From IMG/VR virus record IMGVR_UViG_3300048625_000299, positions 1-64,000 of that record: DNA of 64,000 nt. One strand, given 5' to 3'. The position numbers and the translations under genes were made by a program. Below, piece by piece: positions 1 to 64,000 of the stretch. Each line of letters opens with the position of its first letter. The first letter of the stretch is position 1. Under the pieces are notes generated by a model that saw only the letters and a program-made list of their open reading frames with translations, ran no database searches and had not been told where the DNA came from.

Positions 1-2
1 AC

Positions 3-1520
3 GACGATGGCGCAGTTGTAGTAGCTGCGGGTGGCTCCTATGGGACAGTTGTTGATCTAGAGGGTGCAGCGAAAAACGAAGGCGAGCTTGTTACCAAGTA
101 TCGTGAGATGGTTTTGCACCCGGAAGTCGACTCAGCAGTCGATGATATTGTCAATGAAACAATCGTAGTTGATGATAAAGACGAAACTATTGCAATTACG
201 TTAGAAGGCCTCCGCGACCTTCCAGATAACGTCAAAAAGGCGATAGACACAGAATTTGAAAATATACTAACCCTACTAGACTTTGAACACCAAGGATATG
301 ATGTGTTCAAGCGTTGGTATGTTGATGGTCGTTTGTATTACCACGCGATCATCGATAAGAAGAATCCCAAGGACGGGATTCAAGAATTGCGTTATATCGA
401 TCCACGCAAGATCAAAAAGATCAGAGAAAATAAGCGCAAGAAGATCACAAATACTCCGGTAGGCGGAGATGCTACAGTTCCAGTTGCAGGACAAGAATAC
501 TTCCTCTACAACGATAAGGGATTTGGCGGCAAGCCGGCTGTTGGTGGAATGTCGACGCCTGTTACGACAGGGATGAAGATTGCTAAGGATAGCATCATTC
601 ATTGTACGTCCGGTCTGCTCGACAAAACAAACTCGCTGATCATTTCTCACCTACACAAAGCAATCAAGCCACTCAATCAGCTGAGAGCGCTCGAAGATGC
701 TACTGTCATCTACCGTATTTCGCGCGCGCCAGAACGTAAGATTTTTTATATCGACGTTGGTAACCTTCCAAAGATGAAGGCTGAGCAGTATTTGCGTGAC
801 ATGATGACTCGCTATAAGAACAAAGTTGTCTACGATGCATCAAGTGGCGAAATCCGCGACGATCGCAAGTTCATGACGATGTTGGAGGATTACTGGTTAC
901 CACGTCGCGAAGGTAACAGAGGAACTCAAATCGAGACGTTGCCAGGAGGACAAAACCTCGGCGAAATGACTGATGTCGAATACTTCCAAAAAGGATTGTA
1001 TCGTTCTCTCAACGTTCCTGTTGGACGTATGCAGAGCGATCAGACATTCGGTATTGGTCGTGCGACAGAGATCTCTAGAGATGAGGTTAAGTTTTCTAAG
1101 TTCATTAGTCGCCTCCGCAACCGATTCAATCACCTATTCATCAAGACGCTCGAAAAGCAATTGGTGTTGAAGCAGATCATCACACAAGATGACTGGAAAG
1201 AGATTGCTCCAAAAATTAAGTTCAAGTATGCAAAGGACAACTTCTTTGCAGAGCTTAAAGACAATGAAATATTGAATGATAAGCTAACAACTTATCAGAA
1301 CCTATTGAACACGAATGTGATTGGCAGATACTATTCACACAAATGGGCACGTTCATACATCTTCGGACAAGACGAAGAGATGATGGAGCGTATGGATAAA
1401 GAGATCAGAGAAGAGTCTAATGATCCTATCCTCAATCCACCAGTGATGCCAGATGGCACACCAGTTCCACATGGCGGTGTAGTTCCACCACCAGTGCCTG
1501 ATGTTCCACAACAAAATTGA
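3..1520 (+). CDS. gp20: portal vertex protein (5' truncated by window edge)
   Basis: Open frame from nt 3; T4 gp20 motifs WYVDGR, YRISRAPERKIFYIDVGNLP, EDYWLPRREG. Confidence 0.97.
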   Translation, partial: DDGAVVVAAGGSYGTVVDLEGAAKNEGELVTKYREMVLHPEVDSAVDDIVNETIVVDDKDETIAITLEGLRDLPDNVKKAIDTEFENILTLLDFEHQGYDVFKRWYVDGRLYYHAIIDKKNPKDGIQELRYIDPRKIKKIRENKRKKITNTPVGGDATVPVAGQEYFLYNDKGFGGKPAVGGMSTPVTTGMKIAKDSIIHCTSGLLDKTNSLIISHLHKAIKPLNQLRALEDATVIYRISRAPERKIFYIDVGNLPKMKAEQYLRDMMTRYKNKVVYDASSGEIRDDRKFMTMLEDYWLPRREGNRGTQIETLPGGQNLGEMTDVEYFQKGLYRSLNVPVGRMQSDQTFGIGRATEISRDEVKFSKFISRLRNRFNHLFIKTLEKQLVLKQIITQDDWKEIAPKIKFKYAKDNFFAELKDNEILNDKLTTYQNLLNTNVIGRYYSHKWARSYIFGQDEEMMERMDKEIREESNDPILNPPVMPDGTPVPHGGVVPPPVPDVPQQN

Positions 1521-1524
1521 AATG

Positions 1525-1532
1525 TATAAATA
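1525..1532 (+). promoter_or_regulatory. T4-type late promoter TATAAATA
   Basis: Exact gp55 consensus upstream of head genes. Confidence 0.8.
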
Positions 1533-1544
1533 ATGGAGAGAAAT

Positions 1545-1838
1545 ATGACAACACCAACTTTTACCCCTGCAGACATCGTCCAATTTGCTATCAATAAGGA
1601 CGCAGTCAACACAACAGCAGCATTCGATCAGTTGTTAGGCCAACGCGTTGCAGATGCAATTCAAAACCGCAAGGTCGAGATTGCACAGACGATGTTCAAT
1701 GAACCTGAAGAACAACTCGAAGTCGAAGATCCATCAAGCGACGAAGTCGAAGCTGGATCAGCTGAGGAAGTATCTGCTGAGGAAGAGGATAACAAAGAGT
1801 CCGAGGAATCACATGAAAACGCTGAACAATCTGCTTGA
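1545..1838 (+). CDS. acidic prohead core protein (gp67-like)
   Basis: Position after portal, acidic tail, GGAG RBS. Confidence 0.6.
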   Translation: MTTPTFTPADIVQFAINKDAVNTTAAFDQLLGQRVADAIQNRKVEIAQTMFNEPEEQLEVEDPSSDEVEAGSAEEVSAEEEDNKESEESHENAEQSA

Positions 1839-2463
1839 AGGATTAAAAGGCTTCCAGGGTCCGAAGCACGATCAAGGCTCACGTAAGCCTGGCGAGATCG
1901 GCCCTAAGAAAGTATACAAAGACAATACAGTCACGTCCGAAAAGGGTGGCCCATCTGCAGCTACGCTAGGCTCGCAAGAATTTATCGATGACCATGAGGT
2001 CGAGAAAACGACAGATGCTAATGGCAATGATGATAAATTGTTCAAGGCTTCTAATATCAAGACAGTGGAACGTAAGAATACTCGCCACGGATATGATGCA
2101 AAGCAAAGCGAAGATGTGAACGAAAAGCATCTCTCGAATGCTGAATTGCTCAAGCGCAAAGAAATTGCAGATGCAATCAAGCGCGACCATCCAGAATACA
2201 GTGACGCTAAAAAAATGGCAATTGCTACAGCAAAAGCTAAACAAGTCGCAGAAGAAGAACAATTTGATAACATCCTCGATGCTATGCTAGCTGAACAAGC
2301 CGAGCAAGAAGTCGAAGCAATTACGACAATGCTCGAAGCAGTTTATGAAAGTTTAGAGGACGACGAGTCTCGCGAACAGTTTGTAGAGATGCTCGAGTCA
2401 GATGAACAATTTGAGCAGTTGCTTCAGATGGTTCAAAACGTACTGAATGAGAGCGAGGAGTAA
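1813..2463 (+). CDS. putative prohead core/internal head protein
   Basis: GAGGA RBS, N-terminus MKTLNNLLE resembles capsid-targeting sequence; lies between gp20 and gp21. Confidence 0.55.
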   Translation: MKTLNNLLEGLKGFQGPKHDQGSRKPGEIGPKKVYKDNTVTSEKGGPSAATLGSQEFIDDHEVEKTTDANGNDDKLFKASNIKTVERKNTRHGYDAKQSEDVNEKHLSNAELLKRKEIADAIKRDHPEYSDAKKMAIATAKAKQVAEEEQFDNILDAMLAEQAEQEVEAITTMLEAVYESLEDDESREQFVEMLESDEQFEQLLQMVQNVLNESEE

Positions 2464-2465
2464 TC

Positions 2466-2735
2466 ATGTCGGATAATATTAAACTTCTAGCTAATACAAT
2501 CACACTAACAACAGCCAACGCTGTGAGTAATGCAAAGGTTGTTCGCGTAGTTAATACTGGCGCAACACCGGCACTGGTTACACAGAAGTATGCTAACGGC
2601 ACAACTGTAGGTACGCTAGTTCTAGGTGCTACTGGGTGCAACTTCGATAGCGAGTCGGTTCTTAAGCAACCAACAGATACGCTCGAAAGTAATTCAGCTT
2701 CAGCAGTATTCGCTGTATCGATCGGATACTTTTAA
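2466..2735 (+). CDS. hypothetical (virion-associated?) protein
   Basis: ORF with GAGGAG RBS in head module. Confidence 0.6.
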   Translation: MSDNIKLLANTITLTTANAVSNAKVVRVVNTGATPALVTQKYANGTTVGTLVLGATGCNFDSESVLKQPTDTLESNSASAVFAVSIGYF

Positions 2736-2746
2736 AAGAGACTAAC

Positions 2747-3400
2747 ATGAAACTATTCACAGAATTAGTAGAAGATGTTCAATACGTAGTAGAGGAACGC
2801 GGCGGCAAGAAGGACTTGTTTATTGTCGGTCCTTTCATGCAAGCAGAACAACAAAACCGCAATGGCCGTATCTACCGCAAAAGCATCCTTGAGCGCGAAG
2901 TAGAGCGTTACTCAAACGACTACATCAAGACAAACCGTGCGCTAGGCGAACTAGGCCACCCAAACGGCCCAGCAATTAACCTTGACCGTGTGTGTATCAA
3001 GATTGTTGAGTTAAAACAAAATGGCAATGATTTCATGGGCAAGGCTAAGATCCTTGGCACACCGATGGGAGACATTGCAAGAAATCTATTAGAGAGTGGC
3101 GTTCAGTTGGGCGTTTCTACACGCGGCATGGGCTCTTTAAAAGAAGTTAATGGCATCATGGAAGTCCAGGACGACTTCTTCTTGGCTACTGCAGCTGACG
3201 TTGTGGCTGATCCATCAGCTCCGGATGCATTCGTTCAAGGGATTATGGAAGGCGTTGATTGGGTGTGGGATAACGGCGTTATCAAAGCCCGACAAGTTGA
3301 GCAAATCAAAGAGTCTATCGTAAAAGCAAGCGCAAAAGACTTGCAAGAAGCTAAGATTGCTGCGTTCCAACAATACTTAAAATTCCTTACTACTAAATAG
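2747..3400 (+). CDS. gp21: prohead protease
   Basis: NRNGRIY, ALGELGHP, GVSTRGMGS, DVVADPSAPDAFV motifs. Confidence 0.96.
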   Translation: MKLFTELVEDVQYVVEERGGKKDLFIVGPFMQAEQQNRNGRIYRKSILEREVERYSNDYIKTNRALGELGHPNGPAINLDRVCIKIVELKQNGNDFMGKAKILGTPMGDIARNLLESGVQLGVSTRGMGSLKEVNGIMEVQDDFFLATAADVVADPSAPDAFVQGIMEGVDWVWDNGVIKARQVEQIKESIVKASAKDLQEAKIAAFQQYLKFLTTK

Positions 3401-3403
3401 TTT

Positions 3404-3411
3404 TATAAATA
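3404..3411 (+). promoter_or_regulatory. late promoter TATAAATA
   Basis: Consensus upstream of gp22. Confidence 0.8.
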
Positions 3412-3433
3412 ATTACCATAACAGGAGAATTAC

Positions 3434-4447
3434 ATGTCCAAAAAAGAATTGTTAGAGAAGGCATCTGACCAAGTGGGCGGTGGTGTAACAGGCGGCTCTA
3501 AGTCGGCTGACCCAGTCGCTACTGGCAATGCTCATGCTAACCGTGGTGCTGATAAGAGTCAAGGCGAAACAGCTTCGAAGAAACTCGAAGGCGAAGTTCA
3601 GACTACAGACAGCGATAACAACACCGCTCCAACAGGCGACACAGCTGCTAAAAATAAGGCATCTGTTGCTGCTAAGCCATCCGCAGCTTCTTCTACAATG
3701 AAAGAAGAAATCGACGGATTGTTTGGAGATGATCTATCCGAAGAATTCAAAGACAAAGCATCGATCATTTTCGAAGCAGCTGTTGCAAGCCGTATCGCTG
3801 AAGAGCGTACAGCATTGGAAGAAGAATTTGCTGCTAAGCAAACTGAACTCGAAGAATCTTTCGAAGCAGCTAAGGCTGAGTTGACAGAAGAATTGTCAGA
3901 GCAAGTTTCCGACTATCTCGACTATGTCGTTGAACAATGGATGGAAACAAACGAAGTCGCTATCGAATCTTCATTGAATGCAATGATCGCAGAAGAATTC
4001 ATCGAGAAGCTAAAAGGCTTGTTCGAAGAATCTTACATTACAGTTCCAGCTGAAAAGATGGACCTAGTTGCTGAAATGGCAGAACGCGTTCAAGAACTCG
4101 AAGAAGCACTGAATACATCTATCGATGAGAATATCGAATTGAGCAAAATCGTTGAAGCAGCTTCACAAAAAGAAGTGTTCGACGAAGTCTCCGAAGGCCT
4201 TGCAATGACGCAAGTTGAAAAGCTCCGCACTCTTGCTGAAGGCGTTGAGTTTGATTCTGCTGATACATACCGTGCAAAGCTCGAAATCGTTAAAGAACAA
4301 TACTTTGGTGAAAAGAAAACAGTTGCAGCCAAGCTGATCGAAGAAAACGAAATCGTTGAACTCGATGAATCTGTTGTTACGCCAACTAAAGCAGCTGGAC
4401 AAGTTGCTGGATATGTTTCTGCTATCGCAAGAACAGTCAAAAAGTAA
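3434..4447 (+). CDS. gp22: prohead core scaffold protein
   Basis: LSEEFKDKASIIFEAAV, YLDYVVEQWM; synteny. Confidence 0.93.
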   Translation: MSKKELLEKASDQVGGGVTGGSKSADPVATGNAHANRGADKSQGETASKKLEGEVQTTDSDNNTAPTGDTAAKNKASVAAKPSAASSTMKEEIDGLFGDDLSEEFKDKASIIFEAAVASRIAEERTALEEEFAAKQTELEESFEAAKAELTEELSEQVSDYLDYVVEQWMETNEVAIESSLNAMIAEEFIEKLKGLFEESYITVPAEKMDLVAEMAERVQELEEALNTSIDENIELSKIVEAASQKEVFDEVSEGLAMTQVEKLRTLAEGVEFDSADTYRAKLEIVKEQYFGEKKTVAAKLIEENEIVELDESVVTPTKAAGQVAGYVSAIARTVKK

Positions 4448-4453
4448 AAGTTT

Positions 4454-4461
4454 TATAAATA
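4454..4461 (+). promoter_or_regulatory. late promoter TATAAATA
   Basis: Consensus upstream of gp23. Confidence 0.85.
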
Positions 4462-4499
4462 AGTTTAGTCAATAATTTTTTTTAAAAAAAGGGGAAAAA

Positions 4500-5813
4500 A
4501 TGTACTTAACCGAAGACATCCAAAACAAGTGGGCTCCAGTCATTGAGCATACTGATCTTCCAAAGATCGAAAATGCTCATAAGCGTGGCGTTACAGCTGT
4601 GCTTTTGGAAAACACAGAACGTGCTTTGCGCGAGTCTGGTTCACGTGGCTCACAAAGCCTGTTGAGCGAGGCTACACACGTTAACCAAACTGGCAGCGAG
4701 ATCGACAACTTCGATCCAGTGTTGATCAGCTTGGTCCGTCGTGCAATGCCAAACCTGATTGCTTACGACATTTGCGGTGTGCAACCGATGACTGGCCCAA
4801 CTGGCTTGATCTTCGCAATGCGTGCTCGCTATGCTAACCAAACTGGTACAGAAGCATTCTACAACGAAGTCGACACATCGTTCTCTTCAATCACATCTGG
4901 TGCTAACACATTGGGTCAAAAGCACGTTGGTGGCGTTCCTGGCGTCGCAAACAACGCTGAAGCAGGCGCATACAACTTTGGTTCTGGCATGGGTACAGCT
5001 AACGCTGAAGCCATCGGTATCACTGGTGGTACTGCTATTCCAGAAATGGCTTTCTCTATCGAGAAGGTTTCTGTTACTGCAAAGTCACGCGCTTTGAAGG
5101 CAGAATACACAATGGAACTTGCACAAGACTTGAAGGCTATCCACGGTCTTGACGCTGAAACAGAGTTGTCAAACATCTTGACAACTGAAATCTTGGCTGA
5201 AATCAACCGCGAAGTCGTTCGTACGATCGCTGTTACAGCTACTCAAGGCGCTTCTGCTGGTACAACAACTGCAGGTCGTTTCGACTTGGACGTTGATGCT
5301 AACGGTCGTTGGTCTGTTGAAAAGTTCAAGGGCTTGATGTTCCAAGTTGAACGCGAAGCTAACGCTATTGCCAAGGCTACACGTCGTGGTAAGGGTAACA
5401 TCATCATCTGTTCTTCGGACGTCGCTTCCGCATTGCAGATGGCTGGTGTTTTGGACTACGCTCCAGCATTGAACAGCAACAACTTGCAAGTTGATGACAC
5501 TGGCAACACATTTGCTGGTGTATTGAACGGTCGCATCAAGGTCTATATCGACCCATATGCAACTGGCAACTACATGGTTGTTGGCTACAAGGGTGCTTCT
5601 GCATTCGACGCTGGTCTGTTCTACTGCCCATACGTTCCATTGCAAATGGTCCGCGCTGTCGATCAAGGTTCTTTCCAACCTAAGATCGGCTTCAAGACTC
5701 GTTACGGCATGGTTGCAAACCCATTCGCTGGTGGCGAAACAGCAGGTCTTGGTGCTCTCACTAAAGACAGCAACGTGTACTACCGTCGCGTGTTGGTTGA
5801 CAACATCCTCTAA
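4500..5813 (+). CDS. gp23: major capsid protein
   Basis: GVQPMTGPTGLIFAMR, ELAQDLKAIHGLDAE, FQPKIGFKTRYG. Confidence 0.98.
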   Translation: MYLTEDIQNKWAPVIEHTDLPKIENAHKRGVTAVLLENTERALRESGSRGSQSLLSEATHVNQTGSEIDNFDPVLISLVRRAMPNLIAYDICGVQPMTGPTGLIFAMRARYANQTGTEAFYNEVDTSFSSITSGANTLGQKHVGGVPGVANNAEAGAYNFGSGMGTANAEAIGITGGTAIPEMAFSIEKVSVTAKSRALKAEYTMELAQDLKAIHGLDAETELSNILTTEILAEINREVVRTIAVTATQGASAGTTTAGRFDLDVDANGRWSVEKFKGLMFQVEREANAIAKATRRGKGNIIICSSDVASALQMAGVLDYAPALNSNNLQVDDTGNTFAGVLNGRIKVYIDPYATGNYMVVGYKGASAFDAGLFYCPYVPLQMVRAVDQGSFQPKIGFKTRYGMVANPFAGGETAGLGALTKDSNVYYRRVLVDNIL

Positions 5814-5853
5814 TAAGAGAGTTGACCAAGTCCACGAAGATGGACATTTTACA

Positions 5854-5884
5854 GGAGGCCTCGAAAGAGGCCTTCTTTTTTTTA
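5854..5884 (+). terminator. intrinsic terminator after gp23
   Basis: GGAGGCCTC-GAAA-GAGGCCTTC followed by T9. Confidence 0.9.
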
Positions 5885-5909
5885 TGCCTAAATAGTTCAG
5901 GAGGCACTA

Positions 5910-6407
5910 ATGTCATACATAACAGACGAACCATCTAATAAGAACTTCCTCTCACCATTAGGGTTCAAGTTTTCAATCAAGAAGACCCCACACGTCAATT
6001 ACTTCGTACAGAACGTCAATCTTCCTGGCGTGTCTCTAGGGTCTGCTAGTATACCTACGCCCTTCGTAAAGGTGCCTTTAGCCGGTGATCATATTGGATA
6101 TGGGGATCTGCAGATTACGTTCAAGGTCGATGAGGATATGGCGAACTACCTTGAAATCTTCAACTGGATTAAAACAATCGGTTTCCCTGATTCATACTCC
6201 CAATACAATCCCGCAGAAGTATACTCGGATGCCACACTTACAGTATTGTCTAGTGCTATGAACCCAAAGTTTGATATCACGTTCGTTGACCTGTATCCTA
6301 TGGACTTGGGCGGGTTCATGTTCAACTCTACTGCAGCCGATGTCGACTACATCGAGACTGTCGCTACATTCAGATTCCGTACCTTCAACATCACTCCGTT
6401 GACCTGA
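5910..6407 (+). CDS. gp3: tail completion/sheath stabilizer
   Basis: NFLSPLGFKF, VDEDMANYLEIFNW; synteny after gp23. Confidence 0.85.
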   Translation: MSYITDEPSNKNFLSPLGFKFSIKKTPHVNYFVQNVNLPGVSLGSASIPTPFVKVPLAGDHIGYGDLQITFKVDEDMANYLEIFNWIKTIGFPDSYSQYNPAEVYSDATLTVLSSAMNPKFDITFVDLYPMDLGGFMFNSTAADVDYIETVATFRFRTFNITPLT

Positions 6408-6469
6408 CATGCTGAACACATTATAGTCAGCCTTGTTGCTGTGAATATATTATTAGCTATTACTTTATT

Positions 6470-6904
6470 ATGAAATTAGAAGAAATCCAAAACCTATGGG
6501 ATGTAGATTCCCAAATTGATCGTTCTGAGTTGGGAGATGAATCATTGCGCATTGCTAGGATGCACGCAAAGTACTTCAAAATCTTTTCACAAGAGCGGTT
6601 AATGCTGCGCAAGATGGAAGCAAACTTTAAGGAATTATACCGGGATAAATATGAGTGGTACAACGGTACTCTTGCAAAGGAAGTAATGGATCGCTATGGC
6701 TGGCAGCCAAACCCGCTAAAGATCCTAAGAACAGATATTGCGATGTACCTTGAATCGGATGCTTCTATGAGGGAAGCACAACTGAAAGTGGACCTGCAAC
6801 AAGAAAAGGTAAACTTCCTCGAATCGATTATCAAGACACTCGGCACCCTAGGGTTCAATATAAAGAATGCCATCGAATGGAGTAAGTTTCAAAATGGAAT
6901 ATGA
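6470..6904 (+). CDS. uvsY: recombination mediator
   Basis: C-terminal FNIKNAIEW motif; synteny. Confidence 0.9.
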   Translation: MKLEEIQNLWDVDSQIDRSELGDESLRIARMHAKYFKIFSQERLMLRKMEANFKELYRDKYEWYNGTLAKEVMDRYGWQPNPLKILRTDIAMYLESDASMREAQLKVDLQQEKVNFLESIIKTLGTLGFNIKNAIEWSKFQNGI

Positions 6905-8355
6905 CCGACATTATTATAGAGAAATTCAATTCGATATCAAACAAGATACATTGTGAGCCAGCAATTGGCCAAGAATTGAATGACTACTTTACGTTCCAAT
7001 CTCCAGGAGCAAAGTACCATCCCCTAGTGAAAGCAAGAAAGTGGGATGGCAAGATACGGTTATATCATGCAGCCACGCAGCTAATATATGGTGGCCTCAA
7101 TCACTACATTGAGACGTTCGCAGAGGAACGCAATTACACAGTAGGACACCTTTCAGATTTTGAAGATGATGAGTTCTCATTCGAAGATGCTAAAGCATTC
7201 TGCGGTAAGCTAGAACTGACAATGGAGATACGTGACTATCAGCTAAAGACATTTGTCCATGCTGTTAGGAAGAAGAGAGTGTTGTTTTTGTCGCCGACAT
7301 CTTCTGGTAAGTCGTTTATGATTTTCCTGACACTGATGTATACGTTGATGAAGACGAGTAGTAGAGCACTTGTTGTTGTTCCTACCACGTCTCTCGTCCA
7401 CCAAATGGTATCGGACTTCCAGTCATACACTAGGATCGATCTTAGCAGTATGTGTCAGAAGATCATGGAAGGGTATTCTACCGACGTCAAAGCACGAATT
7501 GTTGTATCGACCTGGCAATCAATATATAAGATGCCACGCAAATGGTATGAACCATTCAAAGTCGTAGTAGGAGACGAGGCACACAACTTCAAAGCAAAGA
7601 GCCTAACAACTATCCTTAGTAAGATGACAGAATGCGACTATCGATATGGTTATACAGGTACGCTTGATGGTACACACACGCATAGACTTGTATTAGAGGG
7701 TGTATTCGGCCCTGTAGTTAAGTTTATCACTACTGCTGAACTGATAGAGCAGGGGTATGCTTCTAAGTTGAACATCAACTGTATTGTGTTGAAGCATACA
7801 GATGAGCATCGTCAGCTAATGAAGAAAGCTCAATATAGAGACGAGATTGCATGGATTGTTCAAAACAATGCAAGAAATATATTCATCCGCAATCTCGCAT
7901 TGAACCTCAAGGGCAATACATTAATATTATTTCAATTCGTTGAAAAGCACGGCAATGTCCTGTATGATTTGCTTAAAGATCAACCGAATGTGTACTATGT
8001 TCATGGTAAGGTCGATGTTGAAATACGCGAAGAGGTGAGAGCGATTGTTGAAAAGCAATCCGACGCGATCATCATTGCATCGTATGGAACATTCTCTACT
8101 GGTATCAACATTAAGAACCTACATAACATAGTATTTGCAAGTCCTTCTAAATCACGCGTACGTACGCTACAGTCCATTGGACGGAGCTTGCGTAAGAGTG
8201 ATACAAAGTCTGAAGCAACACTATATGACATTGCTGATGACTTGACATGGAAGGCTTGGAAGAACCATACAATTAAACACTTCGCTGAACGTGTGAAGAT
8301 CTATGGTGAAGAGAAGTTTGATTATAAGATACACATGATTCCGCTGAAAGGGTAA
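6901..8355 (+). CDS. uvsW: SF2 DNA helicase
   Basis: SPTSSGKS, DEAH, QSIGRSLR. Confidence 0.95.
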   Translation: MTDIIIEKFNSISNKIHCEPAIGQELNDYFTFQSPGAKYHPLVKARKWDGKIRLYHAATQLIYGGLNHYIETFAEERNYTVGHLSDFEDDEFSFEDAKAFCGKLELTMEIRDYQLKTFVHAVRKKRVLFLSPTSSGKSFMIFLTLMYTLMKTSSRALVVVPTTSLVHQMVSDFQSYTRIDLSSMCQKIMEGYSTDVKARIVVSTWQSIYKMPRKWYEPFKVVVGDEAHNFKAKSLTTILSKMTECDYRYGYTGTLDGTHTHRLVLEGVFGPVVKFITTAELIEQGYASKLNINCIVLKHTDEHRQLMKKAQYRDEIAWIVQNNARNIFIRNLALNLKGNTLILFQFVEKHGNVLYDLLKDQPNVYYVHGKVDVEIREEVRAIVEKQSDAIIIASYGTFSTGINIKNLHNIVFASPSKSRVRTLQSIGRSLRKSDTKSEATLYDIADDLTWKAWKNHTIKHFAERVKIYGEEKFDYKIHMIPLKG

Positions 8356-8356
8356 G

Positions 8357-8758
8357 ATGGCAATATCACTTGTTAAACTCAACAATGGCACAGAGCTGCT
8401 AGGGGACGTAAAGAAAACTACGTCCGGTCTTAGTATCACTGACCCATTGCAGATAAACTACAAGTTCGTATCATTCCAGCCGATGCCTACAGTTAGCGTT
8501 AGCCGGTACATGCCATTTGCAGCCGATCCGACGTTCATGTTCTTCCTAGATCAGGTAGTGCATGTTGTCGAGCCGAAACAAACGATGATCGAATACTACA
8601 CTCACGCATTGTCGAACTACCAAGATGAAATAGATGCACACATTGACAGTGAGTTGATGGGTGTAGTAGGTAGATCGTCGATCAAAAGCTCCGCCAATAA
8701 AGAAGAGCTCTATACTGCATTATTGGAGCGGTTGGAAGTAGAAGGCCCAGCAAACTAA
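8357..8758 (+). CDS. conserved T4-like hypothetical protein
   Basis: ORF between uvsW and gp55, VKLxNGxE start. Confidence 0.7.
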   Translation: MAISLVKLNNGTELLGDVKKTTSGLSITDPLQINYKFVSFQPMPTVSVSRYMPFAADPTFMFFLDQVVHVVEPKQTMIEYYTHALSNYQDEIDAHIDSELMGVVGRSSIKSSANKEELYTALLERLEVEGPAN

Positions 8759-8827
8759 CACTTTTTTGTTGACCCTATCCTTATAGGTCCGTATACTGGT
8801 ACTCTGGTATGGAACATAGGAGAAATA

Positions 8828-9451
8828 ATGGCTACCCATTATGTTGACAATAAAGAATTATATCGAGTGATGGTCGAATTTAGACAGGGATCACTCGATG
8901 CAAAAGCAAATGGAACGGAACGTCCGCGTATTCCGAACTATGTCGGTGAGTGTATTCTAATGATTGCGAAGCGGCTATCGACGAAGCCGAACTTTGTTAA
9001 TTATTCGTATAGAGAAGAGATGATATCGGATGGCATAGAAAACTGTATATGCTACATCGACAACTTTGACCCATTAAAATCGACCAACCCATTTGCATAT
9101 TTTACGCAAATCATTTATTATGCTTTCCTTCGCAGGATCCTGAAGGAAAAGAAACAGACATACATCAAGCATAAGACGCTTGAGAATTCTATGCTGTTAA
9201 ACGAATTGTTCGAGCAAGGTGAATTTAGTGAGCAAGAATTCACACCAACTCATATAGACCTCGACAATGACAATATGTTCGACTTCATTAAGTCGTTCGA
9301 AGACAACCTCATTTCAAAGAAAAAGAAGCGTGCTAAGAAGGGTGTGGAGAAATTCATTGAAGAAGATGTTATGTCGGAGGATGAGGTCGGACGTGAAGTG
9401 GATGACATGACTCCAGATGTTGATAATGATATTGATAAACTAGACGAATAA
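8828..9451 (+). CDS. gp55: late transcription sigma factor
   Basis: HYVDNK, NYSYREEMISDGIENC, NPFAYFTQI. Confidence 0.96.
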   Translation: MATHYVDNKELYRVMVEFRQGSLDAKANGTERPRIPNYVGECILMIAKRLSTKPNFVNYSYREEMISDGIENCICYIDNFDPLKSTNPFAYFTQIIYYAFLRRILKEKKQTYIKHKTLENSMLLNELFEQGEFSEQEFTPTHIDLDNDNMFDFIKSFEDNLISKKKKRAKKGVEKFIEEDVMSEDEVGREVDDMTPDVDNDIDKLDE

Positions 9452-9452
9452 T

Positions 9453-10508
9453 ATGAAGATAGCCCTGCTAGGTGACACGCATATTGGTGCGCGTAACGAC
9501 AACCTGAATTTCCATGAGTTCTTCAAGAAGTTTTACGACGAAGTATTCTTTCCATACCTCCATGAACATAAGATCGACCATGTGATTCAGCTTGGCGATA
9601 TGTTCGATCGTCGAAAATATATCAACTTTCAATCGTTGAAACATGGTCGTGAGTATTTGTTGAATCCGTTAAATGATCTCAACGCTTGGGCCTTGGTCGG
9701 CAATCACGACACCTACTACAAGAATACGAACGACGTCAATTCGTTGGAGCTGTTGCTTGATGGGTACAAAAACATCAACGTAATCAACACACCTACAGAG
9801 ATCCACTTCGAAGACAAGTTGTTCCTGCTGATGCCATGGATATGTCCAGAGAATGAGCGAGAGTGTATCGACGCAATAACAAACACCAAAGCAGATGTTG
9901 TTATCGGACATTTTGAAATCACCGGATTTGAAATGTATAGAGGAACTGTGTGTGATGAGGGATTGGATGTTAGCATCTTCCGTCGACCACCAATGGTGTT
10001 GTCTGGACACTTTCACCACAGATCGCAGAATGGAAATATCCACTATCTCGGAACACCATATGAAATGACATGGTCCGATCATGGAGACATCAAGGGATTC
10101 CACATCTACGACACTGACACTGGCGAGCTCGAATTCATCCCCAACCCTCATGTCATGTTCCATAAGATCCTGTATGATGATCAGGAGAAGACGATGGAAG
10201 AAGTCACAAGCATCGATTATGAGAAGTATAGTGGAACCATTGTCAAGCTGATTGTCAGGACCAAGAATAACCCAGCATGGTTCGATCTTATGATCGATAA
10301 GCTAGAGAAGGCTGGTGTTAGTGATATCCAAGTCGTTGAGGATCATTTCCACCTAGATGTGGAAACGGATGATGAAATCATTAACGAAGCTGAAGATACG
10401 CTAACCATCTTGACGAAGTACATCGACGGGCTGCAGATACAAGGTGACAGACAACGTCTTGATTCGCTAATGCAGAACTTATATCACGAAGCATTGAGTA
10501 CAGAATAA
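9453..10508 (+). CDS. gp47: recombination endonuclease subunit (Mre11-like)
   Basis: GDTHIG, LGDMFD, GNHD, SGHFH. Confidence 0.95.
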   Translation: MKIALLGDTHIGARNDNLNFHEFFKKFYDEVFFPYLHEHKIDHVIQLGDMFDRRKYINFQSLKHGREYLLNPLNDLNAWALVGNHDTYYKNTNDVNSLELLLDGYKNINVINTPTEIHFEDKLFLLMPWICPENERECIDAITNTKADVVIGHFEITGFEMYRGTVCDEGLDVSIFRRPPMVLSGHFHHRSQNGNIHYLGTPYEMTWSDHGDIKGFHIYDTDTGELEFIPNPHVMFHKILYDDQEKTMEEVTSIDYEKYSGTIVKLIVRTKNNPAWFDLMIDKLEKAGVSDIQVVEDHFHLDVETDDEIINEAEDTLTILTKYIDGLQIQGDRQRLDSLMQNLYHEALSTE

Positions 10509-11227
10509 TGAGATTCTTGATCACAGGACATGAGGGGTTTATTGGCCGCCATGTATTCGAATACTACTCATCTAAGTATGATTGTGTAGGACTGGATATC
10601 AAATCCGGCAACGATATTACCGAGTGTGTGTTGCCAGAATGTGATGTCATCATCCACCTTGCTGGGTTGCCTGGTGTAAGGCGTAGCAAGGAGTTTCCAG
10701 AAGACTATTGGCACGCCAATGTGATTGGTAGTCAGAGGGTATTTGAACATGCTGAACGCATTGGAGCAAGGCTGTTGTATGCGTCTAGTTCGTCCGTAAA
10801 GGGGTGGTACAACAATCCATATGCCACGACCAAGAAGGTGGTGGAAATGATTGCTCCTCCACGTTCATTGGGAATGAGATTCCATACTGTATATGGCCGC
10901 GATTCTCGACCCGACATGATGTATGATATGTTGATCGGCCATCGTGCAAGGTACATTACCAACCACATGCGAGACTTTACACACGTTGATGATGTTGTAA
11001 CAGCTATAGACGTACTGTATAATAATGGGGTTTGTGGTATTGTTGACATAGGATCTAACAATCCAGTATCTGTAATTGAGCTATCGCAGGCAGCAGGCCA
11101 ATCACTACCAATAATGCAAGTGGGTGGAGAGGCCCACATTACGTGCGCCAATACCACATTATTAACTTCGCTTGGTTGGAAGCCAACGAAGCATGTATTA
11201 ACTGAAATGCGTAATGATATACTTTAA
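10508..11227 (+). CDS. NAD-dependent epimerase/dehydratase
   Basis: ITGHEGFIG Rossmann motif, YASSSS, YATTK, RDFTHV. Confidence 0.88.
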   Translation: MRFLITGHEGFIGRHVFEYYSSKYDCVGLDIKSGNDITECVLPECDVIIHLAGLPGVRRSKEFPEDYWHANVIGSQRVFEHAERIGARLLYASSSSVKGWYNNPYATTKKVVEMIAPPRSLGMRFHTVYGRDSRPDMMYDMLIGHRARYITNHMRDFTHVDDVVTAIDVLYNNGVCGIVDIGSNNPVSVIELSQAAGQSLPIMQVGGEAHITCANTTLLTSLGWKPTKHVLTEMRNDIL

Positions 11228-12929
11228 GACTATACGATGGAAGAACTTGCTCAGCACAGGCAATGTCTTTACGGAAATTCAATTCGACAAACATAAGACC
11301 ACATTGATTGTGGGTGAGAATGGTGCTGGTAAGTCGACGATGCTTGATGCGTTGTCATTTGCGATGTATGGCAAGCCGTTCCGCAATATCAAGAAGAACC
11401 AATTGATCAATACAGTCAATGGTAAGGGTGCTACAGTTGAGCTTGAATTCTCTATCGGCAAAAAAGAGTACAAGATTGTACGTGGAATTAAACCAAACGT
11501 GTTTGATATCTTCGTCGATGGCAATTTGATTGATCAGAATGCCGATGCAAAAGAGTATCAAGCGATGCTCGAGACTCAGATTCTGAAATTGAACCAGAAG
11601 TCGTTTGCTCAGATCGTCATCTTAGGCAGCGCATCATTCGTACCCTTCATGCAGTTGCAAACGGCTCACAGAAGAGAGATTATTGAAGATCTTTTGGACA
11701 TCGGCATCTTCTCGACGATGAATAGCCTGCTGAAGGATAAGGTCGCTCTGAATAAGATCAAGATGTCTGATGCTGATAATGCGATTCGTTCGAATGCTGA
11801 CAAGATCGAGATGTACAACAAGCACATCCAAATATTGAAACAGAATAACGATGAGCTGATTGAACAGAAGCGCCAACAATCGTCCAAGCTGTTGGACGAT
11901 ATCGATAATGCTAACAGCAGTATCACGAGGATCAATGGTGAGATTGAGACACTCAATGGAAGCATTACAGACCAAGACAAGGTACGGAAGAAGCTAGAGA
12001 CGATCCGAACAATGTCGGGGAAGGTGGATCATCGTCTTGAAAAGATCAAAAAGGATATTGAATTCTTTAATGCCCATGATGACTGTCCGACATGCCGACA
12101 AGGAATTGCACACGAACATAAGGCTGAGATTCTAGAAAAGAACAATGCCCAGGTTTCTGAAATCGAACAAGGTAAGAGCCAGATTACAGAAGAGCTTGAA
12201 AGTATCAACACTAGACTTACCGAGATCTCCAGCGTATCATCTTCAATCTCTACTAAAAACAGAGAAGTGTCAGACCTACTCGTTCAAGTCCGCACTTGGT
12301 CCAACTTCGTAAGAGGGATCGAGCAAGAGATTGAGAAGCTGAATAACAATACGAAGCAGATCGACACTAACGATCAAGAGATCAACACATATAAAGAAGC
12401 ATTGAAATTGGCCATTGCTTCCAAAGAAGAGTTGACGAAGGACAAGTCTACGTTCGATGTTGCAAGCATCTTGTTAAAGGATACTGGTATCAAGACGAAA
12501 ATCATCAAGCAGTATGTACCCGTGATCAATAAGCTGATTAACAAATACTTGGCAGCGATGGACTTCTTTGTTAATTTTGAATTAAATGAGAGTTTTGAAG
12601 AAACAATTAAGTCGAGGTTCCGCGATGAATTTACATACGACTCCTTCAGTGAGGGAGAAAAGAGCCGTATTGATTTGGCTTTGTTATTCGCTTGGCGCGC
12701 TGTGGCTAAGTTGCGCAATAGCGCAAGTACCAATTTGCTGATTATGGATGAGGTATTCGATAGCTCACTCGATGTGCAGGGCGGTGATGAATTGATTAAG
12801 ATTATCCAAAGCATTGTCGGCGATTCTAATGTATTCGTGATCAGCCACAAGACAGACCAACTGATGGATAAGTTTGAGCATGTAATCAAATTCCAGAAGG
12901 TAAAGAACTTCAGCCAAATAGCAACATAA
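11214..12929 (+). CDS. gp46: recombination ATPase (Rad50-like)
   Basis: GENGAGKS, CPTC hook, FSEGEK, MDEVFD. Confidence 0.96.
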   Translation: MIYFKTIRWKNLLSTGNVFTEIQFDKHKTTLIVGENGAGKSTMLDALSFAMYGKPFRNIKKNQLINTVNGKGATVELEFSIGKKEYKIVRGIKPNVFDIFVDGNLIDQNADAKEYQAMLETQILKLNQKSFAQIVILGSASFVPFMQLQTAHRREIIEDLLDIGIFSTMNSLLKDKVALNKIKMSDADNAIRSNADKIEMYNKHIQILKQNNDELIEQKRQQSSKLLDDIDNANSSITRINGEIETLNGSITDQDKVRKKLETIRTMSGKVDHRLEKIKKDIEFFNAHDDCPTCRQGIAHEHKAEILEKNNAQVSEIEQGKSQITEELESINTRLTEISSVSSSISTKNREVSDLLVQVRTWSNFVRGIEQEIEKLNNNTKQIDTNDQEINTYKEALKLAIASKEELTKDKSTFDVASILLKDTGIKTKIIKQYVPVINKLINKYLAAMDFFVNFELNESFEETIKSRFRDEFTYDSFSEGEKSRIDLALLFAWRAVAKLRNSASTNLLIMDEVFDSSLDVQGGDELIKIIQSIVGDSNVFVISHKTDQLMDKFEHVIKFQKVKNFSQIAT

Positions 12930-12937
12930 GGAAAAAT

Positions 12938-13534
12938 ATGATTTTAAATTTAGTAGACACAGGCAATCCGCTGCTGTATAAAGAATTGGAAGAGTTTGAT
13001 TTTGCAAACCCACCTTGCGACCCAGTCGAGTTAGCAAACAACCTAATCGAAACGATGGCTCATCATCGCGGTCTGGGGTTGTCATCCAACCAGTGTGGAT
13101 TGCCATATCGAGTGTTTGCGTTGTGGTCGGAGCAACCGCTTGTTGTATTTAATCCACGTATTATCGACCAGTCCTCAGAATTCGTCCAATTGGAAGAAGG
13201 CTGCTTGACTTTTCCAAATCTTTTTATTAAAATAAAGCGTCCGAAGATTATCAAGGTTCGTTTCCAAGATGTCACAGGTGCTACTCATACTGAAAAGTTT
13301 ATCGGCATGACTGCTCGTGGCTTCCTCCACGAGATGGATCATTTGGACGGCATCATTTATCAGAAGCGCGCTTCTGTACCGCAGTTGAACAAATCTGTGA
13401 ATCAGCGCAAGATGCTAGAGCGTAGGTTGAAGCGTGGTGAGGTGTATTATAAGCCAGCCGAAGTACCAGGTGTTGTATCCACAGACGGTACCATCACATT
13501 CAACACACGTACTGATACAATTACAAACGGTTAA
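12938..13534 (+). CDS. def: peptide deformylase
   Basis: GLGLSSNQ, EGCLT, HEMDH motifs. Confidence 0.93.
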   Translation: MILNLVDTGNPLLYKELEEFDFANPPCDPVELANNLIETMAHHRGLGLSSNQCGLPYRVFALWSEQPLVVFNPRIIDQSSEFVQLEEGCLTFPNLFIKIKRPKIIKVRFQDVTGATHTEKFIGMTARGFLHEMDHLDGIIYQKRASVPQLNKSVNQRKMLERRLKRGEVYYKPAEVPGVVSTDGTITFNTRTDTITNG

Positions 13535-13542
13535 GGAATTAC

Positions 13543-14376
13543 ATGGCAAAATTAAAAGTAGCAGAGTTATTTTACAGCGTCCAAGGTGAAGGACGTTACA
13601 TGGGCGTGCCGTCCGTGTTCCTCCGCATCTTCGGATGCAACTTCAAATGTGAAGGCTTCGGATTGCCTAAAGGAGAATTGAGTAATGAAAGAAACCTCGT
13701 CGATGCTGACTCAATCAAGAACTACAAAGACCTCCCACTCGTTAGCACCGGATGTGACTCTTATGCGTCTTGGGATCCTCGTTTTAAGCATCTTAGTCCT
13801 GTTCTTAGCACCGATAGCGTTGCCGATGCTATTATGGATATGCTTCCGTTTGGTGAGTGGAAAGAAGAGCACTTAGTTATTACAGGCGGCGAGCCGTTGC
13901 TCGGCTGGCAACGTGCATACCCAGACCTGCTTAAGCATCCTAAGATGTTGGCATTGAAGGAACTGACATTCGAGACGAATGGTACACAAGAGCTGACCAA
14001 AGAGTTTGCGGACTTCTTAAAGGAGTCATTTGAGTATGACCAGCTGACATTCTCTGTTAGTCCTAAGCTCAGCGTCAGTGGCGAGAAATGGGAAGAGGCG
14101 ATCTGCCCTCAAATCGTCGCTGAGTACAACAAGATCGGATACACATACTTGAAGTTCGTGGTCGCATCTGAGGAAGATGTCCAAGAAGCTGTTAAGGCTA
14201 CTGCAGAATATCGTGCAGCTGGTTTTGATGGGCCGGTGTATTTGATGCCGGTTGGTGGTGTAGAGAGCGTGTACACCATGAACGCTAAAAACGTAGCAAT
14301 CGCTGCTATGAATCTAGGTTACCGCTACAGCGATCGTTTGCAGGTACCTCTTTTTAAGAATGAGTGGGGCACATGA
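13543..14376 (+). CDS. queE: 7-carboxy-7-deazaguanine synthase (radical SAM)
   Basis: ELFYSVQGEG, GCNFKC...GCDS, ITGGEP, FETNG, SVSPK. Confidence 0.93.
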   Translation: MAKLKVAELFYSVQGEGRYMGVPSVFLRIFGCNFKCEGFGLPKGELSNERNLVDADSIKNYKDLPLVSTGCDSYASWDPRFKHLSPVLSTDSVADAIMDMLPFGEWKEEHLVITGGEPLLGWQRAYPDLLKHPKMLALKELTFETNGTQELTKEFADFLKESFEYDQLTFSVSPKLSVSGEKWEEAICPQIVAEYNKIGYTYLKFVVASEEDVQEAVKATAEYRAAGFDGPVYLMPVGGVESVYTMNAKNVAIAAMNLGYRYSDRLQVPLFKNEWGT

Positions 14377-14825
14377 TCAATTACTCTAATACAGAATTTG
14401 TAGATGACATCGACAAACTAACACACCAGATCATTGGGTCTGGTAAGCATTACGATTACATCGTTGGCGTGGTTCGTGGAGGAGCGATCCCAGCAGTATG
14501 CCTTTCGCATAGATTAGGTCTCCCGATGAAATGTGTGTCGTGGTCAACATTTCATGGAGATCAGATGCGAGAGTCTGCATGGGACATTGCAGAAGACATC
14601 CATGACGGCAAGAAGGTACTTTTAGTAGACGACATCCTCGACTCTGGACGAACGATCAAAGAATTGTTTGAAGATTGGGATGTGCAAAAGGAACAAGTTG
14701 ATGTTGCAGTGTTGATCTATAACACCGATCAGTCTATAGTACCAGAATACTATGGCAGAAAAGTAAACAAAGGTGTCGATCCGAGTTGGATCACCTTTTG
14801 GTGGGAAACAGAGGATGAGGAATAA
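14373..14825 (+). CDS. type I phosphoribosyltransferase
   Basis: RGG motif and PRPP loop VLLVDDILDSGRT. Confidence 0.88.
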   Translation: MINYSNTEFVDDIDKLTHQIIGSGKHYDYIVGVVRGGAIPAVCLSHRLGLPMKCVSWSTFHGDQMRESAWDIAEDIHDGKKVLLVDDILDSGRTIKELFEDWDVQKEQVDVAVLIYNTDQSIVPEYYGRKVNKGVDPSWITFWWETEDEE

Positions 14826-14827
14826 TA

Positions 14828-15331
14828 ATGAGTAAACCAGTCGTACAGTACAAATATACAAGTACTAAAGAGTATCATAATGCGTTTCCGGTTGCATACC
14901 GCCAATGGCGTGCCGATTCGCATTGCAACTTGATTCATGGCTATGCATTCAGCATGAAGTTCTATTTTGGGACAGATGACTTGGATGTTCGCAACTGGGC
15001 AGCAGACTATGGCGGTCTGAAGGAATTGAAAAACGTGCTCGAAAGTCAATTTGACCACACGCTCCTTGTAGCAGAAGATGATCCAGAGCTTGATTTCTAT
15101 AAAGAGATGGAAAAGCGTAAGTTGGCTAAACTTACCATCCTACCAAAGCTAGGGTGTGAAGGCCTTTCGGATCAATTATACAAGTACGTGAATGGTGTAT
15201 ACATTCCAGATATGTGGGGTCCTGCAGAAGCAGCTCGTCTGTGGTGTTACAGAGTTGAAGTACGTGAGACTCAAAGTAACATGGCCTTCCGTGAAGGACA
15301 TCGTGAATGGAATGAGGACTTGTTCGCATAA
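14828..15331 (+). CDS. queD: 6-carboxytetrahydropterin synthase
   Basis: HCNLIHGY, FDH, EVRET motifs. Confidence 0.88.
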   Translation: MSKPVVQYKYTSTKEYHNAFPVAYRQWRADSHCNLIHGYAFSMKFYFGTDDLDVRNWAADYGGLKELKNVLESQFDHTLLVAEDDPELDFYKEMEKRKLAKLTILPKLGCEGLSDQLYKYVNGVYIPDMWGPAEAARLWCYRVEVRETQSNMAFREGHREWNEDLFA

Positions 15332-15549
15332 TGGCATTCAAGCAATTTGCATGGGTCCCAGATGGGACTTATGATTATAGAGAATACCTAGTACGCTACG
15401 TTCTGAAGGACGGCAATGCTACTACAGTTCTTTCAAAGATGTGGGTTGACTCTGGCCCACCTGATGAACTATCATCAGAGTTAAAGCAACCATGGGGAGC
15501 GTTTCCAGACTTCCCTCCTAAACCACCAAAGAAAGTAGAACAGAAATGA
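15331..15549 (+). CDS. hypothetical protein
   Basis: ORF translationally coupled to neighbours. Confidence 0.6.
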   Translation: MAFKQFAWVPDGTYDYREYLVRYVLKDGNATTVLSKMWVDSGPPDELSSELKQPWGAFPDFPPKPPKKVEQK

Positions 15550-16295
15550 TCGCAGAAGGATTTGACGATAAAGGAAAAGCAGCTTCTAAGAAGAAAGCTG
15601 ATGTAGAGGGTACGTACTTGGTATCCGCCACAGTACGCAATCGACTGAAGCAAGCTAATAAGCGCTTCAATGCAAACGACAATATCTCTGAGTTCCTGAA
15701 AGAGGACGAAATTCCTAAGCTGGTTGACGAGGTCGCTGGGAAGTTCCAAGGCGTGTTGGAGAGCTTGGTTATTGACGTTGAAAACGACCCAAATTCCCAT
15801 GACACAGCTCGCCGCTTGGCGAAGATGTACGTGTATGAATTGATGGCTGGTCGCTATGAGAAGCCACCAAAAGTAACTGCGTTCCCCAACACAGGACCAG
15901 AACGATTCGAAGGCATGTTAGTTGTACGTGCTGAATTGATCTCTATGTGTTCGCACCACCACCAGCCAGTTAAGGGTACTGCTATTATTGGCATCATCCC
16001 TACAGGCGAAGTTATTGGGCTATCGAAGTATGCTCGTATTGCTCAGTGGTGTGCTCGTCGTGGTACGTTGCAAGAAGACCTCGCGAATCAAATCGCTAAG
16101 GAAATTATGAATGCAACAGACACAGAGAATTGCGCAGTGTATATCCAAGCAACTCATGGTTGTATGGAAAACCGAGGTGTGATGGCTCACTCGAGCTTGA
16201 CACAGACAAGCGTGGTCCATGGCTTATTCCACAACGATTCAGTTAAGGCTGAGTTCATGTCGAATGTGAAGTTGCAATTCGCAACAGCACGCTAA
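15546..16295 (+). CDS. folE: GTP cyclohydrolase I
   Basis: SMCSHHHQP, GLSKYAR, LQE, HGCMENRG. Confidence 0.95.
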   Translation: MIAEGFDDKGKAASKKKADVEGTYLVSATVRNRLKQANKRFNANDNISEFLKEDEIPKLVDEVAGKFQGVLESLVIDVENDPNSHDTARRLAKMYVYELMAGRYEKPPKVTAFPNTGPERFEGMLVVRAELISMCSHHHQPVKGTAIIGIIPTGEVIGLSKYARIAQWCARRGTLQEDLANQIAKEIMNATDTENCAVYIQATHGCMENRGVMAHSSLTQTSVVHGLFHNDSVKAEFMSNVKLQFATAR

Positions 16296-16322
16296 TTATT
16301 TTATTATAGGAGTGATTATATT

Positions 16323-16547
16323 ATGACACAAAAAAAGCGTATCCTTACATCATTATCATCTGGCAAAGAGTTGTCTGCAAAACAACTGACATCTTTGTAT
16401 AAGATCGCATCCCCAACAAAGGTGATCTCTACCCTCCGTGCAGAGGGTCATAAGATCCAATTGAAGAAGCACACCGACCGTTCTGGTCGCACTACATCCA
16501 AATATCATTTGGTATCTAAGTCAACTCGCAAAACAGCTACAGCTTAA
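16323..16547 (+). CDS. small winged-helix DNA-binding protein
   Basis: Basic 74 aa, ISTLRAEGHKI, AGGAG RBS. Confidence 0.65.
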   Translation: MTQKKRILTSLSSGKELSAKQLTSLYKIASPTKVISTLRAEGHKIQLKKHTDRSGRTTSKYHLVSKSTRKTATA

Positions 16548-16590
16548 TGCAATACCCGCCTAGTGCGGGTTTCACATTGAAAGGTGTAGC

Positions 16591-17121
16591 ATGATTGTTA
16601 CCACATATGAGTTGGGCGATCTTGCTAATGGTGGATTTAAAAAGTCGAAGCTGGCTGAGGAAGCATTACTTAAATTAGTTGCCAGTAAGAAGAGATTGTC
16701 GTATAGTGTAGACTTGACTGAGGGAAAGAATACAGATTGGGATGGTATGTTAGGTACTGACCCAATCGAAATTAAGTTCTCAGCCAAGATGTTTACTGGC
16801 GAAAACCGATTCGGCAATTTCTTCGAGACGCATTATAAGAGCGGAAAACCATCTGCTCTTCTATTAACAAAAGCCACGAAATATATTACAGTAAGCCCTG
16901 GTTGGTCAAATAAGTACGCATCCGTTACAGGCAAAGTGCGTATGTGGAATGTAAATGAGCTATTGAATGTAATGGATAATCCATACCCTGTAGTCGAGTT
17001 TGATTATGGTGAAAAAGGATTCTTTGTACCAAACAAGTCTTCCCTAGTTAATCACGAATGGGTTGGCGACGTTTCGTTCGATCAAGAAAAGCGTAGTTAC
17101 AATATTTCAAATTGGATATAA
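16591..17121 (+). CDS. hypothetical protein, possible PD-(D/E)XK nuclease
   Basis: WDG...IEIK spacing. Confidence 0.45.
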   Translation: MIVTTYELGDLANGGFKKSKLAEEALLKLVASKKRLSYSVDLTEGKNTDWDGMLGTDPIEIKFSAKMFTGENRFGNFFETHYKSGKPSALLLTKATKYITVSPGWSNKYASVTGKVRMWNVNELLNVMDNPYPVVEFDYGEKGFFVPNKSSLVNHEWVGDVSFDQEKRSYNISNWI

Positions 17122-17125
17122 GATA

Positions 17126-17566
17126 ATGAATACTATTAATGTGACGGGGGATTCGGTAGTGACTATCAACACCCCACCTAAGTCATACATCTGGGTTACC
17201 TTCCAGAAAGAAGGAATCCACAAATACCCAGCAGCAGCGACTGATCCCAAACTGGCAACAGGCGATTGGCTTGATGTTAGCTTCCTAGGTGTACCGCATC
17301 GCCATATTTTCCACTTCCGTGTGGAGATGGAAGTGTTCCACGATGACCGTGATGTTGAATTTATCCAAGCAAAGCGCTGGATGGAGAGCTGGTATCAGGA
17401 CGGAACATTGGCACTCGACTTCAAGTCTTGCGAGATGATGGCTAAAGAATTGTATGCGAAATGCATCAAGCAATGGCCAGATCGTGATTATGTAGTCCAA
17501 GTATCGGAGGACGGCGAAAACGGCTGCCGCATTGTGTTCGATAAACCGAAGGTGTATGGTCAATGA
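17126..17566 (+). CDS. second QueD-like T-fold protein (DpdL-like candidate)
   Basis: EGIH, HRHIFHF, SCEMMA, VSEDGENG; inside the que cluster. Confidence 0.65.
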   Translation: MNTINVTGDSVVTINTPPKSYIWVTFQKEGIHKYPAAATDPKLATGDWLDVSFLGVPHRHIFHFRVEMEVFHDDRDVEFIQAKRWMESWYQDGTLALDFKSCEMMAKELYAKCIKQWPDRDYVVQVSEDGENGCRIVFDKPKVYGQ

Positions 17567-18408
17567 TTAACTTCTGCCACATTTCCCCAACCAAGTACCT
17601 AGAGCAGTTCACAGAGCAGAATGGCGCTCATTTGATTCTGGCTCACCTAGTCGAGACTGATCCTGACTACTGCGAATTCTATGCAAACCTAGAAGATGGC
17701 AAGTATAAGATCATGGACAACTCTGCATTCGAGATGTTCAAGCTTGGCCGTCCGATGTATGACTCTGATAAGCTGATCGAAATGGCAAAGGCATGTAAAG
17801 CTGATTGCGTCGTGATGTCTGATTATCCTAAGATGCATTCATCACATACAGTTAACGCTGCTGTCAAGATGATTCCTGAATTGAAGGGTGCAGGATTCGA
17901 TACATTCTTCTGCCCACAAAGTGAACTCGGCGACATTGAAGATCTGATGTCTACGATGGCATGGGCACTGAACAATCCAAACATCGATTTGATTGGTATG
18001 TCCATCCTAGCATGTCCTATTGCAATGGGCGTGAATGAAAGCACGTTCAATGATGGCAAGCGTTCTGATTCTTATAAGATGCAACGATTCACATCGCGCT
18101 TTGCTGTATTTGATGAAATGCAACGTCGTGGCCTATTGAACGACTTGGCAATGAAGCGTTTCCATTGTTTGGGGATGGTTGATGGCCCTAAAGAGATTCG
18201 CTTGCTTAAGCAATTCGAACAATACATCTTCTCATGGGATTCAAGTGCTGCTGTATGGGCTGGCATTCACGGTCTCCAGTTCGACGGATCTCCTACTGGT
18301 CTGACGAACGGTAAGTTTGAGAAGGAAGTGGAATTTGACTACGTCGGCGAAGTGAATACACAATCAGTACAATACAATATCAATTATATCAGCGGACTTC
18401 TTAAATGA
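17563..18408 (+). CDS. DpdA/TGT-like deazaguanine transglycosylase family protein
   Basis: IMDNSAFE, FHCLG, SWDSS motifs of TGT-like barrels; context. Confidence 0.6.
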   Translation: MINFCHISPTKYLEQFTEQNGAHLILAHLVETDPDYCEFYANLEDGKYKIMDNSAFEMFKLGRPMYDSDKLIEMAKACKADCVVMSDYPKMHSSHTVNAAVKMIPELKGAGFDTFFCPQSELGDIEDLMSTMAWALNNPNIDLIGMSILACPIAMGVNESTFNDGKRSDSYKMQRFTSRFAVFDEMQRRGLLNDLAMKRFHCLGMVDGPKEIRLLKQFEQYIFSWDSSAAVWAGIHGLQFDGSPTGLTNGKFEKEVEFDYVGEVNTQSVQYNINYISGLLK

Positions 18409-18962
18409 GTTTCAAGATAATCGCCCTGACAGGGCCGAAGGGCAGCGGGAAGGATACAGTTGGTCAGTTGATCTCTGATGCGATTCCTAATGCCCAGACG
18501 ATCGCTTTTGCTGACCCCATCAAGCAAGTGATCGTCGACATATTCAAGCTGGATGGTATTAGTGATTATGATTTGTTTAAGCGTACAGTCGTTGACTACA
18601 AACTCGACTATGTGCCAAAGCATCTTGCTGGCAGACACGTAGTTCGTGAAATTGGTATGTTGATGCGCAACTATGACGATAAACAATTCAACAACTATAT
18701 CCGCACACGTGTGGAGTCTGATCCCCACAAGGTATGGATTGTTACTGATCTAAGATTTGATAATGAGTACACGTTCCTGAGGTCGCTGGGTGCTAAAATT
18801 GTTAAAATTACACGCCCGTCATATACATATGATGGCCATATTACTGAACGTGAATTCAACGACTCGCTTGTAGACCATACCATTATGAATGATGGGTCGT
18901 TAGAATACTTGAAGATTAGAACTGAAATTGTTATGAAGAATATTATACAGGAGTGGGCATGA
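18405..18962 (+). CDS. deoxynucleoside monophosphate kinase (T4 gp1-like)
   Basis: GPKGSGKDT, FADPIK, DLRFDNE. Confidence 0.88.
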   Translation: MSFKIIALTGPKGSGKDTVGQLISDAIPNAQTIAFADPIKQVIVDIFKLDGISDYDLFKRTVVDYKLDYVPKHLAGRHVVREIGMLMRNYDDKQFNNYIRTRVESDPHKVWIVTDLRFDNEYTFLRSLGAKIVKITRPSYTYDGHITEREFNDSLVDHTIMNDGSLEYLKIRTEIVMKNIIQEWA

Positions 18963-19459
18963 AGCACATTATGAGCACACATTCGAAGTCTACACTTTCG
19001 AATGTATTGAATGAAGACGTTCAGCCGAACGCAGTAGATCTTAGACTGGGTCAAGTCTTTAAGATCAAGGAAGATCTGTTTGAGATCTCTAATGAACACA
19101 AGAAGCATCGCGGCACCGACTATGAACTCAAGGTGGACCCAGAAGGATACTTCAACCTTGAGCCAGGTCATTATGAGGTGGTGATGGAAAATATTATCCG
19201 TGTGGGTGAAGGTGAAGCAGGCTGGGTGATTACCCGTTCGACACTAAACCGCAATGGTCTGTTCCTTACATCTGGATTATATGATAGCGGATATCATGGA
19301 GTGATGGCTGGTGTATTGCATGTTACTATCGGTAACGCAAGAATCAAAAAGGGCACACGCGTTGGACAATATCTCAGTTTTGAAGCTGAGGCATTGAGCA
19401 GCTACGACGGTGACTATGGATTGGGTAAAGAGCATGACAATAAATATGGAGTTAAATAA
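18959..19459 (+). CDS. trimeric dUTPase/dCTP deaminase family
   Basis: QPNAVDLRL, RSTLNRNG, YDSGYHG. Confidence 0.85.
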   Translation: MKHIMSTHSKSTLSNVLNEDVQPNAVDLRLGQVFKIKEDLFEISNEHKKHRGTDYELKVDPEGYFNLEPGHYEVVMENIIRVGEGEAGWVITRSTLNRNGLFLTSGLYDSGYHGVMAGVLHVTIGNARIKKGTRVGQYLSFEAEALSSYDGDYGLGKEHDNKYGVK

Positions 19460-20313
19460 TGGAAATCAAAGCTGAAATTGCAGACTTGCAAAAAAAGAAA
19501 CTGTTCGTAGCGACGCCGATGTACGGTGGTGCTTGTGCAGGCATGTATACAAGATCTATCGCAGACTTGTCTGCTATCTGCGCAAAATACCAAATTCCGT
19601 TGCAATTGTACTTCTTGTTCAATGAGTCATTGATCACCCGTGCTCGTAACTATTGCGTTGATGAATTCCTGCGCAGTGGTGCAACTCATTTGATGTTCAT
19701 CGACTCTGACATTGGCTTTAATCCAAATGATGTCTTGGCGCTGCTGGCATTGATGTCTGATGATAGTCCTTATGACGTCATGGGCGGTCCATACCCTAAG
19801 AAGTGCATCTCTTGGGAAAAGATCAAGATGGCTGTCGATAAAGGAGTTGCGGACGAAGATCCAAACGTACTCGAGAAGTTCGTTGGCGACTATGTGTTCA
19901 ACCCTAAAGGCAATCAACGTGAGATTCCATTGGGCGCTCCAGTTGAAGTTATGGAGATCGGCACTGGGTTTATGATGGTACGTCGTAAGACGTTCGAGGA
20001 TTACGCAAAAGCATATCCACACCAGTCTTACAAGCCAGATCATGTCCGTACCGAGCACTTCGATGGAACACGTGAAATCATCGCTTATTTCGATTGTATC
20101 ATCGACCCACAAAGCAAGCGCTACTTGTCAGAAGACTACATGTTCTGTTACAACGTAGAGAAGATGGGTGGTCGTGTGTGGTTCTGTCCATGGATGCAAC
20201 TACAACACGTTGGTAGTTATGTGTTTGGCGGAAGCTTAGCTGATTTGGCATCGATCGGTGCATCAGCAACAGCGGATGTTAATAAACTTGGCGGCAAGCC
20301 AAAAGCTAAGTGA
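19459..20313 (+). CDS. GT-A fold glycosyltransferase-like protein
   Basis: ATPMYGG, ESLITRARN, FIDSD (DxD), GTGFM, SEDY. Confidence 0.7.
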   Translation: MEIKAEIADLQKKKLFVATPMYGGACAGMYTRSIADLSAICAKYQIPLQLYFLFNESLITRARNYCVDEFLRSGATHLMFIDSDIGFNPNDVLALLALMSDDSPYDVMGGPYPKKCISWEKIKMAVDKGVADEDPNVLEKFVGDYVFNPKGNQREIPLGAPVEVMEIGTGFMMVRRKTFEDYAKAYPHQSYKPDHVRTEHFDGTREIIAYFDCIIDPQSKRYLSEDYMFCYNVEKMGGRVWFCPWMQLQHVGSYVFGGSLADLASIGASATADVNKLGGKPKAK

Positions 20314-20320
20314 GGACTGA

Positions 20321-20977
20321 ATGAAACTTGAAGGACGCACAATTTCGATATTGAAAAACTTTGCGAGCATTAATCCTTCCATCATGTTTAAGCCAGGTCA
20401 GACTTTGAGGACGATGAGTCCTCAGAAGACGATCTTGGCTCAAGCAGTGATTAAAGAAGAGATGCCGAGTGAGTTTGCGATTTATGACCTAAGTCGTTTC
20501 CTGAGTGTGATGAGCTTGTTCCAACAACCATCACTTACGTGCCACGACAAGTATGCAGTAATTAGCGATGGGTCTCAGAAGGTGAACTATACGTTCGCCG
20601 ACCCAACAATGATCGTACTGCCTTCTGATAAGACGCCGAAGTTTGAGGCTGATGTCAGCTTTCAGCTATCGGCAGATGTGCTGAATAAGGTTCAGAAAGC
20701 TATGGGCGTATTGAATATGCCAGAACTTGCGGTTGTTGGTGACGGCAACAGTATCATGGTTCAAGCAATCGACTCAAAGAATCCATCCGGCGATAGCTTT
20801 GCTATTGAAGTTGGTGAAACAGAACACACATTCAGAATGATTTTTAGAGCCGAGAATATGAAGATTATTCAGGCTGATTATGATGTCGCCATCTCTTTTA
20901 AAGGCATCTCGCATTTCAAATGTGAAGATGTTGAATACTGGATCGCGACTGAATCTTACTCTACCCAAGGAAAATAA
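20321..20977 (+). CDS. gp45: sliding clamp
   Basis: LKNFASINPS, FAIYDL, YWIATE. Confidence 0.95.
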   Translation: MKLEGRTISILKNFASINPSIMFKPGQTLRTMSPQKTILAQAVIKEEMPSEFAIYDLSRFLSVMSLFQQPSLTCHDKYAVISDGSQKVNYTFADPTMIVLPSDKTPKFEADVSFQLSADVLNKVQKAMGVLNMPELAVVGDGNSIMVQAIDSKNPSGDSFAIEVGETEHTFRMIFRAENMKIIQADYDVAISFKGISHFKCEDVEYWIATESYSTQGK

Positions 20978-21150
20978 TGAAACCTACATCTAATTTCAGA
21001 CTCAGCAAATCTTTCAAGAACCTTCTTGGAAATGGCAAGTTTAAAGACGCACATGAGCGTGGCCATTTCAAGCGTATGTTGATTGATGCCCAACTGTCAG
21101 CAGAGCAGGCTAGCCGCGCAAAGCTTGACAAGAGCGCAAGAGAAGAGTAA
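20977..21150 (+). CDS. small hypothetical protein (57 aa)
   Basis: TAATG-coupled ORF MKPTSNFRLSK..., below ORF-track cutoff. Confidence 0.6.
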   Translation: MKPTSNFRLSKSFKNLLGNGKFKDAHERGHFKRMLIDAQLSAEQASRAKLDKSAREE

Positions 21151-21151
21151 A

Positions 21152-21295
21152 ATGCAACGTAGCGTGATAGATGACTTGATCGCTGAGCTTGAAGAAGCTA
21201 TTGCTAGTCTCCAAAACAGACCTGGCAATAGCGATGTTATAGCACAATTACAAACGCAGATTGATAGTCTGCGTCAACGTTATACAGAAGAGTGA
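21152..21295 (+). CDS. small hypothetical coiled-coil protein
   Basis: ATG 1 nt after previous stop. Confidence 0.5.
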   Translation: MQRSVIDDLIAELEEAIASLQNRPGNSDVIAQLQTQIDSLRQRYTEE

Positions 21296-21302
21296 ATATA
21301 TT

Positions 21303-21563
21303 ATGATTGAAGTTGATAAGAAAGCCCTCCGTGGCTACCTAGATGAAATGTCTGCCAGCATGTTCCGTGCTGGAGGTGAACGAGATTTTCAACGCGAAGC
21401 AACCAAGGATGCTGCTGAGAAATTTGAAATGAAACCAAAGACTTTAAAGAAACTTGCTCGCGTATACCATAAGCAAAACTTCACTGATGAAATTGCCGAT
21501 GCAGCAGAATTCCAAAAGCTGTATGAGGATACCGTATTGACTGCTCCTTCGATTGCGGAGTAA
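21303..21563 (+). CDS. dsDNA-binding protein (T4 DsbA-like)
   Basis: KKLARVYHKQNF...FQKLYE pattern. Confidence 0.7.
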   Translation: MIEVDKKALRGYLDEMSASMFRAGGERDFQREATKDAAEKFEMKPKTLKKLARVYHKQNFTDEIADAAEFQKLYEDTVLTAPSIAE

Positions 21564-21565
21564 AT

Positions 21566-22510
21566 ATGCGTGACGATTTCCTGTGGGTGGAAAAGTACCG
21601 CCCTCGTACCGTGGCTGACGCAGTACTGCCGGCCGAGCTGAAAGAGACATTCCAACAGTTTGTCAATGATGGTGTCGTTCCTAACTTGATCCTTACTGGC
21701 AGAGCTGGTACGGGTAAGACTACCGTTGCACGCGCCATGCTCGAAGAGCTCGAATGTGATTACATCGTAGTCAACGGCAGCTTGAATGGCAACATCGATA
21801 CGCTGCGCTATGAGATCCAGCAGTTTGCGTCGAGCATGTCGCTTTCTGGTGGCCGCAAGTATGTTATCCTCGATGAGGCAGACTACTTGAATGCAAATTC
21901 TACACAACCAGCTCTTCGCAACTTCATGGAAGAGTTCTCAAAGAATTGTGGATTCATTCTTACTTGCAACTATCCAAACCGAATTATTAAAGAGCTGCAT
22001 AGCCGTTGTAGCGTTATCAACTTTAAGATCCCATCTGCAGAGAAGCCAAAGCTAGCTGCTGGATTTTACCGCCGTGTAGTGGATATCCTTGGTCAAGAAG
22101 GTATTGCCTTCGAAGCAAAAGCAGTTGCTGCAGTCGTCGAGAAGCACTTCCCAGATTTTAGACGTACTCTGAACGAGCTGCAACGATACTCGTCCAACTC
22201 AAATAAGACGATCGATGTTGGTGTCCTAGCAAACGTCCAAGAAGAGTCGATCAAGCAATTAGTTGCTTCGATGAGGAATAAAGACTTTTCGGGCGTACGC
22301 AAGTGGGTAGTCGAACATATCGATATGGAGCCAAGCGTTCTGTTCAGACAGTTTTATGACTATTCGCACGAATACTTCTCCCCATCTGGTGTTGCTCAGC
22401 TTGTGCTGATCCTGGCCCAATACCAATATAAGCAAGCGTTCGTCGTTGATACGGAAATCAACCTCGTTGCATGTATGACCGAAATTATGATTGATTGTGA
22501 GTTTAAATAA
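21566..22510 (+). CDS. gp44: clamp loader large subunit
   Basis: LWVEKYRP, GTGKTT, DEAD, SRC. Confidence 0.96.
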   Translation: MRDDFLWVEKYRPRTVADAVLPAELKETFQQFVNDGVVPNLILTGRAGTGKTTVARAMLEELECDYIVVNGSLNGNIDTLRYEIQQFASSMSLSGGRKYVILDEADYLNANSTQPALRNFMEEFSKNCGFILTCNYPNRIIKELHSRCSVINFKIPSAEKPKLAAGFYRRVVDILGQEGIAFEAKAVAAVVEKHFPDFRRTLNELQRYSSNSNKTIDVGVLANVQEESIKQLVASMRNKDFSGVRKWVVEHIDMEPSVLFRQFYDYSHEYFSPSGVAQLVLILAQYQYKQAFVVDTEINLVACMTEIMIDCEFK

Positions 22511-22695
22511 TGTTCAAGTTTGGAAACTTTAATCCTGATCCAGTGTGGCACCGCCACATTAGCTTTGCTAAGAGCGCAGTTCGCATTGCAGCTGGTGCTG
22601 CGTTGATGTTGGTCGACTACAGCATGTGGGCGACAGTATCGGGAGCTTTATTCATTGCAGCAGAAGTACTTGGCATCATTGAAGAGATCGTATAA
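22510..22695 (+). CDS. small membrane protein
   Basis: Two hydrophobic segments. Confidence 0.65.
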   Translation: MFKFGNFNPDPVWHRHISFAKSAVRIAAGAALMLVDYSMWATVSGALFIAAEVLGIIEEIV

Positions 22696-22982
22696 TGTTC
22701 GATCTTCTTGCCCCGACATTTGATTGGATTAAGAATGACTGGAAAAGCAATCGATTTCGTTTTTGTGTTGAGGTCTTTGCTTGGGTTCTTAGTGTTAGCT
22801 GCGCTCTCACTATGGCACTCACCGTTCCAAACCCACCTCTCAAGTTTCTATACATTCCTTGGGTTACCAGTACTATTGTATATGCTGGGTGCGCTTATAG
22901 TCGGCGTTCCTTTGGCATGCTTGCTAATTACACCCTTCTTGCCATCATCGACGGCATCGCACTAATCAAGTGGTGGGCATAA
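22695..22982 (+). CDS. small membrane protein
   Basis: Three hydrophobic segments. Confidence 0.65.
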   Translation: MFDLLAPTFDWIKNDWKSNRFRFCVEVFAWVLSVSCALTMALTVPNPPLKFLYIPWVTSTIVYAGCAYSRRSFGMLANYTLLAIIDGIALIKWWA

Positions 22983-22984
22983 CC

Positions 22985-23386
22985 ATGACTCCATTTGATT
23001 TTGTAAACGCTATTAATATGTCCAAGAAGGACCTGATGACAGGTTCTGAGGACGACGTCCAAGCTGAAAAGGACTACGTCCCATTCGTCGTTAACCGCTC
23101 ATTGTCGTATTTTCCAGATACACTGATGTATGCAAATGAGATTAACCAGTATGGCGACCTCGACAAAAAGCTTCAATTCCACTTCCTGCTAAATAGTATT
23201 CGACCGGGAAAACGTTTTTCGAAATGGGTAAAAAAGGAAGAAAGTGCAGATCTAGAACTTGTTATGCAACACTTTAAGTATGGCATCGACAAGGCCAAGC
23301 AAGCGCTACCATTATTATCTGATGAACAACTATCCATTATAAGAACTATACAAACAAGTGGAGTTGAAAATGACAAATATACTTGA
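22985..23386 (+). CDS. gp62: clamp loader small subunit
   Basis: YVPFVVNRSLSYFPD, KRFSKW. Confidence 0.93.
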   Translation: MTPFDFVNAINMSKKDLMTGSEDDVQAEKDYVPFVVNRSLSYFPDTLMYANEINQYGDLDKKLQFHFLLNSIRPGKRFSKWVKKEESADLELVMQHFKYGIDKAKQALPLLSDEQLSIIRTIQTSGVENDKYT

Positions 23387-23768
23387 CTCATTAGTCGAGG
23401 TGAGGCTTGCAAAAGAAGATGATTTTTTAAAAGTACGTGAAACATTAACGCGAATCGGAGTCGCATCGAAGAAAGATAGAATTCTATTTCAATCGTGTCA
23501 CATTCTGCATAAGCAGGGAAAATACTACATCGTTCACTTTAAAGAACTCTTTGCTTTGGACGGTAAGCCAACAAATATCTCAGACGATGATTTATCAAGA
23601 CGCAATACAATTGCAAATCTAATTGCTGAGTGGGGATTGGTGACATTGGTAGATGAACTGAAATCGAAAGACCCAGTTTCACCACTATCACAAATAAAGG
23701 TACTTCCATTCAAAGAAAAGAATGAATGGGAATTGGTAGCCAAATACAACATTGGTCATAAAAAATAA
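23370..23768 (+). CDS. regA: translational repressor
   Basis: FLKVRETLTRIG, CHILHKQGKYYIVHFKELF. Confidence 0.97.
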   Translation: MTNILDSLVEVRLAKEDDFLKVRETLTRIGVASKKDRILFQSCHILHKQGKYYIVHFKELFALDGKPTNISDDDLSRRNTIANLIAEWGLVTLVDELKSKDPVSPLSQIKVLPFKEKNEWELVAKYNIGHKK

Positions 23769-23787
23769 TTGATATAGGGTTTTGGTT

Positions 23788-24240
23788 ATGAGAGGTAAAT
23801 GGCATACACGATTTTTTGATCTTGCAACTCATGTTGCACAATGGTCGAAGGATCCAAGCACAAAAGTTGGAGCATGTATTGTGAATGCAGACAACCAGGT
23901 GCTTAGTTTAGGGTTTAATGGGTTCCCGCGCGGGATATTCGATTTCGCAAAGAGATACGACGACAAGGAAACTAAGTACTTGTTTGTATCTCATGCTGAA
24001 CGCAATGCATTAGACAATGCGTTTGGAGATACACGAGGAGCGACGTTGTATACAACATTGTTCCCATGTAATGAGTGCACGAAGGGTATCATCCAAAAGG
24101 GAATACGGACGATCGTCACGCCTAGACCAGATACAACCAGAACACATAATCACTACGACATAACATTAGCAATGTTGCGCGAGGCTGAGATACAAGTTTT
24201 GTTCATTGAGCAGTTCGCTGAATTCGAAGAACAAAAATAA
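23788..24240 (+). CDS. cd: dCMP deaminase
   Basis: SKDPSTKVG, HAE, PCNEC. Confidence 0.93.
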   Translation: MRGKWHTRFFDLATHVAQWSKDPSTKVGACIVNADNQVLSLGFNGFPRGIFDFAKRYDDKETKYLFVSHAERNALDNAFGDTRGATLYTTLFPCNECTKGIIQKGIRTIVTPRPDTTRTHNHYDITLAMLREAEIQVLFIEQFAEFEEQK

Positions 24241-24253
24241 TTTACAAAAACTG

Positions 24254-24283
24254 TTGACTAGAGATATAATTTAGATATATACT
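24254..24283 (+). promoter_or_regulatory. sigma70-type promoter of the leader/tRNA island
   Basis: TTGACT-N18-TATACT. Confidence 0.6.
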
Positions 24284-24315
24284 AGACAAATATTAATCTT
24301 ACTTAAAAGAAACAA

Positions 24316-24432
24316 ATGTTCTCCATAGTCGTATCCACAACAAAACATGAGCAACCGAGCTATCTCAGCTTGGCCGCACGCTCATGCTTTATTGGTAATG
24401 GACGCGATTGGGCTAGCCGGGGAACCATGTAA
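24316..24432 (+). CDS. putative attenuator leader peptide (38 aa, all 20 amino acids)
   Basis: MFSIVVSTTKHEQPSYLSLAARSCFIGNGRDWASRGTM between a promoter and a terminator. Confidence 0.6.
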   Translation: MFSIVVSTTKHEQPSYLSLAARSCFIGNGRDWASRGTM

Positions 24433-24460
24433 CTGTCACTGTAAGTAACTAGAAACAAGG

Positions 24461-24497
24461 AACCCCAGGCATCGAAAGATCCTGGGGTTTTTTATTT
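24461..24497 (+). terminator. intrinsic terminator (attenuator candidate)
   Basis: AACCCCAGG...CCTGGGGTT followed by T-tract. Confidence 0.85.
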
Positions 24498-24513
24498 GTG
24501 GTTATCCAGACTG

Positions 24514-24683
24514 TTGACCAGAATGATGTTCTGGAATATAGTTTACGAATCGACTGAATTAATTTTTGATCGATCATGTTGATAAGATTGTTGTTCTGTA
24601 TTACAATCGAGTCTTCGGCAGATGAGTTAGTTGAAAAATTAATTACAAATGCTGTTGACTTTGATCTTGTATTGAACTACAAT
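24514..24683 (+). promoter_or_regulatory. tandem sigma70-like promoters
   Basis: Three TGTTGA-led boxes paired with TATAGT, TACAAT and TACAAT. Confidence 0.5.
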
Positions 24684-24790
24684 TGAGTCTGAGATAATTT
24701 TGCATTAGAGATCATCGAGTCTCTTAGCAGTAAAGGTTCTTTCACAATTTGTGGATGGTGGTTTCTGTAAGGGCTTGTTCTCTTACAGAG

Positions 24791-24918
24791 GCCATACCAA
24801 AATATGCTTACGCACATACTGCCGCAATTAGAGCGGTTGTTATCTGCGGTGGTTCTGACAGACTGCAAAAAGTCGACGGGTCAGCGTTGATGAACGTATG
24901 AGCATGTTTTGATATGGC
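24791..24918 (+). ncRNA. long-stem structured element S1
   Basis: GCCATACCAAAATATGCTTA / TGAGCATGTTTTGATATGGC terminal stem. Confidence 0.5.
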
Positions 24919-24921
24919 TAT

Positions 24922-24997
24922 GGTGTGTTCGTCTATCGGTTTAGGACGCTGCCCTTTCAAGGCGGAAAGACGAGTTCGATTCTCGTACGCACTACCA
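24922..24997 (+). tRNA. tRNA-Glu(TTC)
   Basis: Cloverleaf, TTCGA loop, CCA. Confidence 0.92.
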
Positions 24998-25119
24998 TTA
25001 ATTAAAATCTCTGTAAGCTCGGAGGCACAGTACATGCGTTATGTAACTATACTAATACGCCGTAATCGATCGTAAAGCGGTTGAGGTATAGCAAATAGTG
25101 CAGAGATTTTAATTAATGG
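24995..25119 (+). ncRNA. long-stem structured element S2
   Basis: CCATTAATTAAAATCTCTG / CAGAGATTTTAATTAATGG. Confidence 0.55.
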
Positions 25120-25123
25120 AAAT

Positions 25124-25200
25124 GCTTCGTTAGCTCAGTTGGTTAGAGCGCATGCCTGTCACGCATGAGGCCGTCGGTTCGAGCCCGATACGGGGCGCCA
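25124..25200 (+). tRNA. tRNA-Asp(GTC)
   Basis: Canonical cloverleaf, CCA. Confidence 0.95.
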
Positions 25201-25209
25201 AGTTATTTT

Positions 25210-25283
25210 ACCCGGATAGTTAAATGGTATAACGTGCGCTTGATAAGCGCTTATCGCAAGTTCGATTCTTGCTCTGGGTACCA
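25210..25283 (+). tRNA. tRNA-Ile(GAT)
   Basis: Cloverleaf, CCA. Confidence 0.9.
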
Positions 25284-25291
25284 AGTTTTAT

Positions 25292-25367
25292 ACCGTAGAG
25301 ATCCTCTGATGGGGATACCTCACTGTCTATGAGGATGTGGCGGGTTTGATTCCCGTCTACGGTGCCA
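25292..25367 (+). tRNA. tRNA-Asp(GTC), atypical
   Basis: All four arms pair; non-canonical D and T loops. Confidence 0.75.
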
Positions 25368-25371
25368 GTTT

Positions 25372-25442
25372 TAGAATAGTTACAGCAACACACAAAGAAC
25401 ACCAAACTTTTAATTTGACATGTTCGTCAACGCTATTCTGTT
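25372..25442 (+). ncRNA. stem-cassette RNA A (Lys-UUU anticodon-loop-like cargo)
   Basis: TAGAATAG-TTAC-AGCAA ... CTATTCTG-TT. Confidence 0.75.
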
Positions 25443-25448
25443 ATATTT

Positions 25449-25523
25449 GGGGACAGTAGTGGGCTACGGTTCTCCCTTGCAAGGAGGATGTCTAGAAGGA
25501 TTCGATTTCCTCGGTCTCCACCA
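25449..25523 (+). tRNA. tRNA-Ala(TGC), minimal D-arm
   Basis: G3:U70, TGC loop, CCA. Confidence 0.7.
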
Positions 25524-25532
25524 ATTTTTTAT

Positions 25533-25607
25533 ACTGCGTTCGACTTCAGGTGAGGTCATCACCCTTTCAAGGTGACTAGACGGGTTCGATACCCGTACGC
25601 AGTACCA
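25533..25607 (+). tRNA. tRNA-Glu(TTC)
   Basis: Cloverleaf, CCA. Confidence 0.9.
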
Positions 25608-25612
25608 GTTTT

Positions 25613-25687
25613 CGGTTGTAAGCTTTGATGGCGAAGTACCCGGCTCTTACCCGGATTAACGGAGTTCGATTCTCCGACGACCGACCA
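25613..25687 (+). tRNA. tRNA-Lys(CTT)
   Basis: Cloverleaf, CCA. Confidence 0.85.
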
Positions 25688-25691
25688 GTTT

Positions 25692-25813
25692 TAGGATACT
25701 TGCAGCAATGACTTAAAAGTCAGTAGGTTCGATTCCTACATTTGGAGCTTTCCAAATCCGTCGTAAGGTACGACAAACGATTGAAACTCGTTCAACTAAA
25801 AAGGTATCCTGTT
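25692..25813 (+). ncRNA. stem-cassette RNA B (permuted tRNA-Phe-like cargo)
   Basis: TAGGATAC-TTGC-AGCAA ... GTATCCTG-TT; cargo order V, T, acceptor, D, anticodon(GAA). Confidence 0.8.
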
Positions 25814-25821
25814 GTATTTGT

Positions 25822-25896
25822 AGGGGGCTTGTCGTCTGGTGATGACACTACGCTTTGACCGTAGGAAGATGAGTTCGATCCTCATGCCCCCCGCCA
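25822..25896 (+). tRNA. tRNA-Gln(TTG)
   Basis: Cloverleaf, CCA. Confidence 0.85.
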
Positions 25897-25929
25897 GTTT
25901 TTGTTTAACTAATTTAATGGAGGCAGTCT

Positions 25930-26064
25930 ATGAAAAAGACGAAACCGATCGTGCGCGAACGTAACTGCTTCGTTCGATTAGCACTATTCCGTAAAGCAGG
26001 ATCGCACCGCAAGTCTAACAAGGCATTGCGTAAAGCGATCAACCAATCATCGTTGGGTTTATAG
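25930..26064 (+). CDS. small basic protein (44 aa)
   Basis: GGAGG RBS; MKKTKPIVRERN...KAGSHRKSNK; stop lies inside tRNA-Lys. Confidence 0.6.
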   Translation: MKKTKPIVRERNCFVRLALFRKAGSHRKSNKALRKAINQSSLGL

Positions 26065-26131
26065 TTTAACGGCAAAAACATCTGGCTTTTAACCAGTAAG
26101 AGTCTCGGTTCGAATCCGAGTAGACCCACCA
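26055..26131 (+). tRNA. tRNA-Lys(TTT)
   Basis: Cloverleaf, CCA. Confidence 0.92.
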
Positions 26132-26210
26132 TATGAAAGCATACTACCGAAGTTGGTTCGGTTAGACAGGGAGATCCAATTGCCTATGTCGTTAGTGTGT
26201 TTTTATATGG
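26129..26210 (+). ncRNA. long-stem structured element S3
   Basis: CCATATGAAAGCATACTA / TAGTGTGTTTTTATATGG. Confidence 0.55.
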
Positions 26211-26273
26211 TACGTAATTTGAGTACAATGGTCACACGCCCTTGCTTAGATTACAAACGCCATAATAATTTAT

Positions 26274-26349
26274 TCCATCTTAGTATTCTCGGTGAGTACG
26301 CCCGGCTGTTAACCGGAGAAGGTTGGTTCGAATCCAACAGATGGAGCCA
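26274..26349 (+). tRNA. tRNA-Asn(GTT)
   Basis: Cloverleaf, CCA. Confidence 0.85.
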
Positions 26350-26354
26350 GTTAT

Positions 26355-26413
26355 GGGGCAAAAAGCGGATTCTGTCCAATGAATCTTTTGCAGCACACTG
26401 TAATGCCCCGCCA
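26355..26413 (+). ncRNA. 59-nt D-armless tRNA-like mini RNA
   Basis: GGGGCA/TGCCCC-GCCA acceptor plus two hairpins. Confidence 0.5.
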
Positions 26414-26417
26414 AATT

Positions 26418-26481
26418 TAGGATCCTTTCAGCAAAACTTATACTTTCACTTTTGGCTGTGAAAAGCAAAGCGGATCCTGTT
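26418..26481 (+). ncRNA. stem-cassette RNA C
   Basis: TAGGATCC-TTTC-AGCAA ... GGATCCTG-TT. Confidence 0.75.
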
Positions 26482-26487
26482 GAACAT

Positions 26488-26565
26488 GCCCACGTAGTGC
26501 AATTGGTAGGAGACAACGGTCTTAGAAGCCGAACAGTGTCGGTTCGAATCCGACCGTGGGCACCA
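26488..26565 (+). tRNA. tRNA-Leu(TAG), short variable loop
   Basis: Cloverleaf, A73, CCA. Confidence 0.88.
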
Positions 26566-26568
26566 AAT

Positions 26569-26637
26569 TTATACACAGATGTTGGTTCGATTCCAACCCT
26601 GATGAAGAGTAGCATAATATGGCAATGCAGTGTATAA
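26569..26637 (+). ncRNA. stand-alone permuted tRNA-elbow mimic
   Basis: TTATACAC / T-arm / short linker / D-arm / GTGTATAA. Confidence 0.55.
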
Positions 26638-26688
26638 TCCAAGCCTCGCGCTGACTTGTCGCGTATAATGAGATAAATTACAAGTCAC

Positions 26689-26791
26689 TTTTCTAGAGCA
26701 TATCGCGGCTGAGGCTAGGCCGTTATGTGGATCATAGCTGGGCCTTTCGGCTTGGTCGCCAGTTCAATTCTGGTAGATGTGTTCTAGAAAA
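26689..26791 (+). ncRNA. cloverleaf-like element S4 with extended terminal stem
   Basis: 16-bp closing stem, D-like arm, GCCAG-TTCAATT-CTGGT T-arm, no CCA. Confidence 0.5.
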
Positions 26792-26795
26792 GTTT

Positions 26796-26870
26796 GGGCT
26801 GATAGTGATAATGGGAGCACAGTGGCTTTGCAAGCCTCGGGTCGGGGTTCGATCCCCCGTCGGTCCACCA
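26796..26870 (+). tRNA. tRNA-Ala(TGC)
   Basis: G3:U70, CCA. Confidence 0.88.
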
Positions 26871-26879
26871 AATTTTAAT

Positions 26880-26956
26880 CCGTCCGTAGCACAATTGGAG
26901 AATGTTCCGTCCTACGAAGTCGAGAGGTGGGGGTTCGAATCCCTCCGGACGGACCA
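26880..26956 (+). tRNA. tRNA-Arg(ACG)
   Basis: Cloverleaf with weak anticodon stem, CCA. Confidence 0.82.
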
Positions 26957-27105
26957 TACTATAGTGTATTCTTCGTCATATGCGGGGTTTCAGGTTCCAC
27001 GTCAAATGTGCCAGAATGAGAATAGTCCTGCAGGTTAATGCTCAGGGTAACACATTAATACTTACAGACAGGTTGACACTTGTTTGGGAATGCATTATAA
27101 TATGG
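26954..27105 (+). ncRNA. long-stem structured element S5
   Basis: CCATACTATAGTGTATTCT / GGAATGCATTATAATATGG. Confidence 0.5.
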
Positions 27106-27110
27106 TTTAT

Positions 27111-27183
27111 GCGGGGTTAGTTTAGTGGTAAAACACTTTCCTTCCAAGTAAGAGTTGCGGGTTCGATTCCCGCACCCCGCTCC
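27111..27183 (+). tRNA. tRNA-Gly(TCC), no encoded CCA
   Basis: Canonical cloverleaf ending TCC-C. Confidence 0.9.
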
Positions 27184-27207
27184 CTTGAGTCGATGTCAAG
27201 ACTCGAA
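27182..27207 (+). repeat. 26-nt direct repeat, copy 1
   Basis: CCCTTGAGTCGATGTCAAGACTCGAA, identical to 28690-28715. Confidence 0.9.
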
Positions 27208-27223
27208 ACTTATAAATAAAAGT

Positions 27224-27763
27224 ATGGAAAAAACATACTATACAATTTATAAGATAACGAATCGGATTAATGGCAAGATCTATATTGGATCGCATAAGAC
27301 CAAAAATCTGAATGACAACTATATGGGTTCTGGAAAATACTTAAAGTATGCCCAAGACAAATATGGTATTGAAAAGTTTGAAAAAGAAATATTGTTCGTA
27401 TTTGATACGGCGCAAGAGATGTACGCTAAGGAAGCGGAAATTGTCAATGTTGAGTTCTTAGCTGAGCATAACACTTACAACATTAAAGTTGGAGGGTTTG
27501 GCGGTTGGGATCACATTAATAATGATGTAGAATTTCGTACGCAGAAAAATCAGCTAGCAAGGGCACGAGCTCAAGCTGCAGGGGCTTCGGATAAAGCAAA
27601 GTTATACAACACTGAACGGAGACGTCAGTATGATCTGAATCCAGCACGATGCGCTTCATGTAGCCAACCGCTTGATTTTTTAAAGCGCAAGAATAAATTC
27701 TGTGGGCATAGTTGTTCAGCTAAGTTGACCAACACCACTAGAGTTCGCAAATCGAACAAGTAA
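27224..27763 (+). CDS. GIY-YIG (Seg-like) homing endonuclease
   Basis: YTIYKITN...KIYIGSH, YMGSG, YN motif; late promoter at 27211. Confidence 0.9.
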   Translation: MEKTYYTIYKITNRINGKIYIGSHKTKNLNDNYMGSGKYLKYAQDKYGIEKFEKEILFVFDTAQEMYAKEAEIVNVEFLAEHNTYNIKVGGFGGWDHINNDVEFRTQKNQLARARAQAAGASDKAKLYNTERRRQYDLNPARCASCSQPLDFLKRKNKFCGHSCSAKLTNTTRVRKSNK

Positions 27764-27767
27764 GTTT

Positions 27768-27829
27768 TAGGATAGTTACCGCAATCAAAAAGCTAACTAT
27801 GGTTGTCTAGCGACAAAAGCTATCCTGTT
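27768..27829 (+). ncRNA. stem-cassette RNA D
   Basis: TAGGATAG-TTAC-CGCAA ... CTATCCTG-TT. Confidence 0.75.
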
Positions 27830-27836
27830 GATTAAT

Positions 27837-27918
27837 GGATGAGATGCTCTAATGGTAGGGCAGCGGGCTGTAACCCCGTGGCTTCGGCAAGTAGGTTCGA
27901 TCCCTACCTCATCCACCA
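27837..27918 (+). tRNA. tRNA-Tyr(GTA)
   Basis: Class II cloverleaf, CCA. Confidence 0.9.
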
Positions 27919-28104
27919 TTTAAGTGACCAGTTTCCGTAACAACTAGAGATGACTGGATCCATCATGATGAACAGTTACGGACGAAGCGTGGGAGTGGAA
28001 GAAGGTCTTGTTGTGTCTCCCGAAAATAAATGACGAAAGTCTTAGCGACAACGAGTAATATCAGTATAACCTAAGGGCGATGGCAAGCCTCTGATAGCCT
28101 TTAT

Positions 28105-28191
28105 GGACGTGTAGGAAAATTGGTAACCCCAGGAGACTGTAAATCTTCCGCCCGCAAGGCACTACTGGTTCGACTCCAGTCGCGTCCACCA
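28105..28191 (+). tRNA. tRNA-Tyr(GTA)
   Basis: Class II cloverleaf, CCA. Confidence 0.88.
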
Positions 28192-28193
28192 AA

Positions 28194-28376
28194 TTAATCG
28201 AATACAAATCTACAGTTGATTTGTTTTAACTGTCCGTCGAGTTTGAATTCAGTTTCGACTTTCGGATAGCAATCGGCAAATGTGCCAACGCAAGTAGACG
28301 TTTTAGTCTCTTTGTAAGGTTGACCATCAGCTAGCTTGTAAAGCAGTTTGAGGTTGTATTCATCATCATATGCCAT
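28194..28376 (-). CDS. small antisense-oriented protein (60 aa)
   Basis: GGAG upstream of ATG on the minus strand; exactly fills the gap between two tRNAs. Confidence 0.5.
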   Translation of the reverse strand: MAYDDEYNLKLLYKLADGQPYKETKTSTCVGTFADCYPKVETEFKLDGQLKQINCRFVFD

Positions 28377-28388
28377 AGAAATATTTAT

Positions 28389-28466
28389 CTCCGATTCGCC
28401 TAGTCTGGTATGGCACTTCGTTTGGGACGAAGAATAACGGGAGTTCAAATCTCTCATCGGAGACCA
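28389..28466 (+). tRNA. tRNA-Pro(TGG)
   Basis: Cloverleaf, CCA. Confidence 0.9.
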
Positions 28467-28618
28467 AGAATTAGTCGGAAAGCAAGAGCCGAAAAGTAAA
28501 TAGTAGGCGACCTAGCCACCTCGGTCGTCTTTGTAGTGTATACTGCGTCAGGGAGCCTGGAAGGGTAACTTGAGAAACACTGGGGTAAGAATCCCAATTG
28601 ATGGTGAGCGCAAATTTC

Positions 28619-28691
28619 CAGGGGGTATGATAGTGGTAGTCGCCGAGGTTTGGAACCTTGTAGTGGGAGTTCGATTCTCCCTCCCCTGACC
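28619..28691 (+). tRNA. tRNA-Pro(TGG), no encoded CCA
   Basis: Cloverleaf ending ACC-C. Confidence 0.85.
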
Positions 28692-28715
28692 CTTGAGTCG
28701 ATGTCAAGACTCGAA
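28690..28715 (+). repeat. 26-nt direct repeat, copy 2
   Basis: Identical to 27182-27207. Confidence 0.9.
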
Positions 28716-28726
28716 CGATTATAAAT

Positions 28727-29389
28727 ATGTGTATGTATTACACTGTTTATAAAACGACGAATAAGATTAATGGCAAGATCTATATTGGATCACATAAGAC
28801 CAAAAATCTTAATGATAATTACCTGGGTTCAGGTAAGTATTTGAAGCGTGCCATAGAAAAGTATGGAGTAGATTCTTTCACTAGGGAAATACTGTTCATA
28901 TTTGAAACAGCAGAGGAAATGTATGCTAAAGAGGCGGAGCTTGTGAACGCAGAGTTCCTAACTGAAGAAAATACATACAACCTCAAGGTTGGAGGTTTTG
29001 GTGGGTTTGACTATATAAATTCCAACCCCGAAAAATACCTAACGCCCAAGAGGCTTGCAGCGCTGATGCCTGGACATGAGTTGCAAAGGCGGCTGTGGGA
29101 AAAATATTATTCCGATCCTGCGTTTAGAGCCAAGCGCCAAGAGCAATCTAGACATGCTCTAAACGTAGCTAGAACAAAATCGCGTGCTCCCTTCAAAGGA
29201 CGCAAGCATTCGGATGTTGTAAAACAAAAAATAGCTGCAAAGGCTAGAGAAAGATCTGCAGATAATCCACAAGGAAACTCCCAGTATGGGACGATATGGA
29301 TTACAGATGGTGTTGAAAATAAGAAGATTAATAAAACTGATGTCTTACCAGATGGTTGGTATAGGGGCAGAGTTTTTAAAAAAGTATAA
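28727..29389 (+). CDS. GIY-YIG (Seg-like) homing endonuclease with NUMOD3-like segment
   Basis: YTVYKTTN...KIYIGSH; FKGRKHS; WITDG...GWYRGR; late promoter at 28720. Confidence 0.9.
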   Translation: MCMYYTVYKTTNKINGKIYIGSHKTKNLNDNYLGSGKYLKRAIEKYGVDSFTREILFIFETAEEMYAKEAELVNAEFLTEENTYNLKVGGFGGFDYINSNPEKYLTPKRLAALMPGHELQRRLWEKYYSDPAFRAKRQEQSRHALNVARTKSRAPFKGRKHSDVVKQKIAAKARERSADNPQGNSQYGTIWITDGVENKKINKTDVLPDGWYRGRVFKKV

Positions 29390-29390
29390 T

Positions 29391-29468
29391 GTCTGGGTGG
29401 CAGAGCGGCCCATTGCAACGGATTGCAAATCCGTAAAGTCGTCGGTTCAAATCCGACCCCAGATTCCA
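29391..29468 (+). tRNA. tRNA-Cys(GCA)
   Basis: U73, CCA. Confidence 0.9.
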
Positions 29469-29476
29469 ATTTTAAT

Positions 29477-29550
29477 GCGTGGTTAGTTTAATGGTAAAAT
29501 CAGACGTTGCCAACGTTTAGTTAAGGGTTCGATTCCCTTACCCCGCACCA
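29477..29550 (+). tRNA. tRNA-Gly(GCC)
   Basis: Cloverleaf, CCA. Confidence 0.88.
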
Positions 29551-29556
29551 GTTTAT

Positions 29557-29632
29557 GCTCCTTTCGTATAGTGATTTATTACATCGGTTTTGTAGTCCGA
29601 GAACAGCAGTTTGATTCTGCTAGGGAGCTCCA
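29557..29632 (+). tRNA. tRNA-Thr(TGT), atypical
   Basis: Cloverleaf, TTTGA T-loop, CCA. Confidence 0.78.
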
Positions 29633-29640
29633 GTTTATTT

Positions 29641-29716
29641 GCTCGCGAAGTATTAGTTGGTGGTATGCCGCTTTCGTAATGCGGAGGATCGGGTTCGAGG
29701 CCTGACGTGAGCACCA
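29641..29716 (+). tRNA. tRNA-Thr(CGT)
   Basis: Cloverleaf, CCA. Confidence 0.8.
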
Positions 29717-29720
29717 AAGT

Positions 29721-29940
29721 TTTGTAAGTGTCAGCAAGTGCAGTCACGCTAGTGATGGTAAGTTCGAACTACCTAACTAGTAAAAGGGGACGGGTTCAAC
29801 TCCCGGCTGATCGGAAGATCGGTGCAGATTGGTTGCTAACTGGACAGGTACCCAAGTGATATCCATCGCGTGACGGGGTCAGGCTAGGCGGCCGGTAGGT
29901 CCTGACTAAATCTACGATAAACGTGACGTAGGCTTACAAA
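29721..29940 (+). ncRNA. 220-nt structured RNA X with two T-loop-like hairpins
   Basis: TTTGTAAG-TGTC-AGCAA ... CTTACAAA; GTCACG/CGTGAC helix. Confidence 0.55.
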
Positions 29941-29949
29941 TTTAATTAT

Positions 29950-30024
29950 GGAGTAGTTAGTTTAGTGGCAAAACCGCGGGTTGTGATTCCGCTATCACGG
30001 GTTCGATTCCCGTACTTCTCCCCA
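29950..30024 (+). tRNA. tRNA-His(GTG)
   Basis: G-1:C73, CCA. Confidence 0.9.
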
Positions 30025-30141
30025 TATGAAAGTATTCTTGGTATAAGTCAAAGCGGAAGAAGAGACCCACGTGGATGCATACGCAACGGTCTCAGAGCTC
30101 AGTCTCCTTCTAGGCCTGCATTCGAGAGTGCTTTTATATGG
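30022..30141 (+). ncRNA. long-stem structured element S6
   Basis: CCATATGAAAGTATTCT / AGAGTGCTTTTATATGG. Confidence 0.55.
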
Positions 30142-30146
30142 CATAT

Positions 30147-30234
30147 GCCTCGGTGTTGGAATTTGGTAGACAAGCTAGAATGAGAGTCTAGTATCCGAAA
30201 GGATGTGTGGGTTCGATTCCCATCTGAGGCACCA
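30147..30234 (+). tRNA. tRNA-Leu(GAG)
   Basis: Class II cloverleaf, CCA. Confidence 0.9.
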
Positions 30235-30249
30235 ATTAAAAAGTACATT

Positions 30250-30325
30250 GCCTGTGTAGCTCCAATGGTAGAGCAGTGGATTGAAAATCCATGTGTTGCT
30301 GGTTCGAGTCCAGCCATAGGCACCA
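30250..30325 (+). tRNA. tRNA-Phe(GAA)
   Basis: Canonical, CCA. Confidence 0.95.
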
Positions 30326-30336
30326 AGTTTGACCAT

Positions 30337-30456
30337 TAGGTTCATTTCAGCAATCAAAATAATCTTTCTTAGAAAAAGAGGGTCTGGGTTCGAATCCCAG
30401 CGCGGAGTTGGTCTTCCGTGTGGTGTAAGGGTAGCACGAAAAAAGTTGAACCTGTT
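30337..30456 (+). ncRNA. stem-cassette RNA E (permuted tRNA, TAG anticodon)
   Basis: TAGGTTCA-TTTC-AGCAA ... TGAACCTG-TT; cargo order anticodon, T, acceptor, D. Confidence 0.82.
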
Positions 30457-30470
30457 AAAATAAATGCAAT

Positions 30471-30547
30471 GGCTCAGTAGTTCCAATTGGCAGAACGGCG
30501 GATTCCAAATCCGCGTGTTGGAGGTTCGAATCCTTCCTGGGTCGCCA
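30471..30547 (+). tRNA. tRNA-Trp(CCA)
   Basis: Canonical, G73, CCA; U11-A24. Confidence 0.95.
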
Positions 30548-30554
30548 AAAGTTT

Positions 30555-30656
30555 TAGGATAGTTACAGCAAAACAAAACGCTTGTCATTGGTTGACAATT
30601 TGCCTTCTAAGCAAACCTAGCAGGTTCAATTCCTGCAGCAAAACAACTATCCTGTT
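30555..30656 (+). ncRNA. stem-cassette RNA F (acceptor-less tRNA-Arg(TCT)-like cargo)
   Basis: TAGGATAG-TTAC-AGCAA ... CTATCCTG-TT; D, anticodon and T arms in normal order. Confidence 0.8.
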
Positions 30657-30665
30657 GATTATCAC

Positions 30666-30756
30666 GGAGAGCGAAGCAGACAGGCGCGCTGCCACCGCCT
30701 TGAAAGCGGCTGGATCCTGAAAGGGATTGGATTTCGAGTATACCCGCTCTCCGCCA
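30666..30756 (+). tRNA. tRNA-Ser(TGA), atypical T-arm
   Basis: Class II, G73, CCA. Confidence 0.8.
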
Positions 30757-30763
30757 AAATTAT

Positions 30764-30878
30764 GTCGCGATGGTGTAATGGTAGCACGCTATAAAAGGTG
30801 ATCCTGATTAGGATACGTGCAGCATACATTTTCCACTGTCAATGGAGATGCCCAGGTTCGATTCCTGGTCGCGACGCC
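30764..30878 (+). tRNA. tRNA-Asp(GTC) interrupted by a 42-nt insertion (30789-30830)
   Basis: GTCGCGA/TCGCGAC acceptor with D, anticodon and T arms intact; insert carries cassette motifs in swapped order. Confidence 0.75.
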
Positions 30879-30883
30879 TCTTT

Positions 30884-30989
30884 TAGGATGAATGCAGCAA
30901 CATAAAAACTCTTCCACCATTCAGGGAGGCCGGCCCGCAGGGGGCATGTCGTTGGGTTCGAGTCCCGGTCTTAGACACATCATCCTGTT
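30884..30989 (+). ncRNA. stem-cassette RNA H (T-arm-containing cargo)
   Basis: TAGGATGA-ATGC-AGCAA ... TCATCCTG-TT. Confidence 0.78.
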
Positions 30990-30998
30990 ATTCAATGT

Positions 30999-31074
30999 TC
31001 CCTCTTCGCCAAGTTGGTAAGGCATCGGATTTTGATTCCGACATTCGGTGGTTCGAGTCCATCAGGGGGAGCCA
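30999..31074 (+). tRNA. tRNA-Gln(TTG)
   Basis: Canonical, CCA. Confidence 0.93.
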
Positions 31075-31221
31075 AGTTTTTGCAGTCTTAGCCTGGAGCT
31101 AGGGTAAAGGGTGTTGCGGGTGGCATCGAGACTCTACGGAGATTCGAGCGTTAAAGTTATCACCGATAAACATCGTAGCGCAACTTCAATCAATATGTGG
31201 AGCCTGCTGCAGAATTAATAT

Positions 31222-31310
31222 GGAAGATACAGCTGTGTGGTCACAGCATCCGCCTGGAACGCGGACGGTTGGTTCTGCTGGCCGGAGTTCGACTCTCCTA
31301 TCTTCCTCCA
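31222..31310 (+). tRNA. tRNA-Ser(GGA)
   Basis: Class II, CCA. Confidence 0.82.
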
Positions 31311-31434
31311 TATAAAAGCTCTTTGAGCAGCTACACTGGAGTTCATCAAGTAACCGCCAAGTCGACTACGCGGTAAACGTTGCCAGGAAGTAGGGCTGCC
31401 ATGGATTCAAGTACCGCAGAGAGCCTCTATATGG
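31308..31434 (+). ncRNA. long-stem structured element S7
   Basis: CCATATAAAAGCTCT / AGAGCCTCTATATGG. Confidence 0.55.
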
Positions 31435-31520
31435 ACGATTACCTAGTCAGGGACTAGCACTGATTCGAAACCAGTTGGATTCAGAAATGGGTTGGGGTTC
31501 GATACCTCAGTCGTCCGCCA
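31433..31520 (+). tRNA. tRNA-Ser(CGA)
   Basis: Class II, G73, CCA. Confidence 0.85.
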
Positions 31521-31542
31521 TTCACAAATTAAGGGGATACCG

Positions 31543-31677
31543 ATGAAACGAAAAGATGTATTCGATAAGGCATATGGTAGTGTCCCCCATGAAGTTGGCT
31601 TCAATGTCGACCTAGATATTAATGTATTCAGAGGATTCAGGTATTATTACTTGAAGATGATACGTTTCTTTAGATAG
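31543..31677 (+). CDS. small hypothetical protein
   Basis: AAGGGG RBS, 44 aa. Confidence 0.55.
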   Translation: MKRKDVFDKAYGSVPHEVGFNVDLDINVFRGFRYYYLKMIRFFR

Positions 31678-31684
31678 GAGCATT

Positions 31685-31933
31685 ATGTCAAATGAGCAAC
31701 ACAAAGAACAACATTCCAAACGTCTGCATCAAAAAGAGACGCATGTTGCAAAGCAAGTAAAGATCGCTAAGGCGTATGGCATATCTGTTAAAGAGCCACA
31801 CAAGCTAGCAAAGCATAATGCAATGAATTGTGGAGATCCAAACTGCTTGATGTGTATGAATCCCCGCAAAGCATTTAATGAGAAGACGATTCAAGAACGT
31901 CGATTTGATCAGCCTTTAGCTCAAGGAGAGTAA
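31685..31933 (+). CDS. conserved phage hypothetical protein (CxxxxCxxC)
   Basis: AGGAG RBS; CGDPNCLMCMNPRK. Confidence 0.7.
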   Translation: MSNEQHKEQHSKRLHQKETHVAKQVKIAKAYGISVKEPHKLAKHNAMNCGDPNCLMCMNPRKAFNEKTIQERRFDQPLAQGE

Positions 31934-31934
31934 A

Positions 31935-32609
31935 ATGAAAAAGGTAATCGAGATTCGCGCTGCTGAAGGCGGCGACGATAGTAAATTATTCGTAAAGGAC
32001 CTAGCGCAAAGCTACGTCAAGTTCGCAGACCGCAAGGGCTGAACTACCCGCCTGATAGGTGAGTACCTCGGAGAGCTTCATATTGAAGTCAAGGGGTCTG
32101 ACTTATCCGGACTAGAAAACGAAGCAGGCGGGCATCGAATCCAAAGAGTTCCTCCGACGGAACGAAAAGGTAGAGTACATACTAGCACCGTCACGGTCGC
32201 TATCATTGATAGCGCATCCGAGATCAAGACGGAATCTATACCAGACCATGAATTAAAAGTGGAGTGGTATAGCGGGACGGGGGCTGGTGGGCAACATCGA
32301 AACAAGCATCAAAACAGTTGTAGACTAACACACATTCCAACTGGAATAGTAACTACTGCACAATGTCGTAGTAGAGAGAATAGTCTGAACGAAGCACGAT
32401 CGTCATTGACACATCGTGTGAACTCGTTGACTAAGGATGCGTTTCATAGTAATGTAGCCAGTAACAGAAAACAACAAGTTGGTTCTGGGATGCGTGGCGA
32501 TAAGATCAGGACATATCGTTTCCAAGATGATCGTGTGCAAGACCATAGAACCGATAAAGTAGTCAGCTTGAAGAAAGTGATGGCTGGCGCGTTTGATCTG
32601 TTTTGGTAA
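31935..32609 (+). CDS. class I peptide release factor-like protein with in-frame TGA at codon 36
   Basis: EIRAAEGG, HRIQRVPPTERKGRVHTS, GAGGQHRNK, KIRTY in one frame across TGA 32040-32042. Confidence 0.85.
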
Positions 32610-32628
32610 ACACAACAAAGGAAGTATA

Positions 32629-32820
32629 ATGGCAAATCGTATTAACGAGTTTGAAGAAGTAGTTTCAGCAATGCGTGCTGATTTCGAAAAGTTCTATGAT
32701 AAAGAAACTAATGCTGCTGGCGCTCGCGTCCGTAAGCATTGCCAAGCGCTGGCTGTTCTCTGTAAGGAAGTTCGTAAGGACGTCACTGAAGTGAAAGCTG
32801 CACGCGCTGCTGCAAAGTAA
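32629..32820 (+). CDS. histone H1-like (Hc1-type) small protein
   Basis: KFYDKETNAAGARVRK...KEVRKDV. Confidence 0.65.
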   Translation: MANRINEFEEVVSAMRADFEKFYDKETNAAGARVRKHCQALAVLCKEVRKDVTEVKAARAAAK

Positions 32821-32905
32821 TTCTGCTTGCAAGCTGATCTCGGTGCTCCCGTTCTCCCGAGTTAGAATAGCTGATAATGTTTCAGTAAGACGGGGCCAAA
32901 TTTAA

Positions 32906-32995
32906 GGTGCGGTCCCATAATGGTATTGGAGCGGATTGCTAATCCGTCGGTCGGCGAAAGCCGGCTTCTGAGTTCGAGTCTCAGTCGCACCGCCA
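32906..32995 (+). tRNA. tRNA-Ser(GCT)
   Basis: Class II, CCA. Confidence 0.9.
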
Positions 32996-33000
32996 GTTCT

Positions 33001-33090
33001 CCCGCTGTAGCTCAAGGAGAGCAGGGGGTCTTATAAGCCCTTAATCTAGATAAGGTCCAGGATGTGGTTCGATTCCACACAGCGGGACCA
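33001..33090 (+). tRNA. tRNA-Ile(TAT) with long variable region
   Basis: CTTATAA loop, A73, CCA. Confidence 0.8.
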
Positions 33091-33097
33091 AAAGTTT

Positions 33098-33300
33098 TAG
33101 GATCCATGCAGCAACATAAAATGCATTGAAAGCCTCGTGTTGGTGGTGCAAGTCCACCCTCCCTCACTAAGGGCACTTTATGGAGTGACCCGCCATACTA
33201 CTAAAGGATCGCAACCTGTAGTAATATCCAACGTATGGTATTGTGCCCTTAGTGAGGGAGTAGCTCAAGTAGTAGAGCAGAGTAAAAAGCGGATCCTGTT
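33098..33300 (+). ncRNA. stem-cassette RNA I (YrlA-like permuted module with 18-bp acceptor)
   Basis: TAGGATCC-ATGC-AGCAA ... GGATCCTG-TT; T-arm, CTCCCTCACTAAGGGCAC/GTGCCCTTAGTGAGGGAG, D-arm. Confidence 0.82.
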
Positions 33301-33307
33301 GTTTAAG

Positions 33308-33385
33308 GCCCAGGTAGTGCAATTGGTAGGAGACAACGGTTTCAAACGCCGTACAGTGTGGGTTCGAATCCCATCCTGGGCACCA
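33308..33385 (+). tRNA. tRNA-Leu(CAA), short variable loop
   Basis: Cloverleaf, CCA. Confidence 0.88.
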
Positions 33386-33400
33386 AATTGAAAGTTAATT

Positions 33401-33625
33401 ATGTTTAAGGTTTACTGGACAAGTGATGGTGGTGTACATGCAAGTACGTTCGACGGCTTGTCGGAAGCTATTAAAGAATGTGAAGTGTTACGTAAGGATG
33501 GAATGACCTTTGTTACGATGGTATCAGAGAATCCAAACTCAGTAGGCAAGCCTGGAGTAGATGCTGTCGTCGATGGCAAATGTCCAGACGGTGTAGATTA
33601 CACTTGGAAGAAGAGAAGAATATGA
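33401..33625 (+). CDS. conserved hypothetical protein
   Basis: FVTMVSENPNSVGKPGVD...YTWKKRR. Confidence 0.7.
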   Translation: MFKVYWTSDGGVHASTFDGLSEAIKECEVLRKDGMTFVTMVSENPNSVGKPGVDAVVDGKCPDGVDYTWKKRRI

Positions 33626-34329
33626 TCGGTCTAATTGGAAGAGGCGTTGTGGGTGGCGCAATCGAAAACGCCTACACTAAATTAAATCGTCCGCTTGTCG
33701 TTGTTGATAGGGGCGATGATTTCCGCGCACTCGACCAATGTACCATGATTTGGGTAGCTGTCCCCGAGTGGGAAATTGCTAATGTAGCAAGACAGGTCAC
33801 CAACCGCAATGCGCTGTATGTGATTAAGAGCACTGCAGTACCTGCTCAATTCGAAACGCTATTCAAGCGATTTGTATATGTGCCTGAATTTTTGACAGCA
33901 AAGAATGCCAACGCTGATTTCTTCAACCCACCGCTGCTTCCGATCGGAACAGATAATCAGCAAGATGCTGACATGGTGTTGGATGAGATGTTTGCATTGA
34001 ATGTATACTGCTATCATGCTAGATATGTGACAGTCGCTGAAGCGTCTGCCATTAAGTACTACGCAAATTCGTTCCTAGCAACAAAAGTGATATTCAACAA
34101 TCAGTTTGCGAACTATTGTGAAGACATGGGAGTTGAGTGGAATAAGATTGCAAGCGTTCTTGGTGAGGATACCCGACTCGGACATACGCACTGGCAAGTG
34201 CCTGGGCCTGATGGGCTGCCAGGATATGGGGGAGCATGCTTTCCGAAAGATGTCCGTGCATTGGTACATGCTACAGATCGGTTGACATTATTAGAACAAG
34301 TCGATATAATAAACAAATCGATGAGATAA
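33622..34329 (+). CDS. UDP-glucose/GDP-mannose dehydrogenase-like protein
   Basis: GRGVVG, IKST, PEFL, KYYANSFLATKV, GYGGACFPKD. Confidence 0.88.
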   Translation: MIGLIGRGVVGGAIENAYTKLNRPLVVVDRGDDFRALDQCTMIWVAVPEWEIANVARQVTNRNALYVIKSTAVPAQFETLFKRFVYVPEFLTAKNANADFFNPPLLPIGTDNQQDADMVLDEMFALNVYCYHARYVTVAEASAIKYYANSFLATKVIFNNQFANYCEDMGVEWNKIASVLGEDTRLGHTHWQVPGPDGLPGYGGACFPKDVRALVHATDRLTLLEQVDIINKSMR

Positions 34330-34333
34330 CAAT

Positions 34334-34408
34334 CTGGCGTTCGTTCAACGGATAGGACATTTCTCTTCTAAAGAAATTATGGGGGTTCGATTCCCTCACG
34401 CCGGACCA
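34334..34408 (+). tRNA. tRNA-Arg(TCT)
   Basis: Cloverleaf, CCA. Confidence 0.92.
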
Positions 34409-34413
34409 AATTT

Positions 34414-34488
34414 GCGTTCATAGTTCAACGGATAGAATTCAGTCTTCCGAAGTCTGAGATTGTGGTTCAATTCCACATGGACGCACCA
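34414..34488 (+). tRNA. tRNA-Arg(CCG)
   Basis: Cloverleaf, CCA. Confidence 0.88.
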
Positions 34489-34577
34489 TAATAAAACGTA
34501 AAAGCGGTGGTATGGGCCGGATCAACGAGCGAGTGCTTCCTACATGCAGGAGCGGCGATTGGTACGTTTTATTATGG
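34486..34577 (+). ncRNA. long-stem structured element S8
   Basis: CCATAATAAAACGTA / TACGTTTTATTATGG. Confidence 0.55.
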
Positions 34578-34722
34578 TAAGGTCACATCTGAAAAGAAAA
34601 CATCCCTTCGAAAAGGATTGTAGCAGTAAGACAAGATAAGCAGCGAGATTAGGTAGGTAAGGGATAGCGGCCCAACGTTACCACTTAGTTTGCTTAGTAA
34701 GGCGCACGAAAGGCAAACTGGC

Positions 34723-34751
34723 TTGACTTATCATAACTAATGAAGTATAAT
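34723..34751 (+). promoter_or_regulatory. sigma70 promoter
   Basis: TTGACT-N17-TATAAT. Confidence 0.7.
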
Positions 34752-34829
34752 GCGGCGGTAGTGCAATTGGTAGGAGACAAGAGACTTAAACCCTCTACAG
34801 TATGGGTTCGAATCCCATCCGCCGCACCA
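34752..34829 (+). tRNA. tRNA-Leu(TAA), short variable loop
   Basis: Cloverleaf, CCA. Confidence 0.88.
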
Positions 34830-34831
34830 AT

Positions 34832-34907
34832 GCGTTGGTAGCTCAATGGTTAGAGCAGTGGTCTCATAAACCATTGGTTACAGGTTCGAGTCCTGTCCGA
34901 CGCACCA
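34832..34907 (+). tRNA. tRNA-Met or Ile2 (CAT)
   Basis: Canonical, CCA. Confidence 0.92.
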
Positions 34908-34944
34908 TGTTATTTTTATGATGATTATTTTGAAAGGTGAATAT

Positions 34945-35715
34945 ATGACGAAGTTACACGAATTGCTGGCAGTTGAGAAAACACGCACATCAGCATCAAC
35001 GAAGATCTTGCAAGAGACTGTTCAGAAGTTCAGTAAATCTGAAATGTTCTCTGGTCAAGTTAAGACGTTGTCGATGATCGAAGACTCCCCAACAAACAAA
35101 GTGTTGGAAGCCACTGCTTATGAAGAGCGTGAGTTGCCAACAACTGTTGCAGAGACATTGAGCTATGCATTGAACATCTGGGCTACGGCTGAAGATGTGT
35201 TGATGCAAAAGAACTCAACCAACCAAACTGCTGTTGCAGACTTATTCTACAATGGCGAAGTGATCGCAGACAATGTTCCAGTTGATGAATTGCTCGGCTT
35301 GGAAAATCGTTTGGAAACATTGCGCAAAGTGTTTGAAGCAATGCCAACATTGTCTGCTGCAGTGTCTTGGGATCGTGACCTCCAATCAGGCCGTCAAGGC
35401 GCTTGGAAGGCAACTGATGTCGACAAGACAATCAAGACAGAAAAGACAACGGTGCCTGTTGTGTTGTACGAAGCAACTGACAAGCACCCAGCACAAGTTA
35501 AGGAAGTCAGTCAAGATAAGACTGTCGGTACTTTCAATATTGTGAAGTTCAGTGGCGCTGCTACATCTGCTCAAAAAGCAGAAGTGTTGGCAATCGTCGA
35601 TGAATTGCTCACTGAAGTGAAACAAGCACGTATGCGTGCAAACAGCGTTGATGCTGTCAATCGTCGAATTGGTCAAACATTGACTAAGTTGATCTTGGCT
35701 CCATTCAGCGTGTAA
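34945..35715 (+). CDS. uncharacterised helical protein upstream of a large ncRNA
   Basis: AAAGGTG RBS; MTKLHELLAVEK...ARMRAN; codon style resembles highly expressed genes. Confidence 0.8.
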   Translation: MTKLHELLAVEKTRTSASTKILQETVQKFSKSEMFSGQVKTLSMIEDSPTNKVLEATAYEERELPTTVAETLSYALNIWATAEDVLMQKNSTNQTAVADLFYNGEVIADNVPVDELLGLENRLETLRKVFEAMPTLSAAVSWDRDLQSGRQGAWKATDVDKTIKTEKTTVPVVLYEATDKHPAQVKEVSQDKTVGTFNIVKFSGAATSAQKAEVLAIVDELLTEVKQARMRANSVDAVNRRIGQTLTKLILAPFSV

Positions 35716-35735
35716 TGTAAAGAATTGTAAGTTTT

Positions 35736-36226
35736 TGAGGACAGCGTTATAGTTATCGTCAGATCGTAACGCACCTGATAACTCTAAATGTGGTGGTTCG
35801 AATCCATCCCCAAGCACAAATCGTAGTGATAGTATTATTTGTGCTTGGGTAGCCGAAGTGGTAGAGGCAAAGAGACGGGTGTAGAGATCAAGTATCGTTA
35901 TAGTAGTTGTATCGACCTCACAGACTTATTGTAAGGGTTTAACTTACCCGCCGGAGAGCTTATCCTTATACTAAACATATAAAGATAAACAAGATTATGC
36001 TGGTTCGAGTCCAGCCTGCGTCGCCAAAGTGATACGTAGATTGCTTTGGGACGCAGTGAGCAAATGGTAAAGCTGCTTGTTAATTAATACATCGTTATCG
36101 TAACGGCTCTAGTGTGCAAAACTAAGTTAAACGTGAAGAATCTTCACAAGAGACGCTTATACTCAACAGCTACGTTGTATAAGCGGTTCTTCTAAAGCGA
36201 TCTGTAAAAGATTTCTTCAGAAGAAT
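35736..36226 (+). ncRNA. ~500-nt structured RNA with two permuted tRNA modules
   Basis: T-arm, closed acceptor, D-arm modules at 35782-35875 and 35988-36081. Confidence 0.7.
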
Positions 36227-36228
36227 AT

Positions 36229-36303
36229 GGACGGTTATTTCAGCGGTAGAATATCACATTGACATTGTGAAGGTCACTGGTTCGATCCCAGTACCGTCCA
36301 CCA
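36229..36303 (+). tRNA. tRNA-Val(GAC)
   Basis: Cloverleaf, CCA. Confidence 0.92.
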
Positions 36304-36325
36304 TATTTTGAACATATATAATTGT

Positions 36326-36401
36326 AGCGGAGTGGAGAAGTGGTATCTCGTCAGTCTCATAAGCTGAAGATCGGTGGTTCGAATCCACCCTTTCGCAACC
36401 A
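36326..36401 (+). tRNA. tRNA-Met(CAT), initiator-like
   Basis: 1:72 mismatch, A11-U24, CCA. Confidence 0.85.
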
Positions 36402-36406
36402 AATAT

Positions 36407-36482
36407 TGGCATATAGCTCAGTCGGTAGAGCATTTGACTGTTAATCAAAGGGTCCCTGGTTCGAGCCCAGGTTTGCCAGCCA
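36407..36482 (+). tRNA. tRNA-Asn(GTT)
   Basis: Canonical, CCA. Confidence 0.95.
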
Positions 36483-36498
36483 ACGTAAAGGAATTGAA

Positions 36499-36579
36499 AT
36501 GAAATCAGAAGGTAGCGGTTACGCAGTCGAAGGTTGGGATGATATCACCAACGACGACCTCAATCCGATTGCAATTTAA
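36499..36579 (+). CDS. 26-aa acidic micro-protein
   Basis: AAGGA RBS; MKSEGSGYAVEGWDDITNDDLNPIAI. Confidence 0.4.
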   Translation: MKSEGSGYAVEGWDDITNDDLNPIAI

Positions 36580-36588
36580 TTCTCAAAC

Positions 36589-36664
36589 GCCGAAGTAGCA
36601 CAATTGGTAGTGCAGTGCTCTTGTAAAGCAAAGGTTGAGGGTTCAAGTCCTTTCTTCGGCACCA
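36589..36664 (+). tRNA. tRNA-Thr(TGT)
   Basis: Canonical, CCA. Confidence 0.93.
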
Positions 36665-36674
36665 AAAATTTAGA

Positions 36675-36745
36675 CGCGGGGAGTCAGGTGAGGAAGCAGT
36701 CTCATAAGCTCGTTTCAGAAGGTTCAAATCCTTCCCCCGCAACCA
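36675..36745 (+). tRNA. degenerate initiator-like tRNA-Met(CAT)
   Basis: CGCGGGG/CCCCGCA-ACCA, reduced D-arm. Confidence 0.65.
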
Positions 36746-36750
36746 CACAT

Positions 36751-36825
36751 GGTGATATGGCGTAGATGGATGCGCACTGGCTTCATAAGCCAAGGAGAGT
36801 GGTTCGATACCACTTATCACCACCA
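36751..36825 (+). tRNA. tRNA-Met(CAT)
   Basis: Cloverleaf, CCA. Confidence 0.85.
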
Positions 36826-36842
36826 ACACACAGGAGTTCGTT

Positions 36843-37031
36843 ATGTCAGATGGTGGAAAAGGGTCTGCACCAAGGCCTTTCAGTGTTAGCCAACAAGAAT
36901 GGGACAATCGCTGGGATGCGATCTTCTCGCGCGATCTTGATAAGAAACAAGAAGCACAGGAGAAGATTGAAATGCCAGGCACCACAGGTGGTGCAAAGAT
37001 CGTTTTTCCCGAAGACGAATCCAACAAATAA
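36843..37031 (+). CDS. conserved small phage protein
   Basis: AGGAG RBS; GGKGSAPRP...WDAIF. Confidence 0.7.
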   Translation: MSDGGKGSAPRPFSVSQQEWDNRWDAIFSRDLDKKQEAQEKIEMPGTTGGAKIVFPEDESNK

Positions 37032-37044
37032 TTAAATACCAAAA

Positions 37045-37080
37045 TAGTAGACCTTATAAATAAAAAGAAAAGGTCTACTA
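37045..37080 (+). promoter_or_regulatory. late promoter within a start-codon-sequestering hairpin
   Basis: TAGTAGACCTT...AAGGTCTACTA with TATAAATA at 37055. Confidence 0.75.
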
Positions 37081-37499
37081 TGAAAACATATAAATGTGTT
37101 TCGTGTGGTGTTGATGCTAAATTTGGGTATAGCAAGCTGAATAAGTTTTGCAGTAATATATGCCAAGGAGCATTTAAATGGCTCACGGAAACTGTTCCTC
37201 GTATTGAGCGAGGTGAGTGTGGGGAAGCTTCTACACTTAGAAAGTATTTAATTGAAAAGCACAGTGAGTGCTGTACACAATGTGGTACGACAGGCACTTG
37301 GCAAGATAAGCCACTAACGTTGCACGTTGACCATATAGATGGAAACAGCGATAATAATACAACAGATAATTTGAGACTGCTATGTCCTAACTGTCATTCC
37401 CAAACGGACACATGGGGAAGCAAGGGGCACGGTAGCAGACTCAAGAAGCAGTCTAAGCGTGCTATAAGCAGCAGACTGTATAGAGGTATGCCTCGGTAG
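37080..37499 (+). CDS. HNH homing endonuclease
   Basis: HVDHIDGNSDNN...LCPNCHSQT. Confidence 0.9.
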   Translation: MKTYKCVSCGVDAKFGYSKLNKFCSNICQGAFKWLTETVPRIERGECGEASTLRKYLIEKHSECCTQCGTTGTWQDKPLTLHVDHIDGNSDNNTTDNLRLLCPNCHSQTDTWGSKGHGSRLKKQSKRAISSRLYRGMPR

Positions 37500-37563
37500 T
37501 TTAATGGTAGAACGCCATCCTTACACGGTGGATACGGGAGTTCAATTCTCCAACGAGGTACCA
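37490..37563 (+). tRNA. tRNA-Val(TAC)
   Basis: Cloverleaf, CCA; overlaps HNH stop. Confidence 0.88.
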
Positions 37564-37567
37564 AATT

Positions 37568-37641
37568 GCTCTTGTCGTATAGTGACATTACACATCCTTG
37601 GTACGGATGTTACACGAGTTTGATTCTCGTCGAGAGCACCA
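37568..37641 (+). tRNA. tRNA-Thr(GGT)
   Basis: Cloverleaf, CCA. Confidence 0.82.
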
Positions 37642-37642
37642 G

Positions 37643-37671
37643 TTGCATATTATGTCGGTCTTCGATATAAT
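37643..37671 (+). promoter_or_regulatory. sigma70 promoter for cassettes J, K and the TROVE-like gene
   Basis: TTGCAT-N17-TATAAT. Confidence 0.6.
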
Positions 37672-37688
37672 AACGCCAACATAGAATT

Positions 37689-37926
37689 TAGAGTAGATTC
37701 AGCAAACCAAAAAATCCAGGAGTAACGTCCTGATTACTACCCCCTACCGTACCCCGAAAAGGGTTTCCGAAAGGATGGAGGGAATGCGTCAACCTAGTAA
37801 TAGGTTGGCTTTGTAGTCTTGCGAGATCAAGGATCGGGCGCCAACGATTGGCGATAGGGTCATGGGGCTATGGCAAGTGCCAGATGTGGATGACCAGAAA
37901 ATAATTACTGTCCCGCCTACTCTGTT
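37689..37926 (+). ncRNA. stem-cassette RNA J (long multi-hairpin cargo)
   Basis: TAGAGTAG-ATTC-AGCAA ... CTACTCTG-TT. Confidence 0.78.
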
Positions 37927-37931
37927 GTTTT

Positions 37932-37988
37932 TAGGTTAAGTTCCGCACAACAATTTCTATTCATAAAAGAGAAAAAGTTTAACCTGTT
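37932..37988 (+). ncRNA. stem-cassette RNA K
   Basis: TAGGTTAA-GTTC-CGCA ... TTAACCTG-TT, 19 nt before the ATG. Confidence 0.75.
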
Positions 37989-38007
37989 GATTGAAAAGGA
38001 GTTCATT

Positions 38008-39441
38008 ATGTCAACATTCGCTGAAGCTGTAGTAAACCAAGAAGCCCGTACCACGAATGGTATGGTGGCACGCAAGTCCACTGCAAATGCGTGCGTCGAT
38101 TTATTCTTCAAGATCGGTGCTTCCCGCGGTAAGGACATCACGAAGGATTTCGTGGCCGCATACGCTGAGAACAAAGATGTCGCGTTGCGCATCGCTCAAT
38201 GGGTCCGTGATGCTCGTGGTGGGGCAGGCGAACGTGATCTGTACCGCCAGATCTTGAAGTATCTCGAAAAGCACGATAAGGACGCTGCTGCAGCTTTGCT
38301 GTTGAAGACTCCTGAAATCGGTCGCTGGGATGATATCTTCGTGTTCGAAGACAAAGATTTGAAGGCTAAGGCTTTCACGATGTTGGGAGATGCTCTCCGC
38401 GTACGTAACGGTCTCGCTGCAAAGTGGACGCCACGTCAAGGTAAGCTCGCTGCTGAAATCCGGTCATTCTTCGGAATGTCCCCAAAGTTCTATCGTAAGT
38501 CGTTGGTTGAATTGACCAACGTTGTGGAACAACAAATGTGTGCAAAAGAATGGGATGCAATCAACTTCTCGCATGTGCCGTCCGTGGCTGCTGCTCGTTA
38601 CAAGAAAGCATTCAGCCGTAACACACAAGAGTATACCAAGTACGTTGCTGAGTTGATGAAGGATCCAAAGGATCGTAAAGTCAACGTCAAGATCAACGCT
38701 GGCGCTGTGTTTCCATATGATGTGTTGAAGGGCGTTATCGGTGCATACCGCAACAACTACAGCGCAACTGAACTCGGAGCATTGCAAGCTCAATGGGATG
38801 CGATGGAAAACTTCATCGGCGACGCAAACGTCTTGCCGTTGGTAGACGTGTCTGGTTCGATGTCATGTCGTGCTGGTGGTTCTGCTTCCCAAAGCACGAC
38901 TACTTGTATGGATGTCGCAGTGTCGCTAGGTTTGTACCTTGCTGACAAGAACAAGGGTAAGTTCAAGGATACGTTCTTGACATTCTCAGGTTCACCAGAG
39001 TTGCTGAACCTGAAGGGCAACATTGTTCAGAAAGTCCAACAAATGTCATCCTCTAACTGGGGTATGAACACAGACTTGGTGAAGGCGATGGATAAGATCT
39101 TGAGCACAGCCAAGAACGGCAATGTTCCTCAAGAAGAAATGCCAGACATGCTGTTGATTCTTTCAGACATGCAATTCGATCAATGCGCTCGTTTCGACGA
39201 CTCTGCAATGAAGATGATTGCACGTAAGTTCGAAGAAGCAGGCTACGAATTGCCAAAGATCGTATTCTGGAACCTGAACGCTGCGGACAATGTCCCAGTT
39301 AAGTACGACACTCGTGGTGTTGCTTTGGTGTCTGGCTTCTCGCCAGCTATCATGACGGCAGTACTCGGTGGCGATGCTGATAAGTTCACACCAGAAGCTA
39401 TGATGCTGAAGGCAGTGATGCTTCCACGTTACGATCTGTAA
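38008..39441 (+). CDS. Ro60/TROVE-like protein with vWA domain (DUF2828-type)
   Basis: RDARGGAGER, GRWDD, AAKWTPR, MIDAS DVSGSM, SDMQFD, VFWNL, VSGFS. Confidence 0.82.
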   Translation: MSTFAEAVVNQEARTTNGMVARKSTANACVDLFFKIGASRGKDITKDFVAAYAENKDVALRIAQWVRDARGGAGERDLYRQILKYLEKHDKDAAAALLLKTPEIGRWDDIFVFEDKDLKAKAFTMLGDALRVRNGLAAKWTPRQGKLAAEIRSFFGMSPKFYRKSLVELTNVVEQQMCAKEWDAINFSHVPSVAAARYKKAFSRNTQEYTKYVAELMKDPKDRKVNVKINAGAVFPYDVLKGVIGAYRNNYSATELGALQAQWDAMENFIGDANVLPLVDVSGSMSCRAGGSASQSTTTCMDVAVSLGLYLADKNKGKFKDTFLTFSGSPELLNLKGNIVQKVQQMSSSNWGMNTDLVKAMDKILSTAKNGNVPQEEMPDMLLILSDMQFDQCARFDDSAMKMIARKFEEAGYELPKIVFWNLNAADNVPVKYDTRGVALVSGFSPAIMTAVLGGDADKFTPEAMMLKAVMLPRYDL

Positions 39442-39454
39442 GACGTAACACCCA

Positions 39455-39478
39455 GCCAAGGCTTCGGCCTTGGCGTTT
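39455..39478 (+). terminator. hairpin after the TROVE-like gene
   Basis: GCCAAGGC-TTCG-GCCTTGGC-GTTT. Confidence 0.55.
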
Positions 39479-39495
39479 AAAAATTGAGGTGTACC

Positions 39496-39993
39496 ATGAA
39501 GAAAATTGATCTTGCTGAAGTGAAAAGATTCATCGAAGCACAATCTGAAGATACCAAAATCTATATCGGCGCCGATTCGACGCGATTCAAGATGGAGGGC
39601 AGATGGTATGCTGACTACACTCTTGCAGTTGTAGTCCACATCGACGGTAACCATGGTTGCAAAATCTTTGGTGAAGTACAACGTGAACTAGACTACGACC
39701 AAAAGAAGTCGAAGCCAGCAATGCGTCTGATGAACGAAGTGTATAAGGTTTCGGAACTATTCCAAAATCTTTCGGAAGTGTTAGAGGACCGTTATGTCGA
39801 AGTTCACTTGGACATTAACCCTAACATGATGTATGGCTCCTCGTGCGTCGTACAACAAGCTATCGGATACATCAAGGGTACGTGTAACGTCACGCCAATG
39901 GTGAAGCCACAAGCGTTCGCAGCTTCGTATGCAGCTGACAGACTGAAAGAAGTCTTGGCATCCGACAAGATGAAAGCAGTAGCGACAGCATAA
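39496..39993 (+). CDS. RNase H-like YkuK family protein
   Basis: IYIGADS, RLMNEV, EVHLDIN, AASYAAD. Confidence 0.8.
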   Translation: MKKIDLAEVKRFIEAQSEDTKIYIGADSTRFKMEGRWYADYTLAVVVHIDGNHGCKIFGEVQRELDYDQKKSKPAMRLMNEVYKVSELFQNLSEVLEDRYVEVHLDINPNMMYGSSCVVQQAIGYIKGTCNVTPMVKPQAFAASYAADRLKEVLASDKMKAVATA

Positions 39994-39994
39994 G

Positions 39995-40020
39995 AAAGGA
40001 CCTTCGGGTCCTTTTTTTTT
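39995..40020 (+). terminator. intrinsic terminator
   Basis: AAAGGACC-TTCG-GGTCC-T9. Confidence 0.9.
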
Positions 40021-40176
40021 GTTCCATTCAATGGTTGATTTTACCCATTGGAGAGAATATAATAGATAAATACCCCATCTCATCGGGATGGGAACTAGGC
40101 TGGTATCCTAGTCAATATCTACCTCTAATGCCTTCGGGGTTAGACTTTTTAAACTCGCTTATTTAAGGAGCACAAT

Positions 40177-40389
40177 ATGACTTTTTTCGCAGACACAGCT
40201 ATTGACGCAGTTCAAGACGCTAAGGCCACATTCGTTAAAACTTTCGTTAAAGACGAAAAGCTGGCAACTCCACTCCAATCATTTGTAGAATCGCAACGCG
40301 CATTTGCTAAGCAAGTCGCAAAGACGACAGGCGATATCTTCACAGCTTCGTATGATGCTGCTCAGAAGTTTGCATACCCTGCTAAGTGA
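40177..40389 (+). CDS. small phasin-like protein
   Basis: IDAVQDAKATFV...FVESQRAFAKQ. Confidence 0.55.
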   Translation: MTFFADTAIDAVQDAKATFVKTFVKDEKLATPLQSFVESQRAFAKQVAKTTGDIFTASYDAAQKFAYPAK

Positions 40390-40401
40390 TAGGAGACAGC
40401 C

Positions 40402-40863
40402 ATGACAATACTCACAACATTTAAGGACTTCGATAAGTTCTTCGTTGGTTTCGATGATCAGTTTAATCGTCTCGCAAAGATGCATGACGACCTGACAAAG
40501 AACATCCCTAATTACCCACCTTACAACATCAAGAAGACAGGCGATACGACGTATGTCATCGAACTCGCTGTTGCTGGCTTTGCCAAGCAAGACATCGAAA
40601 TCGATCTTGAGGATAATAAGATGATCATCAAGGGCAACGTCCAAAATGACGAAGGCAACGACAACTTTCTATTCAAGGGAATCGCTACACGTAACTTCAC
40701 ACGCACATTCGCATTGGATGACCAAGTGGAAGTTAAAAACGCTGAGATGTTGAATGGTATGCTTCAGGTGTTCTTGGAACGAATCATTCCAGAACACAAG
40801 AAGCCAAAGAAGATCGAAGTTAAGGAATCCAAAGCTAAGGCTCTTTTAACAGACAAGGCTTAA
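40402..40863 (+). CDS. small heat-shock protein Hsp20
   Basis: NYPPYNI, AVAGF, KGIATRNFTRTF, NGML. Confidence 0.95.
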   Translation: MTILTTFKDFDKFFVGFDDQFNRLAKMHDDLTKNIPNYPPYNIKKTGDTTYVIELAVAGFAKQDIEIDLEDNKMIIKGNVQNDEGNDNFLFKGIATRNFTRTFALDDQVEVKNAEMLNGMLQVFLERIIPEHKKPKKIEVKESKAKALLTDKA

Positions 40864-40873
40864 CATACCTTCG

Positions 40874-40904
40874 CCGACTCTCACAAGGGGTCGGCTTTTA
40901 TTTT
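40874..40904 (+). terminator. intrinsic terminator
   Basis: GCCGACTCT...GGGGTCGGC-TTTTATTTT. Confidence 0.8.
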
Positions 40905-40929
40905 GTCCAAAAGACATATGGGTAGAACC

Positions 40930-41070
40930 ATGCACATACTTTCTAAAATCGTTGGATACTTTTTCAACAATACGCGCCGCCTAGACATAGACTCATACCT
41001 CGCCGAGAGTCAAGACATATTCGATCTCGAACAGCGGATCAATTTGTTAGCACGTAAAGGCATATTATGA
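40930..41070 (+). CDS. DUF3563-like small protein
   Basis: YLAESQDIFDLEQRI. Confidence 0.55.
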   Translation: MHILSKIVGYFFNNTRRLDIDSYLAESQDIFDLEQRINLLARKGIL

Positions 41071-41627
41071 TCCCCCATCGCTTATTCCGTTCGTTTCATA
41101 TTGCAATGGTGATTGAACATTTGAAGCGATTAAAAGAAACTGATCGGCGACTGCGCTTTGGTGCAATGTTGCCGGACGATGCAATCGAAGATTATGTGTC
41201 TCGCAGCTGGAGCGATAATGATGTTTGGTTTGGTGTAGTGCAGGACGGTGAAGTGATCGCTGCAGTACACGTTGCTCAGGAAGACACCCATACGCGTGCC
41301 GAGTTGGGATTGTCTGTTGATCCTGAGTGGCGCGGCAATAAGCTAGGACAGTCGCTATTTGAACGAGCTGTCATTGCTCTAAAGGCTAGAAACATCCGTG
41401 ACGTGTATATGCATTGCCTAGCAGAGAATGCAGTCATCAAACACATCGCTCGTAAGAATAAAATGGTGATGGTCACTGAGTATGGTGAAACGGACGCCGA
41501 CCTCATCCTAACGGAAAGCACGCCAGCTGATATAAGCACAAACATAGCATTTGAGCAGCTCGCACTATACGATTCGTTGATTAGAAACACTAGCGGTGCA
41601 TGGAAGAAAATATATGAAAACAATTAA
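41067..41627 (+). CDS. GNAT acetyltransferase
   Basis: DRRLRFG, AELGLSV, WRGNKLG, CLAEN. Confidence 0.85.
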   Translation: MIPHRLFRSFHIAMVIEHLKRLKETDRRLRFGAMLPDDAIEDYVSRSWSDNDVWFGVVQDGEVIAAVHVAQEDTHTRAELGLSVDPEWRGNKLGQSLFERAVIALKARNIRDVYMHCLAENAVIKHIARKNKMVMVTEYGETDADLILTESTPADISTNIAFEQLALYDSLIRNTSGAWKKIYENN

Positions 41628-41709
41628 ACAAATAGTCGTTGCCTTTGTCGAGGCAATCCAGGAAAGTAGACAAGCTAAAGCACGCCGCTATCTAATCGGC
41701 GGTTATTAA
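41614..41709 (+). CDS. 31-aa hypothetical peptide
   Basis: Short ORF filling a gap. Confidence 0.4.
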   Translation: MKTIKQIVVAFVEAIQESRQAKARRYLIGGY

Positions 41710-41724
41710 TTAAAGGAATATATT

Positions 41725-42021
41725 ATGAGCGTTATCTGTTTGAAAATGACAAGCGGTGAAGAATTGATCGGCACATTAGTTAAAGATACTGAACAGGCAT
41801 TTCAGATTAAGGAAGTGTCTGCAGTAATGATGATGCAAGGCGAAGTTCCAGGCCAATTCCGTATGGGATTGATGCCGTTCCTTCCATACTCTGATACAGA
41901 AGAATTCACAATTGCCAAACATGCAGTGGTGACGAGCTTTGCACCGAGCCTCGAAATGATCAACAACTACAACCGCAAGCATGGTGCAGGCATTCAAGTT
42001 GTTCAGTCGCTGAACGGTTGA
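41725..42021 (+). CDS. conserved T4-like hypothetical protein
   Basis: LKMTSGEELIG; RBS. Confidence 0.7.
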   Translation: MSVICLKMTSGEELIGTLVKDTEQAFQIKEVSAVMMMQGEVPGQFRMGLMPFLPYSDTEEFTIAKHAVVTSFAPSLEMINNYNRKHGAGIQVVQSLNG

Positions 42022-42066
42022 CCTCCCATCAAATAAGTAGTATAATATACTGTTAATGGAGTTGCT

Positions 42067-42987
42067 ATGAAACTTGCTTTATGTTCTGATCTGCATTTGG
42101 AATTCGGTCCTATCTCTTTGGAGAATACTGAAGGTGCAGACGTGTTGATTTTGTCTGGCGATATTTGTATCGCCAAAGAAGTGATGGACCACGATCCATA
42201 TGGATTAGTTCCAAACACTCGCAGCTCCATGTTCCACACATTCTTCCAAGAATGTAGCGCTCGTTTTCCTCATGTGATTTACATTGCAGGCAACCATGAG
42301 CACTATCATGGCGACTACGCCAAATCGCTTCCGAACCTTAAAGAACGACTCGCGTACCTGAAGAACGTCCATGTATTGGATAAAGAAGTGCGAGCCATCG
42401 GCGACGTCATCTTTATCGGTGGTACATTGTGGACAGACATGAACAAAGAAGACCCAAACACTTTGTTCACGATCAAAGGGTACATGAACGACTACAAGAT
42501 CATCGAAGATAGTAGTGAGGTAGTTCATTATAAGGTGTACCATGATAAGATGAAGAGTGTTGGCATGACTGATGAGGAGTGGGTCGCTCTTCCACCAGAA
42601 GAGCGTGTGTATGTTGAATTTAAGACACGCCCTGCCAAATTTTCACCCGAAAAGTCGGTAGAAGATCACAAGAAGATGCTGGAGTTTATTCGCACTACCA
42701 TCGCGACGAACCCGTTCAGCAAGTTTGTGATAGTCGGACATCACGCTCCATGCAAGATGTCTACAAAGCCGCAGTATGAAAAGGACGTAGTCGTTAATGG
42801 TGCGTATAGTTCTGATTTATCGGAGTTCATCTTGGACCATCCACAAATCAAGTTGTGGACGCATGGACATACCCATGATGTGTACGACTACCTAGTCGGC
42901 ACAACTCGAGTTGTATGTAATCCTCGCGGGTATATTGCATATGAAGATCGAGCAGACCGATTCGAACTCAAGTTCCTAGACGTTTGA
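42067..42987 (+). CDS. metallophosphoesterase
   Basis: SDLHLE, GD, GNHE, HH, HGHTH. Confidence 0.9.
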   Translation: MKLALCSDLHLEFGPISLENTEGADVLILSGDICIAKEVMDHDPYGLVPNTRSSMFHTFFQECSARFPHVIYIAGNHEHYHGDYAKSLPNLKERLAYLKNVHVLDKEVRAIGDVIFIGGTLWTDMNKEDPNTLFTIKGYMNDYKIIEDSSEVVHYKVYHDKMKSVGMTDEEWVALPPEERVYVEFKTRPAKFSPEKSVEDHKKMLEFIRTTIATNPFSKFVIVGHHAPCKMSTKPQYEKDVVVNGAYSSDLSEFILDHPQIKLWTHGHTHDVYDYLVGTTRVVCNPRGYIAYEDRADRFELKFLDV

Positions 42988-43048
42988 TTGTTGCCCCAGC
43001 GTATAATATCTCCGATAATGCGCTGGGGCCTTTTTATTGGAGCTTGTT

Positions 43049-43339
43049 ATGGAAAAAGAGTGGGTATTAGTCGAGACCATTAGCCAATTTCGTATGCGCT
43101 ACATGGTTCAGGTGCCAAAGGGTAGAGATACATGGGCATTAGACACCGTCACCCTAAACGAAGCAAAAGAATTCTCACAGCAACACTTGGGTGAGACTAT
43201 CGTTTCTCATCGCGTGCTGACTGAGAAAGCAGCACTGATCCAGTGCGATATTGATAATGATTATGTCTATGGCAAATGGACAGATGAACAAAAGATGAAT
43301 GCCTTCTTCACAGAAGAAGGTTATAAACCGGAAGACTAA
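43049..43339 (+). CDS. hypothetical protein
   Basis: GGAG RBS, abuts gp43. Confidence 0.7.
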   Translation: MEKEWVLVETISQFRMRYMVQVPKGRDTWALDTVTLNEAKEFSQQHLGETIVSHRVLTEKAALIQCDIDNDYVYGKWTDEQKMNAFFTEEGYKPED

Positions 43340-45853
43340 ATGAAATTTTACACGAACGTACACTTATACCGCAATGAAATCTTATTGAGAGGGTATGAGG
43401 ACGGTCAGCGTGTACAAAGATCTATAGCATATCAGCCGTATCTATTTGAACCAAATAAAGTATACCGAGAACGGGGCGTAGAGACCCCATATCGCACATT
43501 GCGTGGCGAGCCTCTCTACAAGCGAGATTTTGATTCAATGCGCGATGCGCGTGATTATGTTAAAGAGTATCGTGAGATAACAAACAAACAGATCTATGGG
43601 CTGACCAACTACCAATACGCATTTATCAACGACTCATATCCTGGCGCGATCGATTATGATCCGAAGATGATCTCTGTCGTTACACTCGACATTGAGACGT
43701 CCACACAGGGCGGATTCCCAGATATTGAGACAGCAAACCAATCAATCACAGCTATCACTGTTCGTAAGAACGGAATGTCGTTAGTACTTGGGTTGAGACC
43801 ATATACACCTAAGCTCGATGGTGTCAAATACTTCCACTGTAAGAGTGAAGAAGACCTGCTCGAAAAGTTTCTGACTATTTGGCAATCGAAGGAATTCTCA
43901 CCCGACGTTGTTACTGGATGGAACGTTGAGTTCTTCGATATTCCATACCTCGTCAATCGTATCCGTAGACAGCTTGGCGACAAGTCTGCTAAGCGTCTAT
44001 CGCCTTGGGGTATCTTGGAAGAACGTCAGCTTGAGATCATGGGTCGGATGTATACATGCTACATTCCTGTTGGCATCAGTATCCTCGACTACTTGCAAGC
44101 GTACAAGAAGTTCTCATTCTCACAACAAGAATCATTCAAGCTCGACCACATTGCATTCGTTGAACTCGGTGAGCGTAAGTTGGATTACTCTGAGTATGAA
44201 TCGATGCATGAGTTCTATGAGAAGGACTTCGAGAAGTACATCGACTATAACATCCATGACGTTATCTTGGTAGATAAGCTCGAAGACAAGCTGAAGTTCC
44301 TTGAACAGATCTTTGCTATTGCATATGACGGCCATGTCAACTTTGTCGATGCGTTCACGTCTGTGCGTATGTGGGATATTATTATCCACAACTACCTGCT
44401 ATCTCAAGGGATCGCTATTCCTATGACCAGCCGTCAAGAGAAGGACGGCCAGATCGTTGGTGCTTATGTTAAGGATCCGCAAGTCGGCATGCACGACTGG
44501 ACAGTATCATTTGACTTGAACAGTTTGTACCCACACTTGATCATGCAGTACAACATCTCACCTGAGACGTATGTCGGTCAGCTGCAAGGTTTGTCGATCG
44601 AGTCAATCCTCGATGGGGCATTAGATGAGCACCAAGAATATATGATCCAACAGAACGTTGCAGTTGCAGCTTCTGGGTGCATGTTCGATCGTGATCGTCA
44701 AGGGTTCCTGCCAGCACTGATGTTGAAGATGTATAACGATCGTGTGTTGTATAAGAAGCAGATGATTGCAGCCAAACAACAATATGAAAAGACGCCAACA
44801 TACGAGCTCGAGAAGGAAATCGCTCGCTGTCATAATATGCAGCTTGCTAAGAAGATTCAATTGAACTCAGCTTATGGTGCTCTCTCGAACGTATACTTCC
44901 GTTGGTTTGATATCGATCTCGCCGAGTCGATCACGAAGTCTGGTCAGCTGTCTATTCGTTGGATGGAACGTCACATCAACCAATACCTCAACAAGACGTT
45001 GAACACGACTGGCGTCGATTATGTGATTGCTTGTGACACGGACTCGATGTATTTGAAGCTCGGCAAGCTCGTCGAGCAAACATGCCAAGGTAAGTCGACA
45101 GACGAGATTGTTAAGTTCCTCGATAACGCATGCGAAAAGATATTCGAGCCATACATCGACAAGACGTATCAGAAACTCGCCGACTATGTTAATGCATATG
45201 ATCAGAAGATGAAGATGAAGCGTGAAGCTATCGCTGATAAGGGCATCTGGACTGCGAAGAAGCGTTATATCTTGAACGTGTATAATAACGAAGGTGTGCA
45301 GTACGCTGAGCCTAAGTTGAAGTTGTCTGGGATTGAAGCTGTTCGTTCATCTACGCCATCCGCTTGCCGTGATAACATTAAGGAAGCGCTGAAGGTTATT
45401 ATGAATGGAAAGGAAAGCGAGCTCGTTGACTTCGTACAGAATTTCAAAGAGCAGTATCAAAATCTACCATTTGAAGAGATTGCGTTTCCGCGTTCAGTTC
45501 GTGGATTGTCGAAGTATATCGACAGCACAACGATCTATCGTAAGTCGACTCCGATTCACGTTAAGGGTGCTTTGATATACAACCACATCCTAAGAGTGCG
45601 TGGGCTATCAAATAAATATCCTGTAATCGGTGAGGGTGAGAAGATTAAATTCTGCCATCTACGTCAGCCGAACCCAACAACAGCTACGGTGATAGGAGCT
45701 CCTGGTTCCATTCCACCCGAACTCAACCTCGAGCAATACATCGACCGAGAGGTACAGTTCAACAAATCTTTCGTTGAACCAATTAAGACAATCACGGATG
45801 CTATCGGCTGGAGTATTGAGGGTAAGCGTAATACGATCGAAGACTTTTTCTAA
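43340..45853 (+). CDS. gp43: family B DNA polymerase
   Basis: DIET, FDLNSLYP, KIQLNSAYG, DTDS, KKRY. Confidence 0.98.
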   Translation: MKFYTNVHLYRNEILLRGYEDGQRVQRSIAYQPYLFEPNKVYRERGVETPYRTLRGEPLYKRDFDSMRDARDYVKEYREITNKQIYGLTNYQYAFINDSYPGAIDYDPKMISVVTLDIETSTQGGFPDIETANQSITAITVRKNGMSLVLGLRPYTPKLDGVKYFHCKSEEDLLEKFLTIWQSKEFSPDVVTGWNVEFFDIPYLVNRIRRQLGDKSAKRLSPWGILEERQLEIMGRMYTCYIPVGISILDYLQAYKKFSFSQQESFKLDHIAFVELGERKLDYSEYESMHEFYEKDFEKYIDYNIHDVILVDKLEDKLKFLEQIFAIAYDGHVNFVDAFTSVRMWDIIIHNYLLSQGIAIPMTSRQEKDGQIVGAYVKDPQVGMHDWTVSFDLNSLYPHLIMQYNISPETYVGQLQGLSIESILDGALDEHQEYMIQQNVAVAASGCMFDRDRQGFLPALMLKMYNDRVLYKKQMIAAKQQYEKTPTYELEKEIARCHNMQLAKKIQLNSAYGALSNVYFRWFDIDLAESITKSGQLSIRWMERHINQYLNKTLNTTGVDYVIACDTDSMYLKLGKLVEQTCQGKSTDEIVKFLDNACEKIFEPYIDKTYQKLADYVNAYDQKMKMKREAIADKGIWTAKKRYILNVYNNEGVQYAEPKLKLSGIEAVRSSTPSACRDNIKEALKVIMNGKESELVDFVQNFKEQYQNLPFEEIAFPRSVRGLSKYIDSTTIYRKSTPIHVKGALIYNHILRVRGLSNKYPVIGEGEKIKFCHLRQPNPTTATVIGAPGSIPPELNLEQYIDREVQFNKSFVEPIKTITDAIGWSIEGKRNTIEDFF

Positions 45854-45861
45854 GGACACAA

Positions 45862-46149
45862 ATGGCTACAACTAATCTAGGTGATTTTGATTTCGGATTC
45901 ACCGCAGTTTCTGAGACAGAGCTGAAAGCAAAAGAGGCTCAACTACAACAAACTGTACAAGAGAAGAGCGCTGAGCTAGAAGAAGTATCTCGCACATATG
46001 AAGAGAAGCTCAATACATTATACAAGATGGTGATGCCTTTGCTGAAAAACTTAGCAAAGGATAGCGACAAGGACTACATCTTTTGGCCCGACCGTCAAAA
46101 GAAGATGGTTGACTTCATCGCTAAAGTCAACACACTAATGGAAAAGTGA
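45862..46149 (+). CDS. conserved hypothetical protein
   Basis: FDFGFTAV...YIFWPDR. Confidence 0.75.
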   Translation: MATTNLGDFDFGFTAVSETELKAKEAQLQQTVQEKSAELEEVSRTYEEKLNTLYKMVMPLLKNLAKDSDKDYIFWPDRQKKMVDFIAKVNTLMEK

Positions 46150-46150
46150 A

Positions 46151-47050
46151 ATGCTGAATTATCTCATGTTGCTGGTAGCATTAGCGCTATCTGCAGTTGC
46201 TGCATATTATTCGATTGCTGGATTGGTTGTGCTGTTCGCAGCCGCAGCTATCCCAGTGATGGTTATGGCATCGACTCTAGAGCTTGCTAAGGTCGTCGCA
46301 ACGTCATGGGTGTACCGTAACTGGCACACCGCCCCAAGAATAATCAAGTACTATCTCGTGATTGCTATCTTCATTCTGATGGCAATCACATCGATGGGTA
46401 TTTTTGGTTTCTTGAGTAAGGCTCATTTAGATCAAGCGATTCCTAGTGGCGACGTCGCTGCCAAGATCGGAATATATGATGAGAAGGTGAAGATCTCGAA
46501 GGACAATATAGATGCAAACCGCAAAGCTCTTAAACAACTTGATGAAGCGGTCGATCAGGTTATGGGCAGATCGACAGACGAAAAGGGTGCCGATAAAGCG
46601 GTGGCAATACGTCGATCGCAAAACAAAGACCGAGCAAGGCTCTTATTGGAGATCCAAACCGAACAGGCAACTATTAGTAAGATCATGGAAGAGTCGGCTC
46701 CACTTCGCGCAGAGGCTCGCAAGGTCGCTATCGAAGTTGGTCCAATAAAGTATGTTGCTGAATTGTTCTATGGCAGCTCTGATGCAGAGATCGTAGATAA
46801 GGCGGTGCGTTGGGTGATCGTTATGATTGTCGCTGTGTTTGATCCGATGGCGATCATTCTGCTAGTAGCAGCAAACCATTCACTAACGAATCCAATGGTG
46901 CCAGGCGCGCAACAACAAAATAAACTTGTCAAGGCCAAAATGCCGGATTGGTTGAGAACGGCCACCCGCGCAAAGCGTATGAAGAGGATTCACGAGAATC
47001 GCCGTAAGAATACAATCGAGATTGACAAGGCATCTATCTTTAAAATGTAA
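46151..47050 (+). CDS. membrane protein with coiled coil
   Basis: Several TM segments; GIFGFLSKAH, VGPIKY, VFDP. Confidence 0.75.
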   Translation: MLNYLMLLVALALSAVAAYYSIAGLVVLFAAAAIPVMVMASTLELAKVVATSWVYRNWHTAPRIIKYYLVIAIFILMAITSMGIFGFLSKAHLDQAIPSGDVAAKIGIYDEKVKISKDNIDANRKALKQLDEAVDQVMGRSTDEKGADKAVAIRRSQNKDRARLLLEIQTEQATISKIMEESAPLRAEARKVAIEVGPIKYVAELFYGSSDAEIVDKAVRWVIVMIVAVFDPMAIILLVAANHSLTNPMVPGAQQQNKLVKAKMPDWLRTATRAKRMKRIHENRRKNTIEIDKASIFKM

Positions 47051-47364
47051 TGTCGCCAGAGAAGTTAGCATCGCTTAATCGTGAGGTGGTTCAAGCGGGA
47101 ATATACATACAACCCAAGCTTCCGCCCTTAGCCAGCCATCCTAATGGACGAAATGGAATAGCTCACGTATATTCCGTCATCCAAATGGTGATGGGTGTGC
47201 CAATGAAGGAATGTAGAGATTGCCGATACCTCGATATCTCAAGTATCATAACATCACTGTACGCTGTTGCAGATGGGCACCTAACATTGAATGAAGCGGT
47301 TGAACGGTTGAAGCTTGAGAGAGAGCCCTACTGTGAGCCTGCAACGCTCGAAAAGTTTATATGA
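47050..47364 (+). CDS. hypothetical protein
   Basis: HPNGRN motif, TAATG-coupled. Confidence 0.6.
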   Translation: MSPEKLASLNREVVQAGIYIQPKLPPLASHPNGRNGIAHVYSVIQMVMGVPMKECRDCRYLDISSIITSLYAVADGHLTLNEAVERLKLEREPYCEPATLEKFI

Positions 47365-47409
47365 GTTGACTATAGCTAGTTAGCGTAGTATAGTATAATG
47401 GAGTTTATT

Positions 47410-47625
47410 ATGAAAATAGTTTTGGGATTACCCATTGCTCTAATGATGTACATCTTATTACAGGTCACATCTTTGCTAGCAAGGGGAATGGCGGTACTGT
47501 CTGTCGCTGTAGCAGCTGTCACTGTCAATATAATATTATGGACTGGATCACAATGGTTGATAGACCGAGTGTTAACTAGAATGTTGAATACAGATACAAA
47601 CGATAATACGAAGGAAATACAATGA
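47410..47625 (+). CDS. small membrane protein
   Basis: GGAG RBS, hydrophobic; follows TTGACT/TATAGT promoter. Confidence 0.55.
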   Translation: MKIVLGLPIALMMYILLQVTSLLARGMAVLSVAVAAVTVNIILWTGSQWLIDRVLTRMLNTDTNDNTKEIQ

Positions 47626-48689
47626 GCTTATTAGATAAAATACGCAAGAATACAACGATCAAAGACACCGACATACTAGCAAAATCTAAGTTCTTCACTA
47701 AGAAGGACATGATCCCAACAGCAATCCCAGCAATCAATGTGGCACTTAGCGGCCGCTTGGATGGTGGATTGACACCAGGCCTCACAATGTGGGCAGGCCC
47801 ATCAAAACACTTTAAGACTGCATTCAGCTTGCTGATGGCTAAGTCATATATGGACAAGTACCCAGAATCGGTCATGTTGTTCTATGACTCAGAATTCGGT
47901 ACACCGCAAGCATACTTCGATTCTTTCGGTATCGATACAGGACGTGTTGTCCACACTCCAATCACCGATGTTGAGCAATTGAAGTTCGACATCATGCAGC
48001 AATTGAACAACATCGAACGCAATGAGCGCGTGATCATCATCATCGACTCCATCGGCAACTTGGCTTCCAAGAAAGAAGTTGAAGATGCATTGGAAGGTAA
48101 GTCTGTTGGCGATATGTCTCGTGCCAAGCAAATCAAATCATTGTTCCGTATGGTTACACCACACTTGACAATGAAGGATATTCCGATGGTTGTCGTCAAC
48201 CACACATACAAGACTTTGGAATTATATTCTAAGGACGTCGTTGGTGGCGGTACTGGTTCATACTACTCTGCAGACAACATCTTCATCTTGGGTCGTCAGC
48301 AAGAAAAAGAAGGTACAGAAGTCGTTGGTTACAACTTCATTATCAACGTCGAGAAGTCGCGCCACGTACGTGAGAAGTCAAAGATCCCAGTTACAGTCAA
48401 GCATGATGGTGGTATCTCCACGTGGTCTGGCTTGCTCGACATGGCTCTTGAGTCTGGACACGTTGTTAAACCATCAAATGGTTGGTATAGCCGAGTCGAT
48501 GAAGATGGCGTCGTGGAAGATAAGAAGTGGCGTATCAAAGACACCGACTCTAAAGAGTTCTGGAGTCAGCTGATCACCGCTAAAGGCTTCCAAGAAGCTA
48601 TCAAGAACAAGTACCAAGTTGCTCACGGATCGATCATGTCGACTGAAGAGAGCATTGACGAAGAATTGAAAGCAATCCTAGAAGAATGA
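47622..48689 (+). CDS. uvsX: RecA-like recombinase
   Basis: GPSKHFKT, YDSEFG, DSIGNLASKKE. Confidence 0.97.
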   Translation: MSLLDKIRKNTTIKDTDILAKSKFFTKKDMIPTAIPAINVALSGRLDGGLTPGLTMWAGPSKHFKTAFSLLMAKSYMDKYPESVMLFYDSEFGTPQAYFDSFGIDTGRVVHTPITDVEQLKFDIMQQLNNIERNERVIIIIDSIGNLASKKEVEDALEGKSVGDMSRAKQIKSLFRMVTPHLTMKDIPMVVVNHTYKTLELYSKDVVGGGTGSYYSADNIFILGRQQEKEGTEVVGYNFIINVEKSRHVREKSKIPVTVKHDGGISTWSGLLDMALESGHVVKPSNGWYSRVDEDGVVEDKKWRIKDTDSKEFWSQLITAKGFQEAIKNKYQVAHGSIMSTEESIDEELKAILEE

Positions 48690-48865
48690 TACTAATGGCA
48701 CACACTACAGGAACACCCGCAAAACTGGTAACTAAGAAACCTAAGAAACCAAAGCAGGAGAAAGCTCCTGTAGTTGCTGTGTCTTTAGAGGATTATTACA
48801 GCACGACGCCGATACGACGCGATGAAATGAAGTGCTACCTACTGACGAAACCGAAAAAATAATAT

Positions 48866-50251
48866 ATGATTGAACAGGTGATTTTCGCCAACCTAGTTGG
48901 TAATGAAGAGTTTGCAAGAAAAGCCCTGCCATTCATCAAGACTGAATACTTCAAGAACCGACTAGACAAGGTCCTCTATGATATTATTCAGAAGTTCGTT
49001 GTCAATTACAATCAGCTGCCAACAAAGGCAGCATTGATTGTTGAAGCTGACAACCAAACTTCTTTGAACGACGATGAGTGCTCTAAACTAAAAGACCAGA
49101 TTGCTGCAATAGAGACCAGCAAAGTAGACCTACAATGGTTGTTGGATGAGACTGAAAAGTTCTGCCAAGACAAGGCGATCTACAACGCCATCTTTAAGAG
49201 CATCAGCATCATTGACGGAAAGAGCGACGATTCAAAAGGGTCGATCCCGCAAATCCTATCTGAAGCCTTGGCGATATCGTTCGACTCACACATCGGTCAC
49301 GATTTCTTAGAGGACTCAGAATCTCGCTATGACTTCTACCACAAGAAAGAGAAGCGTGTCGCGTTCGACATCGACTTCCTCAACCGAGTGACGAAGGGCG
49401 GCGTCCCAAACAAAACACTAAACATCATCCTTGCTGGTACTGGCGTTGGTAAGTCGTTGGCTATGTGTCACATGGCGGCTGCCAACCTAACCAAGGGATT
49501 GAATGTCCTCTACATTACAATGGAAATGGCAGAGGAAAGAATTGCTGAGCGTATCGATGCTAATTTACTAAATACGTCGTTAGATGAGTTAGAGATCATG
49601 CCGCGCGATGCCTATCAGAAAAAGATGGAACGCGTAAAGCAAACAACGAAAGGTAAACTGATCGTCAAAGAGTACCCAACCTCTTCTGCCGGATCAGCAA
49701 ACTTTCGCCACCTGTTGAACGAATTGAAGCTGAAGCGCAATTTTAAGCCTGATATCATCTATATCGACTACTTAAATATCTGTGCTTCATCAAGGATCAA
49801 ACATGGCGCGAACGTCAACTCGTACACTTACATTAAAGCAATTGCGGAGGAGTTACGTGGTTTGGCGGTCGAGTTCGATGTACCGATTTGGAGTGCGACT
49901 CAAACTACTCGCTCTGGATTTTCAAGTTCAGACGTTGGCCTCGAAGATACAAGTGAATCGTTCGGACTCCCAGCAACCGCCGACTTTATGATTGCATTGA
50001 TCTCTACGGAAGAATTGGCTGAACTGAACCAGATCCTGATCAAACAGCTGAAAAACCGTTATGCAGATCCTGGCAACTACCGTAAGTTCATTGTCGGCGT
50101 AGATCGTTCCAAAATGAAGCTATACGACGTCGAACAACATGCTCAAGACGACTTGGTTGATTCGGGACCTGCGTTCGACAACACAGATTCTGGTAAACGA
50201 GTGGGCCAAGAACGCAAGTTTGACAAAGACAAATTCAAAGGGTTCAATTGA
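48866..50251 (+). CDS. gp41: replicative helicase
   Basis: AGTGVGKS, EMAEERI, IDYLNI, SESFGLP. Confidence 0.97.
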   Translation: MIEQVIFANLVGNEEFARKALPFIKTEYFKNRLDKVLYDIIQKFVVNYNQLPTKAALIVEADNQTSLNDDECSKLKDQIAAIETSKVDLQWLLDETEKFCQDKAIYNAIFKSISIIDGKSDDSKGSIPQILSEALAISFDSHIGHDFLEDSESRYDFYHKKEKRVAFDIDFLNRVTKGGVPNKTLNIILAGTGVGKSLAMCHMAAANLTKGLNVLYITMEMAEERIAERIDANLLNTSLDELEIMPRDAYQKKMERVKQTTKGKLIVKEYPTSSAGSANFRHLLNELKLKRNFKPDIIYIDYLNICASSRIKHGANVNSYTYIKAIAEELRGLAVEFDVPIWSATQTTRSGFSSSDVGLEDTSESFGLPATADFMIALISTEELAELNQILIKQLKNRYADPGNYRKFIVGVDRSKMKLYDVEQHAQDDLVDSGPAFDNTDSGKRVGQERKFDKDKFKGFN

Positions 50252-50452
50252 GATTCCTAACATTATTAGGTGCGTGGGTGGTGATTTTCCCGATAAAACT
50301 GCTAGTTTTGTTGTTTGAGATCGCCTGCCTCACAATAGAATTACCGGCTCAAGTGTGGAGTGATTTGGAAGAGATCCTAGATGATATACATAGAAGTGGG
50401 TAGTTCAGCAACTCACTGATAGGTACGTATGAGAAGATGTAGGAAGCCTAAA

Positions 50453-50923
50453 ATGGATCTCGAAATAACAGGAATCAAGTCCAAACGCGAGCAGGTAATC
50501 ATAGAAGACGCAATGACGTTTTACCTATGCAAACTCCTTCCCCATAGGATTACTAAGTCCCTAATCATAGACCTAGCTTTCAGCAAAAAGCTGGATGATG
50601 ATGCAGACGGATACTGCATGGTTACTGGGTATAATACCAAGAAACGCGCTCGTGAGTTTGAAATCGATGTCCAAAATAACCCGTCGATGAGGTATAAACT
50701 GATGACGCTTGCGCACGAATGTGTGCATCTCAAGCAATATGCGCTTGGCGAAATCGATGAAAAAATGAACACCTGGAAGGGTGTTAGAATATCTAATTCG
50801 GTGGATTACTGGGATTCTCCATGGGAAATCGAAGCACATGGCCGTGAGCGCGGCCTTTATATACGTTTTTGTGAAGCATATGGCCTCAAATTCCCAATCA
50901 CCCAAAAAGAACGCGACGCGTAA
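50453..50923 (+). CDS. HExxH metallopeptidase-like protein
   Basis: LAHECVHLKQ, PWEIEA. Confidence 0.75.
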   Translation: MDLEITGIKSKREQVIIEDAMTFYLCKLLPHRITKSLIIDLAFSKKLDDDADGYCMVTGYNTKKRAREFEIDVQNNPSMRYKLMTLAHECVHLKQYALGEIDEKMNTWKGVRISNSVDYWDSPWEIEAHGRERGLYIRFCEAYGLKFPITQKERDA

Positions 50924-51139
50924 GACGTTCAGGTTGGTATCGCTGGAACCCATTCATATGAATGGGTGGATAGTGCAATCCAACGTGCTTAACAACGTAA
51001 CCATCTGTATTATGCTATACAATACAGTCACATTCGAATGCCTCATTAGGTATTTCCGAGATGAGGTGGAAGCACATATGTTCTTTACAGATGTGGTTCA
51101 TGGAAGCGGTGATCCGCTATCAGACGAATATTAAGTGAT

Positions 51140-51147
51140 TATAAATA
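51140..51147 (+). promoter_or_regulatory. late promoter TATAAATA
   Basis: Consensus before virion gene block. Confidence 0.8.
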
Positions 51148-51192
51148 GATTACTATCAGTATAGGCTAAGGCAAACCTGAACAGGAATCACA

Positions 51193-52227
51193 ATGAAGAA
51201 AACGAAATCCCAACCAGGGAAGCAAAAAGCTGCCCCTGCGTCCAAGACAACCAAGCAAAAGGCCGGCACTACGCTGCTCGGAACCCCTGCTGATCTGGTT
51301 GTAGTTAACCCCGAAGATAAAAGATTAAACGAAAAAGTTGTCAACATGACAACTCGCATGCATCGTGCCGTCAGTGCAAGAAAGAATAAATCACGTCTTT
51401 CTCGTGCTCGCGAACTTGCGCGCCACCGCCTAGCTAAAGCACCAGCTCTTTCACGCCGGTCGATGAAAAGAGCGAAGAACATCCTTCGCAACCGTCTTGC
51501 TGGCCAAGCTGGCAAGAATTATAGCACCCTCACAGTATCGCAAAAGATTGCTATTGATAAGATGGTCGACCGTAAAAAGGGTGCAATCAAGAAAATTGCA
51601 TTGAAGATTGCACCTAGAATCAAGGGTGACGAAATGCGTAGATTGCAAGCTGCAACGGCAGGCAAGAGCTATAAGACATCAACACTCGTCGTATCATCAT
51701 TCCAACAACTCGCGGCTAATATGCTGACTGAGAAAGAACAGCGAGCGATCATCGAGAAAGCAGAAGCGTCTGGTTTCAATTACGAAACGTTGCTATCAGT
51801 ATTCAATCGTGGCAAGACGGCTTTCAATAAAACAAACACAGCACCAGGCAAAACGCCAAGCCAATATGCGTTTGATAGATTGAATTCATATATCAAGGGC
51901 GGCAAAGCCTTTAAAGAGGATGTAGATTTGCACGAACAAGTCAAACCGACGATCAGAGATATACTTGCAAAGGGCATGCATACAGCCCGTAATATCGAAA
52001 CAATCGATACAAAGAACATCAAACCAGTTCAACCGGCTGCACAACATGCAGCTCACATCAAGGACACTAACGACGATCCTGAAGATGTAAAGAAGAGAAA
52101 GCGTGCAAACATCATTAGACGCAAAACGACTGAGTATGTGCGTAAGGTAGTTGAGGCACGTGGCGTGAGAGACACAACTAGCCCATCTCTTTCCGAATCA
52201 GTTGCAGCTCTAGTAAAGGTAAAATAA
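51193..52227 (+). CDS. basic late protein, putative internal head protein
   Basis: Late promoter; K/R-rich; VFNRG...QYAFDRLNSYI. Confidence 0.65.
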   Translation: MKKTKSQPGKQKAAPASKTTKQKAGTTLLGTPADLVVVNPEDKRLNEKVVNMTTRMHRAVSARKNKSRLSRARELARHRLAKAPALSRRSMKRAKNILRNRLAGQAGKNYSTLTVSQKIAIDKMVDRKKGAIKKIALKIAPRIKGDEMRRLQAATAGKSYKTSTLVVSSFQQLAANMLTEKEQRAIIEKAEASGFNYETLLSVFNRGKTAFNKTNTAPGKTPSQYAFDRLNSYIKGGKAFKEDVDLHEQVKPTIRDILAKGMHTARNIETIDTKNIKPVQPAAQHAAHIKDTNDDPEDVKKRKRANIIRRKTTEYVRKVVEARGVRDTTSPSLSESVAALVKVK

Positions 52228-52772
52228 TGGAACAACTAATCATCAAAATGAATGAACTGCAGGCCACGACGTTTGCGTTCTACCTCAAAGCACATAACTT
52301 CCATTGGAATGTCCGTGGAAAAGATTTCAGCCAGCTCCATGAATTCTTCGGTGACCTGTACGCCGAAGTGTGGGGTGCTGTAGACACGACTGCTGAACAA
52401 ATTAGAGCACTAGGCTCCCCTGTTGCAGGTGCACTAGGCGTATATCAAAGCCAATCGCGCATCAACGATGAAATGGGTGTCCCATCCGCTGCAGCTATGA
52501 TATTCTCACTCTACTACGACAACAATACTGTAATCGATGTCCTCAACGAAGCACACGAACTAGCAACAATTAATAAGCAATATGGTCTTATTAATTTCAT
52601 CGAAGGCCGTCTTGATACACATAAGAAGCATGGTTGGATGTTGAGCGCCAGCATGGATACTCCTGTTGCCGAGCAAGCTGAGTCTAGCACTGCTGTAGTC
52701 GAAGAAAATATCCAAGAAATAGAATCACTGACGGAAGAAGTGAAAACATACTTCCTGAATCCAGAACAATAA
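52227..52772 (+). CDS. dps: Dps/ferritin-like protein
   Basis: HNFHWNVRG, LHEFF, AEQIRALG, HKKHGWML. Confidence 0.88.
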   Translation: MEQLIIKMNELQATTFAFYLKAHNFHWNVRGKDFSQLHEFFGDLYAEVWGAVDTTAEQIRALGSPVAGALGVYQSQSRINDEMGVPSAAAMIFSLYYDNNTVIDVLNEAHELATINKQYGLINFIEGRLDTHKKHGWMLSASMDTPVAEQAESSTAVVEENIQEIESLTEEVKTYFLNPEQ

Positions 52773-52805
52773 ATAATACAACATTTTAATTAACTAAGGA
52801 ACAAA

Positions 52806-54359
52806 ATGAACCACTTCAATCTACCAAAAGGCCTTCTCGACTCCGTCAGCAAAGTGATGAAAGAAACGAAAGTCGACAACACACCTTTGCAAGAGAAACT
52901 TATTCAAGGCAACCAAGCTGCTGTTAAATCTACGACAGATTTCGACAACGCTGTTGCTTCCGTCGTTGCAGAAGGTCGTAAAAAGGCTGCTGCTGATCAA
53001 GCTAGATTCTTCGAAGCTTCTGTCGCTGCACATAAGGGTATGGGCAAGTCGATTGCTGAAAGCAATGTTGCTAAAGAAGAAGCGACTGTTGATTGTATCA
53101 TCGCTGAAAGCGCATTTGTAGAGATTGCTACTCGCATGAAGAATGTTGGTGTTGCTCGTCGCATGCAAAATGTGACAGAACAAAAAGAAACAATCGCTCA
53201 AATGGCACGCACATTCGCTGCTTCGTTTGACCAAGTGGTCGAATCTAATCTGTCAGCCGAGCTTCGTAGTGAGGAAGCTATCCAAGAAGCATTGCAAGCT
53301 GTTAAGGCTGAAATCCGCACTCAAATGTTGAATGCTGTCAATGTTGCTAATGCAGCACGTGTCGTCGACGAAGCATATAAGATTGTTGCTTTGTTGTCTG
53401 TTCAAGAGGCATTGAAGGGCAAGCAAAAGAAGCTCGATGCTAACAAGAATGGCAAGATCGATGCAAATGATTTTGAAGTATTGAAGTCACGCCATGCTAA
53501 GACAGGTTCTGATGCTGTTGACGAAGGCAAAGTCCTTGATACGCTGAAGAAGGTCGGCAAGAAAGCACTCGAAACTCTCGGCCACGGCTCCGATGAAGAT
53601 CTGAGAAAAGATCTCCAAAAGAAGATGGGTGCTAAGCCAGAACAACAAACTGGCAAGAAAAGCATGGCTACGTACAACGAAGATGTTGAGCAAGTTGATG
53701 AATTGAAGAAGTCTACACTAGCATCCTATGTCGATAAAGCAGCTCAATCTGCTGTTGGTAGCGGTATGGCTGCAGGCGATAAGCACACATTTACGGACAA
53801 CGCTCGCGCTAAGAATTTCAACAGCGCATTGACTCGCTTGTCTAACATCAAGAAGGCCACAAAACGTCTGGCCAAAGAAGAAGTAGAAATAGGAGAAGAT
53901 GTGGAATTGACGTTGGAAGATTTTACATTGGAAGAGTTGCAAGACTTCATCATCTCTGAAGATTTCCAACAATTGGACGAACTTGGCCGTGCAACATTGA
54001 CTAACTATATCACAAAGGTTGCTAACCAACGTGGCGCTCAAGCTGGTTCACGTACAGCTGGTTTGATGGCTGCTGCTAAGAGACTTCGTGCAATGAAGAA
54101 GAAGCCAGCTATGGCTGAGGAAGTCGAACAAGTCGAAGAAGATCGTTCAACTGGTACAGTGTTTGATGCCAAGGTTGCAGCTCAATTCAAGAAGAAGAAG
54201 CCAGGCGAAAGTGCTGGATTTGATTCTAAGAAGACTTCCACAGGCACTGTGTATAATAGAAAGCCAAAGAAGGACGAAGAAGACGATGTGAAGGAATCTG
54301 TGTTGTCTTCTGAAGAAGCAGATCGCATCGCCCAAATTGCTAAAGATCTGGGGCTGTAA
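52806..54359 (+). CDS. putative internal head protein with repeats
   Basis: E-rich linkers, repeated EL-x3-TLxxYxxK module. Confidence 0.65.
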   Translation: MNHFNLPKGLLDSVSKVMKETKVDNTPLQEKLIQGNQAAVKSTTDFDNAVASVVAEGRKKAAADQARFFEASVAAHKGMGKSIAESNVAKEEATVDCIIAESAFVEIATRMKNVGVARRMQNVTEQKETIAQMARTFAASFDQVVESNLSAELRSEEAIQEALQAVKAEIRTQMLNAVNVANAARVVDEAYKIVALLSVQEALKGKQKKLDANKNGKIDANDFEVLKSRHAKTGSDAVDEGKVLDTLKKVGKKALETLGHGSDEDLRKDLQKKMGAKPEQQTGKKSMATYNEDVEQVDELKKSTLASYVDKAAQSAVGSGMAAGDKHTFTDNARAKNFNSALTRLSNIKKATKRLAKEEVEIGEDVELTLEDFTLEELQDFIISEDFQQLDELGRATLTNYITKVANQRGAQAGSRTAGLMAAAKRLRAMKKKPAMAEEVEQVEEDRSTGTVFDAKVAAQFKKKKPGESAGFDSKKTSTGTVYNRKPKKDEEDDVKESVLSSEEADRIAQIAKDLGL

Positions 54360-54360
54360 T

Positions 54361-55611
54361 ATGAAGAAGTTCATCCAACTGGTCAATGAGATCAAGATGA
54401 GCGACAGCGAGGAAGCGCGTAGTGTTGCATATAGTGGCAAACGCGCTACTAATCTTCTCAAGCACTCATGGGCACAACATGATGTCAGCAAAGAGAAGAA
54501 GACAGCCGGCGATGTAGAGGGTGCAGCGAAGGCTGCGTCTACTGGCAGCCGCGCCCACAAGCTGTATTTGAAAGCTCAGAAACAACATCAGGCCCGTACG
54601 CCAGAGCAACACAATGCTCGCGCATCACAAATGATGTCTGGCGCATCGCAAGACTATAAAGACCAAGAAAAGAAGCGTGGTGTTGGTCACGTTCGTGATT
54701 CTGTAGAATTGAGTGGCCCAGCAATCAATGAGATTAGTAAGCAGCTAAGAGATCGCTACGTGGAACGTGCTGTAACCGCCCATGGCGGTTATAATATGGC
54801 TCGTCGCAACACGACAGGTAAGGACCAAGAGTACTTTGCTCGTAAAGAAGCCAATACTAAGAAGGGCATCGCCCGTGCCCTCAGCGATCACCGCCTTGCT
54901 AAAGAAGAAGTCGAACAGGTCAATGAAATCTCTAAAGAGCTTGCAAACCGGTACATGCATTCGGCCATTGCTGATCGCAGAAATATTGACCGTAAGACGT
55001 TAAAGTTGCAGGCCAAGCAAAGTGGTGGAGATAAGTTTTTTGTAAATCACAAGAAAATTTCAAAGTTGCTAGCAAAGAGTGATAAGCGCACTACTGGTAT
55101 TAGTCGCGCCCTGTCTACAATTACTAAAGAAGAAAGCGACGTTTGCCACGTATGCGGTCAGACGCCTTGTAACTGTACTCATATCGCCGAAGTATCTAAG
55201 AAGGCATTGGGTTCATATATCGAAAAGGCAGTTGCTGACAAAGAAACTGCAGCTACTGCATCATCGTTTGTCGCAGGACGTCATGGTAAACAAGTGTATA
55301 ATGATGCTAGTGAATCGCCACGCGAACAAAAGCGTGCCGTAGGAATCAAAAAAGCATTGACACGTCTTACTAAAGAAGAAAATGAACTACAGTCCAAGGA
55401 AAATATCAACGAGTTGAAAGTTTCTACGTTACTGCGTTATACTACGAAAGCCAACAGATCTGCAACCAAACTTGGCGGGGATGCTGCGCGCGCAAGAGAC
55501 AGCGGCGATATGGAATCATGGGCTAAGAAAGCAAATAAGGCCGATGTCCGCGAAAAGGGTATCCGTGTTGCTACTTTCAAAATGCATAAACAATTAAACA
55601 AGGGTAAGTGA
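54361..55611 (+). CDS. putative internal head protein with four repeats
   Basis: MKKFIQLVNE start; repeated modules. Confidence 0.65.
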   Translation: MKKFIQLVNEIKMSDSEEARSVAYSGKRATNLLKHSWAQHDVSKEKKTAGDVEGAAKAASTGSRAHKLYLKAQKQHQARTPEQHNARASQMMSGASQDYKDQEKKRGVGHVRDSVELSGPAINEISKQLRDRYVERAVTAHGGYNMARRNTTGKDQEYFARKEANTKKGIARALSDHRLAKEEVEQVNEISKELANRYMHSAIADRRNIDRKTLKLQAKQSGGDKFFVNHKKISKLLAKSDKRTTGISRALSTITKEESDVCHVCGQTPCNCTHIAEVSKKALGSYIEKAVADKETAATASSFVAGRHGKQVYNDASESPREQKRAVGIKKALTRLTKEENELQSKENINELKVSTLLRYTTKANRSATKLGGDAARARDSGDMESWAKKANKADVREKGIRVATFKMHKQLNKGK

Positions 55612-56471
55612 TGAAAAAATTAACAGATATTGTTGAGGTTGCAAAGTTGATGCATCCGAACGCACTGCATGTGAGTCCAGTAAAGGTTGACGGCCAGACA
55701 AAATATAAAGTCAAAGCTGTTGGTAAGAACCTTGCCGATGGTATCAAGGTAGGTGAACATTTGACCGATACTCACTTGGACGATGCTGCCGAGATGGGCG
55801 CTAAGATCAAACACATCAAGGAAGATGTCGAACTCGATGAAGCAATTAAGATCGGTTCTAAAGTAAAAGTTCATGCTCCAGGTAAAGACTACCACGGTGA
55901 GGTTGGACACGTTGGCGAAATCCGCCATGGTGCATACAAAGGCGCTCCGAAGACGTACACAGTTGACTATAGCGATAGCAAATCGGTGCAGCTTGGTAAG
56001 GATAGTATCAAATCAATCAAAGAAGAAGCTGAGCAGATCGATGAGATCTCTACTGGCAAGTTGGCCGACTATGTCGCCGCTGCATCAAGAGATGTCGGCC
56101 GCCGCATCGAAAAGGCTGAGCCGGGCATTGAGCCATTCAAGAAAGTACTGAAGCGTTCAGGAAAGATCGGTAGAGCATTGGGTGCTATCAAATACAAGGC
56201 TAAACAAGGCGTGAAAGAAGAAGTTGAGCCAGAAGCAGATATGAACATCTTGGTTCAACTGAGAAAGCCAATCGATATTCTAGAACATGGCACACAAGGT
56301 GGTGCTGATATCGTGTTCGGAGATGGACAAAAATTATTCGTTGAAGGTACTGTGGCTAAGAAGCTAGTCGAATCAATGGAACAACTCAAACCAGAAGACA
56401 GAGTGAAGGTTGCAGAGTTTCTGTACCAATCGCACGACAATATGATGTCTGTGTTTGCCCGTCTCAAATAA
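55608..56471 (+). CDS. putative internal head protein
   Basis: One repeat module; E-rich linkers. Confidence 0.6.
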   Translation: MMKKLTDIVEVAKLMHPNALHVSPVKVDGQTKYKVKAVGKNLADGIKVGEHLTDTHLDDAAEMGAKIKHIKEDVELDEAIKIGSKVKVHAPGKDYHGEVGHVGEIRHGAYKGAPKTYTVDYSDSKSVQLGKDSIKSIKEEAEQIDEISTGKLADYVAAASRDVGRRIEKAEPGIEPFKKVLKRSGKIGRALGAIKYKAKQGVKEEVEPEADMNILVQLRKPIDILEHGTQGGADIVFGDGQKLFVEGTVAKKLVESMEQLKPEDRVKVAEFLYQSHDNMMSVFARLK

Positions 56472-56515
56472 TCCATAAATAACAACAATAACAATAATTC
56501 TTAGGAGAGAAAACC

Positions 56516-57364
56516 ATGGCACTATGGGGAAAAAACGATGCTGCTTCTAACAGCGTCATCTATGCAGTAAACCAATTTGGCGTAACTGCTAATAGCGACA
56601 ACAGAACAGCATTCTATGGCAACACTACTCAGGGCGCTATCCAAGCTGGCGTTGCTGTCGGTCAATTTGCTGTTAGCGCTGCAGAAGCTGGCGTTGATGG
56701 TGGTCCAGTCGTCGACATTGTGATTCTTACTAGCGGCTCTGGATACACTGCTAATGCGACAGTCACTTTGACAGCAGTCAATGGTGGATCTAGCGCAGTG
56801 GCAAATGCTCAAGCCAACGCAACTGGTCGTATCGCAGCATTGAATGTGTCTACAGCAGGTTCTGGATACAAGTCTAGCCCAACAGTAACAGTCGCAGCTC
56901 CAGCTGCTACAGCGTTCAATGCTAACACAGCTGTTACAGGCGGTACAGGCAACAACGGCAATAGCGTTATCACTATCGCATCAGCTGGCAAGTTTGCTGC
57001 TGGTGATAAGATCACATACGCAGTCGCTGCAGGCAACACAGCAGTTAGCCCATTGGTAACTGGCACACAATACTTCGTTCAATTTGCTAATTCCACAGTC
57101 GTTGCTCTTGCAGCTACTAAGGGCGGCTCACGTATCGTGTTGGTTCCAAGCGATACGAGCGAAACTGGCCACACTCTGCAAGGTGAGACTGCTACTGGCG
57201 TCGCATCTGTTGGTGGCGGTGCAAACAAGAAAGCAACTGCTGGCTGGAACATCCGTAAAGAAGGTTCTGGCGGCCGTGCAGGACGCGTGCAGTACGAGTG
57301 TTTGGTTGCTATGCGCAACATCACCGGCGACGGCAGCGACGATACTGTTCTTCCAGACGCATAA
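56516..57364 (+). CDS. virion structural/decoration protein
   Basis: A/G/T/V-rich; MALWG...GRAGRVQYECLVAM. Confidence 0.7.
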   Translation: MALWGKNDAASNSVIYAVNQFGVTANSDNRTAFYGNTTQGAIQAGVAVGQFAVSAAEAGVDGGPVVDIVILTSGSGYTANATVTLTAVNGGSSAVANAQANATGRIAALNVSTAGSGYKSSPTVTVAAPAATAFNANTAVTGGTGNNGNSVITIASAGKFAAGDKITYAVAAGNTAVSPLVTGTQYFVQFANSTVVALAATKGGSRIVLVPSDTSETGHTLQGETATGVASVGGGANKKATAGWNIRKEGSGGRAGRVQYECLVAMRNITGDGSDDTVLPDA

Positions 57365-57368
57365 GTAG

Positions 57369-57698
57369 ATGACGATCAATCGCGCAAAAAAGATATCAGA
57401 GTTGGTGGCGATGACGTCGCCTTCTCCTGATGACTTGCTGGTCATAGTAGACACACCTTCCGCCAACGCTGTTACTAAAAAGGTGACTGTTGGCGCTTTG
57501 TTGGGCAACAGTTCTGCTAACGTAACTGTTAGCAATAATTCGTTCTTGTCTACGAGAAATATGATCGTCCGCCGTAAAGAAACGCCCATTGGTTCTAATA
57601 CCAACGACCAATTGGGCACGATTTACTTTGATGATAACTATCTTTATATTGCTACATCAAATGGTGCGATAAAGAGGGTTCCCCTAAACTCATTCTGA
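57369..57698 (+). CDS. putative fibre-associated structural protein
   Basis: KKISEL, DDNYLYIA. Confidence 0.6.
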   Translation: MTINRAKKISELVAMTSPSPDDLLVIVDTPSANAVTKKVTVGALLGNSSANVTVSNNSFLSTRNMIVRRKETPIGSNTNDQLGTIYFDDNYLYIATSNGAIKRVPLNSF

Positions 57699-57702
57699 TA
57701 TT

Positions 57703-58101
57703 ATGACAGACAAGGTTGACGAGACCAATTTTTTATTATACGCTGCGAAGCACTACGACAACCCTCATTGTTATGATACTGTTGAGTTCTATGAAGATTT
57801 AAACAGGTTCAAATATATCAAACGATTGTTGAACAAATACCAGGAGAGTGGTGATATCAAAGAAAGATTGATTATCAACCACTTGACTGTGATTTATAAT
57901 GTATTCGGTGCTGTTGCTGGGACGAGATTGTTGTTCTTGAAATTGAGAGAACACTTATCGATGGTCAAGCCATTCCTCTTACTGATGGGCACATGCCCTG
58001 ATGTTGTAGAGGCGATCGGACTAGAAGGTAAGAATATACACACCAGCGACATAGATATGGATCCGGTAATAGTGGAAGTACTAAGGAAAATAAATGGCTA
58101 A
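57703..58101 (+). CDS. conserved T4-like hypothetical protein
   Basis: YAAKHYDNP, DLNRFKYIKRL, RLIINH. Confidence 0.8.
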   Translation: MTDKVDETNFLLYAAKHYDNPHCYDTVEFYEDLNRFKYIKRLLNKYQESGDIKERLIINHLTVIYNVFGAVAGTRLLFLKLREHLSMVKPFLLLMGTCPDVVEAIGLEGKNIHTSDIDMDPVIVEVLRKING

Positions 58102-58597
58102 TAAATTAGTCGACTCATATTTGGTATACCAACTTGTCAGCCGACTGATTAAGCCATTTGCTCAGTGGGATGCTTTCAGACTGGGTATCATTGACAAAGA
58201 CGGTAATGTCATTAAACACCGTAAAGATTTAACACCCCAAGAGGAAGAGACTTGGGGTTATTTTGATATTCTCGTTGCGAATATTAAGAAGATGATTGGT
58301 AAGTTGCCTGGCGGGAAAACTCGCCTTGCAAACTTTGCTGCTGCGGTGTTCTTGATGAAGGAGCACAAGCAGTACTCTGAAGATCAAATTGATCAATTGG
58401 TTGAGGCTTGTGAAAAGCATCTCACTTCCTTGCAGGAGGATATGGGCGCTGTTGCTATTAATAATGTAGGCCAAGGTAGCATTGCGAGTGTGGGTGTAGG
58501 GCCTAATGGTGAACCTCCTGGCAAGCTGGCTGTAATGAAAAAAGCAAGAATGCTGACGAGGAAAAAACTAAATGTGGGTTCTAAAATTTCTACCTGA
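58094..58597 (+). CDS. conserved T4-like hypothetical protein
   Basis: WDAFRLGIIDKDG. Confidence 0.75.
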   Translation: MANKLVDSYLVYQLVSRLIKPFAQWDAFRLGIIDKDGNVIKHRKDLTPQEEETWGYFDILVANIKKMIGKLPGGKTRLANFAAAVFLMKEHKQYSEDQIDQLVEACEKHLTSLQEDMGAVAINNVGQGSIASVGVGPNGEPPGKLAVMKKARMLTRKKLNVGSKIST

Positions 58598-58985
58598 TTG
58601 GGTATTCTACGGATTAACACTAATCGGTTTCGCTGGTTTATTTTTAAGTAAATACATTCCCGCCTACTATAGAACAGCCGCGCTACCAGTAGCAGCGGCT
58701 TTCTTCGTTTTCGGCGTCTATATGAGTGGCGCTATTTCCAACGAAGCATGGTGGCAGGCTAAAGTAAAAGAGCTGGAAGAAAAGATCGCAGTAGCTGAAC
58801 AACAAAGCAAAGAAGCAATTAACAAACTGACGACAAAGCTAGATACCAAGACAGAAGCGTTGAAGCAACGTAATGTAGAGAGTATCAAATACATAGAAAT
58901 TGAACGCGAGAAGATCGATGCTACATGCACGGTTCCACAAGAGTTCATATTCATAGTTAACAAAGCTGCAGAGCAACCACAATGA
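58572..58985 (+). CDS. inner-membrane spanin (Rz-like)
   Basis: N-terminal TMs plus coiled coil; lysis context. Confidence 0.65.
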   Translation: MWVLKFLPDWVFYGLTLIGFAGLFLSKYIPAYYRTAALPVAAAFFVFGVYMSGAISNEAWWQAKVKELEEKIAVAEQQSKEAINKLTTKLDTKTEALKQRNVESIKYIEIEREKIDATCTVPQEFIFIVNKAAEQPQ

Positions 58986-59290
58986 AATCATTTATAGCAT
59001 TCATAAGAGAGTCTGAACTAGCGGACGTAATTGTTCGTCTAGACGCACACAGAGCGAAGCTGGCGAAACTACCAGCAGATAAGCATATCGAGAAGTTGGA
59101 TAAGACTGCTCATACTATCCGCAATCATGTAATGTCGGGCGGCAATACAAATCATGCTCGTGCACATGAGTTGATTAGTAGATATGATAGTCACTATGAG
59201 GCATTGAAGGACAATCATCCAGAAGCGCACCGTGCATGGTTAAAGAGTAGGGGTGCTGTTTCGCATAGTGGGTTCGACCTATACGCATAA
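58982..59290 (+). CDS. hypothetical protein with capsid-targeting-like N-terminus
   Basis: MKSFIAFIRE; His-rich. Confidence 0.55.
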   Translation: MKSFIAFIRESELADVIVRLDAHRAKLAKLPADKHIEKLDKTAHTIRNHVMSGGNTNHARAHELISRYDSHYEALKDNHPEAHRAWLKSRGAVSHSGFDLYA

Positions 59291-59300
59291 GAGGAAAAGT

Positions 59301-59561
59301 ATGAAGTATGCATTGATTATGGCTTTAGTATTGACTGGTTGTTCGACAGCTGTCCCGGTGAGTAGAAGCTTTCCTGGCATCCCGGATAAATTAATGGAGA
59401 AGTGTCCTCCACTAAAAACACTCAAAGAAGATGTGCGGTTGAGCGATGTCGCAGAAACGACGGTGAGCAACTACACGACATATTATGAATGTTCAGTGAA
59501 AAATGATGGATGGATTGAATGGTATCAAGAACAGAAACGCATATTTGAAAGTGTGAAGTAG
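59301..59561 (+). CDS. outer-membrane spanin lipoprotein (Rz1-like)
   Basis: Lipobox LTGC, Pro-rich, CPPL. Confidence 0.75.
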   Translation: MKYALIMALVLTGCSTAVPVSRSFPGIPDKLMEKCPPLKTLKEDVRLSDVAETTVSNYTTYYECSVKNDGWIEWYQEQKRIFESVK

Positions 59562-59627
59562 CACTTTGTGAAAAGCTGATTGGAGTTTATATGATGGTTA
59601 CAAAAATAACAACTATAAGGAATCATC

Positions 59628-60251
59628 ATGGAACTGACGAAAGAACAGCTAAAGCAGCTGCTCCCTAAAAACCCATATATCGACCACTGGCACCACGCTC
59701 TAGAGCAATTGCTGCCAGATTATGAAATCAATACACCCGAGCGTATTGCAGCATTCATTGCTCAATGTTCACATGAGTCTGGTGGCTTCATGGTCCTCAA
59801 AGAAAACCTCAACTACAGACCAGCTTCATTACGTAAGCTATTCAGTAAGTACTTCCCAACAGACGACCTTGCTGAAGCGTACTGCAAGATGCCTAACAAG
59901 CAAGAAGCAATCGCCAATAGAATCTATGCTAACCGCATGGGTAATGGCGATGAGCATTCTGGAGACGGATACCGCTACTGTGGACGCGGTCTTATCCAGC
60001 TGACTGGTAAATCTAATTACGAAGCATTCGCTGCATCGTTGGAAATCACACCAGAAGAAGCTTCTGAATACCTAGCAACTTTCGAAGGTGCAGCACAGTC
60101 TGCATGTTGGTTCTGGGAAAACAACAATCTAAATCAATGGGCCGATAAGGGTGATATTCTTACATTAACGAAGCGAATTAACGGCGGAACTATCGGATTA
60201 GAGGATCGAGTTAAACATTACGATCACGCTTTGCACGTATTAGGAGTATAA
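59628..60251 (+). CDS. glycoside hydrolase 19 endolysin
   Basis: FIAQCSHES, ENLNY, GRGLIQLTG, TKRINGG. Confidence 0.92.
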   Translation: MELTKEQLKQLLPKNPYIDHWHHALEQLLPDYEINTPERIAAFIAQCSHESGGFMVLKENLNYRPASLRKLFSKYFPTDDLAEAYCKMPNKQEAIANRIYANRMGNGDEHSGDGYRYCGRGLIQLTGKSNYEAFAASLEITPEEASEYLATFEGAAQSACWFWENNNLNQWADKGDILTLTKRINGGTIGLEDRVKHYDHALHVLGV

Positions 60252-60252
60252 C

Positions 60253-60723
60253 ATGGCAGAAGAAGTAAAAGTAGAAAAACAAGAAGAAGATTGGATGACG
60301 AAAAAATGGCGTCCAATGATGGCAATGATGTATATGCTTTGCTGTCTATGCGACTTCGCAATATTTCCGATCATGTTTACGATCGTTCAGTTCTGGGAAG
60401 TCCAGGCAGCGAATGATGCGTTCAGACAATGGGTTCCAATTACACTCCAAGGTGGTGGTCTATTCCACGTTGCCATGGGTGGTGTACTTGGTGTATCCGC
60501 ATATGGACGCACTCAAGAGAAGCTGGGTGGAGCGACCACTCCTAGCGTACCAACTCCAACGTTGACGACAGCTACACCAGTAGTCACAGCTCCAGTTGCT
60601 ACACCAGACCCTGCACCTACATACTCTACACCAGTCGTTGCTGCAGCGCCAGCTCCTGGTCCAGTCGTAGCAGGTTTCGGAGGTAAGGCAGCACCGCCAG
60701 CAGCTCCACAACCACTGATTTAA
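60253..60723 (+). CDS. putative holin
   Basis: WRPMM, TM segments, AYGRTQEK; next to endolysin. Confidence 0.65.
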   Translation: MAEEVKVEKQEEDWMTKKWRPMMAMMYMLCCLCDFAIFPIMFTIVQFWEVQAANDAFRQWVPITLQGGGLFHVAMGGVLGVSAYGRTQEKLGGATTPSVPTPTLTTATPVVTAPVATPDPAPTYSTPVVAAAPAPGPVVAGFGGKAAPPAAPQPLI

Positions 60724-60735
60724 GGATTCATAAAT

Positions 60736-60951
60736 ATGTCATACATCAAACTAATCATCTTGTCTATCGCTCTGACGATGGGCCTAGCATCTCCTGTCTT
60801 CGCTGAGGCACAGCTCAAAGAAGTATGTAAGGATACAGTCGGCAAGGACGGTAAGCCAGTCAAAAACAAAGACGGCTCAGTCAAGCAGACTTGTAAAAAG
60901 ATCAAGGTTCATAAAAAGCTCGAAGGGACGGAAGTACCTGTAAAGAAATAA
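60736..60951 (+). CDS. small exported protein
   Basis: Signal peptide, two Cys. Confidence 0.6.
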   Translation: MSYIKLIILSIALTMGLASPVFAEAQLKEVCKDTVGKDGKPVKNKDGSVKQTCKKIKVHKKLEGTEVPVKK

Positions 60952-60955
60952 GAAA

Positions 60956-61321
60956 ATGTCAGACAATGTCACTCGTATACGTGATTATGGTGGAGATGTT
61001 AGACAGCGTATTGCTTCCTTGGAAACGCAAATGCTAAACGTCGCCCACAGTGTGGAAAAGATTGAGACTCGTGTAGATACTCACTATCAAACCTTGCACT
61101 CGCGTATTAGTGATATGCGTGATGAACTCCGACAGGACATCGACGATAAGCACGAGAAACTGATTGCGAAATTGGACGAGCATGCTAAGAGCGAATCAGA
61201 AACAAATAAGTCTATGTCCACTAAAATTTCAGCGATGGAAAAATGGAGATGGATGATTATGGGAGGTGCTATTGTCGTGGGATACATCATCGCTCACGTC
61301 AAACTAGACAAATTGATTTGA
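60956..61321 (+). CDS. coiled-coil protein with C-terminal TM
   Basis: EKWRWMIMGG. Confidence 0.65.
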   Translation: MSDNVTRIRDYGGDVRQRIASLETQMLNVAHSVEKIETRVDTHYQTLHSRISDMRDELRQDIDDKHEKLIAKLDEHAKSESETNKSMSTKISAMEKWRWMIMGGAIVVGYIIAHVKLDKLI

Positions 61322-61391
61322 TTTGCAGTTGAATCGATCAACTAACCCCGGTATAGTCGACTTGTAGTTGAAAATATCGGGGTTTTATTTT

Positions 61392-62411
61392 ATGGATTGG
61401 ATTGATCAGAAGTATATTGGGCTTATTAGTAATAGAGTACAACTATTCAAGCGCCAGTCTAATACTTCTTACAACATGCGGTGTCCTATTTGTGGGGACT
61501 CTAAGACAAACAAACACAAAGCACGCGGTTACATTATCGAAAAGCCAGTTGTTGGGACGATTTACTTCTGTCACAACTGTGGTGCATCGATGTCGCTTAC
61601 TAATTTTCTCAGTCACATCGATAGCGATCTTACGGAGCAGTATAAACGCGACCGTTTCTTAGAACGTAACAATGTTGCTGAAAAGCCTCCTGAGCCAGAC
61701 ATTGCGAAGGTTGTGGTACCGAAGTATCTCAAAGGAAACGAGCCACTAAAGGCATTAAAGAAGATTTCACAGCTGGCACACGACCATCCTGCAAAGATAT
61801 ACGTGCAGAGAAGGAAAATCCCTTCCTCGTCGCATTTCAAGCTGTTCTATGCGCCAAAATTCAATGCTTGGGTTAATACGATTATACCTGAGAAGTTGAA
61901 CGAAGAGCACGATCAGCCTCGTCTTGTTATTCCGTTCATCGATAGAGCTGGAAATTTGTTTGGCTTCCAAGGTCGTTCCTTTGCAAAGAATCCCGCAATC
62001 CGGTATATTACGATTATGATCGACCCCATGAAACATAAGGTGTTTGGGCTAGATACATTAAACCCTTCAGGAATGGTGTGGTGTGTGGAAGGGCCAATCG
62101 ACTCGTTGTTTTTACCGAATTGTGTTGCGATGGCTGGAGCTGATGTCGATCTAAATACAATACTCCCTAATAAGCCCGCTAGCGAGTTCGTCGTCATCAT
62201 GGATAACGAACCACGCAACGAGCAGATCATTCGACGGATCGAAAATTCAATCGATCGTGGATACAACGTTTGCATCTGGCCAAACGACCTTCCTTATAAG
62301 GACGTCAATGATATGGTACTTGCGGGGCTTGATCCTGAGGCCATCATTAGAGATAATATTAAGTCTGGGTTGTCTGCGCTTGCAGCATTAACACAATGGA
62401 AAAAAATATGA
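61392..62411 (+). CDS. gp61: DNA primase
   Basis: RCPICGDS, CHNC, EGPIDSLF, DNEPRN, KDVND. Confidence 0.96.
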   Translation: MDWIDQKYIGLISNRVQLFKRQSNTSYNMRCPICGDSKTNKHKARGYIIEKPVVGTIYFCHNCGASMSLTNFLSHIDSDLTEQYKRDRFLERNNVAEKPPEPDIAKVVVPKYLKGNEPLKALKKISQLAHDHPAKIYVQRRKIPSSSHFKLFYAPKFNAWVNTIIPEKLNEEHDQPRLVIPFIDRAGNLFGFQGRSFAKNPAIRYITIMIDPMKHKVFGLDTLNPSGMVWCVEGPIDSLFLPNCVAMAGADVDLNTILPNKPASEFVVIMDNEPRNEQIIRRIENSIDRGYNVCIWPNDLPYKDVNDMVLAGLDPEAIIRDNIKSGLSALAALTQWKKI

Positions 62412-62596
62412 GTAAATTATTGAGTGAATTTGTACAGGATAGTCGTCGAGCTGTTGTACTCGCAGTCGACAACGGGTATGCAGTCGAGTTATGGGAAAGC
62501 GATACACTAAAGCGCACCCAAACTATTACTGGACATACAGAGCAGTATGCAGATGACTGCGCAGAGAATTGGGTAATCGGAGTAACTAAACAATAA
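62408..62596 (+). CDS. hypothetical protein
   Basis: YADDCAENWV. Confidence 0.65.
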   Translation: MSKLLSEFVQDSRRAVVLAVDNGYAVELWESDTLKRTQTITGHTEQYADDCAENWVIGVTKQ

Positions 62597-62600
62597 CATT

Positions 62601-63290
62601 ATGAAAATTAAATTAGTGAGCCATTCAAAGCCAACGAGAGATTTGGCATCAGAAGGTCTTTATGATATGCAGGAGCTGGTAGCATACTGCGCTAGGGTAT
62701 CTAATCCAGCTAATCAGATGAATATGGCGACATCTGAGAAATTGATCAAGTATCTAATCGCTAACCAACATTGGTCACCGCTCGAGATGGTTAGCGCATG
62801 TATCGAGATTGAAACGACCCGAGACATTGCAAGACAGATCCTACGTCATCGATCATTCTCTTTCCAAGAATTTAGCCAACGCTACGCTGACCCTACAAAA
62901 GAGTTGGATGAAGCCTTTGTCCTAAGAGAATGCCGGTTGCAAGATGAGAAGAATCGTCAGAACAGTATTCAGATTGATATTTCTAATCCCGATCAGCGTG
63001 CACTCGCTATCGAATGGGAAAGATCACAGAAGCGTGTTCTCACGTGGGTTAAACAAGAGTATGCATGGGCAATCAAGAGCGGTATTGCCAAGGAGCAGGC
63101 CCGCGCATTGCTCCCAGAAGGCCTAACAATCTCGCGTCTTTATATGAACGGAACATTGCGTTCTTGGATTCACTATATACAACTCCGTGCAGCAAACGGG
63201 ACTCAACGAGAGCATATTGAAATCGCTAAAGCATGTGCTGAAGTAATTGCAGAAGTCTTCCCACTGACTAAGCAATTGGTACAAGAATAA
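62601..63290 (+). CDS. thyX: flavin-dependent thymidylate synthase
   Basis: RHRSFSFQEFSQRY. Confidence 0.96.
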   Translation: MKIKLVSHSKPTRDLASEGLYDMQELVAYCARVSNPANQMNMATSEKLIKYLIANQHWSPLEMVSACIEIETTRDIARQILRHRSFSFQEFSQRYADPTKELDEAFVLRECRLQDEKNRQNSIQIDISNPDQRALAIEWERSQKRVLTWVKQEYAWAIKSGIAKEQARALLPEGLTISRLYMNGTLRSWIHYIQLRAANGTQREHIEIAKACAEVIAEVFPLTKQLVQE

Positions 63291-63309
63291 TAATAAAATT
63301 GGAGTGTTT

Positions 63310-64000
63310 ATGGAAGATGTAGTTCACGGCATCAAGGTCGACTATTCGCGAGACCAGCTGTTCGATATATTAGGTATTAAGCGACTCAGAGAGTCGTATA
63401 TGAAAGAAGAAGAGAAGTCCCCACAAGAAAGATTCGCGTATGTATCAAATGCGTTCGGCTCAAATGAAGCGCACGCTCAACGTCTGTATAACTATGCTAG
63501 TAAGCATTGGTTGTCATATAGCACTCCTATTCTTAGTTATGGCCGCTCTGCCCGTGGTCTTCCTATATCATGTTTCCTACCTTATCTCCATGATTCGTCG
63601 TCGGGATTGGTAGACACGCTTTCAGAAGTTAACTGGCTGAGCATGCTCGGCGGTGGAGTTGGTATTGGTGTCGGCATTCGGTCAGCGGACGACAAATCGG
63701 TCGGCGTAATGCCTCACCTCCGCACATATGATGCTAGCAGCTTGGCATATCGTCAAGGTTCTACTAGACGTGGATCGTATGCTGCTTACCTTGATATCAG
63801 CCATCCAGATATTCACATCTTCTTGGATATGCGCAAGCCAACAGGTGATCCTAATATGCGTGCATTGAATCTGCACCACGGAATCAATATTCCAGATGCG
63901 TTCATGGAAATCATCGAACGCTGTATGAAGGACCCTACTGCAAATGATGATTGGGAATTGAAAGATCCCCATGATGGAGCCGTTCGCGAAGTTGTGTCGG
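63310..64000 (+). CDS. nrdA: ribonucleotide reductase alpha subunit (3' truncated)
   Basis: STPILS, LPISCF, GGGVG, QGSTRRGSYAAYL, HPDI. Confidence 0.93.
   Translation, partial: MEDVVHGIKVDYSRDQLFDILGIKRLRESYMKEEEKSPQERFAYVSNAFGSNEAHAQRLYNYASKHWLSYSTPILSYGRSARGLPISCFLPYLHDSSSGLVDTLSEVNWLSMLGGGVGIGVGIRSADDKSVGVMPHLRTYDASSLAYRQGSTRRGSYAAYLDISHPDIHIFLDMRKPTGDPNMRALNLHHGINIPDAFMEIIERCMKDPTANDDWELKDPHDGAVREVVS

Follow-up and report, generated by a model that had tools for sequence, protein, structure and literature searches.

Can an intact release factor be made from a gene that is interrupted, in frame, by a stop codon? We asked this of a gene in a 64,000-nucleotide stretch of phage DNA (the window), positions 1 to 64,000 of the IMG/VR record IMGVR_UViG_3300048625_000299. 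The initial annotation of this sequence described a release-factor homologue that opens with an ATG at 31935 behind a GGAG ribosome-binding site, meets a TGA at 32040-32042, and continues in the same frame to 32609. It proposed that the full protein is made only by read-through of the UGA, that this would sense impaired termination by RF2, and that the product would be a rescue or termination factor. We found that the observation holds. The interpretation was only partly supported: the dependence on read-through is well supported by comparative evidence, but the kind of factor, the sensing role and the analogy to prfB are not, or only in part.

We first confirmed the anatomy of the gene. The parts of the gene, and the tRNA-Trp gene and tRNA cluster described below, are on the plus strand. 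A Shine-Dalgarno-like GGAG is at 31925-31928, 6 nt before the ATG at 31935. Thirty-five sense codons follow (31935-32039), then TGA at 32040-32042 (codon 36), then 188 sense codons in the same frame (codons 37-224) and TAA at 32607-32609 (32043-32609 in all). A mechanical list of open reading frames shows only 32259-32609 (116 aa, starting with GTG), as the initial annotation had stated. An upstream ORF of 82 aa ends with TAA at 31931-31933, and relatives also have an in-frame stop a few codons upstream. Domain 1 of a release factor is therefore truly absent and cannot be encoded upstream.

Both pieces of the gene match domains 2-4 of the bacterial termination factor RF1. Codons 1-35 match positions 103-134 of the Pfam PCRF profile (E = 1.5e-7), and the downstream piece matches PCRF positions 153-194 followed by the RF-1 (GGQ) domain (E = 8.7e-21). 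Among NCBIfam profiles RF1 ranked first, with 196 bits over prfA positions 107-333 of 347 (157-332 for the downstream piece), compared to 116 bits for RF2, 41.6 bits for PrfH (cut-off 166.65) and a marginal 17.6 bits for ArfB (cut-off 100). A profile built from 28 relatives matched solved RF1 chains at 188 bits, RF2 at 117 and PrfH at 44, and it placed the stop on the Trp of 'ERKGW' in Thermotoga maritima RF1. An AlphaFold model of a relative (pLDDT 80) superposed on ribosome-bound RF1 with a TM of about 0.8 over domains 2-4. In the model, the first 35 codons form a strand (residues 2-11) and a helix (14-34). These correspond to the first strand and helix alpha-5 of domain 2, with the conserved E-G-G-[DE]-[DE] helix tip that helps read the first base of the stop codon. 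P73-P74-T75 (32151-32159), Q70, H82-T83 and G118-G119-Q120 (32286-32294) were invariant in the 28 relatives, and the KIRTY motif is present as first described. With the helix tip, the PxT tripeptide (here P-P-T, the RF1 type and not the SPF of RF2), Q70 and H82-T83 are the elements that read UAA and UAG in RF1, and GGQ is the catalytic motif. The match falls short of full-length prfA, which has about 355 residues including domain 1 and a cut-off of 400 bits. We therefore call this protein RF1-type or RF1-like and not prfA.

The initial annotation had compared the absence of domain 1 to PrfH-like factors. The protein is not PrfH-like in family terms, given the scores above, and no RtcB gene, the expected partner of a PrfH gene, was seen among the neighbors examined. 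It keeps the full set of stop-codon-reading elements, so it looks like a codon-dependent terminator and not a rescue factor.

The window is the first part of a 234,864-bp contig of a T4-like phage. It encodes a portal, scaffold and major head protein, a gp43-type DNA polymerase, clamp loader, UvsX, helicases, primase and the RegA translational repressor. The head protein is closest to those of phages of Stenotrophomonas (74%), Methylophilales (68%) and Sinorhizobium (67%), pointing to a proteobacterial host with the standard genetic code. The release-factor gene is inside a cluster of about 41 tRNA genes (24922-37641), 40 found with ARAGORN and one more, at 31222-31306, found with Rfam. In relatives the gene is also found among tRNA genes. 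There was no conserved operon partner; the neighbors varied, apart from a small upstream ORF in 42 of 85 relatives. A search for promoters and terminators near the gene gave nothing useful. We found no near-identical DNA in isolated phages, no close homologue in isolated phages of the GenBank collection, and no close relative in 185,579 species-representative genomes.

The simplest explanation for an in-frame stop is an error or a broken gene, as a single transition separates TGG from TGA. The initial annotation had named this beforehand as the outcome that would defeat its proposal, with homologues carrying TGG. We tested it with three scans of IMG/VR and look-ups of database proteins, which gave 247 loci. 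TGA was at the homologous codon in 47 of 47, then 98 of 98, and finally 124 of 124 distinct gene sequences with the main architecture, from independent assemblies. None had TGG. This is far beyond chance. Database proteins of 222-226 aa that appear intact, with Trp at this position, come from DNA with TGA for which the gene caller had chosen genetic code 4. A second class of 173-187 aa comes from calls that begin after the stop.

Both parts of the gene are under purifying selection. Pooled Nei-Gojobori estimates over 45 distinct sequences gave a dN/dS of 0.105 for codons 1-35 and 0.087 from codon 37 to the end, with synonymous differences near saturation (0.67-0.73 per site). The sharpest control is internal to the 124 sequences. 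All 12 conserved Lys, Glu and Gln columns are polymorphic for A and G at the third position, with minor forms at 13-48%. In contrast, codon 36 is always TGA, and the two other conserved Trp columns are TGG in 123 and 122 of 124 and never TGA. That is, TGA and TGG are not interchangeable in these phages, in either direction. These results rule out a sequencing error, a private mutation or a pseudogene.

We next asked if the phage reads TGA as a sense codon more generally. RF1 is the factor expected in a TGA-recoding phage (Borges 2021 preprint), and a suppressor tRNA could be encoded outside the window, which covers 64 of the 235 kb. On this view the phage would switch UGA to Trp late in infection and the release-factor gene would simply be one recoded gene. 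We consider this very unlikely. In the window, 23 of 74 long ORFs end in TGA, nine of them in ATGA overlaps with the next start, and across all loci 173 of 566 distinct ORFs (31%) end in TGA. The late portal gene ends in TGA, and the portal, scaffold, major head protein and polymerase genes have no internal TGA. Only the release-factor gene has an internal TGA in the window. None of the 40 ARAGORN tRNAs has a stop-reading anticodon. Two tRNAs with unusual shapes, at 31222-31306 (anticodon GGA) and 33001-33090 (anticodon UAU), were inspected by hand and cannot read UGA. No suppressor anticodon was found among 922 tRNA calls around relatives.

Selenocysteine insertion is not supported either. 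A tRNA with a tRNA-Sec-like shape lies 630 nt upstream of the gene, but it is the one at 31222-31306 with anticodon GGA, not UCA. RNAalifold found no shared hairpin after the stop, making a SECIS element unlikely, and the site aligns to Trp and not to Cys.

Other routes past the stop appear closed. The +1 and -1 frames close within 4 and 8 codons of the stop, respectively, which rules out a frameshift. It is also possible that translation ends at the UGA and restarts a few codons downstream, giving a 35-residue peptide and a protein of about 184 residues that act separately or assemble. Gene callers place starts at codons 40-41, giving products of 183-187 aa, codon 41 is almost always ATA and codon 40 often CTG, and both parts are under selection. 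However, an in-frame ATG, GTG or TTG within 15 codons after the stop was present in only 27 of 124 genes, at scattered positions, and an SD-like core near the stop in 2 of 124. The window has no such start before 32259. In addition, the two parts are collinear and in frame with one RF1 domain, the stop replaces a residue of that domain, a product starting after the UGA would lack the helix alpha-5 element, and uninterrupted relatives exist. We consider a split gene very unlikely. This leaves in-frame read-through as the only open route to a protein that contains both selected halves.

More distant relatives indicate that versions without the stop are viable. An exhaustive search of 1.84 billion representative proteins revealed other short RF1-like clusters at 35-50% identity, and we looked up the DNA behind several of these types (P numbers; loci are L numbers). 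Types P0127 (L164, L165) and P0144 (L169) have TGA at the homologous site, and P0123 (L168) has TGA offset by a three-residue insertion. P0125 (L162, L163) has TGG at the site and a TGA four codons further on. Four types are uninterrupted: P0121 (L161) and P0129 (L166) have TGG, P0124 (L245, L246) has Ala, and P0149 (L247) has Leu. A search of viral contigs for the P0125-type clade found nothing. In a maximum-likelihood tree all of these types form one clade with 99/95 support, apart from other short RF-like clusters and cellular RF1. TGA is present from the deepest split to the crown, and the uninterrupted and shifted versions are nested, although on very long branches that make their exact placement unsure. 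The simplest reading is an old gate with a few losses and one relocation, and the relocation suggests selection for a gate as such. Either way, sense-codon versions are viable, and we conclude that the stop elsewhere is kept by selection.

The sequence around the stop is also constrained. Among the 124 genes, the codon before the stop is Gly (GGY) in 119. The next base is A in 91, G in 27, C in 6 and never T, compared to T in 41 of 173 genuine TGA terminators, although this may simply reflect the amino acids allowed at residue 37. The final stop is TAA in 117 of 124. In the main clade, the five codons after the stop (32043-32057 in the window, ACT ACC CGC CTG ATA) are constrained at silent sites. 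ACC outnumbers ACT 67 to 8, CGC is 95 of 110 Arg codons, and ATA is 85 of 88 Ile codons, compared to 37% ATA elsewhere in the same genes. This run is a candidate read-through context, but it is absent from deeper clades, whereas Gly-UGA followed by A, G or C is general. No 3' stimulatory element is conserved across all clades, and no consensus hairpin was found.

Based on these results we infer that the gene is expressed by programmed read-through of the UGA, with a probability of roughly 70%. In this view, most ribosomes would stop at codon 36 through host RF2 and release a 35-residue peptide, and a minority would read the UGA, most likely with tRNA-Trp(CCA) from the host or the phage, and complete the 224-residue factor. 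UGA is the leakiest stop in bacteria and is read at a low level as Trp. In Bacillus subtilis, read-through of one UGA rose from 6% to 19-54% in prfB mutants (PMC7918605, citing Karow 1998). The phage has its own tRNA-Trp(CCA) at 30471-30547, 1.4 kb upstream, with U11-A24 in the D-stem, and A24 is the change in the Escherichia coli Hirsh UGA suppressor (PMC13092985). However, A24 is common in natural tRNA-Trp, and 2 of 11 neighboring phage tRNA-Trp genes have C11-G24, including one from a contig whose release factor is 96% identical to that of the window. We therefore regard A24 as permissive only and not as a specific adaptation. What the analysis establishes is the anatomy, the family assignment, selection on both halves and on the stop itself, and, within the sequence available, the lack of a frameshift route, a general recoding, a nearby suppressor tRNA and a restart signal. 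That read-through occurs, that Trp is inserted, that the protein has release activity (at UAA and UAG but not UGA), and the purpose of the arrangement are inferred from sequence comparison.

The output of the factor would then follow the ratio of tRNA-Trp decoding to RF2 termination. As an RF1-type factor, the product should not act on its own gate, and control would be by the other release factor. We favor the notion that when RF2 runs short during infection, more RF1-type factor is made and takes over UAA (61% of phage stops), freeing RF2 for UGA (31%). That the gate senses impaired RF2, as first proposed, is a reasonable inference, but only that. A plain attenuator, in which the UGA keeps a potentially harmful factor lacking domain 1 very low and roughly constant, fits the conservation data equally well and explains the findings nearly as well. 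It is consistent with the lack of a universal stimulatory element, and the uninterrupted versions, on long branches, may have a changed role. UGA is also the leakiest stop in general, and its exclusive use need not reflect release-factor specificity. We nonetheless consider this alternative unlikely. A weak ribosome-binding site or promoter would attenuate as well, yet an SD-like GGAG is kept. The gate uses only the stop that an RF1-type product should not read, and it was apparently re-created four codons away in one lineage. In addition, UGA read-through is known to vary with RF2 activity, making some dependence on RF2 hard to avoid.

A stronger version of the model, which is tentative and not favored, is that these phages carry a cross-wired termination sensor. 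Synthesis of the RF1-type factor would be set in real time by the RF2 activity of the host relative to tRNA-Trp, through a selected UGA that the product itself would not read. This would be the mirror image of prfB autoregulation, would have arisen independently of the analogous read-through in giant-virus eRF1 genes, and appears to have been re-created at a neighboring codon in at least one lineage. The main-clade sequence RCU ACC CGC CUN AUA would then be a new bacterial read-through signal.

Programmed in-frame read-through is well documented in eukaryotic and RNA viruses, but few cases are known in bacteria and their DNA phages. Full-text literature searches found no report of an in-frame UGA in a phage RF1-type gene, within the library searched. 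The family described here includes at least 124 distinct genes, on phage contigs of up to 524 kb, in which comparative data alone show selection for the stop itself. It offers a simple system for asking how UGA leakiness depends on RF2, tRNA-Trp and 3' context in bacteria, what an RF1 without domain 1 can do, and why phages with large tRNA sets also carry termination factors. There is also a practical consequence. Gene callers either truncate this gene to 173-187 aa or silently translate it with code 4, and the latter plants false 'Trp' proteins and false code-4 signals in databases.

Several known systems share parts of this arrangement. PrfH and ArfB are short release-factor homologues with a GGQ domain, and PrfH also lacks domain 1, but the phage protein scores far below both family cut-offs and keeps the RF1 codon-reading elements. 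Huge phages and the TGA-recoded Jade phages encode RF1 near tRNA and other translation genes, in the Jade phages within a 'code-change' operon. Their RF1 genes are full-length and uninterrupted, and the Jade phages recode TGA genome-wide in late genes and carry a tRNA(UCA) and a TrpRS, whereas here TGA remains a terminator. The RNA phage Q-beta makes its A1 protein by low-level decoding of the coat-gene UGA as Trp by ordinary tRNA-Trp in a bacterium with the standard code. In Q-beta, however, the stop is the true end of an abundant functional protein and read-through adds an extension, whereas here the stop is inside a single folded domain and the short product would be a 35-residue fragment.

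The two closest systems are themselves release-factor genes. The class-I release-factor genes Mimivirus R726 and Megavirus mg280 have a strictly conserved UGA read-through stop aligned to a Trp, and the virus carries a tRNA-Trp with an A in the D arm like the Hirsh suppressor (PMC3521657). Those genes encode eukaryotic/archaeal-type eRF1 homologues in viruses of amoebae and also need a +1 frameshift, and since eRF1 reads all three stops, autoregulation is possible there. The phage factor is a bacterial RF1 without domain 1, in tailed phages, with a single recoding event. Bacterial prfB, encoding RF2, is also interrupted early by a conserved in-frame UGA (codon 26, compared to codon 36 here), and its expression depends on how well RF2 terminates at that codon (10.1101/2024.09.24.614795). 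The initial annotation had drawn this analogy, and it holds only in part. prfB uses a +1 frameshift at a CUU-UGA-C slippery site with an internal SD, neither of which is conserved in the phage genes, where the zero frame continues and the +1 frame closes after 4 codons. RF2 regulates its own synthesis, whereas the phage product, being RF1-type, should not read the codon that gates it.

We found that two of the tRNA genes near the RF gene have unusual shapes. The tRNA gene at 31222-31306 (+) of the window was missed by ARAGORN but was found by Rfam. It has a tRNA-Sec or allo-tRNA-like shape, with an 8-bp acceptor stem, a 6-bp D stem, a long variable arm and a 4-bp T stem (RF01852, 44.6 bits against a cut-off of 47). 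However, its anticodon is GGA (Ser UCY), not UCA. The second, at 33001-33090 (+), is a 90-nt tRNA with a long variable arm (class-II size), discriminator A73 and the anticodon UAU, which reads AUA. That shape is unusual for tRNA-Ile. The RF gene keeps an almost invariant ATA five codons after the gate (the in-frame UGA). In addition, in the relative at locus L051, ARAGORN reported a 91-nt 'tRNA-???' with a two-base anticodon (941-1031), but its fold was not better than that of shuffled sequence.

We also compared silent-site diversity along the RF gene. In codons 31-60 (window 32025-32120), diversity dipped to 0.43-0.59 of the maximum. In contrast, it was about 0.8 in most of the gene. The dip extends beyond the five codons after the stop. 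No structure or overlapping ORF was identified in this region.

Public gene calls treat this gene in two wrong ways, as seen in the protein database entries P0004-P0120 and at loci L051-L055. Some calls truncate the gene to 173-187 aa, starting after the stop. Others give a product of 222-226 aa with a false Trp, because the gene caller had chosen code 4 on short contigs. Such entries could mislead surveys of alternative genetic codes.

The most frequent neighbor of the RF gene is a small ORF of about 55-75 aa that carries the conserved motif D-G-[LK]-C-P-D-G-V-x-Y-x-W. It has no Pfam or PHROG match. In the window it is at 33401-33625 (+), and it is upstream of the RF gene in 42 of 85 relatives (e.g., 48-218 in the relative at locus L010). 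In one relative the gene directly upstream of the RF gene is a peptidyl-tRNA hydrolase (PTH2), and in another an RNaseH-like gene lies downstream (relative of database protein P0008, Logan ERR10034880; L051, 4151-4624). Thus, further translation or RNA quality-control genes sit in some of these clusters.

Several other protein-coding genes are present in this part of the window. Two SegE-like GIY-YIG homing endonuclease genes and one HNH endonuclease gene are interspersed among the tRNA genes (27224-27763, 28727-29389 and 37080-37499, all +). A DUF7873 protein (E 9e-70) and a truncated-looking UDP-glucose dehydrogenase-like protein are also encoded inside the tRNA cluster (34918-35715 and 33622-34329, both +). 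Directly after the RF gene, at 32629-32820 (+), is a gene encoding a 63-aa histone H1-like Hc1 protein (Pfam PF07432, E 7e-17), an unusual gene for a T4-like phage.
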